Shown here: piece by piece, positions 1-64,000 of the stretch
Numbering within the stretch: the stretch's first letter is position 1
Layout of the letters: each line of letters opens with the position of its first letter
Assembly (NCBI GenBank): GCA_017934745.1
Contig: JAGBIY010000030.1
Span: 2,244 to 66,243, forward strand
Direction of reading: 5' to 3'
Source of the DNA: Treponema sp.
GTDB taxonomy: Bacteria > Spirochaetota > Spirochaetia > Treponematales > Treponemataceae
Length of the DNA stretch: 64,000 nucleotides
The notes under the pieces: model-generated
The model's database searches: none
The model's input: the letters and a program-made list of their open reading frames with translations, nothing else
Told to the model about the DNA's origin: nothing
Made by a program: the position numbers and the translations under genes

Positions 1-1311
1 GTCGTCCACGTTCGCGAGGTTTCCGACGAGCTTCCGCGGAGAGCCGTCCTGATTTTTGATGAAAGTTCCGAGCATCTTGAACCAATAGTAGTTTCCGTCG
101 AAGCACTTCATCCTGAATTCACGGTTCACAGTGTCGAGGTTATCCTTGTTGAAGTTTCGCAACGCTTTGAAAAGAGAGAAATCATCCTCGTGTATGAGCC
201 GCTGCAAAATCGGAAAATCCTTGCTCTCGATTCTGTCGACCTGTTCGCCGAAGATGAATTCCGTGTCCCCGTTGAACTCAATCGCGCACTTCTCGCAGTC
301 GAAGTCGAAGACGACGGTCTGGTTCTGCTTCGTCGCGATGCGGAATTTCTCGTTCATGCGGTTTATAGAATCGTTGTTCTTCAGCAAAAAGAGAATCGAG
401 AACAGAAGAAGCGAGAAAGCGAGGACGAGAATGACCTCGATTATGATTACATGGAAGGAGAACGTGTCGATTATGTCGGTTATGACCGACTGGTGGGTGA
501 CAATCGCATAGTACCAGTCGTGGATTCCGACGGGCGTCATTATCGCCAGCCGCTTCTTCGTGCCGGTCTGGTAAGGGATGACGACGGACTGGTTTTTCTC
601 GAGGTCGATTTTGAGGGACTCAAGGGTGTCGTTTCCGTGCAGGCCCCAGGAGGTTCCGATGTCGAAGAAGTTGACGATTCTGTTCGTGACGAGGACGGGA
701 TTGTTCGAGCGCGCGAGTATTGTCCCGTCCGAACCGAAGAGAAGCGATGCCATCTTGTCGTCGTAGCTGAAACCTTCGATTACCGAATTCAACTCCTCGT
801 TCGTGAAAATTCCGTATATGACACCAACAACCATTCCATTCCTCATGATTGGCGCGGAAAGCACGAGCGCATCCCAATAGTTGAAATCGGAGAAATCGGA
901 TTTTACGACGGCGGTTTTTCCAGCCATCGAACGCCTGAAAAACTCGAATTCGCGGACATCAGTCTCGACACCGTTCACGTCCAGGCTGCGCCCCCTGCTG
1001 TCGGCGACTCCGATTGTATTGAAAAGAGCCTCCCTTCCTATCATCGAAAGGATTTTCCCGACCTCCCCAAAATCGTCCATGTCGACGTTCTCGAAGAAGT
1101 GCGCGTCGCTTTCGAGCACGAGCGTCTGGTCCTTCAAGCGCATGGAGAACGCGACCGCCTGCGCCTTGCAGCTGTCTTCGAGAGAGCCGACCACCGCGTC
1201 GTCGATGATTTTCCCGGAATTGAGCCTGAACATGAATCCGACTCCGAAAATGCAGATTACAGTGATTACGATAGACGCGTAAATCGGAATTTGCGCCCTG
1301 ATTTTGCTCAT
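1..1311 (-). CDS. Membrane sensor protein with periplasmic domain, second TM segment and PAS/PAC domain; runs off the window (output domain not visible)
   Basis: Absent from the ORF track because it has no stop in the window. Manual translation from ATG at 1311 gives MSKIRAQIPIYASIVITVICIFGVGFMFR (TM segment). The window edge reads REFRMKCFDGNYYWFKMLGTFIKNQDGSPRKLVGNLANVDD, a PAC-like motif. Confidence 0.75.
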   Translation of the reverse strand, partial: MSKIRAQIPIYASIVITVICIFGVGFMFRLNSGKIIDDAVVGSLEDSCKAQAVAFSMRLKDQTLVLESDAHFFENVDMDDFGEVGKILSMIGREALFNTIGVADSRGRSLDVNGVETDVREFEFFRRSMAGKTAVVKSDFSDFNYWDALVLSAPIMRNGMVVGVIYGIFTNEELNSVIEGFSYDDKMASLLFGSDGTILARSNNPVLVTNRIVNFFDIGTSWGLHGNDTLESLKIDLEKNQSVVIPYQTGTKKRLAIMTPVGIHDWYYAIVTHQSVITDIIDTFSFHVIIIEVILVLAFSLLLFSILFLLKNNDSINRMNEKFRIATKQNQTVVFDFDCEKCAIEFNGDTEFIFGEQVDRIESKDFPILQRLIHEDDFSLFKALRNFNKDNLDTVNREFRMKCFDGNYYWFKMLGTFIKNQDGSPRKLVGNLANVDD

Positions 1312-1342
1312 TGAAAAGCCCCCAAGAACTGATTGCACATAC

Positions 1343-1891
1343 TTAATAGAAGATTTCTTTCACCATCGAAATCAAGTCGGAATCGGAAGAGTCGAACCTG
1401 TAGTCGGAAGCCGGCACGAACTTGAGCTTGTACGACTTTCCAGACTCCTCGAAAACGGGAACGTAGTCGCCCACCCCCTCTTCGAATTTCAGCCAGCATA
1501 TCAAGTAAATCAAGCTTCCCCCGAACGTGTACGCGTTCTTTTTTGTTAGAGGCGATTCCATTTCAAAAGAAGAAACATAAGTGTCCCTGTCCGACTTCGA
1601 TTCCACAGTCTCCTTCACGGCCTTGAAAAGATTGTAGGCCTTCAGAAGGTTCTGCTCGTCCTCGTAAATGGCGCGCGCCCTGTCGGAGGCCTTTCCGAGC
1701 GCGCCGAACGGGTCCTTGTAGATTTTGTACGATTTCGCGACCGACTGCTTCCGCGCGCTCTCGTTCGCGTCGATTTTGTCTTGCAGGATTTCGTCTTCGG
1801 TCTTCCTTTTGGGAAGCTCGTTCCCGGTCTTCTGGAAAATGGCGAATTTCTGTGCGAAAGCGTTTATGACATCTGTCAAATTCTCTGGCAT
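1343..1891 (-). CDS. Hypothetical protein (182 aa)
   Basis: Clean ORF co-oriented with neighbours, purine-rich RBS, genome-like codon usage; no motif recognised. Confidence 0.7.
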   Translation of the reverse strand: MPENLTDVINAFAQKFAIFQKTGNELPKRKTEDEILQDKIDANESARKQSVAKSYKIYKDPFGALGKASDRARAIYEDEQNLLKAYNLFKAVKETVESKSDRDTYVSSFEMESPLTKKNAYTFGGSLIYLICWLKFEEGVGDYVPVFEESGKSYKLKFVPASDYRFDSSDSDLISMVKEIFY

Positions 1892-1927
1892 CTTCTTCCT
1901 CCGTCGTCTGTTGAACTCAGAAAAATT

Positions 1928-2758
1928 TCATTTCTCAAGCCCACGGACAAGCTTTATCTCCTCGGCGTATTCCTCCGTGGTCTCCCAGGGCGTCTCCAGA
2001 ATAAACGGAAGGTTCTTGAGCGACGGGTGGTTGACAATCCTGCCGAACGCCTCCAACCCGATTGACCCCTGCCCTATCCTCTCGTGCCTGTCCTTGTGGC
2101 TTGAGAACGGATTTTTCGAATCGTTCAGGTGGACAGCCTTGAGCCTGTCCAATCCCACGATTTTGTCGAATTCCGTCAGGACACCGTCCAGGTCGTTCAC
2201 GATGTCGTATCCCGCGTCGTGGACATGGCAGGTGTCCAAGCACACACCGAGTTTTCCGCCAAGTTCTACAGAATCCATTATAGCCCTCAACTCCTCGAAT
2301 TTTGAACCGACTTCGCTGCCCTTTCCAGCCATCGTCTCAAGAAGAACCGTGGTCGTCTGGGATTCCGACAAGACAGAATCGAGCATCTCCGCTATCAACT
2401 TGATTCCGACCTCTTTTCCCTGCTTCATGTCGCTTCCCGGATGGAAATTGTAGAGCTGGTTCGGTGTCGCCTCCATTCTTTTCAAATCGTCAGCGAAGAC
2501 CATCCTGGCGTACTCCCGGACTTCGCTCTTGTCGGAGCACGCATTCAGAGTGTAGGGAGCGTGAACGACAATCGGAGCGAAGGAGTTCGCCTTCATCAGA
2601 GCGCACAACGCAGCGGCGTCGGCTTCGTCTATGTCTTTGGCCTTCCCTCCGCGCGGATTCCTAGTGAAAAAGGCGAACGTGTCGGCTCCCGCTTTCAAGG
2701 CAGTCTCACCCATCTTCAAGAAACCGCCAGAAAAAGACAAATGATAACCTATGTGCAT
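1928..2758 (-). CDS. nfo: Endonuclease IV (AP endonuclease family 2)
   Basis: Motifs [43 protein letters not shown]. Start moved to MHIGYH with GGAG RBS. Confidence 0.95.
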
Positions 2759-2768
2759 TTTCTCCCCC

Positions 2769-2805
2769 AAAAAAAGACCCGCAGAAAACAATCTCCGCGG
2801 GCTTC
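2769..2805 (-). terminator. Intrinsic terminator after ftsH
   Basis: Minus strand GCCCGCGG...CTGCGGGT stem followed by T7. Confidence 0.65.
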
Positions 2806-2830
2806 GTTCAACATCACAGACCTCGGCAGC

Positions 2831-5059
2831 TTACTGCTGCTGCTCTGACTGAGCCTGTTTTTGAATGTCCTCGCACCTCTTTGAATTCTCGACGATTTCG
2901 TAGAATTCCTTTCCCTCCATCGTCTCAATCTCCACGAGCCTGTTTGCGATGAACTCCACAAGAGATTTCTTCTCGGTGAGCAAATTCACGACATACTCGT
3001 ACCGCTCGTTCATGATTCTTGAAATCTCCTCGTCGATGTATCGCTGAGTCTCCTCGGAGAATTCGCGGACAAGGGAAGGCTCACCGCCACGGTTTCCGAG
3101 GACGCCCTTTCCAAGCGTCATGTTCTTGAACTTCTCGCTCATTCCGTAGTCCACAATCATGCTCTTCAAAAGCTCGGTCGCGCGCGCGATGTCGTTGGAC
3201 GCCCCCGTGGAGATGTCGCCCAGGACGACCTGCTCTGCGGCACGGCCTCCAAGCATGGAGTCGACCTCGTTTATGATGTCCTTCCTCGTCAGCAGAGTCT
3301 TTTCCTCCGACTCCCTGTACTGCGTGAAACCGCCGATTCCATGGCTTCTTGGAACGACAGTGATTTTGTTCACAGGCTCGTGGCCCTCGGTGAAAGCCGC
3401 GATGAGAGCGTGTCCGGTCTCGTGGACAGAAACCAGGCGCATCTCCTTCTTGTTGTCCTTTCTCGACTTCTTCTTCAATCCAATGCTCACCTTGTCGATG
3501 GCCTCGTTGAAGTCGAGCATGGAGACCTTCTTGCGTCCGTTCCTTACTGCGAGCAGAGCGGCCTCGTTCACGACGTTCGCAAGGTCTGCTCCGGCGAAGC
3601 CTGTCGTTCCGTGCGCGATGGACTCGAAATCAACATCGTCCTCAAGCTTCACGTTCTTGGAATGGATGCGGAGGATGGCCTCGCGGCCCTTCACGTCAGG
3701 ACGCTCGACCGGAACCTGCCTGTCGAAGCGGCCTGGGCGGAGCAAAGCCGGGTCGAGTATGTCGGCGCGGTTTGTGGCGGCGAGGATTATCAAGCCCTTC
3801 TCGTTCTCGAATCCGTCCATCTCCACAAGGAGCTGGTTCAAAGTCTGCTCGCGCTCGTCGTTGCCGCCCCCGAATCCGTTCACGCGGCTTTTTCCCAAAG
3901 CGTCTATTTCGTCGATGAAGATGATGCACGGAGCCTTCTCCCTAGCCTGCTTGAACAAATCGCGGACGCGGCTCGCTCCGACACCGACGAACATTTCGAC
4001 AAAGTCCGAGCCGGAGATGCTGAAGAACGGAACACCGGCCTCGCCTGCGACCGCGCGGGCAAGGAGCGTCTTTCCAGTTCCGGGAGGTCCCACGAGGAGG
4101 ACACCCTTCGGAATCTTTCCGCCGATTTCCGTGTATTTCTTCGGCTCCTTCAAAAAGTCCACGACCTCGACAAGCTCGTCCTTCGCCTCATCGACACCGG
4201 CGACATCTGCGAAGCGGGTCTTCACCTTTCCGTCCTCCACGGCCTTCGAGCGGTTTCCGCCGCTTCCGAAAATTCCCATTCCGCCGCCAAGCCCGCCCGT
4301 CATCTTCCTGAACATGAAGAAGTAGATGGCGAGGATTATGACGAACGGCAGGATGTTGATGAGAATCTGGAGCAGGATGTTCGTCTGCTTGTTGACGAAG
4401 CGGTACTGCACGCCCTTCTCGTCGAGCAAGTCGATGAAGCTCTTTATGAGCACTCCGTTCGTCCTGTAGACTTTTCTGTTGGGGCTTACCGCGCTCTGCT
4501 GGTTTTTCAGCCACGGAAGGCTCTTAGTCAAAAGCGAGTCGCCGGAATTTTTCGCAGCGTCCTGCCCAGAAAGATTGAATTCCTCAGGGCCGAAGCCTGT
4601 GAAAACGGTCTCGCCAAGCTCCACCTCCACGATTTTTCCGTCGTCTATCAACTGTCTGAAAGCTGAAAAATCTATCAGAGAATCCGTCGGCTTCTGCATT
4701 ATGAACATGTTGACGAAAGCCAAGACAGCCAAAACCGCAATCAAAACGCCCCAGAACGGAAATTTGAAAGGCCGCCTGCGCTTGAACTCGTCGTCGTCGG
4801 AATCAGGGGACGGCTCCGTCGAAAGCCTGAAAAAATTGTACGGATCAGGCTCCGATTTTTTGCCATCGCTTTCGCCCTCTTTTTCGGAAGGCTCCAAAGA
4901 ACCTGAAGTATCTTCGTTTTTATCTTCAAAACCGTCCTTCAAATTCTTCTTTTCTTCGTTGTTTTTTTCTTCGTCCAATTTATTCTCCACTTTTAAAACT
5001 TCATTGCTTTCATTTACATAAATACAAATGTCCTTCAAATATATAGAAAAATTCGGCAA
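2831..5059 (-). CDS. ftsH: ATP-dependent zinc metalloprotease FtsH
   Basis: Two TM segments, Walker A GPPGTGKT, Walker [12 protein letters not shown] region, HETGH zinc motif. True start may be TTG at 4978 (GGAG 6 nt upstream). Confidence 0.97.
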
Positions 5060-5146
5060 TCGGAAAGACGATAAACACCAATACAGGACGTTTCAGGGAA
5101 AACTCAAAAAAAGAGAAGTTTTTCCGGGTTCCATTTGCAGATACCC

Positions 5147-5173
5147 TAAACTTTTGGTTTCAGATTCCGAAAA
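5147..5173 (+). promoter_or_regulatory. Sigma28 (FliA)-type promoter upstream of fliS
   Basis: TAAA-N15-TCCGAAAA against consensus TAAA-N15-GCCGATAA, ~40 nt upstream of a flagellar gene. Confidence 0.65.
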
Positions 5174-5215
5174 TTTCATGGAATTCTCATCTTTCTATTT
5201 TTTCGGGAGGGAAAA

Positions 5216-5671
5216 ATGCAATTCAGAAGAGGAAACCCCTACGCGGCCTACCAGGACACCGGAATAAAGACGGCAAGCCAGGGAAAGCTGGTGGTGATGC
5301 TTTACCAAGGAGCGATAAGGGAGCTTTCTGCGGCAGTAGACTGCTTCAGCCTGGACACGTCGACAAGGGCCGAGACGATAAAGGCTCCGCTCATAGAAGG
5401 TTTCGGAAAGCACATTCTCAAAGCTCAGGAAATCATCGGGGAACTGCAGGTTTCGCTCGACATGGAAAAAGGCGGAGACATAGCGAAGAACCTCATGTCG
5501 CTCTACGTCTATTTCAACCAGGAACTTTCGGCGGCCTCGATAAACAGGGACAAAAAGAAGATAACATTCGTACTCGACATGATGAGGCAGCTCGCTTCCG
5601 CATGGGAAACGGCGGCGAATTCAACACAGACCACGAACGTCGCGCACCCCGCGCTGAACATCCAAGGTTAG
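5216..5671 (+). CDS. fliS: Flagellin chaperone FliS
   Basis: NPYAAYQDTGIKTASQGKLVVMLYQGAI...KAQEIIGELQVSLDMEKGGDIAKNLMSLYVY...LASAWE is characteristic of FliS. Confidence 0.93.
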   Translation: MQFRRGNPYAAYQDTGIKTASQGKLVVMLYQGAIRELSAAVDCFSLDTSTRAETIKAPLIEGFGKHILKAQEIIGELQVSLDMEKGGDIAKNLMSLYVYFNQELSAASINRDKKKITFVLDMMRQLASAWETAANSTQTTNVAHPALNIQG

Positions 5672-5682
5672 AATCGAAAAAA

Positions 5683-6168
5683 ATGAGCATGAACAACAAA
5701 AATCTGACAGAAGACGAACTCAACGAACGGATAGAGATTGTGAAGCGGTTCAAGTCACTGCTCGAACAGCAGCGCGCGAAATTCCGGGAGTATCTTTTCG
5801 TCCTCGAAAAACAGCACGAAGAGATTGAGCTAGACGATTCGGAGTCGATGTCAGCGCACGCGGAGCTTGAGAACCAGATTGTCGCGAACATAAAGAGCCT
5901 CCAGAAAGTCATAGTCCCGATGAACGACCTGTACCAGTCGGTCGCGGACGGAGAGGACTCATGCGCAATCGGAAACATCCAAATCGACTTGGAAAAGCTA
6001 CAGAAGCAGGTCCTCGTCCAGAACGAGCGGAACAGGGAACTTCTCCAGGCGCGCATGAACCAGCTCAAGTGCCAGATGAACACGTTCGCAATCTCGAACC
6101 CGTACAGGGGCAAACGCTCGATATACGCGGAGCGGCAGTCAGGAAACATGGTGTCGATAGAGGGATAG
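5683..6168 (+). CDS. FlgN-like flagellar export chaperone
   Basis: All-helical, directly after fliS, with QNERNRELL and NPY motifs. Start moved to ATG 5683. Confidence 0.65.
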   Translation: MSMNNKNLTEDELNERIEIVKRFKSLLEQQRAKFREYLFVLEKQHEEIELDDSESMSAHAELENQIVANIKSLQKVIVPMNDLYQSVADGEDSCAIGNIQIDLEKLQKQVLVQNERNRELLQARMNQLKCQMNTFAISNPYRGKRSIYAERQSGNMVSIEG

Positions 6169-6219
6169 GGAAAAGCGAGGCTGACCCCGAACTAATTTTT
6201 TGTTATTCCAACCGTTTTT

Positions 6220-7731
6220 TTGCAGAAAATGGAAAATCAGCGGCAATTAAGAAGTATGAGACACAGTACACTACTTCTTCTGCAGCTGATTTTTTTTGCG
6301 GTTATGGAAATTCACCCATCGGAAAGAACCATTCTGAACAGCATCGACTTCGGTTCAAAAATTGGACTCTCGCTCCCGAAAGGGGATTCCAAACAGACGG
6401 ACAAACTGGACGCAGCCGCTGGATTCAAGGTTTCGCTCAAGAACGCGGATTTGAGGCTCTACGAATCGCTATCCACGGAGGTTCCGGCGACGATGCAGGC
6501 TCTATCGGACGGACTCGGCTCCCCGCGGTACGGATTCGGAATCACACTTTTCGGGAAAAGCGTACCGACGACGATAAAGGCCGGAAAGAATTCGCACTCG
6601 AAGTCGCTTTCAAAAATAAAGAACCCCTCCCCCAGCACAGCCGCCACGCCGCTAAGGCAGTCCTTCGCGTTCTCCACGGGGATTCACTCGTCGCTGCCGA
6701 CGCTCTCCTCGGCGGAACAACCGCTTTCGGCAACGCTGAACATCGGGATTCCGAAAAACAGCGTGCTGGACGGGCTTTCGATAGACGCGCTCGTGGACGA
6801 GAAGATGGACACCGCGCTTTCGGCATCAGCGGAGAAGCGGCTCGGAAAACTCTCTTCGATGCATTTCGCGCTCACGGGCGCGAGATTCTTCATAGAAAAC
6901 GGCTCGGCCGTCCTGAAAAAATCAGGAGCCGAATTCCGTCCGGACTACTATCTTTCAGGGCTGGCGGAATTTTCACTCAGGACGCCGATTGTAAAGGCGA
7001 ACGCCCGAATAGGAGCGCAGGAATCGCCATACGATGCAAATCCAGTCTGGCTGAGTCTCGAATGCAGGACAGGCTACAGGAACGTCATATCCGACTTCTC
7101 TTTTTTCGCGGTGCCGACATCGGAACTTACACCGAGGACGGCTCCGCTGATAGGGGCGAACTCATCGATTCAAAGGACGCTGACGCAAATCGGGATAAGC
7201 CCGCAGACCGTTTTCCTTTTCGGAAGCGAATCTCCCGCCGCGGTGAGACTCGGAGCGCACGCCATCGCCGCCAGAAAAATCACGTCGACAAAAAACGCGG
7301 AAATGATGGACGTGGGAAAGATAAGGGTCGCGGAAAGTTTCGAGTCGAAAAGGACGACAGTCAGGCACGACCTAACGGTGGCGAACATCCTGATTTCGGG
7401 GAATCCACCGAACAAGACGAGCACGCCAGAAAAATACGTGACCAACTCCATATCGGTCAGCCGCAAATCGGCCAAGCTGAACATGACGGCCGACATAAGC
7501 CACAAGCACGTGCCCCCGTACAGTTCAAGCCATCCCGCGACAGACACGTTCACATCGACGCTCACGGCCACGCCCGGACTGTCGAAGACGCTTTCGGCGA
7601 GCGGAAAGGTGTCTCTCACGTTCAAGGACGCCCGAAAAAGCGGCGGCGAATTCAGCTTTTCGGCTTCATGCAAATTCAAGTCGAAAAAGGCGAGCGCGTC
7701 ATTGAAATGCGGTGTCGAGATTCCGTTCTAA
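6220..7731 (+). CDS. Hypothetical exported protein, possible beta-barrel
   Basis: 503 aa with hydrophobic N-terminus, alternating-pattern strands and C-terminal Phe; start uncertain. Confidence 0.6.
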   Translation: MQKMENQRQLRSMRHSTLLLLQLIFFAVMEIHPSERTILNSIDFGSKIGLSLPKGDSKQTDKLDAAAGFKVSLKNADLRLYESLSTEVPATMQALSDGLGSPRYGFGITLFGKSVPTTIKAGKNSHSKSLSKIKNPSPSTAATPLRQSFAFSTGIHSSLPTLSSAEQPLSATLNIGIPKNSVLDGLSIDALVDEKMDTALSASAEKRLGKLSSMHFALTGARFFIENGSAVLKKSGAEFRPDYYLSGLAEFSLRTPIVKANARIGAQESPYDANPVWLSLECRTGYRNVISDFSFFAVPTSELTPRTAPLIGANSSIQRTLTQIGISPQTVFLFGSESPAAVRLGAHAIAARKITSTKNAEMMDVGKIRVAESFESKRTTVRHDLTVANILISGNPPNKTSTPEKYVTNSISVSRKSAKLNMTADISHKHVPPYSSSHPATDTFTSTLTATPGLSKTLSASGKVSLTFKDARKSGGEFSFSASCKFKSKKASASLKCGVEIPF

Positions 7732-7755
7732 AGGACGCGCGGAGTCGTGGAAATG

Positions 7756-7784
7756 TTGATAAAGCAATGGTTTTTCTATATATT
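7756..7784 (+). promoter_or_regulatory. Sigma70-type promoter of fusA
   Basis: TTGATA-N17-TATATT. Confidence 0.55.
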
Positions 7785-7849
7785 TGAAGGAATCTATAAG
7801 ACATCTCTTGTCATCAAATTTAGAAAATCTTTTTAGAGAGGTAAACAAT

Positions 7850-9940
7850 ATGGCTTTTGATATTACCAAAGTTCGTAATATCGGTATCAGTGCCCACATT
7901 GACTCTGGTAAGACAACAACTTCTGAACGCATCCTGTTCTACTGCAACAAGATTCACGCAATTCATGAAGTTCGTGGTAAAGACGGTGTTGGTGCTGTAA
8001 TGGACAACATGGAATTGGAGCGTGAGCGCGGTATCACAATCCAGTCTGCAGCAACTCAGGTTCAGTGGAAAGACACAACAATCAACTTGATCGACACACC
8101 AGGACACGTCGACTTCACTGTAGAGGTCGAGCGCTCACTCCGCGTTCTCGACGGCGCCATCATGATTCTCTGCGCGGTAGCGGGTGTCCAGTCTCAGTCA
8201 ATCACGGTAGACCGCCAGTTGAAGCGCTATCATGTACCTCGCGTAGCTTTCGTGAACAAGTGTGACCGCCAGGGTGCGAACCCGATTCGCGTTTGCGGCC
8301 AGCTCCGCGACAAACTCGGCTTGAACTCTCACATGGTCGAACTTCCAATCGGACTCGAGGACAAACTCGAAGGTGTCGTCGACCTCGTTGGAATGAAGGC
8401 AATCTACTTCGACGGAGAGAACGGAGAGAACCTCCGCTACGCAGAAATCCCTGCGCACCTCAAAGAGCAGGCCGCCCAGTACCGTGAAGAGCTTGTCGAC
8501 GCGGCATCAAACTTCGATGACGAGTTGATGGAACTCGCGCTCGACGGAAAAGAGATTCCTGAAGAGCTCCTCATCAAGGCTATCCGCAAGGGAACTTTGG
8601 CAGAGCAGTTCGTCGGCGTATTCTGCGGTTCAGCCCACGTCAACAAGGGTATCCAGCCGCTTCTCGACGGTGTCGTCCGCTATCTCCCGAACCCGACAGA
8701 GGTTCACAACTACGGTCTCGACCTCGACAAGAACGAGGAAGAAGTCGAGTTGTTCAACGTTCCAGACAAGCCGTGCGTCGCTTTGGCATTCAAACTCGAC
8801 GACGGACAGTTCGGTCAGTTGACATACATCCGCATCTACCAGGGAAGACTTCCTAAGGGAGCGGAACTCACAAACGTCCGCACAAAGAAGAGATTCAAGG
8901 TCGGTCGTCTCGTCCGCATGAACTCCGCCGCGATGGAGGACATCTCAGTCGGAGAGCCGGGAGACATCTGTGCCCTCTTCGGTGTCGACTGCGCTTCTGG
9001 AGACACATTCTGCGCCGAGGGAATCAACGTCGCCATGACTTCTATGTTCGTTCCTAAGCCGGTTATCTCACAGGCCATCAAGCCGAAGGACAAGTCAATG
9101 GCCGCGAACTTCGCGAAGGCCCTCAACCGCTTCACGAAGGAAGACCCGACATTCCAGACAGAGCTTGATCCGGAGTCGAACGAGACAATCATCAAGGGTA
9201 TGGGTGAGTTGCACCTCGCCGTATACGTCGAGCGCATGAAGCGCGAATACAAGTGCGAAGTCGAAGTCACACCTCCAAAGGTAGCCTACCGCGAGTCAAT
9301 CACGACAGCGGCGAACTTCAACTACACACACAAGAAGCAGACTGGTGGTTCAGGACAGTACGGACGCGTCGCCGGAATCATGGAGCCGTTGGCCGACAAA
9401 GACTACGAGTTTGTCGACGCAATCAAGGGAGGAGCAATCCCGAACGAGTACATCCCGTCGTGCGACAAGGGATTCCGCCGCGCAATGGAGAAGGGTTCTC
9501 TCATCGGAGCTCCTGTCGTTGGAATCAAGATGACAATCAACGATGGTCAGTACCACCCGGTCGACTCTTCGGACATCGCATTCCAGACTGCGGCTATCGG
9601 AGCGTTCCGCGAAGCCTACGCGAAGGCGAAGCCGGTCATCCTCGAGCCAATCATGAAGGTCGCCATCGAAGGACCAACTGAGTTCCAGGGCAACATGTTC
9701 GGTCTCATCAACCAGAGACGCGGCGTCATCCTTGAGACAACGGACGAGAACAACACGTCTGTCGTAAACGCAGAGGTTCCGCTTTCCGAGATGTTCGGAT
9801 TCTCGACAATCCTCCGCTCATCCACACAGGGAAAAGCTGAGTTCACAATGGAATTCTTGAAGTACGGAAGGGTTCCGAACAACGTGGCCGAAGAATTGAC
9901 AAAGAAATATCAGGAAGAAAGAAAAGCTGGAAACGCTTAA
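7850..9940 (+). CDS. fusA: Elongation factor G (spirochete EF-G1 type, stand-alone)
   Basis: [42 protein letters not shown] before ATG 7850; high-expression codon bias. Confidence 0.97.
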
Positions 9941-10025
9941 TTTCTGACAAGGCGCATTCAGTGCGCTGAATTCAAATGCGGCTGGATTTTCCAGCCGCGA
10001 AAAACAATTACAGGAGCTTACTTTT

Positions 10026-10703
10026 ATGGTAAAACAGGATCTTTATGAAAAAAGCCCAGTTCGTCTTTTTGATGCTGCCACAGACGGCGGACTCAAAGCG
10101 GGTGAGCTCGGACTCGTGACATCTAAGAAAGGTCTTGGAAAGACATCTGTTCTCGTTCAGTTCGGAATGGACACTCTTCTTCAGGACAAGCAGCTTATCC
10201 ACGTAACATTCGACCTCCACTCTTCAAACGTAATCTACTGGTACGACACAATCTTCACAGAGATTTCCAAGAAGAAGAACGTCGGAAACGCGGAAGAGCT
10301 CAAGAGCGAAGTCGTCTCAAAGAGAACAATCTTGAACTTCTCCCTCGACAACTTCACGCTCTCCAAGGTCGTAAACACATTGAACGCCCTCAAGGCCGGC
10401 GGAATCGCGGTCTCTGGCGTCGTGATGGACGGAATCGACTTCTCCAAAGTCACAGAGGGAGACATCAACTCTGTCGCACAGTATGCGGCGGCCGAGAAAG
10501 TCACTGTCTGGGCTTCAGCGACAGCCGAAGGCGACAAGCTCTCTGACTCGGTTCCAGCAGCTTTCGAGAAATATTTCGCGGCTGTAGTCCACTTGAACCA
10601 GAAAGACGGAGTCACTCTCGACGTGTTGAAAATCCACGACAAGAAGGATGTCGCAACCGGCATCAAGCTCGACACAAAAACATCTTTGTTGACAAAGAAC
10701 TAA
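10026..10703 (+). CDS. RecA/KaiC-fold P-loop protein of unknown function
   Basis: GGLKAGELGLVTSKKGLGKT (degenerate Walker A), IHVTFD strand, GVVMDG Walker B-like; GGAG RBS. Confidence 0.7.
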   Translation: MVKQDLYEKSPVRLFDAATDGGLKAGELGLVTSKKGLGKTSVLVQFGMDTLLQDKQLIHVTFDLHSSNVIYWYDTIFTEISKKKNVGNAEELKSEVVSKRTILNFSLDNFTLSKVVNTLNALKAGGIAVSGVVMDGIDFSKVTEGDINSVAQYAAAEKVTVWASATAEGDKLSDSVPAAFEKYFAAVVHLNQKDGVTLDVLKIHDKKDVATGIKLDTKTSLLTKN

Positions 10704-10723
10704 GGTTCTTTCGTAGATGAAAG

Positions 10724-10765
10724 AAGCCGCGCTTGGGGGATTGCCTTTGAGCGCGGCTTTTTTTT
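10724..10765 (+). terminator. Intrinsic terminator
   Basis: AAGCCGCGCT...AGCGCGGCTT stem plus T run. Confidence 0.8.
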
Positions 10766-10813
10766 GCATAGAAAAAAATTGGAAAACAACGCCTGTCCAA
10801 AATCCGGCAAGCG

Positions 10814-11134
10814 TCAAATCAACTCGCACACTTCCCGTATGTCTTTCAGAATGCGCTCCGAAAGCGCATCCTGTATCGACTTGGAATATTTTTCAGAGAA
10901 TTTCGACTTCAACCCACAGGGATTGTTGTTCTCATCGAACAATGTCGTCAACGGAATGTTCAAAGCCGCAGCTATTTTGTCGATTGTCTCCGCGCTCGGA
11001 AAACGCTCCCTGGCTTCCATGTCGCCTATATATGCAGTGCTCATCCCGATGGCTTCCGCCAGTTTTTCCTGCGTCAAACCTGCCTGCTTTCTGTAAAATT
11101 TCATGTTCTGAATAAAAACGTGCCTAATACCCAT
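10814..11134 (-). CDS. XRE-family HTH transcriptional regulator
   Basis: NMKFYRKQAGLTQEKLAEAIGMSTAYIGDMEARERFPSAETIDKIAAALNI is an HTH_3 pattern. Confidence 0.9.
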   Translation of the reverse strand: MGIRHVFIQNMKFYRKQAGLTQEKLAEAIGMSTAYIGDMEARERFPSAETIDKIAAALNIPLTTLFDENNNPCGLKSKFSEKYSKSIQDALSERILKDIREVCELI

Positions 11135-11183
11135 GAGTCAATTTTCTAGGGATTCCTTTCTAAAATTTATCATCTTAAACACA

Positions 11184-11252
11184 TAAAAATAAATTTAATT
11201 GAATTTTTCTGTGTTTAAGTTATACTTTAACGAAGGTGAAATGAAGCTAAAA
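11184..11252 (+). promoter_or_regulatory. Duplicated sigma70 promoter/leader, copy 1 (copy 2 at 12978..13047)
   Basis: TTGAAT-N16-TATACT followed by TTAACGAAGGTGAAATGAAGCTAAAAA; near-identical to 12978..13047. Confidence 0.75.
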
Positions 11253-11289
11253 ATGAAGACCCTGCTTTCTTTTTGCCAAGGAGTTTTAT

Positions 11290-12150
11290 ATGAAAAAATT
11301 TGGATTGTTTTTCGCACTTTTTTCTTTACTCTCTGTATCAATCGCATGGTCGCAGACCGTGACGCAGGCTACAGTAGACGCAAAACAGGCGGAAGTATCT
11401 AGATTGCAGACAGAATTGCAGAACGCACAGGCCGACGCATATCAGGCTTATGTGCAGAATTCCCCGGATTTGCAACAAAAACAGGCAAAGGTGAACCAGC
11501 TTCAATCAAAGCTCACAAAGGCTCAAGATGAGGCATACAAGGCGATGCAGGCCCTCATGGCTCAGCAACAGGCACAACAGCAGCCACAGCAGCAGCAAGT
11601 AGTAAACAACCAACAGCCTAGTTACAACCAGCAGCAGACACAGCAAAATCAGGGAAGCGGCTCCGATGTCGTCTTCTTTCAGGTGAAGACGCTCCTTGAC
11701 GGGGGATTGTTCAAAAACGAGATGCAAATCGCACAGATGTCGCCGCAACTGAATGCAACCCAAAAGATGATGCTTTTCAACTCATACCAGAAAAGCGCAG
11801 GCGGTCCTTTTGCATTGAACTTTTTCATCGGACTGGGTATCGGTTCGGCCGTTCAGGGAGATTTGGGCGGCTGGGGCTTCCAGTTCGCAACAGAGGGCAT
11901 TGGCTGGATTTTCATTTTGGCAGGAGTCAGCGGAGAGGAAATCAAGCCAGGCGCAATAGGCTTTGGAGCGGTTTTAATGTCGATTGGTCAAATATTCGGC
12001 TGGATCAGGCCTTTTGTATACGCAAACAAATACAACAGGACTCTGCAGAACGCACTCAACGGTGGTTCTCCGATGATGATGTTCTCGTTCGCTCCAGTGG
12101 TCGATCCTGTGAACGAGAAATACGGATTGATGGCGAAACTTCAGATATAG
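11290..12150 (+). CDS. Exported protein with coiled-coil/Gln-rich N-terminus and Borrelia P13-like C-terminal domain
   Basis: Signal peptide; PFALNFFIGLGIGSAVQGD and PFVYANKYNRTLQNALN resemble the P13 porin family as recalled (not searched). Confidence 0.75.
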   Translation: MKKFGLFFALFSLLSVSIAWSQTVTQATVDAKQAEVSRLQTELQNAQADAYQAYVQNSPDLQQKQAKVNQLQSKLTKAQDEAYKAMQALMAQQQAQQQPQQQQVVNNQQPSYNQQQTQQNQGSGSDVVFFQVKTLLDGGLFKNEMQIAQMSPQLNATQKMMLFNSYQKSAGGPFALNFFIGLGIGSAVQGDLGGWGFQFATEGIGWIFILAGVSGEEIKPGAIGFGAVLMSIGQIFGWIRPFVYANKYNRTLQNALNGGSPMMMFSFAPVVDPVNEKYGLMAKLQI

Positions 12151-12166
12151 AAGGCACTAAAAAAAC

Positions 12167-12201
12167 AACTAGGAATCTTCATCTATAGGATTCCTAGTTT
12201 T
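12167..12201 (+). terminator. Intrinsic (probably bidirectional) terminator
   Basis: AACTAGGAATC...GATTCCTAGTT perfect 11-bp stem with flanking A and T runs. Confidence 0.75.
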
Positions 12202-12214
12202 CGCACAAGAACAG

Positions 12215-12238
12215 TGATGCTCCACTAAAAGTGGACAC
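12215..12238 (+). mobile_element. Possible solo IS3-family terminal inverted repeat remnant
   Basis: TGATGCTCCACTAAAAGTGGACAC resembles recalled IS3-type ends (TGAT...AGTGGACAC). No partner end or transposase in the window. Confidence 0.3.
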
Positions 12239-12259
12239 TAACAGGTAAGGAACAAAATC

Positions 12260-12595
12260 ATGAAAAAGAAAATAACAAGCGTAATTCCAATCATTATAGT
12301 TATATTTTGTATTTCGCTTTCGTCCTGCAGTGTTTTTCAAAAGGATTCCACATGGACATTCGAGCATTCCGCCTCAGGAATCGATAGCATCGATGTAACA
12401 ATAAAAAATGGAGGTTCTCCCTCATCGTTCACTCTTTATTATGGTCAAAGTCAGTCAGTAACATGGGAAGGCGAAGGCGAAGATTACTTTGGCGGAGCAG
12501 AATATACAGGACACTGGACGAAATCGTATGTTTCAGGTTTTCATTCAACAAGATACGACAGCCTAAAAGAAATCGTTTTTTACACAGATTTCTAA
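12260..12595 (+). CDS. Small lipoprotein
   Basis: MKKKITSVIPIIIVIFCISLSSC signal with lipobox; AAGGA RBS; AT-rich. Confidence 0.75.
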   Translation: MKKKITSVIPIIIVIFCISLSSCSVFQKDSTWTFEHSASGIDSIDVTIKNGGSPSSFTLYYGQSQSVTWEGEGEDYFGGAEYTGHWTKSYVSGFHSTRYDSLKEIVFYTDF

Positions 12596-12635
12596 ACTTG
12601 TTCGAAAAACGATTAAAATTAAATTTTTAGAAAGC

Positions 12636-12684
12636 AAATAAAAAGACTTGAATATGTTTTATCGCTATTCAAGTCTTTTTATTT
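12636..12684. terminator. Bidirectional terminator (19-bp perfect inverted repeat)
   Basis: AAATAAAAAGACTTGAATA...TATTCAAGTCTTTTTATTT. Confidence 0.75.
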
Positions 12685-12776
12685 GGAAATGAGTTTTTTA
12701 TGCACCAGCTTCACTTTTTCCAGTCTTCAAACAATCTGGATTCCGTGCTATTTTTTCATCGAAAGGAACACAAAAA

Positions 12777-12962
12777 ATGGCAAACGGAAAAGAAGATTTG
12801 GAAGAGAAGAACAAAGACAAAATCGACATGGCGAAGGATTCTTCAAAAATAATCCAATGGGCAAACTTCCAAGGACGGGAGGACTGCGAAATGCTGCAGG
12901 AAAAATCACGCGGCTGGTCGGCAACGAAAAGCAGCCGTGGGGATTATGACGACGAAGACTAA
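12777..12962 (+). CDS. 61-aa microprotein, copy 1
   Basis: AAGGA RBS; paralog at 15292..15477 differs at 12 synonymous and 4 non-synonymous codons. Confidence 0.75.
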   Translation: MANGKEDLEEKNKDKIDMAKDSSKIIQWANFQGREDCEMLQEKSRGWSATKSSRGDYDDED

Positions 12963-12977
12963 AAAATGCGGTGCCGC

Positions 12978-13047
12978 TAAAAATAAATTTCATTGAATCT
13001 CTCTGTGTTTAAGTTATACTTTAACGAAGGTGAAATGAAGCTAAAAA
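12978..13047 (+). promoter_or_regulatory. Duplicated sigma70 promoter/leader, copy 2
   Basis: Direct repeat of 11184..11252. Confidence 0.7.
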
Positions 13048-13088
13048 ACACATCAAATCCCAAATAGTTTCATTTCAAGGAGAAGAAC

Positions 13089-13611
13089 ATGAAAGCATCA
13101 AGAAAACTCTATGCATTGGCAATGGGAGCTTTGTCGATTGCGTTTTTTTGGTTGCCAGACCCAGAAATTCGAATCCACGACAAACGAAATCACAGCTCAG
13201 AAACTTGCGATTAACACATTCATCGACAAAAGCGAGTATGATGTAATCGGAACTGCTGTCGGAACTTCCGAATTCATATTGCCATATGAAACTTCATCAC
13301 AGACATATCCAGGTGACAGTGGCAAGTACGGCTATGTATACGACTCTGAAGAGGCTTTTGTCGGCGACAAGATTTATGTAGGAACAGGAAGAAAGCAAAG
13401 AGCATCAAATCCTTACGAAGCCGGGAACCTTACAATCGCCAGATTGAATGCGCAATACGATTTGATTCAGTCTGCATACGACATGGGAGGAGACACTATC
13501 ATCGAGCCTACATATTCGATTGAAACAAAGGCGGAGGGGTCAGGCTCAAGCAGAAAAGTCCAGTACAAAGTGACGGTCAGGGCTAAAGTAATCCAACTCA
13601 AGATAAAATAA
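13089..13611 (+). pseudogene. Lipoprotein (possible YbjQ/UPF0145-like fold) frameshifted in a T7 tract inside the signal peptide
   Basis: AAGGAG RBS and ATG at 13089 give MKASRKLYALAMGALSIAFF. Removing one T from 13143..13149 joins the downstream frame as ...AFFGCQTQK (lipobox) and continues to the stop at 13611. Confidence 0.75.
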
Positions 13612-13623
13612 ATGGAGCTGCAG

Positions 13624-14328
13624 ATGAAAAAGATTTTTCTTTCGTTTTTGCTCTTTTTGTTGATGATACCGGCTTTTTCACTCGGCTTCGAATTCGATTT
13701 TTTTTCAGGGACAGGATTCACAGCTGGCTTCACGACAGCAAGTGAAGTTTTCAACCGTTCTTGGGGAATTTGGTTTGACTCTCGCGATGTCGAGTACGAA
13801 TACGAATACGAAAGCTACAACGGTTCCTACTATTCAACAAAAAAAGCGACATACTCGGACACAAGAAAGACAGTCGGTCCGTACATGCAGTTCGACTGGT
13901 CCGTGTTGCCGTTCGACATCAATGGAATCGCGAAGGTTGGATTCAACTGGGGATTCAAGGTCGCGGCAGGCTACGTTTCTTCCGAAAACGACATTGTTGA
14001 CGCTCCATTCGACATGATTTGGGCACCGATGATTTCGGCGATGGGACGCTGGAGGGATTTGGACATCACTCTCGGCTGGAAGGGTGCGTTTCACCTTGCC
14101 GACTACATTGCCGGAAACAAAAGGGATGATGACGATGAACTTCAGAAAGGCGGCTGGGTCAACTCATTCCAGATAGGGGTGAAATATGTACTCGGCGGCA
14201 GGCACAGCAGTTCAGACTCAAGTTCCGAAAGTTCAGCGGATTCATCATCGGCAAAATCTGGAAGCCAAGACACCTACAACAGAAGAACATCGATAATAAG
14301 CGGCTCTGGAATGAGACGGGCAAAATAA
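13624..14328 (+). CDS. Putative outer-membrane beta-barrel protein with Ser-rich tail
   Basis: MKKIFLSFLLFLLMIPAFS signal; aromatic-rich alternating strands (LGFEFDFF, SFQIGVKYVLG); GGAG RBS. Confidence 0.65.
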   Translation: MKKIFLSFLLFLLMIPAFSLGFEFDFFSGTGFTAGFTTASEVFNRSWGIWFDSRDVEYEYEYESYNGSYYSTKKATYSDTRKTVGPYMQFDWSVLPFDINGIAKVGFNWGFKVAAGYVSSENDIVDAPFDMIWAPMISAMGRWRDLDITLGWKGAFHLADYIAGNKRDDDDELQKGGWVNSFQIGVKYVLGGRHSSSDSSSESSADSSSAKSGSQDTYNRRTSIISGSGMRRAK

Positions 14329-14332
14329 AAAT

Positions 14333-14392
14333 CCATTTTGAAAAACAAGAAAAACTCCTTATCATGGAATCAGTTTGATAAGGAGTTTTTTC
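14333..14392 (+). repeat. Terminator-forming direct repeat X1 (33 bp identical to 15152..15184)
   Basis: CCATTTTGAAAAACAAGAAAAACTCCTTATCAT, then the complementary arm ATAAGGAGTTTTTT. Confidence 0.85.
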
Positions 14393-14416
14393 AAAGTTTC
14401 CACACTCGACCATTTT

Positions 14417-14445
14417 ACGGATTCATCGAGTGAATCCGTTTTTTT
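14417..14445 (+). terminator. Second intrinsic terminator before the TA promoter
   Basis: ACGGATTCA-TCGAG-TGAATCCGT plus T6. Confidence 0.75.
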
Positions 14446-14448
14446 ATG

Positions 14449-14478
14449 TTGACATATATTCACTTTGATTCATATAGT
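14449..14478 (+). promoter_or_regulatory. Sigma70 promoter of the TA operon (probably leaderless)
   Basis: TTGACA-N18-TATAGT with ATG 5 nt downstream and no SD. Confidence 0.65.
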
Positions 14479-14483
14479 AAACT

Positions 14484-14864
14484 ATGTGGAATGTTGAATC
14501 ATCAGATAAGTTTGATGCTTGGTTTCTGACATTGGACGATGAAAGCAAAGAAGCAATATTGCAGAGAGTACTCTTGCTAAAACAATTTGGTCCAAATCTT
14601 CCACGTCCATATTCAGATGTTCTTCACGGTTCAAAAAAACTTAAAAACCTTAAAGAACTTAGGAATCAGACTCAGCAGCATGTTTTGAGAGTTGCCTATT
14701 ACTTTGATTCCAAAAGAAATGCCTTTCTGCTTACAGGCGGAGACAAGAAAGGAAAAGACCAAGATAAGTTTTACAAGGATTTGATAGCAGAATCAGAAAT
14801 AATTGTAGAAAACCATGAAAAGGAGTTGGAAGATGAAGAATGCAATAAAAATGATGGAAAGTAA
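14484..14864 (+). CDS. Type II TA toxin, RelE/HigB (Gp49-like) family
   Basis: FDAWFLTL...LKQFGPNLPRPYSDVLHGS...LKELR...RVAYYFD..RNAFLLTGGDKKG. Confidence 0.9.
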   Translation: MWNVESSDKFDAWFLTLDDESKEAILQRVLLLKQFGPNLPRPYSDVLHGSKKLKNLKELRNQTQQHVLRVAYYFDSKRNAFLLTGGDKKGKDQDKFYKDLIAESEIIVENHEKELEDEECNKNDGK

Positions 14865-15138
14865 CATGTCACAAGAATCAGTTCGCCGCGCACACATAAA
14901 AGCCGAACAAGATATTATGACAATCCGACTTGCGCAACTCCGTGAAGAGCAGAATGTAAAGCAGTCGGAAATGACTAATTTCTCACAATCATCTGTTTCA
15001 AAAATTGAAAAAAGGACAGATATAAAGATTTCGACATTGATAGACTATCTTGACAGTCTTGGAATGGGATTAGAGATTATCACCTATCCAAAAACGGCAA
15101 ATTCAAAAAAACAAGAAAAGGTTTTGCTGAAAATATAA
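14833..15138 (+). CDS. HigA-like XRE HTH antitoxin
   Basis: LAQLREEQNVKQSEM...SQSSVSKIEKRTDIKISTLIDYLDSLGMGLEI; overlaps the toxin end; GGAG RBS before ATG 14833. Confidence 0.88.
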   Translation: MKNAIKMMESNMSQESVRRAHIKAEQDIMTIRLAQLREEQNVKQSEMTNFSQSSVSKIEKRTDIKISTLIDYLDSLGMGLEIITYPKTANSKKQEKVLLKI

Positions 15139-15151
15139 AACCATACTCCAA

Positions 15152-15219
15152 CCATTTTGAAAAACAAGAAAAACTCCTTATCATTAGACGTGTTCTATCG
15201 ACAAGGAGTTTTTTCATGC
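15152..15219 (+). repeat. Terminator-forming direct repeat X2
   Basis: First 33 bp identical to 14333..14365; last 23 bp (15197..15219) identical to 15505..15527. Confidence 0.85.
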
Positions 15220-15291
15220 CCATGCTCACTTTTTCCAGTCTTCAAACAATCTGGATTCCGTGCTATTTTTTCATCGAAAGGAACACAAAAA

Positions 15292-15477
15292 ATGGCAAAC
15301 GGAAAAGAAGATTTGGAAGAAAAGAACAAGGACAAAATCGACATTTCAAAAGATTCTTCAAAGATAATCCAATGGGCGAGCTTCCAAGGCCGGGAAGACT
15401 GCGAAATGCTGCAGGAAAAATCACGCGGCTGGTCGGCGGTGAAAAGCAGCCGGGGTGACTACGACGACGAAGACTAG
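15292..15477 (+). CDS. 61-aa microprotein, copy 2
   Basis: Paralog of 12777..12962; the upstream 66 bp are identical between copies. Confidence 0.75.
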   Translation: MANGKEDLEEKNKDKIDISKDSSKIIQWASFQGREDCEMLQEKSRGWSAVKSSRGDYDDED

Positions 15478-15504
15478 AAAACACGAAGATGCATAGCAAA
15501 GCCC

Positions 15505-15527
15505 ATCGACAAGGAGTTTTTTCATGC
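15505..15527 (+). repeat. 23-bp repeat X3 containing the uvrB RBS and start codon
   Basis: ATCGACAAGGAGTTTTTTCATGC, identical to 15197..15219. Confidence 0.85.
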
Positions 15528-17521
15528 GCAGATTTCAGGTAGTTTCGCCGTATGAACCGAGCGGCGACCAGGGGCAGGCAATCGACAAGCTTTCCGAGGG
15601 ATTCTTGAGGGGAGACAGGTTCCAGACGCTCAAGGGCGTGACGGGTTCGGGGAAGACGTTCACGATGGCGAAAATCATAGAGAAGGTGCAGCGCCCCACA
15701 CTCATCATATCGCACAACAAGACGCTCTCGGCGCAGCTCTACAGGGAATTCAAGAGCTTCTTCCCGAACAACGCGGTCGAATACTTCGTCTCATACTACG
15801 ACTACTACCAGCCGGAGGCCTACGTCCCGGCGCGAGACCTCTACATCGAAAAGGACGCGGCGACGAACAAGGAAATCGACGCGCTCAGGCTCAAGGCGAC
15901 CTACTCGCTAATGGAAAGGCGGGACGTGATTGTCGTCGCCACGGTATCGTGCATCTACGGACTTGGAATGCCGGACCTCTACAAGGAAATGCGCGTTCAC
16001 ATAGAGAAGGGAGAGCTTTTCGACACGAAGAAATTCGAGCTGCAGATGGCGCAGATTCAATACCAGAGAAACGACATGGTTCTGGAACGCGGGAATTTCC
16101 GTGTGAGGGGGGACGTAATCGAGGTTTTTCCGCCATACATGGAAACGGACACGGCATACAGAATCGAGCTTGACTTCGACGAGATAGCGAAAATCAAAAG
16201 GTTCAACGTCATAACGAGGGAAACGGAGGAGGAACTCGACGAAATGCAGTTCTATCCGGCGAAGCACTTCGTCGTCCCGCAGGAGAAGCTTGTCGAATCC
16301 ACAGAGAAAATCATGGAGGAGATGGAAAGGCAGGTGGAATTCTTCCAGTCGCAGGGGAAAATGCTTGAAGCGGAGAGGATAAAGACCAGGACGACGCTGG
16401 ACGTGGAGATGATGAAGGAGATGGGCTACTGTTCAGGAATCGAGAACTACTCAGGCCCGATTTCAGGACGCAAAAGAGGAGAGCCTCCTGCCACACTGCT
16501 CCACTATTTTCCCGACGACTTTCTCTGCATGATTGACGAGGCGCACGTCTCGGTGCCGCAAATCGGAGCGATGTACGAGGGCGACAGGAGCCGCAAGCAG
16601 AACCTTGTGGACTTCGGATTCAGGCTTCCGAGCGCGCTCGACAACAGGCCGCTCAAAGCCGAGGAATTCTGGAAGAAAATCAACCAGGTCATCTATGTGA
16701 CGGCGACACCGCGCGAGCAGGAAATCAAGCAGTCCACGCAGGTCGTCGAGCAGATAATCCGCCCGACGGGACTTTTGGACCCGATAATCGACGTGAGGCC
16801 GAGCGAAGGGCAGATGCAGGACATCTACCGGGAAGTCAAGGAGCGAATCGACAAAAAAGAGAGGAGCCTGATTCTGACGCTGACGAAAAAGATGGCGGAG
16901 GATTTGACGGAATATCTTCTCGGTCTGAACCTGAAAGTCCGCTACATCCACTCGGAAATCGACACGTTCGAGCGTGTTGAAATTCTCAAGAGCCTCAGGA
17001 CAGGTGAAATAGACGTTCTCATCGGAATCAACCTTCTGAGGGAGGGAATCGACCTTCCGGAAGTGAGCTTCATCGCGATTCTGGACGCGGACAAAATCGG
17101 ATTCCTGCGCTCGACGACGAGCCTTATTCAGATAATCGGGCGCGCGGCAAGGAACGAGAACGGCAAGGTCGTCATGTACGCCGACGTGATGTCGCCAGCC
17201 ATAAAGGAGGCGGTCGCCGAGACAAAAAGAAGGCGCGAAATCCAGCAGAAATACAACGAGGAGCACGGAATCACGCCCCACACGGTGTCGAAGGCCGTAC
17301 AGGACATACTCGAACGCCAGCAGAAGGACGCGGACGAGAATGCGGAAGTGGAGCTTTCCGTCCTCAAAAAACCCGCGAACCTTTTCGACGCGAAACAGCG
17401 CAGAAAACTCATCGAGGCCCTCAAAAAGGAGATGGGCGAATGCGCCGACCGGCTTGAGTACGAGCAGGCGGCGGCGATACGCGACCAGATAAACGAAATC
17501 GTGGCGACCTACGGGAAGTAA
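15524..17521 (+). CDS. uvrB: Excinuclease ABC subunit B
   Basis: GVTGSGKT, YYDYYQPEAY, MIDEAH, ATP, QIIRPTG, QIIGRAARN and C-terminal UVR domain. Confidence 0.98.
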   Translation: MRRFQVVSPYEPSGDQGQAIDKLSEGFLRGDRFQTLKGVTGSGKTFTMAKIIEKVQRPTLIISHNKTLSAQLYREFKSFFPNNAVEYFVSYYDYYQPEAYVPARDLYIEKDAATNKEIDALRLKATYSLMERRDVIVVATVSCIYGLGMPDLYKEMRVHIEKGELFDTKKFELQMAQIQYQRNDMVLERGNFRVRGDVIEVFPPYMETDTAYRIELDFDEIAKIKRFNVITRETEEELDEMQFYPAKHFVVPQEKLVESTEKIMEEMERQVEFFQSQGKMLEAERIKTRTTLDVEMMKEMGYCSGIENYSGPISGRKRGEPPATLLHYFPDDFLCMIDEAHVSVPQIGAMYEGDRSRKQNLVDFGFRLPSALDNRPLKAEEFWKKINQVIYVTATPREQEIKQSTQVVEQIIRPTGLLDPIIDVRPSEGQMQDIYREVKERIDKKERSLILTLTKKMAEDLTEYLLGLNLKVRYIHSEIDTFERVEILKSLRTGEIDVLIGINLLREGIDLPEVSFIAILDADKIGFLRSTTSLIQIIGRAARNENGKVVMYADVMSPAIKEAVAETKRRREIQQKYNEEHGITPHTVSKAVQDILERQQKDADENAEVELSVLKKPANLFDAKQRRKLIEALKKEMGECADRLEYEQAAAIRDQINEIVATYGK

Positions 17522-18220
17522 TCAGCGGGATGAAGTCCCTTTATCCCCCTCTCCGCCACCGTTTCCGCGCGTGAGCAGGTAGAAGAACGGGGTGTCGACG
17601 GTCGCGAGGAGAAATTTGAAGACGTACTGCCCAATCATCATCGAAAGGAGCGGAATGCGCATGTTCTCGTCGAAGAACCAGCCGAAGCCAAGCCCGAACG
17701 CGATGCCGATGAAGACGACAGTGTCGATGACCTGGCTCGTCATCGTGGACGCGTTGTTCCAAATCCACCGGTTCTTGGTCGAGCCGCTTTTTGCGATGAT
17801 TCTGTCCCTGATTCTGTGGAAAATCCACACATCCCAAAGCTGAGCCGAGACGTATCCGACAAGGCTCGCCATGACGAAAAGCCAGTTCTGGCCGAGCAGC
17901 ATGTCGTAGGCGGACTGCATCTCGGCGTTCGCGGCGGGCAGATTCTGGGTGAGGACAATCAGAAGGGTCGCGAAGACCTGGCCGGCAAGCCCGAACAGGA
18001 CAGTCCTGTTCGCTTCCTTCTTCCCCCAAATCTCGCCGATTACGTCGGTCATCAAGAACGTTATCGCATAGCAGACTCCGGCTCCCGGAAGTGTCACGAC
18101 ACAGCCATCGAATACGCTCACGCCGGTGTAGATGAGTTTTCCAGTGACGACATTGGAAATCACGAGGGAAACGACAAATAGTATGTTGCACAAAGTCAAA
18201 TTGCTTTCGTTTTTTTTCAT
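17522..18220 (-). CDS. yhhQ: Queuosine precursor transporter (YhhQ/VUT family)
   Basis: ISNVVTGK, YAITFLMTDVIGEIWG, SQVIDTVVF, DTPFFY; located in the que operon. Confidence 0.9.
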   Translation of the reverse strand: MKKNESNLTLCNILFVVSLVISNVVTGKLIYTGVSVFDGCVVTLPGAGVCYAITFLMTDVIGEIWGKKEANRTVLFGLAGQVFATLLIVLTQNLPAANAEMQSAYDMLLGQNWLFVMASLVGYVSAQLWDVWIFHRIRDRIIAKSGSTKNRWIWNNASTMTSQVIDTVVFIGIAFGLGFGWFFDENMRIPLLSMMIGQYVFKFLLATVDTPFFYLLTRGNGGGEGDKGTSSR

Positions 18221-18927
18221 TTTTCTTCTCCATTTTTGAAAAGCGCGGGGTCTTCCACACCGTTCGCTGCGAACGCCGCCGCCCTGTCGATGCACGTCCC
18301 GCACTTTCCGCACGGAACTCTTCCGCCGCCGTAGCAGCTCCATGTGAGGTGGTACGGCGTCTTCAATGCAAGCCCGGCCTTAACCACGGCGGCCTTGTTC
18401 ATCGAGCAGAACGGCGCGACGACACTCACTTTTCCGTATGTGCCGATTGAGACCGCGGAAGAGATTGCGGAGACGAATTCCTCGGAGCAGTCTGCGTAGG
18501 CGTTCCCGGCAGAATCGTCGGAATGCGCTCCGAAAATGATGTCCGTCTCGTCGTCGGCGAATATGCTCTGGGCGAGGCTCGCGCATACGCTGAGCATGAG
18601 TCCGTTTCTGAACGGTACATACGTCGAGACTTTTCCGTCCGCGTCCCTGGACTTCTGCTCGGAATAGCTTCCTGACTCGATTTCCTTGGACGACGACGAC
18701 AAAAGAGAACAGTCCGAGTACTTCATGACAGACGAAAGGTCGAACTCGTAATGGGGAAGAGAATAGAACTCAGCGACCGCGCGGGCGCACTCAAGTTCTT
18801 TAGAATGCTTCTGGCCATAGAAGACGGACACGGTGGCGACATTCTCCTTTCCATAGTCGCGCACGGCAATGGAAACGCATGTCGAAGAATCGACACCGCC
18901 CGATGAGAGAACAATAGCTTTTTTCAT
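18217..18927 (-). CDS. queC: 7-cyano-7-deazaguanine synthase
   Basis: LSSGGVDS, YGQKH, YVPFRN, TWSCY, CGKCGTC. Confidence 0.96.
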   Translation of the reverse strand: MKKAIVLSSGGVDSSTCVSIAVRDYGKENVATVSVFYGQKHSKELECARAVAEFYSLPHYEFDLSSVMKYSDCSLLSSSSKEIESGSYSEQKSRDADGKVSTYVPFRNGLMLSVCASLAQSIFADDETDIIFGAHSDDSAGNAYADCSEEFVSAISSAVSIGTYGKVSVVAPFCSMNKAAVVKAGLALKTPYHLTWSCYGGGRVPCGKCGTCIDRAAAFAANGVEDPALFKNGEEK

Positions 18928-18937
18928 GATTTTCCGC

Positions 18938-19426
18938 CTACTTCCAGCTTGAGCGACGGTCTATGCTTGCGAAGAGCCTGTCTTTCGCGCGGGACTCGTA
19001 CTCGGTGCCCGGTTTTCCGTAGTTCGCGAACGGGTAGATGGAAATTCCGCCCCTCGGCGTGAAGATTCCCTCGACTTCGATGTACTTCGGCTCAAGAAGC
19101 CTCACCAAGTCCTTCATGATGATGTTCGCGCAGTCCTCGTGGAAATCCCCGTGGTTTCTGAAGCTGAACAGATAGAGTTTTAGGGACTTCGACTCGACGA
19201 TGAACTGGTCGGGTATGTAGCAGATTCTGATTTCCGCGAAGTCCGGCTGGCCTGTCTTCGGGCAGAGCGATGTGAATTCCGGGCAATTGAGCATGACCAT
19301 GTAGTCATTTCCGGGATGTTTGTTTGGGAACCTCTCAAGAAGTTCCGGGTTGTAGTCGTAGGCGTAGACAGTGCTCTTGTTTCCGAGCAGCGTCACGCCC
19401 TCAAGTTCTTCTTCTGAACGACCCAT
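18938..19426 (-). CDS. queF: PreQ0 reductase (type I QueF)
   Basis: [38 protein letters not shown]. Start at the second Met because GGAG lies 6 nt upstream of it. Confidence 0.95.
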
Positions 19427-19432
19427 TTTTTT

Positions 19433-19471
19433 CTCCATAGTTTTGTTTGAGCGGGATGGTTTCGAACCGCT
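19433..19471 (-). ncRNA. preQ1-I riboswitch (translational, overlapping the SD)
   Basis: AGCGG-UUCGAAACCAUC-CCGCU-CAAACAAAACUAUGGAG: 5-bp P1, conserved loop, A-rich tail, loop CCAU complementary to AUGG at the SD; directly upstream of queF-queC-yhhQ. Confidence 0.92.
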
Positions 19472-19524
19472 AGGAAAACGAGGATAACTGAAAAAAATGA
19501 AGGTTTCAAGAAGCCCGAAAAGAC

Positions 19525-19570
19525 AAAAAAAAATCCCGCCGAGCTTTGAAAAAATCGAAATCGGCGGGCT
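19525..19570 (-). terminator. Intrinsic terminator after rpmB
   Basis: CCCGCCGA...TCGGCGGG stem followed by a T run on the minus strand. Confidence 0.7.
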
Positions 19571-19594
19571 TCTCGCTAACTTTGGAAAAAAAAC

Positions 19595-19855
19595 TTAGTT
19601 AGCTTTTGCACCTGCGTTGGCAGGAACAACCTTGATTTTCTTTGTCAAGAGCATACCCTTGACGAAAGTTCCGTTCTTGTCAGCTGTGCGAAGGCAGCGA
19701 GTGCAGACGTTGATAGTTCCAGCGAATCCAGTACCATCCTGAACCTTGATTTTCAAGAGGTTCGGTCTCCAAATGCGGCGTGTGTGGTTGTATGACTTAC
19801 TGACTTTATTTCCAGTCTGCTGTCCTTTTCCACAGCAATCACAAATTCTTGCCAT
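19595..19855 (-). CDS. rpmB: 50S ribosomal protein L28
   Basis: MARICDCCGK..GNKVSKSYNHTRRIWRPNL...VCTRCLR, with a C-terminal extension. Confidence 0.93.
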   Translation of the reverse strand: MARICDCCGKGQQTGNKVSKSYNHTRRIWRPNLLKIKVQDGTGFAGTINVCTRCLRTADKNGTFVKGMLLTKKIKVVPANAGAKAN

Positions 19856-19954
19856 AATTTTATACCTACCTTAATAGATTACAATAGATTACAAGTGATT
19901 CGATGATTATAAATTTTCTGTCCTATAGTGTCAACAAAATCGGAAAAATCAAAT

Positions 19955-20923
19955 TCAATCGACGGACAACTCAAGGCAGTCGTAAGCCGGAGAGACGGAA
20001 CCGCCATCCTCCACGATTTTTTCAAGATTCCTGTGCGAATGCAGGTGGCTATCGATGTAGGACTGAATTTCAACATAGGACATGTCGTGGCTGACGTGCG
20101 TTATCCAAGTGTGCTTCGGCCTTATTCTGTCGGCGTAGGAAAGGGCCTCGTCAAAGCTGCAGTGGGTCGAGTGCGGCTCAACCCGCAGTCCGTCTATCAC
20201 CATGTGGTCGATTGAGTTTCCGTTCGTGTTGAATTTTTCCAAAAGTGAAAGCGACTCTTCGGGTATGAAACTGCAATCCGTCAGATACGCAATGCAGCGG
20301 GTAGAATCAACTGGCTTCAAAATCCAGCCGACCGTTGGGAGCGAACCGTGAAGCATGGGAACTGGAAAAGCGAGCACGCTATTCAGGCTGATGGGATTCT
20401 CGAAGCCGTATTCGGAGCAGTCGAGCAGGTTCAGCTTGGGAAGACCGCCACCGAGGGTCTTGTGGTGGAAGACGTATGCGAAGCGGTGCTCCAAATCGGA
20501 GACGGTGACGGCGTTCGCGTAAATCGGAAGGCCCGGCCCCTTCGTCTCAAGTGGATAGTTGAACTGGGCCGCGCGGGAGTCGGCGGAATTTATGGCGACA
20601 CCGTTTTTCGTCTGGTCGGGCCTGGTGTGGCTGAAGATTCGGACGTCGTCGAGTCCGTGGCAGTGGTCGGCGTGGCTGTGTGTGAGCAGAACCGCGTCGA
20701 GACGCTCAATCCCGGCCCTAAGAGCCTGAACGCGGAATTCAGGGCCGACATCTATGACGATGTTCGTTGAAGGATGTTCCGAACCTGAAGGATTCTGATT
20801 TTCAATATACGCAGAGCACCTGTAGCGTTTGTCTTTCTCGTCCTTAGAAGTGCAGACCGCGCACTTGCATCCAATCACGGGAACTCCGTAGCTCGTCCCC
20901 GTCCCCATCAACAACATCTTCAT
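19955..20923 (-). CDS. MBL-fold hydrolase, PhnP-like
   Basis: MGTGTSYGVPVIGCKC, LLTHSHADHCHGLDD, AYLTD, ITHVSH; leaderless promoter TTGAGC-N17-TATAAT-N7-ATG. Confidence 0.9.
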   Translation of the reverse strand: MKMLLMGTGTSYGVPVIGCKCAVCTSKDEKDKRYRCSAYIENQNPSGSEHPSTNIVIDVGPEFRVQALRAGIERLDAVLLTHSHADHCHGLDDVRIFSHTRPDQTKNGVAINSADSRAAQFNYPLETKGPGLPIYANAVTVSDLEHRFAYVFHHKTLGGGLPKLNLLDCSEYGFENPISLNSVLAFPVPMLHGSLPTVGWILKPVDSTRCIAYLTDCSFIPEESLSLLEKFNTNGNSIDHMVIDGLRVEPHSTHCSFDEALSYADRIRPKHTWITHVSHDMSYVEIQSYIDSHLHSHRNLEKIVEDGGSVSPAYDCLELSVD

Positions 20924-21017
20924 GGAATCGATTATAAAGTCAAAACAATCGATGCTCAATCCGTTCGGTTGACCATGCTTTCTATCTAAACTAAAATAAA
21001 TCACTTCGAGGAACATT

Positions 21018-21683
21018 ATGAGAAAGTATTTTTGCGCAGGATTCCTTTCAATTTTGTTGTCCGCATCGGTCTTTGCGGACGGAATCGTAACGGCGGGTTC
21101 ATTTTTCGACTCAGTGTCTTCATACTACGCATCGCTTAGGACGTATGAGGCCAGAGTCGACATAAAGGCGGGAAAGCAGACGATGAGCGGAAAGGTGTCG
21201 TTCAAACGCCCGGACCTTCTCAGAATCGACTTCACCTCCCCAAGCGAGCAGGTCATCTGCTTCAACGGAGACAGGCTCACGATATACCTTCCCGGCAGTT
21301 CCGCGATACTGAACCAGTCCGTCCAGTCGAATTCCGGCGCGAACATGGCCACTTCGCAGGGGCTTTCGCTCATGAGAAGGTACTACAACGTCGCATACGA
21401 GAAAAGCTCGGCTCCGGTTCCGCTGAGCGAAGACAACCCAGAACAGGTAATCAAGCTCACTTTGAGCAGGAAAAACACCGCCGAAGCGTTCAGATACATA
21501 AAGCTCGCGATAAACCCAGAGTCCAAGCTCATCAGGCGAATCGAGGGCATAACACCGCAGGGAGAGTCGTTCGTTTTCACGTTCAGTTCATACGCGATAA
21601 ACGTGGACATCCCGGACAACCGCTTCCTCTACGACGCGCCATCATCGGCGAACAACTACAACAACTTCCTGTTCAACGAATAG
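21018..21683 (+). CDS. lolA: Outer-membrane lipoprotein carrier LolA family protein
   Basis: Signal peptide; GKVSFKRPDLLRIDF.SP.EQVI.FNG..LTIYLP; F.YDAP near the C-terminus. Confidence 0.8.
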   Translation: MRKYFCAGFLSILLSASVFADGIVTAGSFFDSVSSYYASLRTYEARVDIKAGKQTMSGKVSFKRPDLLRIDFTSPSEQVICFNGDRLTIYLPGSSAILNQSVQSNSGANMATSQGLSLMRRYYNVAYEKSSAPVPLSEDNPEQVIKLTLSRKNTAEAFRYIKLAINPESKLIRRIEGITPQGESFVFTFSSYAINVDIPDNRFLYDAPSSANNYNNFLFNE

Positions 21684-21721
21684 TCAACGGACAGGTTCAA
21701 TAAAAAAACAAGGCGACAAAA

Positions 21722-22816
21722 ATGGAAAACTACGGAGAAATTCTACGACATACAAGAGAAGAGAAGCATCTCGAAATCGAGACGATTGTAAGGGAGACGT
21801 CCATATCCCAGAGATACCTTGAGGCGTTGGAAAGCGAAGAGGCGCACGTCTTTCCAAGCGAACCGTACCTCATCGGATTTTTGAAGAACTACGCAGAATA
21901 CCTTGGACTGAACAGCAAGCAGATTGTCTCGCTCTACAACGCCAAGAAAATACAGGAAGCGCCTCCTCCTGCCGCACTGACAGCGCACGAGCGGCCGAAA
22001 TTCCTCATTCCATTGCTTATCGTTTTGGTGGTCGCGGTTGTCGCGGCGGGCGTGTTCGCGCTCGTGTCGGTGATAAAGGCGCACAGACCGCAGACAGCTA
22101 CTCCGAACGTTGCGCTGGACAAGCCATCAGCCTCGAAGAAATACGAGCTTTCGGAAGAGCCGTTCTCCGGCAGGGTTTTCAAGAACGACCAGTTCGTCCT
22201 CGGAATGGAAGGCGGAAACGTCGTCCTCACTGTCGCGCAGACGACGGACGTGTTCGGAATCGAGACACCAGCGGGAGTCCAGTTCGTCGAGCTTTCGGAG
22301 CAGATGGAGATGGACGCGAACGGAGACTCGATGCCCGACCTCGTAGTCTACGTCAAGGACCTGTCGGCGAAGGGCAACGACCACGGAGCGGAAGTCAACA
22401 TCATGATAAAGAACGCCTCGAACGCGGCAATCGCGGACTCGGACGAATCGCAGATACAGAGCACGGCAGATTTGCCGAAGGACAAGAAATGGACGGAAAT
22501 CCTCTCTGACACGAGGGCTTATCCGTTCACCCTCAACGTAACGTTCAGGGCCGGCTGTCTCTTCCGCTACAGGACTGACAGGAAGGACACCGTGGAGGAC
22601 TATCTCGCGAACGGCGACGTGCTGAACTTGACAGCGAGCAACGCGCTCCGCGTCTGGATGTCGAACGGAAACACGGCGAAGCTCCAGGTCGTCGCGAACG
22701 GAAAGAACTACGACCTGCCGCTTTCAAAGGCCGGAGCGGTCGTGGCGGAAGACATCAAGTGGATAAAGGACACGACGGACGGCAAATTTAGGCTCGTCGT
22801 CCTGGAATTGGACTAA
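21722..22816 (+). CDS. RodZ-like HTH membrane protein
   Basis: GEILRHTREEKHL...ISQRYLEALE...YLIGFLKNYAEYLGL, one TM segment, periplasmic C-terminal domain; upstream of rimO. Confidence 0.85.
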   Translation: MENYGEILRHTREEKHLEIETIVRETSISQRYLEALESEEAHVFPSEPYLIGFLKNYAEYLGLNSKQIVSLYNAKKIQEAPPPAALTAHERPKFLIPLLIVLVVAVVAAGVFALVSVIKAHRPQTATPNVALDKPSASKKYELSEEPFSGRVFKNDQFVLGMEGGNVVLTVAQTTDVFGIETPAGVQFVELSEQMEMDANGDSMPDLVVYVKDLSAKGNDHGAEVNIMIKNASNAAIADSDESQIQSTADLPKDKKWTEILSDTRAYPFTLNVTFRAGCLFRYRTDRKDTVEDYLANGDVLNLTASNALRVWMSNGNTAKLQVVANGKNYDLPLSKAGAVVAEDIKWIKDTTDGKFRLVVLELD

Positions 22817-22833
22817 AGCACACAAAAAGACGG

Positions 22834-22865
22834 AAAAGGTGGTTCTCGACGACCACCTTTTTTTT
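22834..22865 (+). terminator. Intrinsic terminator between rodZ-like gene and rimO
   Basis: AAAAGGTGGT...ACCACCTTTT plus T run. Confidence 0.6.
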
Positions 22866-22919
22866 ACAAAGAGCAAGAAGCAGCAATCAAAAGAAAGAAC
22901 AGAAACAGAGGTACTTCAA

Positions 22920-24413
22920 TTGAAATTTTTTATTGACCAGCACGGATGCGCAAAAAACCAAGTCGACGGAGAGTTGATGATTTCGATATTGTCGAAAAAA
23001 GGATACGAGCAGACTTTCAAGGCGGAAGAGGCGGATTTGATAATCGTCAATTCGTGCGGCTTCATCGAGTCGGCGAAAATGGAATCGATAACGGCCGTGC
23101 AGTCGGCCAGGCAGATGTACCCGAAGGCGAAGATTCTCCTTGCAGGCTGTCTTGCCGAACGCTACGCGAAGGACTTGAAGGACTCGCTCACGGAAGCGGA
23201 CGGATTTTTCGGGAACGGAGACTTGGACCAGCTCTACAAGGTCGTGGAACCGATGATGAAGGGAGAGAGGCCGGTGCTCACCCCTCCGCAGAAGGGAATC
23301 TCCAACGGCGAGCGCGAAATGCTCCTCTCGTTCTCAGGCTCCGCGTTCGTGAAGATAACCGAGGGCTGCAACAACAGATGCACATACTGCGCAATTCCTG
23401 TAATCAGGGGAGAGCTTCGGAGCCGCAAAGCCGACGAGATAATAGAAGAAATCAAGAAGCTGGTCTCGGAAGGCGTGTATGAAATCAACCTTATCGGGCA
23501 GGATTTGGCGGCATACGGAACAGGCAGGGACGACAATGTTTTCGGAACAGGAAGGACGTACCTTCCAAAGGGAACGCCGGGATTCATCGGACTAGCCGAC
23601 GACGAGAGCAGCAGGGAATCGGGTCTCTGCACTCTCCTCAAGATGATTTCAAAAATCGAGGGAACTTTCGCGGTCAGGCTCCTCTACATCCACCCTGACC
23701 ACTTCAACGAGGACATCATCCCAGTCATAAAGTCCGACAAGAGAATCCTACCCTACTTCGACCTGCCGTTGCAGAGCGGAGACGACAAAATCATCAAGAT
23801 GATGAGGAGGGTCGGAACGGCGGAGAAATACAAGGCGCTCATCCAGAAAATCCGCGACGAACTTCCAGAGGCGGCAATCAGAACGACATTCCTCGCGGGC
23901 TTCCCCGGAGAAACGGACGAGCAGGCGGAGAATTCCAGAAAGTTCCTCGAAGAAATCCAGACGGACTGGAGCGGCTGCTTCCCGTATTCTGTGGAAGAGG
24001 ACACGCCGGCTGAAAGGCTTCCGAACCAAGTCGAAGAGAAAGTGAAGGAAGAGCGGGCGAACGCCTTGATAGAGCTTCAGGCGAAAATCACGAGGGAAAG
24101 GCTCTCCAAGAGGTGCGGAAAAGACTACGACGTTCTGATAGAGGAAGTGCTAGCAGAAAATCCCGAAGCGAAAGACGAGGGAATCGCAATCGGCCGCGCA
24201 TGGTTCCAGGCACCGGAAGTGGACGGAAGCGTCGTCGTCAACTACGACAGGAGCGACCCGAAAGAAGCCGAGGCCGTGAAGACGGGAAGGCTCGTAAAAG
24301 TCCACATCCACTCTAGCGGCGACGTGGACTTGAACGGAGAATTCGTCTCGGATTCAGAATTGAACAAGACGATAAAGAAGAACGCGCTTAAATTCGCGCA
24401 GGAGCAGATTTGA
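22920..24413 (+). CDS. rimO: Ribosomal protein S12 methylthiotransferase
   Basis: GCAKNQVD, NSCGFIESA, radical-SAM CNNRCTYC, LYIHPD, RAWFQAPEVDG; TTG start after GAGG RBS. Confidence 0.92.
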   Translation: MKFFIDQHGCAKNQVDGELMISILSKKGYEQTFKAEEADLIIVNSCGFIESAKMESITAVQSARQMYPKAKILLAGCLAERYAKDLKDSLTEADGFFGNGDLDQLYKVVEPMMKGERPVLTPPQKGISNGEREMLLSFSGSAFVKITEGCNNRCTYCAIPVIRGELRSRKADEIIEEIKKLVSEGVYEINLIGQDLAAYGTGRDDNVFGTGRTYLPKGTPGFIGLADDESSRESGLCTLLKMISKIEGTFAVRLLYIHPDHFNEDIIPVIKSDKRILPYFDLPLQSGDDKIIKMMRRVGTAEKYKALIQKIRDELPEAAIRTTFLAGFPGETDEQAENSRKFLEEIQTDWSGCFPYSVEEDTPAERLPNQVEEKVKEERANALIELQAKITRERLSKRCGKDYDVLIEEVLAENPEAKDEGIAIGRAWFQAPEVDGSVVVNYDRSDPKEAEAVKTGRLVKVHIHSSGDVDLNGEFVSDSELNKTIKKNALKFAQEQI

Positions 24414-26809
24414 ACCAGGAAGACTTGTCGCTTTTGAACGAGCAGCAGCTCGAAGCCGTGACCCACGAAGGAAGCCCCCTCCTCATTCTGGCGGGGGCAG
24501 GCTCTGGAAAGACGAGGGTCATCACGACGAAAATCGCCTATCTGATAAGCGAAAAGGGCGTGAACCCGTGGCAGATTCTGGCGGTGACGTTCACAAAGAA
24601 AGCCGCGAACGAGATGCGGGAGCGGGCAATCGCGCTGGACGAGAGGGCGGCGTCCACGCAGATAAAGACATTCCATTCGTTCGGAGCGTGGTTCTTGCGG
24701 AAAAACGCCGAAGCCGCCGGGGTCTCCGAGAATTTTACGGTGTACGACGACGACGACACGGTGTCCCTCATTCAAAAAGCCATGCCCAAGCTCACGAAGC
24801 AGAGGGCGAACCACTTCGCGCACTTGATTTCGCTTGCGAAGGACTACTGCTACCAGAGCGACGATTTGGAACTCGACAAAATCAACGACGACCCGGAATT
24901 CAGAATCGTCTACAAGGCGTATCAGGACAGGCTCCGGGAGACAGGCAACGTGGACTTCGGCGACCTCATCATGCTCCCCTACCTCGTCATGAAGAACAAC
25001 GAGGAAATCAGAAAGCGCATGAGGAACAGGTTCAAGGTCGTGATGGTGGACGAATACCAGGACTCGAACGTCGCCCAGTTCCTTCTGCTGCAGGAATTGA
25101 GCGGAGTGAACGAAGGCTCAGGGAACTACATCTGCGTTGTCGGAGACGACGACCAATCGATTTACAAATTCCGAGGGGCCGAAATCGAGAACATACTGAA
25201 TTTCGAAAAGCTATTCGCCGGAACAAAAATCATCAGGCTTGAGAAAAACTACCGCTCCACATCGGAAATCCTCCAGATTGCGGACGACGTGGTGAAGAAC
25301 AACGAAGGCAGGCTCGGAAAAACGCTTGTGGCGGAGCGGGGAAGCGGCAACAAACCGGTCATCGCATTCCTCAAGAACCAGGACGAGGAAGCGGACGAAT
25401 GCGTGGCCCTCATCAAAAAGACCGTGAAGATGGGCGCGAAATATTCGGACTGGGCGATTCTCTACAGGACGAACGCGCAGTCGCTCACGTTCGAGACCTA
25501 CTTCATGCAGAACAAGATTCCATACCAGGTCGTAGGCTCGCTCAAATTCTACGAGCGCGAGGAAGTCAAGGATTTGCTCGCGTACATCTCGCTTCTGGCG
25601 AACCCACGGGACGAAGTGGCTTTCAGGAGAATCATCAACAAGCCCGCGAGGGGAATCGGAGGGACGACGCAGGACAAAATCATAGACGAATCGAGACAGT
25701 CGCTCCTTTTGGACGCGGAGACAGGGGCGGTCTCGATGGGAATCGACTATGTGGAAGCCTGCCGCCGTCTCGCTCCGACTTTCTCCAAAAAGGCAAGGGA
25801 AGGCGCGCTCAAATTCTGCGAGGCGATGGACTTCTTCAGGGCGGAGCTTGGAATGGAGAAGCGCAAAGACGAAGAGGAGAGCGCGAACAAACAGACGACG
25901 GACGAGAGCGAGATTGACGAGCAGCTTTTCGACTTGGGATTCGATGAAGAGTCAACGGAAGCAAAAGAAGACGGCGGAAAAAACGGAAGCGAAAAAGAAA
26001 AAGACTCAACGGCAAAAAAAACAAGTTCTGGAAATTTGTCGGACTTGATTCTGCAGATAATCGAAAAATCCGGCTTGAAGGAACACTACGAAAGCGAGGA
26101 CGAAATCGCGGGCACCCAGAAAGTCGCAAACATGACAGAACTGATGAACAGCGCAGTCCCCTTCCCGTGCAGGCAGGCCGGACTTCTGGAATTTCTCGAC
26201 CACGTTCAGCTCGACAACACGGACAGCGACGAGGACGACGGAGAGACGGGAGACAAGAACAAGGTCACGCTCATCACATTCCACAACACGAAGGGACTGG
26301 AATTCAAGCGCGTCATCATGACCGGCATGGAGCACGGAGTCTTCCCAAAAACGGACAAGGCGGGAGAGGAACTCGAAGAAGAGCGCAGGCTCTGCTACGT
26401 CGGAATGACGCGCGCGCGGAATTCACTCTACCTGACCTGCTGCGCTTCAAGGCGGATGTACGGTCACCTGGAATTCATGGACATGAGCCCATTCCTTCGG
26501 GAAATCGACCCGGAGCACGTCACAATAATATGCTCGAAAGGCCAAGAGCAGAGAAAACGGCAGCTCATGAGCAAGGTCCACGGAAAAAACGGGCTTTCGA
26601 ATTCTTCGTTCGGGGGCAACGACCCGATAGCGAAAAAATACCACAGGGGCGTGAGAATCTACCACGACGACTACGGATACGGAGAAATCGTCAAAGGAAC
26701 GGAGAGCGACAGCGGTGAATACAAGATAGTCGTCAGGTTCGAGACAGGGGAATTGAAGGGCTTCCTCCCGAAGTATTCAAGCCACTCCCTCGAAATCATC
26801 GACGAATGA
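24410..26809 (+). CDS. pcrA: ATP-dependent DNA helicase PcrA/UvrD
   Basis: AGAGSGKT, VDEYQD, GDDDQSIY, NYRS, TFHNTKGLEF, EERRLCYVGMTRA; acidic insertion. Confidence 0.95.
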   Translation: MNQEDLSLLNEQQLEAVTHEGSPLLILAGAGSGKTRVITTKIAYLISEKGVNPWQILAVTFTKKAANEMRERAIALDERAASTQIKTFHSFGAWFLRKNAEAAGVSENFTVYDDDDTVSLIQKAMPKLTKQRANHFAHLISLAKDYCYQSDDLELDKINDDPEFRIVYKAYQDRLRETGNVDFGDLIMLPYLVMKNNEEIRKRMRNRFKVVMVDEYQDSNVAQFLLLQELSGVNEGSGNYICVVGDDDQSIYKFRGAEIENILNFEKLFAGTKIIRLEKNYRSTSEILQIADDVVKNNEGRLGKTLVAERGSGNKPVIAFLKNQDEEADECVALIKKTVKMGAKYSDWAILYRTNAQSLTFETYFMQNKIPYQVVGSLKFYEREEVKDLLAYISLLANPRDEVAFRRIINKPARGIGGTTQDKIIDESRQSLLLDAETGAVSMGIDYVEACRRLAPTFSKKAREGALKFCEAMDFFRAELGMEKRKDEEESANKQTTDESEIDEQLFDLGFDEESTEAKEDGGKNGSEKEKDSTAKKTSSGNLSDLILQIIEKSGLKEHYESEDEIAGTQKVANMTELMNSAVPFPCRQAGLLEFLDHVQLDNTDSDEDDGETGDKNKVTLITFHNTKGLEFKRVIMTGMEHGVFPKTDKAGEELEEERRLCYVGMTRARNSLYLTCCASRRMYGHLEFMDMSPFLREIDPEHVTIICSKGQEQRKRQLMSKVHGKNGLSNSSFGGNDPIAKKYHRGVRIYHDDYGYGEIVKGTESDSGEYKIVVRFETGELKGFLPKYSSHSLEIIDE

Positions 26810-26843
26810 GGCAAACAAAATCTAAAAAAAAGGAGAACTCAAA

Positions 26844-27341
26844 ATGAAAAAGACGAATGCGATGAGGATTCTCGACTCGAACAAGATAAAGTACGAGACA
26901 TTGAGCTACGACGACGACGGAGAGCATGAGCTTTCTAGGGGAGCCGCGGGAAACATAGCGGAAAAACTCGGAATAAATCCGGGCGCGTGCTTCAAGACAA
27001 TCGTGATGAGGACTGAAGCAAAGCAGCTCGTGGTCTTCTGCCAAAGCGCGCTCCACGAAATCAACCTCAAAAAGGCGAGGCAGGCCTGCGGAGCGAAGGA
27101 AGTCACGCCGGTGAAACCCGACGAGCTTCTGTCGCTCACAGGCTACATCAGAGGCGGCTGCAGCCCAATCGGCATGAAAAAGCTCTTTCCGACATACATA
27201 GACCAAAGCGCGCTCTCGTTCGAGAAAATCTACATCTCGGCTGGCGTCCGCGGAGAGCAGATTGTGCTCGACCCGAACGACCTCGTGAAAGTGACGAAGG
27301 CCGAGACCGTGGATTTGATACTCGAAGAGAGCAAAAGCTGA
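26844..27341 (+). CDS. ybaK: Cys-tRNA(Pro) deacylase
   Basis: KTNAMRIL, FKTIV, GYIRGGCSPIGMKK, ISAGVRG. Confidence 0.93.
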   Translation: MKKTNAMRILDSNKIKYETLSYDDDGEHELSRGAAGNIAEKLGINPGACFKTIVMRTEAKQLVVFCQSALHEINLKKARQACGAKEVTPVKPDELLSLTGYIRGGCSPIGMKKLFPTYIDQSALSFEKIYISAGVRGEQIVLDPNDLVKVTKAETVDLILEESKS

Positions 27342-30296
27342 CTATTTTGAAGTCATTGTGTAGACGCCGTCCCACTCGCCCCTGATTCCGTTCTTGAGGA
27401 AATCGGCGCACCTGTTCATGAAGACCTTGGACGACTCGTCCTCCGGGTAGAGCTCGTTGGCCTTCTTGTAGAGGGCGTAGGCCTTCTTGAAGTCCTCGGG
27501 GTCCTTCGACTCGCCCGGGGTGTCCGAGCCTTTCATGTACCACTTCATTCCCTCGTTGAAAGTCTCGGCGGCTTTCACGCGCTCAGGCGGCAGCTCGTCT
27601 CGAAGCCCAAGGATATTCACGATTCTGACAGGCCTCTTCACGTTCACGACGCGGACGGCATCGAAGAACCTGGCCACGAGTTTTCCCTTGTTCTCGCCCG
27701 AATCCGCGCTCCGCCAAGTGCTCTCGCTCACCATTATCCAAGAGCCGTACACTTTGTTTGTGCCCTCAAGGCGCGAGGCGAGGTTCACGTTGTTTCCCAT
27801 AATCGTGTAGTTCAATTTCTTGTCGGTTCCCATGTTTCCTACGACCATGTTTCCGGTGTTCAAACCGACCCTGGAATGCAAGTAGAAAGGCTCCCCTGTC
27901 TGCGGATTTATCGGGAGAGAATCCTTGTGCTCGTCGTTGTACTTCGACTCGGCCTGCAGCATCCTGATTCCGGCCACGCAGGCGTTGTACGCGTTGTTCT
28001 CGTCATGAATCGGCGCGCCGAAGAACGACACGATTTCGTCGCCGACGTACTTGTCGATTGTGCCGCCCTCGGCCATGATTGCGTCGCTCAATACTCCGAG
28101 GTACTCGTTCAGGACGGCGACGAGACGCTCCGCACCCTTCGCGGCGCCGAGCATCTCCACTTCCTCGTCGGACTTCCGCTCGTCTTCTGGAAGAGAGGCG
28201 TTCTCTTCTTTCACGCGCTTCCGCTCCTCGTTGTTGATGACCTCGGTGAATCCAGAGAACGTCTTCACATCCGAGAAGAGTGCCGTAATCCTGTCGGTTT
28301 TTCCGCCGAGGCGGGCCACGTCCGGATTCTTCACGATTTCGTTGACGACTTCGGGCGAAACATACGCTCCGAAAGTGTTCTTCAAGAAAGCCTTGTCCTT
28401 CTCCGCCGACATCAAGCGGAAAGCGGTGACGACAAGGAATGAGATTCCAGAAATCAGAATCGGGGTGACGGAAGGAAGATAACAGCGTTTGAACATCATC
28501 AAGAGAACAGGAATCAAGACGATGATGAACAAAAGGACGACACCGAACAGGATTTGAATCCAGGCGTTCTTGGAAGGGGCGAACCCGACAAGCAACATTG
28601 AAAGAATTCCTGCGAGCAGGACACCCCACTTCCAATCGAGAGGAACGATGAACTCGCCCGTCAGAATCGTGTTGTAGACATTCGCGTGCAAGCCGACGTT
28701 CGGATATGAGCGGGAGAAAGGATTGGTGCCCAAATCGGTCGTTCCGCTCGCGGTGTTTCCGATTATGCAGAAAGCGTTCTTCAATACAGATTTGGCTTCC
28801 GCGAATTTCTCAATGTAGTCTTTTACATCGCTCTTCAGGATATCGAAATCCTCAACGAGGAATGTCGTTATTTCAGCCGCGACATTCTCATCAAAGAATT
28901 CCGCATTGTCGTTCAAAAAAGCCTCGACCTCCGCCAGCTCCTTGCCTTTGTAGTCATTCGCGAAATCAAAGACCTTGGAGAAGAAACTGGTCCGCAAGGA
29001 AAAATACTCGTCGTAGACCTCCTTTGCTATTCCGCCGGAAATGGCAGTCCCCGAAGCGTCGAAGCCCTCGCAGATTGAAAGAAGATATTCCTTGTAGGCC
29101 AGAATGTCCTTGTAGTCGGAGCAGAGGGCGGCGGCCTTTTCCCTGTATGACACAGAATCGGAACCGGTCCACTCGGTCTCGGCAAGCTCCGTCAAAGTCT
29201 TATAGATGTTCTGCTCGTAATCATCCAGCTGGTTTATAAGGAAGAAAGACTCGTGCCTGAAGGAATCGTTGTAGTCGGCATTTTTCCAGTTGACCAGCAT
29301 CCTTCCCTCGTCGTCCAAAGGAATCGATATGTCTCTCTTGGTCCATGCAAATATCTCGCCGGCCGAATTCATCTCCGGCACGCTGCCTCCGATTACATCG
29401 AGCGAATGCGGCTTCCTGACGATTTTCTCGGGCTGAATCATTCCCAAAAGCGGAGCCAAAACCAGCTGCGCCACGCAACCGTCCCCCTTGAAGCTCAAAA
29501 GTTCGACCCGCCTTCTGCTTCCGTCGGAATCGATGAAGGAATTGGTGAAACCGGCACCGCTCGCCCTCGAAATGAAGAGGTTCATGGTGGGGGAAAGCTC
29601 GTTCACATAGTCGTTGGTGATTGCGTTTTTGTTGAAGTTGACAAAATCAATTGAATTCAAGCTCCTCTTTTCAAAGAACGACTTGTTCTCTCTGTCGAAC
29701 AAGGTCTGGATGTTGCCCTTCAAAACCAGATTCCGAGAATCATCGACATCGTAAAGAAAACGTGACTTCACATATGAGATGTCATCTTCTGAATACTCCG
29801 CAAGATAATCGGCGTTTATCGTGAGCCATGAGTTCCCGAAAAACTGAATCGACCGGGCGAAATAGTCATCGTAGTTTACGAATATAGAATCCTTTACGGC
29901 ATTGAAGAACGCCTCGGAATCGAAATTCAAGTCGGCACTGCTCTTATAAGAATCCGCAAGGGACTTTTCCCAGCCAGGCCTGACGCTTGAATTTGACGGA
30001 GAAAGATACTCGATATCGAACACGGACGCGAAAGCCTCAAGCTCCCTCAGCCTGACCAGCATGTCAGCGTAGACTTTCCGGCTCCACGGCCACGCTCCAA
30101 GCTTGTCCAAAGAATAGTCGTCTATGTCCACAAGCACGACTTCGTTTCTGGTGGGAGCGTCCTTCTTGAAGCCAAGAAGAAGGTCATAAAGCCTGAAATC
30201 CAATTTCTGGAAAATCCCGAAATACGACGCGCATCCCATCAGCAGGATGACGACCAACACTATAATTTTGTCGATTATCTTTTTTGAATTCACCAT
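27342..30296 (-). CDS. CHASE2-domain class III adenylate/guanylate cyclase
   Basis: LVDIDDYSL...WPWSR (CHASE2), three TM segments, FSDVKTFS, IDKYVGDEIVSFFGAP, YTIMGNNVNLASRLEG; C-terminal TPR-like helices. Confidence 0.93.
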   Translation of the reverse strand: MVNSKKIIDKIIVLVVILLMGCASYFGIFQKLDFRLYDLLLGFKKDAPTRNEVVLVDIDDYSLDKLGAWPWSRKVYADMLVRLRELEAFASVFDIEYLSPSNSSVRPGWEKSLADSYKSSADLNFDSEAFFNAVKDSIFVNYDDYFARSIQFFGNSWLTINADYLAEYSEDDISYVKSRFLYDVDDSRNLVLKGNIQTLFDRENKSFFEKRSLNSIDFVNFNKNAITNDYVNELSPTMNLFISRASGAGFTNSFIDSDGSRRRVELLSFKGDGCVAQLVLAPLLGMIQPEKIVRKPHSLDVIGGSVPEMNSAGEIFAWTKRDISIPLDDEGRMLVNWKNADYNDSFRHESFFLINQLDDYEQNIYKTLTELAETEWTGSDSVSYREKAAALCSDYKDILAYKEYLLSICEGFDASGTAISGGIAKEVYDEYFSLRTSFFSKVFDFANDYKGKELAEVEAFLNDNAEFFDENVAAEITTFLVEDFDILKSDVKDYIEKFAEAKSVLKNAFCIIGNTASGTTDLGTNPFSRSYPNVGLHANVYNTILTGEFIVPLDWKWGVLLAGILSMLLVGFAPSKNAWIQILFGVVLLFIIVLIPVLLMMFKRCYLPSVTPILISGISFLVVTAFRLMSAEKDKAFLKNTFGAYVSPEVVNEIVKNPDVARLGGKTDRITALFSDVKTFSGFTEVINNEERKRVKEENASLPEDERKSDEEVEMLGAAKGAERLVAVLNEYLGVLSDAIMAEGGTIDKYVGDEIVSFFGAPIHDENNAYNACVAGIRMLQAESKYNDEHKDSLPINPQTGEPFYLHSRVGLNTGNMVVGNMGTDKKLNYTIMGNNVNLASRLEGTNKVYGSWIMVSESTWRSADSGENKGKLVARFFDAVRVVNVKRPVRIVNILGLRDELPPERVKAAETFNEGMKWYMKGSDTPGESKDPEDFKKAYALYKKANELYPEDESSKVFMNRCADFLKNGIRGEWDGVYTMTSK

Positions 30297-30369
30297 GACA
30301 AAAATTATATCACACTGTATAATTTCTTTTTAAGAAAAATTCCACGATGATGCGAATGGGGAAGACAAA

Positions 30370-30813
30370 ATGAAAAAAATCATGATGGCAGCGGCGTTTG
30401 CGTTGGCGACCGTTTTTGCGGCGAACGCCCAAAGCGCAGAGAAACTGACCGAGATTCTCGACGCAAGCGAAGTGAGTCTCGCGCAACTCTCATACATTGC
30501 AGGAACGTGCGGGTTCAACCTTCCAGACAATTCAAACTACACGACAGCATTCGAAGAGATGAAGAGAAGAGGATATTTCGGGCAAAACGCGAAGGAAAGC
30601 GACAAGGCGACTTTGGCGCAGGCTTCGTACTTGTTCATGAAGGCCACTAAAATAGACGGCGGCCTGATGTACAGAATAACGGATTCTCCGCGATACGCAT
30701 TCAAGGAATTGAAGGCGCGCGGGATAATACCGCAGACGGCAGAAGCGTCACTCAAGTTTTCAGGGCACGAGGCTCTCGATCTACTCAACAGCTGCATCGC
30801 AGAATCAAAATAA
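30370..30813 (+). CDS. Exported hypothetical protein (SLH-like helical domain)
   Basis: Signal peptide ending ANA-Q; KELKARGII and GHEAL motifs; first gene of a divergent operon. Confidence 0.7.
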   Translation: MKKIMMAAAFALATVFAANAQSAEKLTEILDASEVSLAQLSYIAGTCGFNLPDNSNYTTAFEEMKRRGYFGQNAKESDKATLAQASYLFMKATKIDGGLMYRITDSPRYAFKELKARGIIPQTAEASLKFSGHEALDLLNSCIAESK

Positions 30814-30825
30814 CGGAGCAGGACA

Positions 30826-32052
30826 ATGGCATTCATCACATCCATCAAGAGGACAATCGCATTTGCGACAACGGCGGCTCTCGCGGCATCATCGATGTTC
30901 GCGGTCGAATGGGGCGGACTTGTCGGCGGCGACGGAAAATTCTACAACAACTCGGAAAAATTCAAGGGAGGCGACAATCCCACAATAGAAGCGACCGCCG
31001 ACGCGTCTCTCTGGCTCAGGATTCCGTTCAGCGCATCCGGGGAAAACTACCTCATCACCGAAGGAAAATACGAATTCGAGCACGACCACAACATCGACGG
31101 AAGAGACGAGAGCGACAACACGCAGTACCTTGACCTGTCGCTCTTCAAGCTCGTCTTCCTCAAGCACTTGTCGACGGGCGACAGCGCGAAGGAGATTTCG
31201 CTCTCGCTCGGACGGTTCTACCTTTCAGACCTGTCAGGGAAAATTTTCACGCAGAACGCAGACGGACTCCTCGCGAAATACAACTCGACATTCCTTGGAC
31301 TTTCGCTTTACGGCTCATACACGGGTCTCTTGAACGGAAGGGCCGTCTCGATGCTCTCGTGCGAAGACGAAAACACATACCACGAAGACAACGACAAGCT
31401 CTACGAGTTCGCCGAGAGATACGTTGTCGGAAGCGTTTCCGCCTCGCTCAACAACCTGTTTCTGAACCAGACTCTCTGCCTCGAAGGGTTCGGCACGTTC
31501 AGGGCGGAAGGCGAAAGCTACAACAGAATGTACGGAACGCTCTCGATTTCCGGTCCAGCGTTCGCAAACACATACTACAGCGTCTCGTCGACGCTCGGAT
31601 ACACGGCATACGACGGAGACGACGACAAAATCAAGACCGGGGTCGGAAACATGACGACCGGAAGGATAGCGTACTTCACTTCGTTCAAGGACGCCACGTT
31701 CGGGCTTTCGGGACTTTTCGCATCCGACAAGTTCACCGGATTCACATCGAACACGGCGATACAGGCGCAGAACGAAGAGCAGGTGTCGGGAATCCTTCTC
31801 GCAGGCCCGTTCGGCACTATAAAACCGACAGAAAGCGTCCTCGTCAACGCGTCCGCGGAAATCGCGTGCGACAGCCACAGGGGCGACGAGAAAGACTCGT
31901 TCGGATTGGCCGGAATGCAGTTCAAAGGCGGAATCGCGTACCAGCCGTTCTCCGACTTGAGCCTCAAGTTCTCCGCGGTGCAGTTCATCGACTTCGACGA
32001 ATCAGAGAACAACAAGACGACACTGGAGCTTGCGGCCGCGCTCACATTCTGA
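30826..32052 (+). CDS. Putative outer-membrane beta-barrel protein
   Basis: Signal peptide, many amphipathic strands, C-terminal TLELAAALTF. Confidence 0.7.
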   Translation: MAFITSIKRTIAFATTAALAASSMFAVEWGGLVGGDGKFYNNSEKFKGGDNPTIEATADASLWLRIPFSASGENYLITEGKYEFEHDHNIDGRDESDNTQYLDLSLFKLVFLKHLSTGDSAKEISLSLGRFYLSDLSGKIFTQNADGLLAKYNSTFLGLSLYGSYTGLLNGRAVSMLSCEDENTYHEDNDKLYEFAERYVVGSVSASLNNLFLNQTLCLEGFGTFRAEGESYNRMYGTLSISGPAFANTYYSVSSTLGYTAYDGDDDKIKTGVGNMTTGRIAYFTSFKDATFGLSGLFASDKFTGFTSNTAIQAQNEEQVSGILLAGPFGTIKPTESVLVNASAEIACDSHRGDEKDSFGLAGMQFKGGIAYQPFSDLSLKFSAVQFIDFDESENNKTTLELAAALTF

Positions 32053-32131
32053 TTTTTTTGGCGCGCAAGCCTTGATGGACTGAAATTTTCCCGGTTTGCG
32101 TGTAGAATCAAAATAATTTACGGAGGAAAAA

Positions 32132-32980
32132 ATGAAAGCATCAATCAAGACATTCTTCTTGGCATCATTTGTCGCCGCGTTCGGAATTTCGTCAGTCATG
32201 GCGGAAAGCGAGCAGATGCAGGCCATCGTCGAAAAAGCTTCAGGAAAAGTCGAAGTCCAAGACAGGACTGACCCGACAAAATGGCTTCCCCTCTCGGCAG
32301 GAACTCCCCTCGACAAAGGAGCGGTAATCCAGACGGGCTTCAAGTCAGAGCTTGTCCTCAAGATAAAGAACTCGAAAGTGTCGGTCGCTCCGCTCACAAG
32401 AATCACGCTGGAGCAGCTCGTGTCGAAGGACAAGAAGGACGAAACAAGAATCTATCTGGACACAGGCTCCATCAAGTCGAACGTGAAGAAGACGGAGGAC
32501 AGGGCGGTCGGCTTCAAGGTACGCTCCCCGGTGGCGACGGCCTCCGTGCGAGGAACCGAGCTTGAAGTCAGCAACAAATTCAGGGCGACAGACGTGAAGA
32601 CATATTCAGGTTCTGTCGCGGTGTGGAAGTCGAGCAACAAGGGGGCGCAGGTCGCCACAAAGGCAGAGGACGACGCACCGGCGTTCATTCCGACCGCAGG
32701 GAATTCAGTAGGCGCAATCACGGACGGCGCACCGCTCGGAGCGTTCACCGTAACAAAAGGCCAGACGGCGGGATTCTCAAGCGATGGAACCGTGGCATCC
32801 GCCGCGAGCAACGCCACAAGAACCGCGACATCGTTCAGCGCGACGACAAGCGCGAGCGAATCAGAGGCGACTTCATCGTCCGCGGCGAGCGGCTCCACGG
32901 CAACAAAAACCGACGTACAAAAAGCTACACCTTCACCAGCGAAAGGAAGCGTCTCGATTTCAGTCGAATGGGACGACTGA
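32132..32980 (+). CDS. FecR-domain periplasmic protein
   Basis: IQTGFKSELVL, IYLDTGSI, FKVRSPVATASVRGTE, Ser/Thr/Ala-rich linker, C-terminal SVSISVEWDD strand. Confidence 0.85.
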   Translation: MKASIKTFFLASFVAAFGISSVMAESEQMQAIVEKASGKVEVQDRTDPTKWLPLSAGTPLDKGAVIQTGFKSELVLKIKNSKVSVAPLTRITLEQLVSKDKKDETRIYLDTGSIKSNVKKTEDRAVGFKVRSPVATASVRGTELEVSNKFRATDVKTYSGSVAVWKSSNKGAQVATKAEDDAPAFIPTAGNSVGAITDGAPLGAFTVTKGQTAGFSSDGTVASAASNATRTATSFSATTSASESEATSSSAASGSTATKTDVQKATPSPAKGSVSISVEWDD

Positions 32981-33054
32981 CGGATATACAATGGATTTCG
33001 GACCCGGCATCCGCAAAAGGATGTCGGGCATTTTTATTTTTGACAGCGAAGACA

Positions 33055-33831
33055 ATGAAGAAAAATACTATTTTTGCGGTTGCCATCATGGCAGCGTTGT
33101 TGGCGGCGTTTGCGGGATGCAAAAAAAGCCAGGAAAAAAAGACACGGCCGGAGAACATGAGCCTTCCACCGAGCTTGCGGAAACTTGACGAAAGCGACGT
33201 GGGCTACATAGAGGGAAAGTCGATTGTCATTGTCCTCGGATACGGATTCAACGAAGCCACCACCGTCGAAAAGATAAAGGCAGATTTGGATTCGGAATTT
33301 TCATTGAAGAAAGACGACGAAGGCGGATTCGTGTCGGTCTACGTATTTCCAGACGACTTCATGAGCGGAAAATACGAGCGCATATCAAAAATCGAATCAT
33401 ACATCAAGGACAACGAGGAATTGGCGGGATTGGTAATCTTCGGCGCTCCTGAAAAGACGAACAAGACACTGGCAGAAATGATGGACGAGCAGGAAAGCGG
33501 AAGATTCCCGTTCCCTGTCGTATCGTTCTTCCCACAGGACGACATTCTCGGAACGCAGTACACGTCGGACTTGGTGATAGACTATTCAGGGAATTCGGAG
33601 TCATCGGAGGATTTGGAGAACGAAACCGTCCATGTCATTCCCAATTTCGACACAGCGAAGGCCATCTCAAGGACGATATTGGCGATGATAAGGAACAAAG
33701 GTCCGTTCGAGACGAACGACGCCCTCATCGACACGGCAAAGGAGATAATCGGAGAGGGCCACTCGGTTTCCCGGTATGTCGACTCTGAAACTCAGATACC
33801 GGCGATGAACCATTTTACATTCGAAAACTGA
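33055..33831 (+). CDS. Lipoprotein of unknown function
   Basis: MKKNTIFAVAIMAALLAAFAGC lipobox; start moved from ORF-track 32623. Confidence 0.75.
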   Translation: MKKNTIFAVAIMAALLAAFAGCKKSQEKKTRPENMSLPPSLRKLDESDVGYIEGKSIVIVLGYGFNEATTVEKIKADLDSEFSLKKDDEGGFVSVYVFPDDFMSGKYERISKIESYIKDNEELAGLVIFGAPEKTNKTLAEMMDEQESGRFPFPVVSFFPQDDILGTQYTSDLVIDYSGNSESSEDLENETVHVIPNFDTAKAISRTILAMIRNKGPFETNDALIDTAKEIIGEGHSVSRYVDSETQIPAMNHFTFEN

Positions 33832-33834
33832 TAA

Positions 33835-34557
33835 ATGAGAAATTTTGAGCAACTTCCAAATTTGATGATTGCGGACGATGAATCTGTAGCGGATTTCGCC
33901 GAAAAAGATTCAGCGCGCATACTCTTGATTTCAGACTCGCACGGAGGAAAAAGCGTGCTTTTCAATATACTTGAGAAGTACGGAAAAGAATCGGATGCGG
34001 TGTGCTTCTGCGGAGACGGAATGCCGGACTTGCTGGGAGTCATCGAAGACTTCAGGAACATCGACGGCTACGAAGAGCGCATTCCCAAGCTCGTGGTCTT
34101 CGTGCAGGGAAACGGAGACTACGCAAACTACCAGCTCGTGACGGACGACAGGCACGCGATAACGGTTCCGCAGCAGACAGAATTCAAGGCGGCAGGGAAA
34201 AAGGTGATGATGACGCACGGCCACAGGTACAACGTCTACATCGGAACAAAAGAACTGAAAGCGGAGGCGGAGCGGATTGGAGCCGACATCGTGTTCTACG
34301 GGCACACGCACATAGCGAACGCCCAAACGAAGACGAATTCGCAGACGAAATCGAAGATATCGCTGCTGAATCCAGGAAGCTGCTCGCTGCCGAGAGGCGG
34401 CCTGCCCCACACGTTCGCCATCGTTACAATCGAAAAATCGGCGGCGGACAACTCGGCCGTGAAATTCGACTATTTCGAAATCAAATGGAACAAAGAAGGC
34501 GACATGGAATTCTCCCCCTTCGTGCCACCGTCCAAGGAAGTCAATCTTTTTTGGTGA
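33835..34557 (+). CDS. YfcE/MJ0936-family metallophosphoesterase
   Basis: ISDSHG, FCGD, VQGNGD, MTHGH, FYGHTH, NPGS. Confidence 0.9.
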   Translation: MRNFEQLPNLMIADDESVADFAEKDSARILLISDSHGGKSVLFNILEKYGKESDAVCFCGDGMPDLLGVIEDFRNIDGYEERIPKLVVFVQGNGDYANYQLVTDDRHAITVPQQTEFKAAGKKVMMTHGHRYNVYIGTKELKAEAERIGADIVFYGHTHIANAQTKTNSQTKSKISLLNPGSCSLPRGGLPHTFAIVTIEKSAADNSAVKFDYFEIKWNKEGDMEFSPFVPPSKEVNLFW

Positions 34558-35230
34558 ACCCGAACCTGTCGTGTCCGGGGAAAACCCTCACGTCGTCGTC
34601 TATCTCATAGAGAATCGAAGCCAGACTTTTCTGAATATCATCCTCGTTTCCTCCCGGAAGGTCGGTTCTGCCCCAAGAACGGTAAAAGAAAGTGTCGCCA
34701 GAGACAAGCACCTTTTCGACCTTGTTGAGCAGGCAGACGCTCCCCCTTGTGTGTCCGGGAGTGTGCATCACGAGCCACCGTCCGAGAGCCGCCGCGGTGT
34801 CTTCATCAAGCCCGGCCGGCCCGCCCATGCATTCGAGAAGAGTCTTTCCGTCCTGCAGAAAAGCCGTCTGGGAAGGAAGTTCCGACACATAAGGCAAAAA
34901 TTCACCGAAGCCCATGCAGTCGAGGCTCTCGCCTTGGGAAACGGCCGAGTCTGGACCTATCATTTTGGAATCCGAGGCATGTATCAGAACAGGAAGCGAC
35001 GGATATTTTTTCAGAATTGCGGGCAGACCCGAAACATGGTCGAAATGTCCGTGGGTCAGCACGACCGCGACCGGATTCAGGGATTCAGCCTCCAACCTGC
35101 CGAGGACGGAATTTTCATCGCCGGAGTACCGGCATCCGGCCGGATCGACGATGAACACATCATTACCGGAAAGAGGGACGATGAGCGTGTTCACGCGCAA
35201 TGGACCTGTATGGATTACAATCGGCGGCAT
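34541..35230 (-). CDS. MBL-fold hydrolase (glyoxalase II-like)
   Basis: LTHGHFDH, HTPGHTRGS, SGDTFF, FPGH; GGAGG RBS before ATG 35230. Confidence 0.9.
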   Translation of the reverse strand: MPPIVIHTGPLRVNTLIVPLSGNDVFIVDPAGCRYSGDENSVLGRLEAESLNPVAVVLTHGHFDHVSGLPAILKKYPSLPVLIHASDSKMIGPDSAVSQGESLDCMGFGEFLPYVSELPSQTAFLQDGKTLLECMGGPAGLDEDTAAALGRWLVMHTPGHTRGSVCLLNKVEKVLVSGDTFFYRSWGRTDLPGGNEDDIQKSLASILYEIDDDVRVFPGHDRFGFTKKD

Positions 35231-35290
35231 TTTTTCCTCCAACAAAAAAACGGGCCTCGATGAAGCCCGTCCTTGAAAATTTCAAAAAAA

Positions 35291-36094
35291 CTACTGGATG
35301 TCGCTTGTAGATGAAGAGCGAGGTGCCCTCATCGCAAGGATTTCCTCGTCGGAAAGTTCGGTGAAGCTCCTCTCGACGCTCTTCGGCTCAGACACAGGCT
35401 CTGAAACAGGAGTCTCAACAGGAGCCGCCGTCTCGGCCACGGGCGAAGACACCGGAGGCTCAGAAACTGTCTCGGAAGTCTCGGCTGAAGTCTCAGAAAC
35501 TCCGTTCTCGCTCTCGACGCCCCTCTGCCTTGAATAGCTGACGCTCAGCTTGCGTCCCCTGTAGTCGTATCCGTTCAGTGCGCTTATCGCCTTGTCCGCG
35601 TCGTCCTTGAAAAGCTGCACGAAAGAATAGTTCGCGTAGACCTTGATGTCGCCGATTCTCTCTTTCTCAAGCCCAGCCACGCTGATGAAAAGGCCCACGA
35701 TGTCCTTCGGGTAGACCCTTCTGTTCTTTCCAACGCCCACAAAAACAGTGGCGGCTACGTCGGAATCGATTTCGATGTGCTGGTAACGCTCGTGCTTGAA
35801 CTCTCGGTTCTCGGAATTCTCAGGACTTTCGCTCTCGCCGTTCCTCTCGAATCTTCTGCGCGGGCGGAATTCATCGCCATTGTCCTTGAATTTGTTGAAG
35901 CGGTAGATGGCACCGCTCGCCTGCTTCAAAATATAGGCGGCAACGAAATTCCTGGTTGTCAATCCGGTCTCTTCCTTGAAAATCTTCTTGTACTCCTCGT
36001 ACTCCTCCGGATGCTCCTTCACCTTCGCCACAGCGTCCTTGAGGAACGCCCTGATCTGCTCTTCTGTCAATTCTTCGTGCTGTCTGAAAGCCAT
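35291..36094 (-). CDS. DbpA RNA-binding-domain protein (no helicase core)
   Basis: VFVGVGKNRRVYPKDIVG...IGDIKVYANYSFVQL...ALNGYDYRGRKLSV. Confidence 0.85.
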   Translation of the reverse strand: MAFRQHEELTEEQIRAFLKDAVAKVKEHPEEYEEYKKIFKEETGLTTRNFVAAYILKQASGAIYRFNKFKDNGDEFRPRRRFERNGESESPENSENREFKHERYQHIEIDSDVAATVFVGVGKNRRVYPKDIVGLFISVAGLEKERIGDIKVYANYSFVQLFKDDADKAISALNGYDYRGRKLSVSYSRQRGVESENGVSETSAETSETVSEPPVSSPVAETAAPVETPVSEPVSEPKSVERSFTELSDEEILAMRAPRSSSTSDIQ

Positions 36095-36124
36095 AATAAA
36101 ACTCCTATGGGGCTTCTTCCCAAA

Positions 36125-37051
36125 TTAAAATCTTGCGACATACGCTGAACGAATTTTCTCAAATCCCAAATCCGTCAATATTCTCTCAAAAGACTCGGGC
36201 ATCAGCGCATCTGCCATAAAAAAAGTTGAAAAACCGCTTTTTCGCAAATCGGAAACGCATTCGGAAACGAGCCTCCGAGCGATTCCAAAACCGCGGTAAT
36301 TCTTGTTCACAAAACAGGTAGTTAGAGTTACTGACTCTCTTGCAACTGTCGGACATCGTGAATCTACTCGGTAAAGGACGCAGCCGACGAAATCCTCTGA
36401 CAAAGTGCGGCAAACAAAACCTCCAGAACCTTCAAGATTCTGTTTTTGTTTCTCATTCCACAAATCCGCGAACAGAAGACCGACATCGCCGGGATTCTCA
36501 CCTTTCAACTCATCTGAAATTTTTCCGCTCTCCTCAAAGACACAATTTCCGTCCGTCGAAAAATCGTACTTTCTGAAAACAAAGTCCTCCAAAAGCAAAC
36601 CGGACTCGAAATCCGCTTCGCCATTTTCAAGGCCCCAGTTTTCCCGGAGCGAAGCGTACCACTCAAGTATCCTCGCCTTCATTTTTCTTTCTTTGAACAA
36701 TCGAAAGCGGCTTTCCAATCCTTGATGGCGCTTTACAACGATTTTGAAATTCTTGAACACCCCCCTTCCATTCGCCAAAACGCCCTTCAGCTCGGATTTT
36801 TCCGGGCACTCCGACAGGCTTTCGGTGAATTCTTCCAGAAGATTGAATCCGTCCGACGAAAACCACCGTGGAAGCGAATACAAGTCATCTGGATTTATTT
36901 TCAAGCCGGCCGATTCAGAATCGGATGAATCAATCTGTGAAAGAGGAACGATGGAAAACGTGTCCGCGTCCGCGACCAATGCGAATTCTTCGTTCTGATT
37001 CTCCATCGCGAACAAAATTTCAGCGATTCTCGATTCGGTCAGCTCAAACAT
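36125..37051 (-). CDS. GNAT N-acetyltransferase with UPF0158-like N-terminus
   Basis: LPRWFSSDGF..LEEF...GRGVFKNFK N-terminal part; FVNKNYRGFGIARRLV acetyl-CoA motif. Confidence 0.8.
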   Translation of the reverse strand: MFELTESRIAEILFAMENQNEEFALVADADTFSIVPLSQIDSSDSESAGLKINPDDLYSLPRWFSSDGFNLLEEFTESLSECPEKSELKGVLANGRGVFKNFKIVVKRHQGLESRFRLFKERKMKARILEWYASLRENWGLENGEADFESGLLLEDFVFRKYDFSTDGNCVFEESGKISDELKGENPGDVGLLFADLWNEKQKQNLEGSGGFVCRTLSEDFVGCVLYRVDSRCPTVARESVTLTTCFVNKNYRGFGIARRLVSECVSDLRKSGFSTFFMADALMPESFERILTDLGFEKIRSAYVARF

Positions 37052-37063
37052 TCTCTACCCGGC

Positions 37064-37663
37064 TCAGCACAAATCACTGCGCTTGGTGATGATTTTAGAA
37101 ATGAGACCGTTTGAACCGTAGGAGACAGCCTCCTCGGCCGTGAGCCAGTGGTCCCTGTCACAGTCGGCGCGAACCTCGCCCTCGGACTTTCCTGTCTCGT
37201 TCGCGATGAGCTTCACGAGCTTGTCCTTTGACTTGGCGATTTCAACAGCCTGAATCTCAAGGTCGGTCGCGACACCGCGGGCGACACCGCCAATCAACGG
37301 CTGGTGGATGAGATAGTGGCTGTTCGGGAGACCGAATCTCCTTTCTTTCGGAGCGGCGAGAAGGATAATAGACCCCATGCTCGCGATGAGTCCAGTTCCG
37401 ATAGTGTAGACAGGCGCGTTGATGAATCGGATCATGTCGTAGATTCCGAATCCGGAATCGATTGAGCCTCCAGGAGAGTCGATGTAGATGTAAATCGGCT
37501 TGTCTGAATCCGCTTCAAGAAGCAAAAGCTGTTTGTTGATTTTCTCCGCGTTCTCTTCGTTGATTTCACCGCTCAAAAGTATCTGACGCGTCTTGAGAAA
37601 TTTCTCTGAAAGCGAATCTTCTTTTTTCTCAGCTTCCTTCTTCCCTTCTTCGTTAAGAATCAT
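37064..37663 (-). CDS. clpP: ATP-dependent Clp protease proteolytic subunit
   Basis: IYIDSPGG, ASMG (catalytic Ser), LIHQP, DRDHWLTAEEAV; AGGAG RBS before ATG 37663. Confidence 0.93.
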   Translation of the reverse strand: MILNEEGKKEAEKKEDSLSEKFLKTRQILLSGEINEENAEKINKQLLLLEADSDKPIYIYIDSPGGSIDSGFGIYDMIRFINAPVYTIGTGLIASMGSIILLAAPKERRFGLPNSHYLIHQPLIGGVARGVATDLEIQAVEIAKSKDKLVKLIANETGKSEGEVRADCDRDHWLTAEEAVSYGSNGLISKIITKRSDLC

Positions 37664-37808
37664 GTGAAGTCTCCTTTTTAAATTTACAAAATTGAAAAAA
37701 ACAAGCGGATTTGAACAGAAAACCCGCTTGTGGACTATTAGAAATATACCCGAAATACCGCCGAATGGCAAAGAAAAAGAAACCGGGCATACCAAAAAAC
37801 GAAAATTT

Positions 37809-38876
37809 CTAAGGTTCCTCGTTCTTTATCATCTCTATCAAATCCCCGAATTCCGCCTCGTACTGCTTGTAAACGCCCTTCGCCTTTTCGCGGAAGCCGG
37901 AAAGCTCCTCGTCAGTCAACTCCACGACGTTTGCGGCCTTAGATATTATTTCCGCCGACTTTTCCTCTTTTTCCGCCCATCTCTTTATCTGGAAAAGTTC
38001 CGTCTCCATCGCGCATTCCTTTATCAGCTCCACGTCGCTTTCGGGGAGTTTCTCGAAAAGCGAGGAGGACGCCACGAGTATGTCGGGAACGCGCGCGTGG
38101 TTCGTCTTTATGTAGTACGGAGCCGCAAGATAGTCCCCCATCGTCTGGTACGTCGGAATGTTGTTCTCCGCGCCGTCGACGATGCCGTTCAGAATCTTGT
38201 CGTAGACCTCGTGGGTCGCGATTCCTATTATTCCAGTCGCATTGCACGAAAGCAGGTAGTCGTTCATTGTCGGAGAGACCTGGATTCTGATTTTCATTCC
38301 CTCAAGCTCCTCGACGCTGTGGATTTCCTTCTTCATGTAGAGAGATCTGGAACCTGAGTCGTAGAAGCAAAGCCCGACGATTCCGACATTTTCCTTTTCG
38401 ATTGAGTCGAGGAAGATTTGCCCGATCGGGCCTGTGATGACGTTCAGGAAGTGAGCGTCGTCGCGGTAGAGGAACGGAAGATTCACGACGTTCAGAACGG
38501 GCACGAATTTGCAAATCGGAGCGGACGAAATGCGGGCGAAATCGAGTTCACCGGCCTGCAAAGCCGCGAGCGCGTCCGGTTCGTCCGAGAAGAGCCTTCC
38601 GTCCGTGTAGACTTCAACTTTTATGCGCCCTCCGCTCCTCTCGTACACAAGCCTGGAGAATTCCTTGTCGGCGAGCGATGTCGGATATTCGTCGGAATGC
38701 ACTTCCGAGAGTCTGAGGACGATGCCCTCCCCCGCTTTTTTCCCGCTTTTGTGAAACACGAGGAACGCAAGCACGGACGTAAAAAGCACGATGAAAATCG
38801 CGGCAACGCACAAAAGACACTTTCGCTTATTCGTTTTTTCCAACTTTTTTTCATTTTCTGATTTTTCGATATCCAT
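37809..38876 (-). CDS. TRAP transporter substrate-binding protein DctP (orphan)
   Basis: ERSGGRIKVEVY, LPFLYRD, YDSGSRS, GMKIRIQ, VDGAENN; N-terminal TM anchor. Confidence 0.88.
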   Translation of the reverse strand: MDIEKSENEKKLEKTNKRKCLLCVAAIFIVLFTSVLAFLVFHKSGKKAGEGIVLRLSEVHSDEYPTSLADKEFSRLVYERSGGRIKVEVYTDGRLFSDEPDALAALQAGELDFARISSAPICKFVPVLNVVNLPFLYRDDAHFLNVITGPIGQIFLDSIEKENVGIVGLCFYDSGSRSLYMKKEIHSVEELEGMKIRIQVSPTMNDYLLSCNATGIIGIATHEVYDKILNGIVDGAENNIPTYQTMGDYLAAPYYIKTNHARVPDILVASSSLFEKLPESDVELIKECAMETELFQIKRWAEKEEKSAEIISKAANVVELTDEELSGFREKAKGVYKQYEAEFGDLIEMIKNEEP

Positions 38877-38928
38877 GACAAGAATTCTACTACCAAAAAA
38901 GCAAAATATCACTTAGTATTTTTTCCCT

Positions 38929-40467
38929 ATGAAACGTCTTTTTTCTTCAATATTATTGCTCGCTTTCATCGCGAATCTTGCTTTCTCGCAGGCCGCATCG
39001 GAAAACGCCGCCGAGACAGAGAGCGGCGACATCACATTCGATTTGTCGGCTGCGGAAGGTGAGTCGAACGGATGGCTCCACGAGAACGACGGAAAAAAAC
39101 ACTACCTGACGGCGTTGGGTCTCGTCGCCTTCTACAACGTCTTTTTGTGCTCGTGGAACAGGTACGTCGGAGGACGCGACTGGGCGAAGGTCGGTCCAAG
39201 CGAGTGGAACAGATTCTGGGAACGCTCGATGGAATGGGACAAGGACTGGTACTGGACGAATTTCGTCCTCCATCCGTACCAGGGAGCCTTCTACTACATG
39301 GGCGCAAGAGGCTCCAATTTGAACAAGATGGAGTCGTTCCTGCTCACAGTGCTCGGCTCTGCGTCGTGGGAATACCTTTGCGAGACAAACGCTCCGTCAA
39401 AGAACGACATGGTGTACACGACTGTCGGAGCGTTCTCGGTCGGAGAGATGCTGTACCGGCTCTCTCTGGAATCCGACGAGATATCAAAGCTTCTGGCATT
39501 CGCGGTGAACCCGGCACGGCTTTGGACGCAGCTCTTCACACGGCAGAAACCGCTCGGAACGACAGGGCACATAAACGAGCTGTCCTTGCGACTTCCGCTT
39601 GGAACGGCGGCCGCGCACGTGAACCTCGTCGACTACGACGGCGACTACGACGAAACCGAAATCTACCCGATATTCTTCTCTCCAGAATTGTACGTCGTCT
39701 ACAACGACCCGTACGGACACGACTCGAACGACCCGTACAGCCAGTTCTCGCTGCTGTTCAAGGCGGGAATCGGAAAAGGCTCAGGAAACGGCGCGGACTG
39801 CAACTTCGCGGAACTCGACAAGAAAATCTACTACAACATCAGAATCATCTCGGACGGAATGATGTTCGCGCGCGCTCCCTCGTTCGGAGACGACAGGGAC
39901 ACGACAATTGGAATGGTCATGGAGTACGATTTCGACTGGCACTCGTACTACCTCATCTCTTCCCTCGCCCCCGGATTCGCGATAAAGCAGAGGATTACGA
40001 ACGAAGACGACTCCACGTTCGAATGGCAGGCGCACCTTGCGGGAATCCTTCTCGGAACTTCCGACTTCTACTATTACAGAAGGGACTTCGACTCCACATA
40101 CACGGACGAGACGAACGGAAAAAGCGGGCTCACGGCTCCGTACAACTACACAATCGGTTTCGAGACGAAGCTCATGGCGAAGTACAAGCAGGCCAACGGC
40201 TCGAACATCGGCGTGAATTTCAGGGGATACGCGATGTACGACTTCTACGACCAGCTCCAGTACCTCGGAAACGGAGAGCGCGGAACCCAGCTCGGCTGGG
40301 ATTTGATTGGAGTGACGAACGTGCAGGCCGAACTCGCCCTGAACAAAAAAGTCAGAATCGGAATCGAAGACGAACTCTACACGAAATACGGAATCTACGA
40401 GAACATAAAGAACGTCTTCCAGGTGATGAATTCGACATCCGTGTACGCGAAGATACAGGCGAAATGA
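38929..40467 (+). CDS. DUF3943-like exported / outer-membrane protein
   Basis: Signal peptide; NFVLHPYQGAFYY, GSASWEY, NDMVYTTVGAFSVGE. Confidence 0.75.
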   Translation: MKRLFSSILLLAFIANLAFSQAASENAAETESGDITFDLSAAEGESNGWLHENDGKKHYLTALGLVAFYNVFLCSWNRYVGGRDWAKVGPSEWNRFWERSMEWDKDWYWTNFVLHPYQGAFYYMGARGSNLNKMESFLLTVLGSASWEYLCETNAPSKNDMVYTTVGAFSVGEMLYRLSLESDEISKLLAFAVNPARLWTQLFTRQKPLGTTGHINELSLRLPLGTAAAHVNLVDYDGDYDETEIYPIFFSPELYVVYNDPYGHDSNDPYSQFSLLFKAGIGKGSGNGADCNFAELDKKIYYNIRIISDGMMFARAPSFGDDRDTTIGMVMEYDFDWHSYYLISSLAPGFAIKQRITNEDDSTFEWQAHLAGILLGTSDFYYYRRDFDSTYTDETNGKSGLTAPYNYTIGFETKLMAKYKQANGSNIGVNFRGYAMYDFYDQLQYLGNGERGTQLGWDLIGVTNVQAELALNKKVRIGIEDELYTKYGIYENIKNVFQVMNSTSVYAKIQAK

Positions 40468-40512
40468 CCATGTAGTTTTTCGCAGTGCGTTTTTCATGCT
40501 ATAATCTTGCGC

Positions 40513-41826
40513 ATGAAATTTATCAGCACACGAAACGAAAAAAATTCTGCGAATTTCGAGAAGGCTGTCCTCGACTGTCTGCCGACAGACGGTGGACTTT
40601 ACGTTCCAGAGGACAGCGCGGATCTTCGCAGATGGATTTTATACACAAACGAGGACACCACGTTCTCATCGATTTCAGGAGCGTTGACCTCCGCATTCAT
40701 AAACGAAGAATTCAGCCCGATAATCTGCGAGTCAATAGCGACGAACGCGTTCACATTCGAGCCGAAACTCAACAAAATCGACGACAAGCTGTTCACGCTT
40801 GAACTTTTCCACACGCCGACAGGAAGCCACAAGGACTTCGGAATCTCCTACCTCATAAACGCGCTGGAGACAATCCTCACGCTCAGGGGGAAGAGCGCGG
40901 TGCTCCTCGACGCCACAATCGGAGAGCTTGGGGCGAGCGTCGCTAAGACAATCAGGGGGAAGAAACGGGTGAAGGCAGTCCTCCTCTACCCCACGAAGCC
41001 CGCGCGCATGATTCGGGGACTCGAGGAGGAGGATTTCGTGTGGAACGGCGGCAACGTACTTCCGATAGAGGTGGACGGAACAGAGGCCGACTGCCACAAA
41101 ATCGTCAGGGAAATATTCTCTGACAGGACTCTCGTCGAAAAATTCAACTTGACTATGGCGAACACTGCAAACATCGGCAGGCTCATACCGCAATCGTTCT
41201 TCTATCCGTTCGCGTTCTCCAGAATGAAGAAGCAGGTCTACGGAGACATCTTCTACGCGATGGCACCAGGAAACTATTCGAACCTCGTGGCGGGACTGTA
41301 CAGCTGGAAACTCTCGCTTCCTGTGAACGGCTTCATCTGCCCGACGACAGACGAACTGAAGACCGACCCGCAAGGAAACTGCGAGATAATGGACTCGCTC
41401 GTCGACGTCCACGACAGGAAACCGTGCGACCCCGCAAGCCCGTCGAATCTTGAGCGGCTTAAGGACGTGTTCAACGCGAATTCGCTCATGCTCAAGCACT
41501 TCATCTATCCGTCGGAAGTTTCAGAGAGGGAAACGACGGAAGCCTGCCAGGAGCTTTTCATGAAGTACAAGATTTTCGCGGACAGACCGACAAGCCAGGC
41601 ATACGCAGCCGCGAAGAAACGCTCGGACATGACGGAGGAGGACGAAGCGGCCGTGGTGCTCGTGATGAGGGACCACCCCGCCATTTCAGGAGAATTCATA
41701 CGGCACACGATTGGAGAGGCTCCAGAGACACCGAAGCGCATAGCCGACGTGATGAGGCCGACATCCCTGAACAGACCGATGGTGAAATCCGCCGCTGACG
41801 TCGCGGCACAGCTTTCATCGATTTAG
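40513..41826 (+). CDS. thrC: Threonine synthase
   Basis: [30 protein letters not shown] (PLP Lys), [21 protein letters not shown]; leaderless TGCTATAAT-N7-ATG. Confidence 0.85.
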
Positions 41827-41851
41827 GAAAAAGGAAAATACGGAGGAAAAG

Positions 41852-43741
41852 ATGACGATAAGAAAGAATTCAGTTTTCACAAAGATAGCCATTACACTTA
41901 TGGTCCTCGTCCTCGTTATAATCGCGCTGTTCGGCCCGTCAATCTATTTCAGGACAATGGAGCTGAACCAGCAGCAGTTCAAGAGGAGCATCGAGGAAAT
42001 ATCGAACGTGACGGACATCTCGCTTGAGACGCATTTCCAGAACGTAGGCTCCACAGTCGCGATGTTCGGGGAGATGGAGGCTGTAAAGAGGCCGGACAAC
42101 ACTCCAAGCACATACGTCGACAAGTCCGACCCAAGCGGGAAGGTTCCGGCCGACCCAAACAGCTTCGGCCCGTACGAGACGGAGATATACGAGCTTGAGC
42201 GGACATTCGTCGAATCGAACTACGACATTCTGGGCTTGGCGTTGTCTCTCGAAGAGACAGGCTCGTTCACGCGCTACCCTTCGGAGGCGAGGACGAACAA
42301 CTACGACTCACGCACCCGCTCGTGGTACAAGAACGCGAAGGCCGACAACGGCGCGCTCCACTATTCAGACGCATATCTGTCCTCGGCCGGCTACTCCTGC
42401 ATCGTCATATCGAAATTCATAAACGACAAATACGGGAACCCAAGGGGAGTCATCTCCGGGGACATCGACCTCGACTATCTCTCAAAGCTCGTGGGCAACG
42501 TGGACAACGACAGCGACTCAATAAGCTCCGGCATGATTCTCGTGGATTCAAGCGGAAAAGTCCTCGTGGACCACTACCACCCGGAGAACATCTTCAAGAA
42601 CGTGCAGGAAATCGGGATAAAGGGGCTTTCCGCATTCACGCAGGGAGAGGGGCTGGACTTTGTGGAGGAGCTGGACACGAACGAGCTAAAGGGGAAATTC
42701 CACATAGTCGTGCGCCCCTCAAACAACACTCTCGTCCCTGTCAGCTACATATTCTTGATATCCGACGCGCAATACTCGATGATGACGAAATCCGTCTCGA
42801 CGACGCTCAAATTCGTCATGGTCATAGCAATTTTCCTCGCGCTCTTCGTCTCCGTCACAATCGGGAAACTCGTGGTGAAGCCGCTCGCCGACGCTGCATC
42901 CCTCCTGAAAGACATATCGGAAGGAGACGGCGACTTGACGAAGCGGCTTCCGGTCAAGGGAAACGACGAGATAACGGATTTGTCGGCATACTTCAACATG
43001 ACGATGGACAAAATTCTCAAGACGATGAGGAACGTGAAGGAGACGGCGCATGAAGTTCAGACCGGCGCGGAGCAGATTGCAGAATCCAGCCAGGCGATTT
43101 CCGACGGAGCCTCCAAGCAGGCCGCATCCACGGAAGAGATGAGCGCGACAATCGAAGAGATGGCATCCAACATAAGGCAGACGGCGGAGAACGCCCGGAA
43201 GACGGGAAAAATCGCCGAAACGACAGAAACGCAGAGCAAGGACAGCGGAGACGCGGTGCACACGGCGGTGGAATCGGTGGAGGCGATATCGGAGAAGATA
43301 AACGTAATCGGGGACATCGCCAAGCAGACGAACATGCTCGCCCTGAACGCCGCCATAGAGGCCGCCCGTGCGGGGGAAGCCGGAAAAGGATTCGCAGTTG
43401 TCGCATCCGAAGTGCGAAAACTCGCGGAAAGAAGCCAGATTGCGGCGGGAGAGATAACTGAGCTTTCTGAAAAAACGCTCCAGTCTGCGGAAAACGCTGG
43501 AGAAAAGATGGAATCGGTCGTGCCGCACATAACGGAGACCGCGCAGCTCGTTGCTGAAATCTCGACCGCGTGCCGGGAACAGGACAACGGAGCGGCGCAG
43601 GTGAGCCAGGCGATAATCCAGCTGGACTCGGTGGTGCAGCAGAACGCGAGCGCGGCGGAAGAGTTGGCTGCGATGAGCGAAGAATTGACCGCAAACGCAA
43701 AGAACCTTGCCGCCGCAATCGACGCGTTCAAGACGGAATAG
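41852..43741 (+). CDS. Methyl-accepting chemotaxis protein (Cache + HAMP, probably 34H class)
   Basis: [12 protein letters not shown]ache motif, HAMP domain, [34 protein letters not shown]. Confidence 0.96.
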
Positions 43742-43764
43742 CTCCGCCAGAAGAATCGAGCCGC

Positions 43765-44808
43765 CTAGTCGAGGACAGTCTGCTCGATTTTCATCAATTG
43801 GTTGTGGTACAGAGTGGAAATGCTCGCGCCGTAGTCCGCTATGAGGCGGATTATGTTGCGCGGGCTTTCTTTTTTGTCGCAGCCGTTCAGCCTGTCGCCC
43901 GCGTCCCCAAGACCCGGCATGATGTACGCCTTGCTGTTGAGGACAGGGTCGAGCCAGAGGGTGTAGCAGGTGCAGTTCGGCAGCGCGCGTATGACGCGGA
44001 GACTTCCCTTGAGGGCGGAAATCACGTTGAAGAACTTTATGCTCTTGGGCTTTATCCCCTGCGCCTGAAGGTATTTCACGACAGTGACGAGGGAGCCGCC
44101 CGTCGCGTTCATCGGGTCGGCGAAAATCCAATCCTTGCCGTCGAGTTCATGCAAGTCGAAGAAGGACTTCTTCAAGTTGAGGATATATTCCATGTCGTCT
44201 TCGTGCTTCGTGTCGTCGCGGTTAATCTTGAACAGCGCGAACGGAGTGACGTACTTCTCGCTGGAATACTCCTCGATTTCCTTGGACATGATGATGCTCG
44301 GAAGAAGCGCGCCCCTGAGCATGACGCACATGACGGAATTTCCGATTTTCTCGTCTATGTCCGGGATTTTGTGAACAGCGTAGTTCTGGCACGGATTGTT
44401 CACGGGTGTCTTCACGACGATGTGCCCCTTCTTGGACTCGGCAGGCTGCGTGTACGCGAGTTTGAAGAGCATCTCGTAGGCTCTCTGGGAATAGTAGACG
44501 AATTCCTCGTGGCAAGTGTCCAAGTCGCGGAGCTTGGAAATCAAGCGGCTGGCCTCGGCCTGGTCGGCAGAATCCGCCACGAAAGGATAGACCTTGAGGT
44601 TCGGGTTCTCCGCGACAATGCGCTGTAGCTCCTTTCCCATCCTGTCGAAGTTCTCTATCACCTTCCCCTCTTCAAGCGGCTCGAAGTGCTTCATCGTGTC
44701 GTCGTACATTCTCTTGAGCAAATCGATGTCGCTCAAATCCTTCTCCGTCAGATAGCCGTCCAAATCCTCGGCCTTCAATATGATTTTGTCCTCAGTCCTG
44801 AATTTCAT
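43765..44808 (-). CDS. upp: Uracil phosphoribosyltransferase (long spirochete-type form)
   Basis: VMLRGALLPS, FADPMNATGGS, YIMPGLGDAGDRLNG; next to the nucleoside ABC transporter. Confidence 0.88.
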   Translation of the reverse strand: MKFRTEDKIILKAEDLDGYLTEKDLSDIDLLKRMYDDTMKHFEPLEEGKVIENFDRMGKELQRIVAENPNLKVYPFVADSADQAEASRLISKLRDLDTCHEEFVYYSQRAYEMLFKLAYTQPAESKKGHIVVKTPVNNPCQNYAVHKIPDIDEKIGNSVMCVMLRGALLPSIIMSKEIEEYSSEKYVTPFALFKINRDDTKHEDDMEYILNLKKSFFDLHELDGKDWIFADPMNATGGSLVTVVKYLQAQGIKPKSIKFFNVISALKGSLRVIRALPNCTCYTLWLDPVLNSKAYIMPGLGDAGDRLNGCDKKESPRNIIRLIADYGASISTLYHNQLMKIEQTVLD

Positions 44809-44849
44809 TTTTCACCTCCATGCAATTTTCAATTTTCATTTTTCAATTT

Positions 44850-45788
44850 TCACCTTGCGCTCTTGTCGTATGGGATTCCCTCCGCTTTCGGCGCGCGCGA
44901 CTTCTTGGACGTGAACGCCAGGACGACGAGGGAAATCACATACGGAAGCATCTTGTACGCCTCTCCGGGGACGAGTTCCACGAGGAAATCGAAGCTGGAA
45001 TACGTGTCCGCCACCGCCCTGAAGACACCGAAGAGCAAAGCCGCCAGCGCGATTCTCACAGGATGCCATTGGCCGAAAATCATGACCGCCAGAGCGAGGA
45101 ATCCCGCGCCCGCGACTCCGTAGACGAAATCCCACTGGGAATTCACCGCGCTTATGTAGACGATTCCTCCGATTCCGCCCAAAAAACCCGAAATCAGCAC
45201 GCCTGCATAGCGCATTTTGTACACGTTTATTCCGACGCTGTCCGCCGCCTGGGGATGCTCGCCGCACGAGACGAGCCTGAGTCCGAAGCGGGTTTTGTAG
45301 AGGACGACGAACGACAGAACGAGCACCACGATGGTCAATACAGTGTAGACGCTAAGTTCGAGTGAGCCGATTTTGAATGCGAAAGCCTTCCTGTTCTCGA
45401 TGTATTCGAGTATCGCGCTCGGATTCGTGCCGCCGGAGACAGCGTTGTTGAACGACTTGACGACTACGGTGGCGAGGGCGGTCGCGAGCATGTTCATGGC
45501 CGTTCCCACAAGAGTCTGGTCGGCCTTGAAGTTTATGGCGGCAACGGCAAGCAGGAGCGAGAACAGCATTCCAGAGAGCGCGCCAACGGCAATCACCAAC
45601 GACACAACGCAGGCTCCGTTTGTTCCGGGGGGAAGCGCGTACAAGACGAACGCTCCGCCGAGCGCGCCGAAGACCATCGTGCCCTCAAGCCCCAGGTTTA
45701 TGACGCCGCTCCTCTCGGAAAACATTCCGCCCAAAGCCACGAAAATCAAGACGGACGCGTAAATCAAAGTGTACTGGACAAGAATCAT
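44850..45788 (-). CDS. Nucleoside ABC transporter permease II
   Basis: GGMFSERSGVINLGLEG, RFGLRL.SCGEHPQAADSVGINV, LPY. Confidence 0.92.
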   Translation of the reverse strand: MILVQYTLIYASVLIFVALGGMFSERSGVINLGLEGTMVFGALGGAFVLYALPPGTNGACVVSLVIAVGALSGMLFSLLLAVAAINFKADQTLVGTAMNMLATALATVVVKSFNNAVSGGTNPSAILEYIENRKAFAFKIGSLELSVYTVLTIVVLVLSFVVLYKTRFGLRLVSCGEHPQAADSVGINVYKMRYAGVLISGFLGGIGGIVYISAVNSQWDFVYGVAGAGFLALAVMIFGQWHPVRIALAALLFGVFRAVADTYSSFDFLVELVPGEAYKMLPYVISLVVLAFTSKKSRAPKAEGIPYDKSAR

Positions 45789-46885
45789 TTTGAAGCCCCC
45801 GTTTTTGAAGAGATTTTTGATATGAGATACTTGAAGAACAGAACGAAAGCGCACATGTAGATGATTATCGAAGAAATCAAGTCCGCAATCTGTGGATTGT
45901 AGTACCTCATGTCTATGTAGCTGCCGCCAAGCGTTATGTGCTCTATGAAAAGTCCCGCGAAAATCGCGCCGATTGGATGGAGCCCGCCGAGGAACGCGAC
46001 CGCTATTCCAGAGAATCCCATTCCGGGGACGGACGCGGCTGTCTTCCACGACTGGATGTCAGTCAGGTAGAAAAGGGACGAAGCAAGCCCCCCAAGCGCG
46101 CCCGCAATCGCCATCGTCAGGACGATGTTGAGTTTGTCCCTCATTCCGGCGTATTTGGCGGCGTTCTTGTTCAATCCTGTCGCGCGAAGCTCGTAGCCGA
46201 ACGTAGTCTTGTTCAGCGCGACCCAAACCAGAACGGCCACGACAACGGTGAGAGGAATCGCTATGGAGACGTACTGGTTGCCGGCGAAGAGGGAATCCAG
46301 AGCCAAAGTCGGAAGAATCGAACCCGGCGATTTTGAAGCGATGTGGAAAGTCTCGGACTTGCTCAAATCCATGAATCTCTCGTTCTGCATCAGGACGTTC
46401 ACGAGATACAGCGCAATCCAGTTCATCATTATGCAGGCGATGACCTCGTTCACATTGAAGAACGCCTTGAACGCGCCTGAGACGGCCCCCCAGACGGAGG
46501 CCGCGAGAGTCGCCGCGATGACGCAGACGAACCACGGAAGATGCCACTGCAGCGCGCACAGGAGCGAAACCCCTATTCCGATGCAGTACTGTCCGCCCAC
46601 ACCGATGTTGAAAAGCCCGGACTTGTACGCGAACAAAACCGAGAGCGCGCACAAAATCAGAGGCACCGACTTCACGAGAGTCATTCCAAGATAGTAGACT
46701 TGCATCTTCGGCTTCTTGTAGTACATGAAATTCTTCAGAATCGTGGACATGGCTTTTGGAGCGTTCTCCGCGTTTATCACGCACAGAACCACGAAGCCGA
46801 GCAGGATTCCGACAAATGCGCACAAGACAGCCGCCGCTATCGACTTGAACGACTCGGACTCAAGTATTTTTCTCATTTTTTCCAT
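45785..46885 (-). CDS. Nucleoside ABC transporter permease I
   Basis: GLFNIGVGGQ, VNEVI, FGYELRATGLNKNAAKYAG, GIAVAFLG. Confidence 0.92.
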   Translation of the reverse strand: MEKMRKILESESFKSIAAAVLCAFVGILLGFVVLCVINAENAPKAMSTILKNFMYYKKPKMQVYYLGMTLVKSVPLILCALSVLFAYKSGLFNIGVGGQYCIGIGVSLLCALQWHLPWFVCVIAATLAASVWGAVSGAFKAFFNVNEVIACIMMNWIALYLVNVLMQNERFMDLSKSETFHIASKSPGSILPTLALDSLFAGNQYVSIAIPLTVVVAVLVWVALNKTTFGYELRATGLNKNAAKYAGMRDKLNIVLTMAIAGALGGLASSLFYLTDIQSWKTAASVPGMGFSGIAVAFLGGLHPIGAIFAGLFIEHITLGGSYIDMRYYNPQIADLISSIIIYMCAFVLFFKYLISKISSKTGASK

Positions 46886-48423
46886 TTTCCGTCCCTCTTT
46901 CCACCTGACATGTACAACCCCAGTTCCTCAGTGGTCGTCTTCTTAGGGTCAAGCTCTCCGACAATCTCGCCCTCGTACATCACAAGAATCCTGTCGCTCA
47001 GGCTCATCACCTCGTCCAGCTCGTAGGAGACCAGAAGCACGCCCGCGCCCGAATCTCGGTCGGCGACAATCTGCTTGTGGATGTATTCGATTGCTCCGAC
47101 ATCAAGGCCGCGGGTCGGTTGCACGGCTATCAGGAGCTTGTGATTCTTGTCCAACTCCCGCGCTATTATCGCCTTCTGCTGGTTTCCGCCGGACATGGAG
47201 CGGACGATTGTCTTGTTGCCCTGCCCGCTCCTCACGTCGAACTGCTCACGAAGCCTGTCGGAATACGCCGACACGGCATCGTTCCTCACGAACCCGAACC
47301 TCTCGAAGTCGCCCTGCCAATACCGCTGGAGTACCATGTTCTGTTCGAGGGTAAAATCAAGGACGAGGCCGTGCTTGTGCCTGTCCTCCGGGATGTGGCT
47401 CATTCCCGCCACGCTCTTCTCCCTTATGGACTTCCTCGTGATGTCCACACCGTCGAGCAGAATCTCCGTCTTTCTCGCGGCAGGCTCGAAAAGCCCCTCG
47501 ATTCCGGTCAAGCCCTGTATGAATTCCGACTGTCCGTTGCCGTCGATTCCTGCGATGCAGACAATCTCACCCGACCGGACTTGCAGGCTCACGTCCTTCA
47601 CTGCGAGATTCTTGTGGATTTTAGAGGCCACGCACATGTTCTTCACCGAGAGAACCGGGCTTCCGGGAACGCAGTCCTTCTTCTCCACTCTGAACTGGAC
47701 GGAATGCCCGACCATCATGCGGCTGAGTTCCTCCTTGGACGTGTCCTTTATGTCCACCGTCCCGATGTACTTTCCCTTACGCAGGACAGAGCACCTGTCC
47801 GAGACTGCCATTATCTCGTTGAGCTTGTGCGTTATGAAGAGAATCGACTTGCCCTCGGCAGCCAGATTCCTCATTATGCGCATCAGCTCCTCGATTTCCT
47901 GGGGAGTCAGAACAGCGGTCGGCTCGTCGAAAATCAGGATTTCGTTGTCGCGGTAGAGCATCTTGAGGATTTCCACGCGCTGCTGCATCCCCACCGTTAT
48001 GTCCTCGATTTTCGCGTCCACGTCCACGGAAAGCCCGTACTTTTCGCTCAGCGCGACGATTTTCTCGCGCGCCTTCCTCCTGTCGAGGAAAAGCCCCTTC
48101 GTAGGCTCGGTGCCCAGGATTATGTTGTCCAAGACGGAAAGGACTTCCACGAGCTTGAAATGCTGGTGCACCATTCCGATTCCGAGCGATGTAGCGTCGT
48201 TGGGATTGTCGATTCTGACGGATTTCCCGTCCTTCCTTATCTCGCCCTCCTCCGCCTTGTAAAGCCCGAAAAGCACGCTCATCAAAGTGGATTTTCCGGC
48301 TCCGTTCTCGCCCAAAAGAGCGTGGATTTCGCCCTTCTTGAGCTGGAGAGTTATGTCGTCGTTGGCGACGATTCCCGGAAAGCGTTTCGTTATGTGGAGC
48401 ATCTCGATTATGTATTCGGACAT
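46873..48423 (-). CDS. Nucleoside/sugar ABC transporter ATPase (tandem domains)
   Basis: GENGAGKS, LIFDEPT, MSGGNQQK, QPTRGLD. Confidence 0.95.
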   Translation of the reverse strand: MSEYIIEMLHITKRFPGIVANDDITLQLKKGEIHALLGENGAGKSTLMSVLFGLYKAEEGEIRKDGKSVRIDNPNDATSLGIGMVHQHFKLVEVLSVLDNIILGTEPTKGLFLDRRKAREKIVALSEKYGLSVDVDAKIEDITVGMQQRVEILKMLYRDNEILIFDEPTAVLTPQEIEELMRIMRNLAAEGKSILFITHKLNEIMAVSDRCSVLRKGKYIGTVDIKDTSKEELSRMMVGHSVQFRVEKKDCVPGSPVLSVKNMCVASKIHKNLAVKDVSLQVRSGEIVCIAGIDGNGQSEFIQGLTGIEGLFEPAARKTEILLDGVDITRKSIREKSVAGMSHIPEDRHKHGLVLDFTLEQNMVLQRYWQGDFERFGFVRNDAVSAYSDRLREQFDVRSGQGNKTIVRSMSGGNQQKAIIARELDKNHKLLIAVQPTRGLDVGAIEYIHKQIVADRDSGAGVLLVSYELDEVMSLSDRILVMYEGEIVGELDPKKTTTEELGLYMSGGKRDGKWKK

Positions 48424-48483
48424 TTTTCCTCCTAGAATAGACCTGCTCGGAAACTGATTTTTACGAACAAGTCCAATGACAAG

Positions 48484-48520
48484 TAAAAAAAGGAGCCGTT
48501 TTCAGTCGAAAACAGCTCCG
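48484..48520 (-). terminator. Hairpin/terminator between binding-protein gene and ATPase gene
   Basis: Minus strand GGAGCTGTTTTC-GACT-GAAAACGGCTCC plus T7. Confidence 0.65.
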
Positions 48521-48538
48521 TGCATTTTCATGCGCCCG

Positions 48539-49711
48539 TCATTTGATGTTCGGATATTGGTTCAACGTTATCGAATGGGCTGGAACATCGGCAATGGCGT
48601 CCGAGATTTCGATTTTCTTTTCGAAGATGTCGGAGACGAGCCTCTTGTAGTCCTCGACGCTGAAATTCTTCATCGTCCAAGTGTCGACAGGAAGCTGGAC
48701 ATAGTTCGATTCGATGTCGGTGCCGGAAACGAGGCCGAGCGACTCGACCTTTCCTGAATATGTTTCCCAGTTTCCGTCCTTAACAGCCCCAAGAACAGAC
48801 TTGACAGTCGCGCCCAGCCCCTTCATGGCGGAAGTGACGCACATTCCCTCGCCGTATGCGTTTATCTGCGCGGTCTGGTCTGTGTCGACTCCGATTACCT
48901 TGCCGCCGCAGTCCTTGGCAGCGTCCGCCGCGCTCATCCAGATTCCGCCTCCGCAGGCGAAAACGACCTCTACGCCCCTGTTCTTGTACCAGCCGTCCAT
49001 CGAAGCCTTTATCTGCTGGTCGCCGTAGAACTGGCCTCCGTAGACGTACTCTACAGTCACCTTGTCGGCGACGCCCATCTCCTCGGCCGCCTTGTTCGCG
49101 CCCTGCACAAAGCCGAATCCATAGCGGACGACGGCAGGAACAGCCATTCCGCCGAGGAAGCCCAAATGAGTGAATCCTTCCTTCACGGCGGCGTATCCCG
49201 CCATGAATCCCGGAATCTCCTCCTTGTAGACGGCGCAGAAAACGTTCTTTGGAAGAGTCCAATCCTTCTTTCCGGCGGCTTCGGCTGCCGACATGATGTC
49301 GAATTCTCCGACATCGAGACCGATGAACGTCACGTCGTCGTTCAACTCGGCGGTCTGGACGATGGCCTCCGCGAACAAGTAGCCCGGAAGGACGAGGACG
49401 TTGTACTCGTCCTGAATCGCCGCGTTTATTGAAGCCACGCGGTCTGCTGTTGAATCGCCCGCCGGCTTGTAGTAGTTGAACTGGAGCGAGTTGGCCTCGC
49501 AGTATTCCTTGCTGGCAGTGTATGTAGTCTGGTTGAAAGACTGGTCTGTTATGTCGCCAGAATCAGTGACCATCGCGACTTTCACGACGGCCTTTTGTTC
49601 GGCGGAAGGCTCGGAAGCAACAGACGAACCCGAACTTTTCTTTTCATTGCATGACACAAAAGCGAAAGCCGCCAAAGCGACAGCCGCAATCGAAACGATG
49701 ATTTTCTTCAT
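48539..49711 (-). CDS. BMP-family (TmpC/PnrA-like) nucleoside-binding lipoprotein
   Basis: Lipobox AFVSC; DSGDITDQSFNQ, GFMAGYAA, LGGMAVPAVVRY, IGVDTDQ. Confidence 0.93.
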   Translation of the reverse strand: MKKIIVSIAAVALAAFAFVSCNEKKSSGSSVASEPSAEQKAVVKVAMVTDSGDITDQSFNQTTYTASKEYCEANSLQFNYYKPAGDSTADRVASINAAIQDEYNVLVLPGYLFAEAIVQTAELNDDVTFIGLDVGEFDIMSAAEAAGKKDWTLPKNVFCAVYKEEIPGFMAGYAAVKEGFTHLGFLGGMAVPAVVRYGFGFVQGANKAAEEMGVADKVTVEYVYGGQFYGDQQIKASMDGWYKNRGVEVVFACGGGIWMSAADAAKDCGGKVIGVDTDQTAQINAYGEGMCVTSAMKGLGATVKSVLGAVKDGNWETYSGKVESLGLVSGTDIESNYVQLPVDTWTMKNFSVEDYKRLVSDIFEKKIEISDAIADVPAHSITLNQYPNIK

Positions 49712-49726
49712 AAAAAACTCCTCTTG

Positions 49727-52700
49727 CTATTCAGCTGATTTCTCTTTCTTTTTTCCGTTTTTGTCGAACGACTTCTTGAATTCCTCGACCTTGTACTGGG
49801 AATTTTCGGCAAAAAGCGAAATCTTCTTGTACATTTTGAGGATCCTCGAAGCCTTTTTGGCTCCAGAACCGAGCATCAGAATCTCGTGCGCGATGAAAAG
49901 CGAAGACTCCATCAATTCCTTGTTGAACCACACGGTTCCGTCGTATTCGTTCGCGCCAATCAAGAGCCACGCGCATCTGTCGTCCGTCAGCGAGTCGGAA
50001 ACGAGCACGCTCGACTCAAGCTCGGTCTCCTTTGCGTTGAGTTTCGGAAGCTTTGACGAAGCAAGCGCAAATTCCCTCTGGAAGAAGTTGTAGATTGTCT
50101 TCTCCGAGACGTTCGCCGAAGTGAGAAGCTCCGAGATTTTCCTGTAGAGCGCCCACTTTGAAGCGAATCCACGGAGAGCGAATTCGGAGAGCATCGAATA
50201 GACAACCGCGAATGCGACACCTTCCTTCTGTTCGATAAAGCCGCCCGCGAGGAACGTCTTTGCGGATTTCGTGTTCACCGCTATCTTCCGCTCCACGACC
50301 GACGAATTCTTCCTGATTTCAACGGCCGCGCCGACAATCTGGGAAAGCTTCCTCCTGAACGAAGCGAACATTTTCCCCGACGACGGGAACTTCCTCGTCC
50401 GCTTCTTCTTTCCGCTTTCGGTCTCGGCTTTCGCAGTCTCCAACGCCTTCTCGTAGAAACCGACGAGCGGCTCCTCGACAATCGACGCAATCGACTTGGC
50501 GTTCGCCCGCTTCATCTTCGCCTTTCTTAGCTCTTTCGTGGTGAGGGTGAGAGAGCACACGGCATCCGCGAATTCCTTTGTGAAAATCTTCGAGAATTCA
50601 CCGTACAGCTCCTTGTAGTGGAGTTCCTGCCATGCGATTTCCAAATCCGCGATTCCTCGTCCGTCCAAGAACGAACAGAGTGTCGAGAGTTTTCCGTCCA
50701 CGTCCTGCTGCTGCCTGAATTCAAGGAGAACCTGCGTCTCGAAACCGTTCAAGCCGATGAACATTCCCTGCTCGTGTATCTGCCTGCAGTTCCTGATGAA
50801 CCAAAGCCCCGAACGCTGCTCCCTGAAAACGACATAGTAGTCGCCGTCATAGGAAAGCCCCAGCCCCTCGGCGATTGAGCGGGAGACCAGCTTCTTGTCG
50901 TTGTCGCCGGAGCCTGTCTTCACTGCGTACTCGCAAGACTGCTTTATCCAGCCGCTCGCCCTCTCGTACTTGTTGTTGTAGAAGACGACCGAATACTCGG
51001 AGCCTGCCCTGTTAGAATATGCGAAGACGTTCTCGTTCACGACTCCGTTGTTCCACACATCGTAGAAGAGGAAGTCCTCCACGCCGGAGAAGAGATAGCG
51101 TTTGTGCAGGAGCGGGAAAATCTCCCTCCTGTGCCTGTCCATGAGGTAGCCGTCCGGGGTTTCGTCCCTGTACGCCCTCGTGTACTCCATTCCGTACTTC
51201 TCCTCGAAGCCCTCGAGCTGGCCGTGTCCGAACATCGGAAGGCCCGGCATCGTGTACATGAGCGTGCAGACGCCGAAATACTTGTCTCCCTTTCCGAACT
51301 GCGCCACGGCGGTCTCCTCGTCCGGGTTGTTCATGAAGTTCACATACCGTTTGAGAACCTGTGGGTCGAACTGTATCGTGTTCTTCACAGTCGCCCTGTA
51401 CTTGAAGTTCTCCTCTTTCTTGAGCATGTTCATGAAGGCGGAGTTGTAGACGCGGTGCATTCCCAATGTGCGCGTGAAGTAGCCTTCCATCATCCAGAAA
51501 GCCTCGGCGAGAAGGAGCGTGTCAGGCACTTCCTTCGCGACCCTGTCCACGACCTCGCGCCAGAACTCCTGCGGAATCGCCTCGTCGAACTGCCGCGCGC
51601 TCAACGCGAACTCGCTTCTCGTCGCGATGTCTCCGCCCTTGCCGGGTTCAGGGTACCAGAGACGCTTTATGTGCTTCTTGGCCAAAACCATCGCCGCGTC
51701 GAACCTGATGATTGGGAAGTTCCTGGCCACATGGAGAATCTTCTGCATGACCTCCTCCCTCGCCTGCGGGTTCAAGAAGTCGATTTGGGCGGTGTCGTTC
51801 CACGGCATTCCGGTTCCGTCGTTTCCGTGGTAGATGTAGCGGGTGTCGCCCGTCTGCGTGTCCACGCGCTTGAAGACTACGGCGCAGTCCTCTTTAGAAT
51901 AGTAGTGGTCCTCAAGATAGATTGCGACACGGGAATCGTGGCTCAGGTTCACTCCGTTGAACGTGTACTGCGGGAACGGATTGTCGCGCCTCTGCACGAA
52001 AAGGTCAGGCTTCTCCACGACCCATTTCGCGTCCATTCCCGTGTGGTTCGGCACCATGTCCGAAGCGAGGCGGATGCCCCTCTGCCAGAGCCTTGTCCGA
52101 AGGTTCTCAAGCGACCTCCAGCCTCCAAGGTTCTCCGCGATTTCGTAGTCTTCGAGGGAGTACGCGCTCGCCGCCGCCTCCGGGTTTCCGCAAATCTGCT
52201 TTATGCGCTGGCTTGCGCTTGAACGTTCCCAAAGCCCGATGAGCCACAACGCCGTGAAGCCCTCGTCGCGGAGGATGTCCAATTCCTCGTCGGGAATCTG
52301 GTCGAGCCTATGGATGTCCCTGTCGTATTTCTTTGAAAGCTGGTAAAGCCAGACGAGGACGGTCTTCGCCATCAAGACGACTTTCGGCATCCAGTCCGAG
52401 TCGGCGGAGAAACGCTCGTACTCGCGCATGAGATAGTCGTAGTTCGGAGGCGACATGTCTGGACTGCCGCCGTTCGTCGGATGCCACTCGGGCTTCCACT
52501 CCTCGCTCAGGATGTCGATTCCTCCAAAGAGGCGGCGGAGCCAGTAGTCCTCGCCTTCGCCCTCGCCCGGAAGGAAAAGCTCCGCCCAGTGGACGCGCAC
52601 ATAGTCTAGCTGCTGCTGCAGGTTGTCCGGAGCGAAGAGGATAGGCTCCCGCAGGAACGAAATCAAGTCGTGGCCGAAAGTTCCGAAATACGGAAGTTTC

Positions 52701-53293
52701 TTGAAGAACGCCTGAATCTGCTTCCACGCCTTGTTGTACGTCTCGTTCTCCTTCAAATTCGATTCGTCGAATAGGATTCCGAAAGGCTTGAACGCCGGGT
52801 TCTCGTTCGCGATGTGGAGCATCACCATCTCTTCGAGGGTCTGTTCACGGTTCGTCCTGACGCGGCCGGTCTTCCGCTCCGTCATCTCCGTGTTCAAATA
52901 TTCCTCAATCGAGCACTCGCCCTTGTAGACGCAGGTCGGGGGGAATTCCGAGCAGAACTGAAAAAGCATCTTCTCTATTTCCGCCTCGCCCAAGGAAGCC
53001 TTCAAATCGGAAAGCAGCTCCTTGAAAGCGTTCGGATATTTCTGTCTTCTGTAGACGTAGCAGGCGAGGTGGAAAATCTCGTCCAAAAGCCCCATCGCGT
53101 TGAGTGTGCCGGCCGAAACCTGTGTCTTGTTCTGACTGACGAGATACTTGTTGAATTTCACAGCGAACGCGCGCACAGCACCGATGTTCGCCAAAATCAC
53201 GTTTCCGCTCGACTGGTAAAGCTCGGACGAAAAGCCGCAGGCGTCGCGCACGGACGCGGAAATGTGGAATTCATTGTAAGAATACTTTTTCAT
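49727..53293 (-). CDS. Large GH13 alpha-amylase-family protein
   Basis: ASDMVPNH, IRFDAAM, LLAEAFW, NNPDEE catalytic regions; adjacent to malQ. Confidence 0.88.
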   Translation of the reverse strand: MKKYSYNEFHISASVRDACGFSSELYQSSGNVILANIGAVRAFAVKFNKYLVSQNKTQVSAGTLNAMGLLDEIFHLACYVYRRQKYPNAFKELLSDLKASLGEAEIEKMLFQFCSEFPPTCVYKGECSIEEYLNTEMTERKTGRVRTNREQTLEEMVMLHIANENPAFKPFGILFDESNLKENETYNKAWKQIQAFFKKLPYFGTFGHDLISFLREPILFAPDNLQQQLDYVRVHWAELFLPGEGEGEDYWLRRLFGGIDILSEEWKPEWHPTNGGSPDMSPPNYDYLMREYERFSADSDWMPKVVLMAKTVLVWLYQLSKKYDRDIHRLDQIPDEELDILRDEGFTALWLIGLWERSSASQRIKQICGNPEAAASAYSLEDYEIAENLGGWRSLENLRTRLWQRGIRLASDMVPNHTGMDAKWVVEKPDLFVQRRDNPFPQYTFNGVNLSHDSRVAIYLEDHYYSKEDCAVVFKRVDTQTGDTRYIYHGNDGTGMPWNDTAQIDFLNPQAREEVMQKILHVARNFPIIRFDAAMVLAKKHIKRLWYPEPGKGGDIATRSEFALSARQFDEAIPQEFWREVVDRVAKEVPDTLLLAEAFWMMEGYFTRTLGMHRVYNSAFMNMLKKEENFKYRATVKNTIQFDPQVLKRYVNFMNNPDEETAVAQFGKGDKYFGVCTLMYTMPGLPMFGHGQLEGFEEKYGMEYTRAYRDETPDGYLMDRHRREIFPLLHKRYLFSGVEDFLFYDVWNNGVVNENVFAYSNRAGSEYSVVFYNNKYERASGWIKQSCEYAVKTGSGDNDKKLVSRSIAEGLGLSYDGDYYVVFREQRSGLWFIRNCRQIHEQGMFIGLNGFETQVLLEFRQQQDVDGKLSTLCSFLDGRGIADLEIAWQELHYKELYGEFSKIFTKEFADAVCSLTLTTKELRKAKMKRANAKSIASIVEEPLVGFYEKALETAKAETESGKKKRTRKFPSSGKMFASFRRKLSQIVGAAVEIRKNSSVVERKIAVNTKSAKTFLAGGFIEQKEGVAFAVVYSMLSEFALRGFASKWALYRKISELLTSANVSEKTIYNFFQREFALASSKLPKLNAKETELESSVLVSDSLTDDRCAWLLIGANEYDGTVWFNKELMESSLFIAHEILMLGSGAKKASRILKMYKKISLFAENSQYKVEEFKKSFDKNGKKKEKSAE

Positions 53294-53314
53294 ATTTTTC
53301 CTCTCTTTTATTCG

Positions 53315-55393
53315 TCATTGTTCGTCATGGATTCTCACGATTCTGTTTATTTTCTCAAGCAGCTCTCCGTTTCCGCTCAAATTCTCCACGGTTGTCGGCA
53401 TTCTCCAAGTCCAGTTGAATTCGGAGACAGTGCCCGGAATGTTTATCCTCTCGTCCTCCGCCCTCTCAAGGTAGAGAGAGCCGTCGAGATAGAGCCAGTC
53501 CTGCAGCGGGTTCACGAACCACACTCCGCTCGTCAAAGCGCAGTTCGAAAGGACGAAATCGGCCACGGCGGGGTCGAATCTCCTGCCCCAGATGGCGGCG
53601 TCCTGCTCCTCCACAGCGCACGCGCTCCCTCCGCTGCGCTTCGCCTTTCTCCGCTCGATTATCGACTGGCAGAACGCCTTCGTGGAATCCTTTTCGGAGT
53701 TCCACCATTCGCGAATCGTGGAAGAATCGTGGACGCTCGTCGTGACAAGGCTCAAGTCCCTGTACGAGCCGAAATCGAAGAACGGCTGCCCCTCGGAAGC
53801 CCAGTCCCTGCACCATCGGACGACCTTCAGCCCGAGTATTCCGAATTCGTCGAGGACACTCTGCATGCATCCTATGGAAACGCCAAGGTCCTCTCCGCAA
53901 GGAACCATGCCTGTGGCCGGTATTATCGAAGAGAAGATTTTCTCCGCCTGCCTCTTCCACTTGAGTTCCTGCTTCTTTCCGCTCTTGTCGAAAGCCGAGA
54001 GAAGCGCGTCCCTCTCGGTCTGGCTGAGGGTGCCCCACGCCCGCGTCTCACCGAATTTGAAATTCGGAACGAGCTGCCCCTTTTTCACTTCGATGAGAGT
54101 CCTGTTCTTCCACCACCGGCAGAAAAGGCACCTGATGTCGTCCTGCAGAGCCTCGTCAAGCTCGAAGCCTTCGAGGGACACTTTCTTCAGGTCGGAAGTC
54201 GACTTGAACGAGCGTTTGAACAGCCAAAGCTCCTCGCGCCCGATTCTTTCGCAGAACAACGAGAGAATCGCGTAGGCCTTGTCAAGGTCGCCAGTCTTCT
54301 TGAAAATCATCTCCGTGGCGATGTGTGGCTCCTTCAGCCACCTTATGCGCTCTTTAGAGAAACCGAGCGTCTCAAGTGACTTCTCGGAAATCGGGGAGCA
54401 CGGAACCTGCCAGCCAAGCTCAGCCGTCTCCTCGCCTTCGTTGACAGCCCAAAAACGGAAGAAACCGGGAATGTGGTCGAGCCGGTACGCGCCGAAATAT
54501 TCGCCCGCGCTCTTGAGCCTGTCCCGCCACCAGCTGAATCCGTTTTCCTCCTGCGACTCCCAGTCATAGACGGGGAAGCCCCAGTTCTGTCCTGTCGGAT
54601 TGTCGCCGTCGGGGGGAGAGCCAGCCCGCATCTTCATGTTGAAAAGCCCCGGATTTCCCCAGACATCGCACGAGTCCTCGTTCAAAAGAATCGGAATGTC
54701 GCCCTTGAGCGTCAATCCCAGTGAACGGACGTACTCGGCCGAGTCCAAAAGCTCCTTCCTCGCGACGAACTGCTGCCACGCGTAGTACCTGTGCTTGTGC
54801 ACGAGGCTTTCATCGTTCCACCGTCTGAGGATTTCCTCCTCGGTAAGGTTCTTGTCCTCTTCCGCCCAGTTTTTCCAGCCCGCCTGCATGTATTTGTATT
54901 TCAGATGCTTGAACACGCAATATGGCTTCATCCATTTGCCGTTGCGCTCTATGAAATCGAAAAAGTCGTCCCTGCACTTGCTTACGGTCTCGTTCTCCAC
55001 GTTCCGCATAGTCCTGAAGAGTTTCCTGAGAAGGGCTTCCTTCAAGTCGAGGATTCTCCGGTAGTCGAATCTAGTGTCGTCGGAAAGCGAGAGAAGCTCG
55101 TCGTACATCTTTTTGAATTCCGCGTCGCTCGAATAGCATTTGTCGAACATCGGAATCGTAGGAAGGTTTATGTAGATTGGATGGAGGGCGAACGCGCTCA
55201 ACGAACTGTAGGGGGAACTCTGAGTTCCCGTGTCCAGGACCGGAAGGAGCTGGATCACGGAAAGTCCCGAATTCTTGCAGAACAGAGCGAACCGCTTCAA
55301 AGAAGTGTATTCACCGATGAAAGGAGAGTTTTCAGTTCTCAACGCGCCCAAAGGGACAGCTACACCAGTAGACTTTTTGATTTTCTTTTCCAT
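53315..55393 (-). CDS. malQ: 4-alpha-glucanotransferase (GH77)
   Basis: IQLLPV, SPYSSLSAFALHP, KGDIP, GSPPD, YRLDH, CGEDLG, SVHD, ERINIPG. Confidence 0.95.
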   Translation of the reverse strand: MEKKIKKSTGVAVPLGALRTENSPFIGEYTSLKRFALFCKNSGLSVIQLLPVLDTGTQSSPYSSLSAFALHPIYINLPTIPMFDKCYSSDAEFKKMYDELLSLSDDTRFDYRRILDLKEALLRKLFRTMRNVENETVSKCRDDFFDFIERNGKWMKPYCVFKHLKYKYMQAGWKNWAEEDKNLTEEEILRRWNDESLVHKHRYYAWQQFVARKELLDSAEYVRSLGLTLKGDIPILLNEDSCDVWGNPGLFNMKMRAGSPPDGDNPTGQNWGFPVYDWESQEENGFSWWRDRLKSAGEYFGAYRLDHIPGFFRFWAVNEGEETAELGWQVPCSPISEKSLETLGFSKERIRWLKEPHIATEMIFKKTGDLDKAYAILSLFCERIGREELWLFKRSFKSTSDLKKVSLEGFELDEALQDDIRCLFCRWWKNRTLIEVKKGQLVPNFKFGETRAWGTLSQTERDALLSAFDKSGKKQELKWKRQAEKIFSSIIPATGMVPCGEDLGVSIGCMQSVLDEFGILGLKVVRWCRDWASEGQPFFDFGSYRDLSLVTTSVHDSSTIREWWNSEKDSTKAFCQSIIERRKAKRSGGSACAVEEQDAAIWGRRFDPAVADFVLSNCALTSGVWFVNPLQDWLYLDGSLYLERAEDERINIPGTVSEFNWTWRMPTTVENLSGNGELLEKINRIVRIHDEQ

Positions 55394-55463
55394 GGTCTTA
55401 CATTATAACATGGAAATCACCACAGCGCAGAAAAAAAGCCCACTTCAAGACAGCGGAAGAAGC

Positions 55464-56081
55464 CTATTCGTACCTCTTTATCCACTCGGAATGGAGCCTG
55501 TCGTACTCGGTCCCGAATTTTGCGTAGTCGTTGCCGAACGCGCACTCGCGCTTTTTTGTGAGCCAGTAGACAGAGAACGAGGTCTTGTCTATGTCGATTT
55601 TGTCCTTGAATTCAATTCTTGAAGAAGAAACGTCGAACGCATAGTCGACACCCGCTTTCAGCAGTTTTCCCTCCAGAAGCACAAGCGGGTCTGGACAAGT
55701 GTTTCCGTGAAGGACGAAAACGGGAGGGTTCTGGTAGACGCCCCTTATGTGGAACGCATTGTTCGGGGATTTGTCCGCGTCGCTCTTGAGTTTGATCTCG
55801 CACGTTGTCTCGTCATACTCGAAAGCCGACGAGTCTATGCGCTCGCCTCCGGTCTTGGAAAGCTTCTCGAACACGGAAAATCCGTCCGGGCCGTCCATCG
55901 CCATCTTCCCGACGGACTGTATTTCGGAAAACACGCACGTCGTGAATATCCCGCCGTCCTCCGACCATGTGGTGTTGACGAATGTGGTCTCTGGAGTGTC
56001 GACAATCTCCGCCTTCGTCGTCCCGCAGGAGAAGCACACCAATGAAAAAATCACCGAATAAATAAAAATTTTTGCACGCAT
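55464..56081 (-). CDS. Lipoprotein of unknown function
   Basis: MRAKIFIYSVIFSLVCFSC lipobox; TATAAT-N7-ATG. Confidence 0.75.
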   Translation of the reverse strand: MRAKIFIYSVIFSLVCFSCGTTKAEIVDTPETTFVNTTWSEDGGIFTTCVFSEIQSVGKMAMDGPDGFSVFEKLSKTGGERIDSSAFEYDETTCEIKLKSDADKSPNNAFHIRGVYQNPPVFVLHGNTCPDPLVLLEGKLLKAGVDYAFDVSSSRIEFKDKIDIDKTSFSVYWLTKKRECAFGNDYAKFGTEYDRLHSEWIKRYE

Positions 56082-56167
56082 ACGGAACATTATAACGAAA
56101 TGCGCTCAGGTCTTGCACGGGAACACGCGAAAAGTCCAACGGGGAAGCAAAACGGCAAAAAAAGTAA

Positions 56168-56397
56168 AAAGAAGAATTCGCCTTGGAAATCACATTTTCG
56201 GGCAATAGGGTTTACAGTTTCCGCGAAGCAAAGACGCACTACCTTGCTTGCCTTTCATAAGACCTGCCTTGCACAGCGACCACTAGGGTGCTACTGCGCG
56301 GTTATTTACGGTTGCTTTCTTTCGACCGCCTAAGCGGTCTCTTTAAAGCAACCGTTTTTTTTGCTTAGTTAGAACTGGAACGCACAACACGGAAACC
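56168..56397 (-). repeat. Conserved 3' module of FGE gene 1 (copy 2 at 59595..59809)
   Basis: 72-bp block 56326..56397 matches 59739..59809 except for one T; further conserved blocks extend to 56168. Confidence 0.9.
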
Positions 56398-56505
56398 AAG
56401 GAAGTCGAAGCGGCGGTACGGGCTGCCGCAGCTCCGGAGAGACACGGCGCAGTCGCCCGCACCGCCGCTCCAGGAACCGCCGCGCCCGACGCGGACAGAG
56501 CCGGA
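56365..56505 (-). other. Candidate DGR variable repeat VR1
   Basis: Against VR2, 15 of 17 non-synonymous codon pairs keep the same third base (14 NNC, 1 NNT) between invariant codons. Confidence 0.75.
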
Positions 56506-57591
56506 AGCGGCACCGGCGGCGGCAGTGGAATCTGAAATTGTTCCAGACCAGTCCCAGCACAATTCCCATACGTTTCCGCTCATGTCGTAAATGCCCAGGG
56601 CATTTGCACTATCTGTGCCAGTAACTTTATCTGTTTTTACTTCGTGTGTTCCGTAATCTGGGTCACTACTTCCTTTGTTATAGGAATTTTCTCTATACCA
56701 TGCAACATCACCTATAGTATCGCTTCCGCTGTAAGTTGTGGTAGAATTGCCGGCTTCCCTTGCTATGTATTCCCATTCTGCTTCTGTTGGCAGGCGGTAG
56801 CCGTTGGCAGAGGTGTTCATTATTATTCCGCCGTCTTCGTCACTTTCGCCCTTATAGTCCCATGCAGAACTTGTGATTGAAGGCCCGCAGTATTTTGTTT
56901 CTGCATCTCCTACAATACCGCTCCATTTTGCAGGGTCTGTTTCACCTCCCAGTGAATATACCGGGGTCAATCCTTCGTCAATAGAACGCAGGTTACAGTA
57001 GACCACAGCATCATACCAGTTTACATAATAGGCAGGGTAATTGTCGCCAAGTCCGCGGGTATCATCAGGACTTTCTGAACCATACTTGCAGTATTTTTCG
57101 TATTCAGATTGGGTAACTTCGTGGTCGCTAACATACAGGTCATCTATGGTAAGGCTCCTTCCGCTTACAAACACCTTTGATGAAGGGGTCCAGCTTTCAT
57201 CACCTTTTATTGTGGTGCCGGTAACTTTTACAAAGTCCTTAACAGTTAACCACTTTACCTTAAGCGTAACATCTTCTTCAATTGCCGCGGCAAAATCAAA
57301 GGCCGAATCGCCATTGTACCAGCCGTTAAATGAATAGCCTGTCTTTGTTGGGTTTGTTGGCTTTGTGGCGGTCTTACCACTTTCCACTGTTTGGCTTGCG
57401 ACTTCGCTTCCGCCGTCGCTGTCGAAGGTCACAGTGTAAGTCGCTACAGCTACGTTTTCTGAACTTTCAGTGGTTACAGCTGTGGTCCCTGAATTTCCTT
57501 CGGAATCACTGCTTCCTGATGAGCAGGAAACAAAGCTCGCAGTCAGTGCCGCGCACAAAGTAAGCGCGAAAGCCCCAAAGAATCTTCACAT
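56365..57591 (-). CDS. FGE-sulfatase (C-type lectin fold) lipoprotein with InlB B-repeat; candidate DGR target; in-frame TGA at codon 2
   Basis: Lipobox SFVSC, YTVTFDSDGGS...KTGYSFNGWY repeat, DHEVTQ, YRLPTEAEWEY, YDMSGNVWE, RGGSW, GFRVVR. SD-led ATG at 57591 is followed by TGA; the remaining frame is intact. Confidence 0.85.
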
Positions 57592-57622
57592 TTTTTCTTC
57601 TCCTGTTTATTTATCCAAACGC

Positions 57623-57673
57623 AAAAAGGCACCGCACCCACGCAAAAATGTTCTTGCATGGGCCGGTGCCCTT
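57623..57673 (-). terminator. Terminator-like hairpin in the leader of FGE gene 1
   Basis: GGCACCGGCCCATGCAA...TTGCGTGGGTGCGGTGCC plus TTTTT, ending ~35 nt before the ATG. Confidence 0.6.
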
Positions 57674-57801
57674 CTGTTTCTGTGCTGAACTGAACTGAGA
57701 TAGCGATTCGTCATGAGACTGTCAATAGTTTTTCCGAAATTTCCCCGCATTTTTTTCGCCCGCTCCGCAGTTAAGATTGCTTTCATTAAAAACAATATAA
57801 C

Positions 57802-57850
57802 AAACGCAAGCGGTTTTGCAACAGGGGAATCTGGAAGCTAGGCAATTCTC
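57802..57850. repeat. 49-bp repeat upstream of FGE gene 1 (copy at 61293..61341)
   Basis: 47/49 identical; on the minus strand this copy gives TTGCAA-N16-TATATT. Confidence 0.85.
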
Positions 57851-57879
57851 GCGCATTTGGCTGCTGGGAACCGTGCCAC

Positions 57880-64000: not shown

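Follow-up and report, generated by a model that had tools for sequence, protein, structure and literature searches.

The window considered here is the whole stretch of DNA that was analysed, 64,000 nt of a rumen Treponema whose species is close to T. saccharophilum (Treponema sp. GCA_017934745.1 JAGBIY010000030.1:2244-66243, from a draft genome of 73 contigs), and all positions are counted within it. An islet of low GC content lies at 10.8-15.5 kb, between a KaiC-like gene (10026..10703, plus strand, weak KaiC ATPase match) and uvrB (15524..17521, plus strand), which form its conserved left and right flanks. The GC fraction is mostly 0.34-0.46, and 0.38-0.50 through the genes for a P13-like protein and an outer-membrane protein (OMP) candidate, against about 0.55 in the flanks; in composition, the islet looks foreign. 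The pair of fusA and the KaiC-like gene is kept in 37 Treponema loci, and the terminator hairpin of the latter (10720..10763, -32.3 kcal/mol, z -5.7) marks the left edge of the islet.

The gene order from the XRE gene to uvrB is as given in the original prediction. The XRE-family helix-turn-helix regulator is encoded on the minus strand (10814..11134; PF01381, E 2.3e-15), divergent from a promoter-like repeat, A1, and is found in all arrays save the microprotein-only and empty forms; the remaining genes, direct repeats and hairpins of the islet lie on the plus strand. The P13-like membrane protein (11290..12150; PF05628, E 8.8e-11) has a signal peptide and an extra Q-rich coiled N-terminal region of about 150 amino acids, scores 42.4 bits against a cut-off of 25 for PF05628 and 56.5 bits against a cut-off of 100 for the NCBIfam P13_porin equivalog, and occurs only here and there across the genus, in 10 of 61 genomes. 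Lipoprotein 1 (12260..12595, lipobox LSSC) has no family match in Pfam, NCBIfam or PHROGs, and its place is taken in L050 and L056 by a different lipoprotein of 120 amino acids (LFFSC). Beyond a first microprotein gene and a second promoter-like repeat, A2, follow lipoprotein 2 (Lip2; 13089..13611), which is frameshifted, and a small exported OMP candidate with a signal peptide and a Ser-rich tail (13624..14328). The OMP is probably an outer-membrane barrel, its low-confidence AF2 model (pLDDT 57) being all-beta, with best PDB matches that are mostly outer-membrane barrels (OmpA, OmpX, PagL, TtoA; TM 0.3-0.4), and its homologues are restricted to this species cluster. The cargo is mostly envelope-targeted.

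Next to these genes lies a putative HigBA-type toxin-antitoxin module (14449..15138) with its own promoter (TTGACA-18-TATAGT). The HigB-like Gp49-family toxin (14484-14864; PF05973, E 1.4e-16, 60.7 bits against a cut-off of 23.9) also matches phrog_3445 'toxin', and its gene overlaps by 32 nt that of a helix-turn-helix antitoxin (14833-15138; HTH_3, 26.3 bits against a cut-off of 23), so that the predicted pair fits a type II HigBA-like architecture, with a Gp49 RelE/ParE-fold toxin preceding an overlapping HTH antitoxin. The order of the two genes, the overlap, a strong promoter of its own and a setting in variable DNA are shared with type II HigBA modules of chromosomal islands. Arrays without the module occur in many independent assemblies; its activity is putative, and so is a stabilising role here through selection against loss, as suggested in the original prediction.

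Strong hairpins end most modules, as had been predicted: they follow the KaiC-like, P13-like, lipoprotein 1, OMP and HigBA genes (-12 to -32 kcal/mol, z -3.2 to -5.7), and none was found in the folding scan after microprotein 1 or microprotein 2. Among them are the hairpin after the P13-like gene (12167..12199, -15.5 kcal/mol, z -4.8), that after lipoprotein 1 (12635..12685, a perfect 20-bp stem, -24.3 kcal/mol), and a second hairpin that lies before the toxin-antitoxin promoter and has a T7 tail (14417..14439). With the exception of X1 and X2, described below, the hairpins after the P13-like, lipoprotein 1, OMP and HigBA genes are unrelated in sequence. An Rfam scan gave no significant match.

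Three repeat families, each duplicated and interleaved as originally described, run through the islet: A (70 nt), B together with its microprotein gene (279 nt), and X (33 nt plus hairpin arms). A1 (11184..11253) comprises a promoter-like TTGAAT-16-TATACT and the start of a 5' UTR, and A2 (12978..13047) is 96% identical to it; the single-copy A of E2 and E6 strains aligns to both. A repeat search detected an inverted repeat, CTTAAACACA...TGTGTTTAAG, across the -35 element of A1 (11174..11219), which is a candidate operator for the XRE regulator and of which A2 retains the right half only; we infer the promoter and operator assignments throughout. B1 (12688..12966), with no terminator after it, and B2 (15203..15481 as a repeat, of which 15223..15481 lies beyond X2), which runs into uvrB with no hairpin between, are 90% identical over 279 nt including the microprotein, with identical leaders of 66 nt; the B1 leader, read by eye, is promoter-like (TTCAAA-17-TATTTT). 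X1 (14333..14393, -20.8 kcal/mol), the terminator of the Lip2-OMP unit, has the 33-nt X-left separated by a loop from a right arm that is a copy of the uvrB ribosome-binding site (RBS), and X2 (15152..15222) consists of a second X-left, a loop and a copy, c3, of the uvrB RBS and start (ATCGACAAGGAGTTTTTTCATGC). The X-left copies (14333-14365 and 15152-15184) match at 33 of 33 positions and also bear a promoter-like TTGAAA-16-TATCAT.

The uvrB-RBS copy ATCGACAAGGAGTTTTTTCATGC is present at 15197 (c3) and 15505 (c4), with a near-copy at 14376. The c4 element (15505..15530), which the original prediction counted as a third X, is the genuine uvrB RBS and start codon; its reading as the uvrB RBS holds, and it is not a terminator. 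Because the empty site of the sister species L014 already carries the uvrB RBS CGATAAGGAGTTTTTTCATGCGCAG, the right arms of X are copies of a native sequence.

The repeats are not chance matches, since BLAST against the whole genome gave E-values of 1e-5 to 1e-99. A search of the whole genome found no further copies of A, B, X or any cargo gene, which thus belong to a single locus, and the cores of A and X-left had no match outside the locus in 185,579 species genomes or in JGI metagenomes. This confinement to one locus argues against a genome-wide cassette system. The identity of the 66-nt leaders next to open reading frames that differ by 10% (expected probability 0.9^66, about 0.001) suggests gene conversion between the B copies, although functional constraint could instead explain why the X-left copies and the B leaders are perfectly identical.

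The microprotein genes within B1 (12777-12962) and B2 (15292-15477) encode an acidic, genus-wide protein of 61 amino acids and differ by 13 synonymous and 4 non-synonymous codon changes. Judged from sequence and placement, the two types are allelic lineages and not cassette cargo, because each occurs alone directly upstream of uvrB elsewhere, type 1 in L054, L055 and L059 and type 2 in L013 and L060-L068. In several relatives, the gene adjoins uvrB, mutT or a Y-family polymerase gene. The B leader, previously taken for the leader of a cassette, appears with its microprotein to head the transcription unit of uvrB, next to the promoter, and microprotein 2 would be co-transcribed with uvrB.

No mobility gene was found among all open reading frames in Pfam, NCBIfam and PHROGs scans. 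Contig C40, which carries the islet, has no PF00589 match and no integrase, as the original prediction had noted, and all five PF00589 tyrosine recombinase genes of the genome lie on other contigs. A site-specific, integron-like cassette platform, with its recombinase encoded elsewhere and with A, X or c as attachment sites, would account for short, mostly self-contained and mostly hairpin-ended modules bracketed by direct repeats, and a Campbell-type crossover at X-left would give exactly the X1-HigBA-X2 layout. Integron arrays likewise line up short modules, most of them self-contained or lacking a promoter, in a single direction beside a fixed point, and newer and older modules coexist in them. 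Unlike integrons, the Treponema locus lacks IntI, attI and attC, and its four bracketing repeats are mutually unrelated, share no core and are unique to the locus; the hairpins differ between modules, and the right arm of X is simply the uvrB RBS. We therefore regard a cassette platform as highly improbable, and the term cassette array as unsuited to this locus.

Comparison with other strains, mostly as metagenome contigs, revealed that the KaiC-like gene and uvrB bound the slot in every variant, with a flank identity of 92-100%. The site is empty in two sister species, L014, whose flanks are 95% identical at the amino acid level, and T. saccharophilum L015, with gaps between the KaiC-like gene and uvrB of 128 nt and 390 nt, respectively; in L014, the empty site also has a hairpin equivalent to the terminator of the KaiC-like gene. 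Within one species cluster, the same slot has seven occupied arrangements. The simplest holds B-microprotein only (L062). The Lip2-OMP unit occurs as XRE, A-Lip2-OMP-X and uvrB (L073-L077), or as this form together with B-microprotein (L013, L055, L060, L061, L079). In L067, the lipoprotein 1 terminator is followed by B-microprotein and uvrB, and grouped with it is L059, in which the flank of the 120-aa gene precedes B-microprotein 1 and uvrB. L050 has the order XRE, A-P13-120aa, B-microprotein 1, A-Lip2-OMP-X and uvrB. The form of the window, the longest seen, recurs in L053, L069 and 21 similar contigs, and L070 carries a deletion that fuses microprotein 1 to the OMP gene. The arrangements of L062, L067 and L070 are represented by one record each.

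Most differences between arrangements end at A, X, a uvrB-RBS copy or B. A single A in one form corresponds to A1...A2 in another (1794 nt), and single copies of X-left, c and B correspond in the same way to X1...X2 (819 nt including HigBA), c3...c4 (308 nt, B-microprotein) and B1...B2 (2515 nt); each of these pairs could be read as an insertion or as a deletion. The 819-nt segment (about 14366-15184), which comprises the loop and right arm of X1, HigBA and the second X-left, is absent in E2 and E6 strains; in E6 strains, the X2 element abuts uvrB directly, and L050 and L073-L077 lack B2, the missing stretch being precisely that from one c copy to the next. A loss of 2.5 kb by recombination between the B leaders had been proposed, and the corresponding single-B form does exist (L067), in a different lineage. 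At least five arrangements are found among strains less than 3% apart in the 5' end of uvrB, and trees of the left and of the right flank each mix several arrangements among close strains. An invariant fusA-uvrB interval and repeats restricted to the locus had been named as findings that would speak against a recombination hotspot; the interval varies among strains, and this genome has no copy of A, B or X outside it. The empty sites, the seven arrangements and breakpoints mostly at repeats bear out the view of a hotspot shaped by recombination.

To the idea that alternative alleles of co-occurring strains were chimerically joined at shared repeats during assembly we give next to no credence. 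The genome is a draft, and several contigs end at or beside A or B (e.g., L054, L056, L057); against an artefact, more than 20 assemblies that differ in sample and source show the joint of microprotein 1 with A2, complete with bases specific to A2, and the layout X1-HigBA-X2, and the 90%-identical B copies remain uncollapsed. The microprotein 1-A2 joint itself is present in at least eight independent assemblies, with no microhomology evident exactly at the joint.

The frameshift in lipoprotein 2 was confirmed as a +1 change in a T7 run (13143-13149): this form is shared by the window, L053 and L069, and the gene has T6 and is in frame (173 amino acids, lipobox FFGC) in L013, L050, L051, L052, L055, L058, L060 and L061. 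T6 and T7 are both seen among contigs differing at three positions in 5.8 kb, which, together with the identical leaders and envelope-targeted cargo, would suit a programmed surface switch within a clone, in which phase variation of lipoprotein 2 and frequent reversible recombination among copies of A, B and X alter the set of envelope proteins expressed. Efficient slippage would call for a run longer than 6-7 nt, a deletion between direct repeats is irreversible, and neither invertible segments nor silent cassettes are present; such a switch is very unlikely.

A decayed prophage end or moron cluster, in which an eroded phage delivered the XRE gene, the Gp49-type toxin-antitoxin pair and Lip2-OMP and strain differences are stages of decay, is also unlikely, if a little less so. 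On L071, homologues of Lip2 and OMP (82% and 67% amino acid identity) have Mu-like genes for terminase, portal and F as neighbours, the XRE regulator and the toxin match phage families, and GC is low; like phage morons, the modules are small promoter-gene-terminator units for envelope proteins. In contrast to morons, no phage backbone is present at the locus in any strain examined: structural, integrase and transposase genes are absent from all variants, the units are present or missing independently of one another and also stack, and a set of 50,697 phage records contains no match to Lip2 or OMP. A prophage could account for the origin of the cargo, but not for the rearrangements bounded by repeats.

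The locus is a clear yet fairly ordinary recombination hotspot, and we consider it probable that it resembles a minimal mobile element remodelled by homologous and short-homology recombination. In the minimal mobile elements of Neisseria (Saunders and Snyder 2002), by the definition quoted in PMC3082526, two conserved genes likewise flank a slot that lacks its own mobility genes and contains whole-gene cassettes differing between strains, whose exchange is ascribed to homologous recombination in the flanks; uptake by transformation is a supposition here, the ComEC and DprA homologues of the genome not being diagnostic of natural competence. Conserved flanks would thus let small whole-gene modules be exchanged, lost and stacked by general recombination, with no dedicated recombinase. 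In contrast to those elements, the Treponema locus also stacks cassettes in tandem and has internal duplicated control sequences. Since single-unit arrays exist, the islet looks like a tandem of two alternative alleles, in which HigBA has been inserted into the control region of uvrB. Unit 1 would consist of A, the P13-like gene, lipoprotein 1, B and microprotein type 1, and unit 2 of A, lipoprotein 2, OMP, X, B and microprotein type 2. The reused parts would be leftovers of joining, A duplicating the promoter of the locus itself, X and c the uvrB promoter, 5' UTR and RBS, and B the uvrB-proximal microprotein gene, and would then serve as substrates for the deletions and gene conversion that give the arrangements of other strains. 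For the stacking step we infer homology-facilitated illegitimate recombination, and likewise the order of events; how the left uvrB-RBS copy, c3, arose is a matter of modelling.

Stacking by this route has been proposed for the orphan immunity arrays of the Vibrio cholerae T6SS and for Rhs/CDI orphan arrays (PMC5361080), in which, as here, successive modules enter one site by reuse of a conserved anchor, and older modules are displaced along the array but retained, so that a mosaic forms without an integrase. The Treponema cargo differs in being surface proteins and a toxin-antitoxin pair and not effector-immunity pairs, and the anchors are a promoter and the 5' region of uvrB and not a conserved coding 5' end. 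A more radical reading, which we consider a long shot, makes the uvrB 5' region a reusable docking sequence of an integrase-free cassette stacker, and its resident first gene, that of the microprotein, the source of a DNA-damage-linked partner not recognised before. Each arriving module would enter a uvrB control region of about 60 nt (X-left promoter, 5' UTR and RBS) and duplicate it, so that every module would inherit a terminator/promoter hybrid.

Our findings on this minimal-mobile-element-like hotspot indicate that envelope proteins can vary between strains of a gut spirochaete via general recombination alone, at one chromosomal slot, and that allele stacking can leave promoters, terminators and RBS copies in duplicate, as scars and not as signs of a cassette system. 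They also draw attention to an uncharacterised conserved microprotein that is apparently co-transcribed with uvrB. The natural series of empty, single-unit, stacked and decayed forms could be used for measuring recombination and toxin-antitoxin stabilisation in Treponema.

The sequence derives from a rumen Treponema whose draft genome comprises 3.58 Mb in 73 contigs and whose closest named relatives are T. saccharophilum, T. zioleckii, and T. ruminis. The GC fraction of the islet between a KaiC-like gene and uvrB (10.8-15.5 kb of the window) is 0.34-0.46 over most of its length and about 0.50 through the P13-like and OMP genes, compared with about 0.55 in the flanks and 0.50 for the genome. 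ORF listing and family scans bore out the gene order proposed in the original prediction: a divergent gene for an XRE-type HTH regulator (XRE) is the first gene of the array, followed by genes for a P13-like membrane protein (P13; above the Pfam cut-off, below the NCBIfam equivalog cut-off), a 111-aa lipoprotein (Lip1), a 61-aa microprotein (copy 1, 12777-12962), a second, frameshifted lipoprotein (Lip2), an exported, all-beta protein of 234 aa (OMP), a Gp49/HigB-type toxin with an overlapping HTH antitoxin (HigBA), and the second microprotein copy (15292-15477), after which uvrB begins. For OMP, an outer-membrane protein is plausible: the AlphaFold model is all-beta (pLDDT 57), and the structures nearest to it in the PDB are small outer-membrane barrels (TM 0.3-0.4). 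No paralogues of the cargo were found elsewhere in the genome, except for the ordinary XRE family.

A repeat search within the window confirmed that the three claimed repeat families are real. The copies of repeat A (A1 and A2; 70 nt) are 96% identical, those of B, a promoter-like leader with its microprotein gene (B1 and B2; 279 nt), are 90% identical, and the 33-nt left arm of X (X-left) is identical in X1 and X2. In addition, ATCGACAAGGAGTTTTTTCATGC occurs at 15197 (c3) and at the uvrB start (c4), with a near-copy at 14376.

To learn how the islet varies, the interval was compared among relatives, represented mostly by metagenome contigs. The site is empty in two sister species, L014 and T. 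saccharophilum (L015), where 128 and 390 nt, respectively, separate the KaiC-like gene from uvrB. Within the species cluster of the window, whose flanks are 92-100% identical, seven occupied arrangements were found, three of them in one record each. The interval contains B-microprotein only (L062, where it is the sole content between the KaiC-like terminator and uvrB); XRE and A-Lip2-OMP-X (L073-L077); the same followed by B-microprotein (L013, L055, L060, L061, L079); the Lip1 terminator and B-microprotein (L067, counted together with a related end piece in L059, in which a 120-aa gene flank precedes B-microprotein 1); XRE, A-P13-(120-aa lipoprotein), B-microprotein 1, and A-Lip2-OMP-X (L050); the form of the window (L053, L069, and 21 further contigs); or that form shortened by a deletion that joins microprotein 1 to mid-OMP (L070). 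Arrays lacking HigBA, which according to the original prediction could select against loss of its segment, occur in many independent assemblies. An assembly artefact was rejected, as the junctions recur in many assemblies.

Most differences between arrangements end at a repeat. One A is found in place of A1 and A2 (1794 nt apart), one X-left in place of X1 and X2 (819 nt apart, with HigBA between), one RBS copy in place of c3 and c4 (308 nt apart, with B-microprotein between), and one B in place of B1 and B2 (2515 nt apart). The original prediction of a recombination-driven hotspot had named two contrary observations, invariance of the interval among relatives and confinement of the repeats to it. 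Since strains that differ by less than 3% in the uvrB 5' end show at least five arrangements, the interval is not invariant, and the hotspot reading stands. A form with a single B, foreseen as the product of an excision of about 2.5 kb between the B leaders, does exist (L067), but by its nucleotides it belongs to another lineage and does not demonstrate excision in the window strain.

The deletion in L070 (3382-3845; GCA_900089725.1) joins microprotein 1 nt 127 to OMP nt 375, taking out A2, Lip2, and half of OMP; the region downstream of uvrB differs there as well, with Vut_1, QueC, and QueF genes absent. On a wider scale, the fusA-KaiC-like pair is conserved across Treponema species, but what follows it is different in nearly every one of them (L014-L047). 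By gene order, the site after the KaiC-like gene is a genus-wide synteny breakpoint.

Confinement of the repeats, the other contrary observation, was indeed found: A, B, and X match only among themselves genome-wide, and exact-pattern searches with the A and X-left cores returned this locus only, from a single close relative out of 185,579 species genomes and from three JGI metagenome contigs. As they occur at no other locus, these repeats are not parts of a dispersed cassette system, and the cassette framing of the array is unsupported. Membership in an integron was also rejected, because the bracketing repeats have no common core and no tyrosine recombinase is present on the contig. An Rfam scan of the islet gave only chance matches below threshold.

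Single-unit arrays of both kinds are present among strains, and the window array consists of unit 1 (A-P13-Lip1-B-microprotein 1) directly followed by unit 2 (A-Lip2-OMP-X-B-microprotein 2-uvrB). The simplest account would be a tandem joining of two alternative alleles of the slot, in which homology in XRE-A or B-uvrB anchored one end and the other end was sealed by an illegitimate joint. Where microprotein 1 meets A2, the joint itself shows no homology and exists in two versions. For T6SS immunity arrays of Vibrio cholerae and for Rhs loci, this pattern has been ascribed to homology-facilitated illegitimate recombination (PMC5361080). The X1-HigBA-X2 layout would be the expected product of a single crossover within X-left, and the duplicated parts would then permit deletion and conversion; the direction of each stacking or deletion step is inferred.

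The two microprotein copies show 19 nt differences, which alter 13 codons synonymously and 4 non-synonymously, and each type stands alone before uvrB in other strains. By this comparison the two types are allelic lineages, not cassette leaders. The 66-nt B leaders are identical next to ORFs that differ by 10%; the chance probability of this is about 0.001, which suggests conversion between the copies. No conserved motif was found 5' of microprotein genes in other species. The family is genus-wide, with members in 10 of the 25 genus genomes at identities of 45-71%. Its 61-aa acidic members (MANGxEDLxEKN...FQGREDAEMLQEK...YDDED), predicted to be helical with low confidence, had no match in Pfam, NCBIfam, or PHROG and no name in a set of 5.8 billion proteins. 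In other species, its neighbours are a MutT/NUDIX gene, immediately 3' of it in L006 and adjacent to it in L007; a Y-family polymerase gene and a YolD-like gene, both 5' of it, in L004; and a LigT-like gene, 3' of it, in L003. The family may be linked to DNA damage. In L012, ATGAATT heptamers are repeated in a run 3' of the gene (1696-1780).

Regarding uvrB itself, CGATAAGGAGTTTTTTCATGCGCAG precedes the gene in the empty site of L014, so the element taken for a third X copy is the native uvrB ribosome-binding site (RBS); by this match, X1 and X2 carry copies of it as their right arms. X-left contains a promoter-like TTGAAA-16-TATCAT (10 of 12 positions; 14338-14365 and 15157-15184), and in L073-L077 and L050, X-left, loop, and RBS directly adjoin uvrB; X thus appears to serve both as the OMP terminator and as the uvrB promoter/5' UTR. 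The start predicted from this promoter falls inside the hairpin loop, and the element could both end upstream transcripts and begin uvrB-directed ones. An overlapping ORF from the ATG of c3 was rejected as coding, because B1 and B2 do not share its frame.

Hairpins had been claimed at nearly every module end. They are present 3' of the KaiC-like gene, P13, Lip1, OMP (X1), and HigBA (X2), with one more before the toxin-antitoxin promoter, but follow neither microprotein gene, so that transcription is expected to continue from microprotein 1 into A2-Lip2-OMP and from microprotein 2 into uvrB. A 10-bp inverted repeat, CTTAAACACA / TGTGTTTAAG, encloses A1 beside the divergent XRE gene (11174-11219). 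A2 (12978-13013 compared) keeps only its right half, and the displaced Lip2-OMP unit may thus be free of XRE control. The T-run of Lip2 (13143-13149) is T6 and in frame in eight relatives, and T7 and out of frame in the window, L053, and L069. Since contig L051 carries T6 and shows three differences from the window in 5.8 kb, one being this T, the frameshift is, on this comparison, real and recent; it may represent either phase variation or a mutation that has become fixed.

Some cargo has phage links. In a rumen metagenome contig (L071:1-6678), a Lip2-OMP pair with 82% and 67% aa identity to that of the window directly follows Mu-like terminase, portal, and F genes together with DUF4406 and DUF2786 genes, which hints that the pair is able to travel as phage cargo. 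Downstream of this OMP homologue (6900-7250) are two short tandem-like repeat families, whose units include GGACGAGCGAAGCAATGTCC and AATTCCACATTCCTAATTGCTAATTGTAAAAACTCCCGAA. XRE and the toxin also have matches among phage families, and some of the cargo may have come from phages. However, searches of 50,697 GenBank phage records gave no match to Lip2 or OMP, and the locus itself lacks a phage backbone.

Of the four features that define a minimal mobile element in the definition quoted in PMC3082526, three are found here; the fourth is uptake and homologous incorporation. Homologues of ComEC and DprA are encoded in the genome, although they are not diagnostic of uptake. Our findings suggest that this locus is a minimal-mobile-element-like hotspot with stacked alleles, a kind of locus that is already known.

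Follow-up and report, generated by a model that had tools for sequence, protein, structure and literature searches.

A shared 3′ tail of two Treponema lipoprotein genes and its probable origin as a DGR deletion scar

Two FGE-type lipoprotein genes (A and B) in a rumen or gut Treponema have in common a 3′ tail of approximately 200–230 nt, which is a mosaic of four pieces, grouped here in three segments: an IMH with A-run and hairpin (segment 1), the truncated 5′ half of an element that is whole and structured in relatives (segment 2), and the end of a DGR reverse transcriptase (RT) gene joined to a shortened leader-like cassette (segment 3). We interpret this composition as the deletion scar of a target–TR–HRDC–RT cassette, which duplication and gene conversion later carried to further paralogues, rather than as a single functional element, and give this interpretation a probability of roughly two in three. 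The window, that is the whole 64,000-nucleotide stretch that was analysed, corresponds to C40:2244–66243 of genome G000, an assembly of 73 contigs that is 95.9% complete. Coordinates refer to the plus strand of the window; both target genes lie on the minus strand, and the tail, the module in their 3′ flanks, is read 5′ to 3′ on that strand (Table 1).

Table 1. Features of the two target genes and of their shared tail in the window.
Feature	Position	Strand	Description or basis
Target gene A	56365–57591	−	lipoprotein, Flg_new and FGE-sulfatase domains
End of gene A: IMH-like invariant block GGTTTCCGTGTTGTGCGTTCCAGTTCTAAC and stop codon (56365–56367)	56365–56400	−	34/34 identical to gene B
A8 run between stop codon and hairpin, copy A	56355–56362	−	A8 also behind the VR of G167
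Long hairpin (DGR target inverted repeat), copy A	56309–56354	−	predicted fold; conserved in C68, L046
Segment 2 of A: 5′ half of type-2 VR 3′ element, ..CCGCGCAGTAGCACCCTAG.. to ..GGTAGTGCG	56236–56308	−	alignment with intact elements
RT gene tail of A: (GCG)TC TTT GCT TCG CGG AAA CTG TAA = (A)VFASRKL-stop	56212–56235	−	in frame with RT C-terminus in G061
Collapsed carB-leader cassette of A: −35 region (TTGCCC), then terminator 5′ arm; 3′ arm missing	56168–56211	−	comparison with long form; no terminator called
Target gene B	59777–60943	−	lipoprotein, Big_2 and FGE-sulfatase domains
End of gene B: IMH-like block and stop codon (59777–59779)	59777–59812	−	paralogue alignment
A7 run, outer-stem 5′ arm and degraded hairpin of B (only CCGC-TTAG-GCGG pairs)	59734–59776	−	alignment, fold
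Segment 2 of B: 5′ half of type-2 VR 3′ element	59663–59733	−	alignment
RT gene tail of B: (A)VFASRKL-stop	59639–59662	−	homology to G061/G127 RT
Collapsed carB-leader cassette of B with intact intrinsic terminator	59574–59638	−	13-bp stem 59580–59611, then T run

Composition of the shared tail

Alignment of A and B bears out the original prediction that the two genes share a module far longer than an IMH plus hairpin. A near-identical block (56326–56397 and 59739–59809) spans the gene end (GFRVVRSSSN and stop), the A-run and the hairpin and differs, as had been claimed, by a single base, the T/A run being of eight in A and seven in B. Similarity also continues past the hairpin, with 56168–56301 matching 59595–59728 at 90% without gaps; a 14-nt deletion in copy B separates the two matching blocks. 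The gene bodies (74–87% identical) are indeed more divergent than the tail (89–96% among copies). Three further, partial copies are present in G000, so the similarity is not due to chance and the possibility that just two copies exist no longer applies: C59:1010–1148 contains segments 2 and 3 with the terminator, C68:97207–97314 contains segments 1 and 2 and lacks segment 3, and C18:50323–50400 contains segment 3 and the terminator only. The C59 copy lies behind the gene end of an FGE paralogue (GFRLVRSSQ and stop) and the C18 copy behind an Lcl_C/DUF1566 gene. Shuffling of 3′ ends has taken place among the target paralogues. Across 338 genus genomes and the collection scans, the composite tail was found only in G000 and its close relative L046. 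An Rfam 15 search of the module returned nothing at E ≤ 1, in agreement with the earlier failure to assign it to a known RNA family. A plus-strand ORF at 56100–56333 (77 aa) was dismissed as a coding explanation, as the 14-nt deletion breaks its frame in B, which has no matching ORF.

In both target genes the FGE-sulfatase (C-type-lectin-fold) domain is C-terminal, preceded by Flg_new in gene A and by Big_2 in gene B. The paralogue VRs differ mainly at codon positions 1 and 2, around invariant scaffold codons; no TR for comparison is present in the assembly, and heterologous TRs give 13–34 non-A mismatches with the G000 VRs. Gene A reads ATG TGA AGA TTC at its start (57586–57591, minus strand), with a TGA at codon 2 (57586–57588), where the paralogues and the L046 orthologue read MRRFF or MRKFF. 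The longest ORF begins at an internal TTG (57558), which deprives the lipoprotein signal peptide of its n-region; possibly gene A is a pseudogene.

Segment 1 comprises GGTTTCCGTGTTGTGCGTTCCAGTTCTAAC-TAA (GFRVVRSSSN and stop), a run of seven or eight A and the hairpin, which is in its long form in A, C68 and L046. The IMH block, invariant between A and B, is the same in C68 and L046, and this VR end is near-identical to that of the intact type-1 DGR in G167. The hairpin GACCGC-CTAA-GCGGTC, claimed for the module, exists in A, where it caps a longer hairpin that had been missed (CGGTTGCTTT...AAAGCAACCG): a 10-bp outer stem CGGTTGCTTT/AAAGCAACCG, a 5 × 5 internal loop, and the 6-bp GACCGC/GCGGTC stem closed by the loop TTAG. 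Copy B pairs only as CCGC-CTAA-GCGG, its stem being reduced to 4 bp; since its 5′ side is of the A type but its 3′ side of the G061 type (GCGGAAGAGCGAA), it appears to be a recombinant within the hairpin. Elsewhere the stems vary with pairing kept (CTTCCGC/GCGGAAG in G061 and L047; GTGCCGC/GCGGCAC in G167). Segment 1 thus has the appearance, at the sequence level, of a known kind of DGR target signal, and of the whole tail just the first ~90 nt (IMH, A-run, hairpin) resemble parts known to act in retrohoming.

Segment 2 retains, of the small hairpins in the window copies, only P0 and P3, the latter mismatched in A. The copies in A, B, C59 and L046 all end in mid-element at ...GGTAGTGCGTC (...GTGCGTC), with the 3′ strands of P1 and P2 and the hairpin P4 missing, and because this 3′ half is missing the long helices cannot form in the window copies.

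Segment 3 opens with the last eight codons and the stop codon of a DGR RT gene (AVFASRKL and stop). Its second part, beginning CCCTATTGCCCGAAAATGTGATTTCCAAGGCGAATTC..., contains a strong terminator (13-bp stem and T run) in B, C59 and C18; homology in copy A stops in the terminator loop, such that an intrinsic terminator is recognised in B and not in A. In unit B the mRNA probably still stops at this terminator. Between unit B and a Schlafen/AlbA_2 gene, at 59357–59443 on the plus strand, the TD-2 RNA motif of Rfam is matched weakly (39.9 bits against a gathering score of 48.7), in overlap with a 15-bp palindrome.

Relatives of the tail segments

A relative of segment 3 is in G061 (= G093:C24), one of two other Treponema in which a pattern scan of species genomes located it. 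The tail segment matches the RT end and downstream sequence of G061 at 90% over 69 nt (E = 3e-21), and the G061 stretch ends an ORF, ...GNTKRRMKKKLHEIQKDYDAGKISEDKMCEWAMAVFASRKL and stop, whose C-terminus is 69% identical over 39 aa to the intact RT of G127, with AVFASRKL and the stop in frame. The intact G127 RT reads ...KAVFASRKLINAELIETANA and stop, KAVFASRKLINAE... and stop, and ...KTKRRMKNKLSEIQKAYESDKISEEKALERTKAVFASRKLINAELIETANA and stop; the RT C-terminus of G229 reads ...LAVFAVRNL.... In G061, on one strand, a target is followed by a hairpin, the first ~50 nt of segment 2, an interval of 1.3 kb, the RT C-terminal tail and the short cassette. The interval contains an inserted PIN toxin–antitoxin pair, an accessory-gene stub (MSQFQSFFIAAN and stop) and an N-terminal RT fragment (RVT_1). 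The G061 locus probably represents this cassette in a less advanced state of decay; in the window the two ends abut. The PIN toxin/antitoxin-like gene pair itself occupies L012:7365–8023, between the target gene and the RT remnants.

Segment 3 also occurs behind an Lcl_C gene in another species (L008) and behind an unrelated ORF (G065). The C18 copy in G000 follows a gene with Lcl_C/DUF1566 and Big_2 domains. At C18:50480–50620 a second gene-end remnant, VCAVRAFN and stop, is found ~90 nt behind the end of this gene (SVCTVRAF and stop). Its match to the end of the gene in the L008 species points to replacement of a cassette at the C18 locus too.

The last ~45–65 nt of the tail are the short form of a cassette whose unannotated long form, of ~160 nt, consists of TTGCCC, a 17-nt spacer, TATAGT, a body of ~110 nt with a 23-codon ORF, and the same terminator. 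The short form lacks everything between two 9-nt direct repeats (GTGATTTC), so that the −10 box and the ~110-nt body with its ORF are lost and the −35 region and terminator kept; the same inter-repeat deletion arose independently in L059. The long form is present in 82 of 338 genus genomes, mostly as a single copy, and stands directly upstream of carB in 24 of the ~33 loci with enough flanking sequence. An Rfam search with it gave nothing credible. In the window no carB follows, and G000's own carB is preceded by a diverged version of the cassette (C41, upstream of ~7265). Examples of the long form, with a sigma-70-like promoter, are L058, L060–L067 and L092–L119 (e.g. L061:1365–1535, minus strand), and the leader ORF reads MKTEQCIYMTILKTCVCGFHFYL and stop; the cassette looks like a leader-peptide attenuator. 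That it is DGR-specific, as its frequent position behind lectin-fold genes had raised, was dismissed, the cassette being primarily a carB leader.

Relatives of segment 2 were found by a metagenome scan and two genus-wide searches, with BLAST recovering all full-length copies of the element in the 338 genus genomes. Segment 2 lies directly behind type-2 FGE gene ends (GFRLVRS[AS]Q and stop) in G229, G136, G199 (twice), G143, G145, G139 and L047; in C59, segments 2 and 3 come immediately behind the gene end, the TAG stop of which is inside segment 2. The loci with intact elements, immediately 3′ of type-2 VRs, are L069:338–445 (G229), L070, L068, L073 and L047. Six full-length copies of ~95 nt were folded with RNAalifold into a structure of 32 pairs, with helices of 11–12 bp (long-range), 6 bp and 3 bp, a 3-bp hairpin and a pair of mini-hairpins (GYRC-GGNA-GYRC and CCGC-GGTA-GCGG). 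The arrangement that defines the type-2 element, in which the long-range helices P1 (~11–12 bp) and P2 (6 bp) surround a pair of small hairpins with GGNA loops, is not present in the window copies. Over a set of six sequences from ~2–3 lineages, including one recombinant with mismatches (G199a), pairing extends to 95.3% of cells and compensatory changes are seen at 10 of the 32 pairs; none of 500 shuffles reached the observed pairing or covariation score, and slid controls gave 21–50% pairing. Rfam searches with the intact element yielded nothing credible, and we found no description of a ~95-nt multi-helix element of this kind in the DGR literature.

Segment 2 therefore appears, from these alignments, to be the 5′ half of a real structured element with covariation support in relatives. 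The proposal of one undescribed structured element accordingly fails for the 230 bp as a whole, which are a mosaic, and survives for segment 2 in so far as it derives from such an element. The intact ~95-nt form might, as a tentative and rather doubtful suggestion, be an extended target-recognition module of this DGR class, a structured platform in place of the single BPP-1-type hairpin; segment 2 of the window would then be its truncated remnant, and loss of the 3′ half together with the RT would have frozen these genes. To our knowledge, target recognition in HRDC-type Treponema DGRs has not previously been studied.

In the intact DGR of G229 the order is VR (185–340), a 104-aa ORF, TR (835–990), HRDC gene and RT; VR and TR differ at 19 positions where the TR has A and at none elsewhere, the corresponding numbers in the intact DGR of G136 being 25 and 0. 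VR/TR homology ends at the stop codon in G229 and ~12 nt past it in G136, and segment 2 is behind the VR only in both, which rules out an extended IMH that would also stand behind the TR. The 104-aa ORF between VR and TR (MSILTKKDCGDR...) is conserved (L069:492–806; L070:2027–2341) and has no Pfam match. At C68:97300–97345 and in L056 (G143) a second GGCTTCCGC(A/G)TTGTTCGC block (GFR[IV]VR) is located behind segment 2; this block may derive from the 3′ end of a template repeat that has been deleted. In the intact type-1 DGR of G167 the TR is 165 nt downstream of the VR end and precedes an HRDC-type accessory gene and then the RT; the spacer was considered as a relative of segment 2 and dismissed, as there is no resemblance. 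The G167 TR carries an insertion of ~32 nt relative to the VR (L044:4550–4585, minus strand), which holds an inverted repeat (CACAATCA...TGATTGTG) and adjoins the IMH*-like end on its upstream side.

Origin of the tail

No DGR core accompanies the targets in G000. A family search of the assembly gave no RVT_1 match; tblastn with RT and HRDC proteins of relatives detected no remnant of either gene; and TR searches with the real VRs and with a synthetic AAC-rich TR matched only the VRs themselves. None of the available TRs is cognate, each having 13–34 non-A mismatches to the G000 VRs. A complete DGR (RT, TR and accessory gene) is thus lacking from the assembly, at 95.9% completeness and in 73 contigs.

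The ancestral locus would have been an HRDC-type DGR in which a target with VR and IMH preceded the hairpin, the VR 3′ element, the TR (perhaps after a small ORF), the HRDC gene, the RT and the leader-like terminator cassette. A deletion would have fused a point halfway along the VR 3′ element (...GTGCGTC) with the last eight RT codons (GCG GTC TTT...), within a microhomology, GCG(G)TC, common to both sides; TR, HRDC gene and almost the entire RT would have gone with it. Copying and recombination among the FGE lipoprotein paralogues A, B and C59 would then have distributed the scarred unit, and under the scar model this is why the tails resemble one another more closely than the gene bodies do. 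The mosaic make-up, the homologies, the lack of an RT and a TR in the assembly and the truncation of the structured element are observed; a single deletion, this sequence of events and the absence of an independent role for the tail are the parts of the model that we infer.

Identities along the paralogues are uneven. Over the upstream 300 nt they are 98% between A and D and 82% between A and B; in mid-CDS, 95% between C59 and the L046 orthologue of A, 87% between B and D and 78% between A and B; and in the tail, 89% between A and B, 90% between B and C59 and 96% between A and its L046 orthologue. L046 is a syntenic contig, 98% identical over the Schlafen/AlbA_2 gene, which carries unit A with the same scar and lacks unit B, a leader-like remnant standing alone at the B site; unit B is, to judge from this comparison, an indel between G000 and L046. 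Pieces of the tail also occur apart, in the other contexts of C59, C68 and C18. Paralogue recombination together with past DGR-driven divergence of the VRs explains the contrast between tail and genes without any special element. Nothing suggests that the tail marks genes as targets or moves the VR module, as had been proposed; ordinary paralogue recombination explains the mosaic.

The absence of unit B, with its leader and tail, from so close a relative is what would be expected if the tail were a neutral by-product of a recent segmental duplication of leader, gene and tail, with no DGR-cassette history beyond the IMH and hairpin, and the leaders of both units do share a block of 49–61 nt. 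We regard this as quite unlikely, as the mosaic identities already contradict it: divergence is highly uneven, with 74–78% identity in the CDS, 100% in the IMH and 89% in the tail, the N-terminal domains differ (Flg_new vs Big_2), and the tail holds a fragment of an RT gene and pieces that sit elsewhere in other genomes. The greater similarity of the tails than of the gene bodies could instead reflect function of the whole ~200 nt as a 3′ UTR element, of RNA or DNA, acting in cis on the targets in mRNA stability or termination or as a recognition platform for a DGR in trans. The predicted folds are more stable than those of shuffled sequence (z-scores −3.2 and −2.3), segment 2 comes from an element with real covariation, and the IMH is identical in three genes, as expected if one TR served them all in trans. 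Fold stability, however, comes from the known hairpin and the terminator; segment 2 lacks the strands with which it would pair, the 14-nt deletion in B takes half of the hairpin, and A is without the 3′ arm of the terminator. With the RT and TR missing from the assembly, no Rfam match, and the composite limited to one species-level lineage, such a function is unlikely.

The 5′ boundary of segment 3 is nearly constant across its settings, which are the FGE genes A, B and C59, the Lcl_C gene of C18 and L008, the decayed RT of G061 and the unrelated ORF of G065. This would suit a small unit, mobile or captured repeatedly, in which the RT tail, the short cassette and the terminator insert together downstream of surface-protein genes with a lectin fold, in the manner of a MITE or as a terminator cassette. 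Segment 3 has neither terminal inverted repeats nor target-site duplications and is at low copy number (1–4 in each genome), the longer form from which it derives is a leader present in single copy ahead of carB, and its internal deletion between 9-nt direct repeats arose independently in L059; we consider an origin of this kind highly improbable.

Several observations count against the scar model itself. We found no genome in which an intact type-1 IMH and hairpin are followed by a type-2 element and TR, and because an intact cassette of that layout was not found, the ancestral layout is reconstructed, not observed. Segment 3 of C18 and L008 starts at almost the same base (GTGCGG/TC) in a non-FGE context, which a single deletion alone does not explain; a secondary conversion event or chance is needed. 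The tails of A, B and C59 are 89–90% identical, and those of A and its L046 orthologue 96%, values compatible with some constraint. The RT and TR could, moreover, lie in the unassembled part of the genome.

If the scar model is correct, it outlines a route of DGR death, in which TR, HRDC gene and RT are removable in one deletion, and hypervariable surface-protein genes are left frozen with their homing signals kept and with a datable scar that spreads by gene conversion. A VR flank fused to an RT tail would serve as a sequence marker that distinguishes a core deleted in cis from a remote target of a DGR elsewhere. The scar itself is ordinary DGR decay; the more novel lead is the intact element in relatives, to which it points, a covariation-supported multi-helix structure downstream of VRs in HRDC-type Treponema DGRs.

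Comparison with known systems

In the Bordetella phage BPP-1, target signals comprise an IMH and, downstream of the VR, a GC-rich inverted repeat (hairpin/cruciform) with a 7–10 bp stem and a 4-nt GRNA loop (Guo et al. 2011, PMC3240598). The Treponema sites resemble these in the invariant VR end, identical in several targets, and in a GC-rich inverted repeat with a 4-nt loop shortly downstream, the stem of which varies in sequence among relatives with pairing kept. They differ in that the sense-strand loop is TTAG and not GRNA, in that the stem, beginning ~30 nt past the stop codon, has 6 bp plus a 10-bp outer stem in A and 4 bp only in B, and in that both the cognate TR and the RT are missing from the assembly. 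The end of the tail is like leader/attenuator cassettes upstream of biosynthetic genes, here the carB leader of the genus, with which it shares the −35 region and the intrinsic terminator.

A further parallel is T. denticola, in which an HRDC-type DGR (‘Architecture C’) has remote targets (Wu et al. 2018, PMC5758913) and isolates keep target genes without RT and TR (Nimkulrat et al. 2016, PMC4891356). In G000, as in T. denticola, the targets are FGE/C-type-lectin-fold lipoproteins, several and dispersed, which remain after loss of the core, and relatives of G000 carry an HRDC accessory gene overlapping the RT, as in the HRDC-type DGR of that species. We found no earlier description of a junction between an RT tail and a VR 3′ flank. 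Unlike in T. denticola, the host is a rumen or gut Treponema, and core loss has left a recognisable junction, the last eight RT codons fused to the VR 3′ flank.
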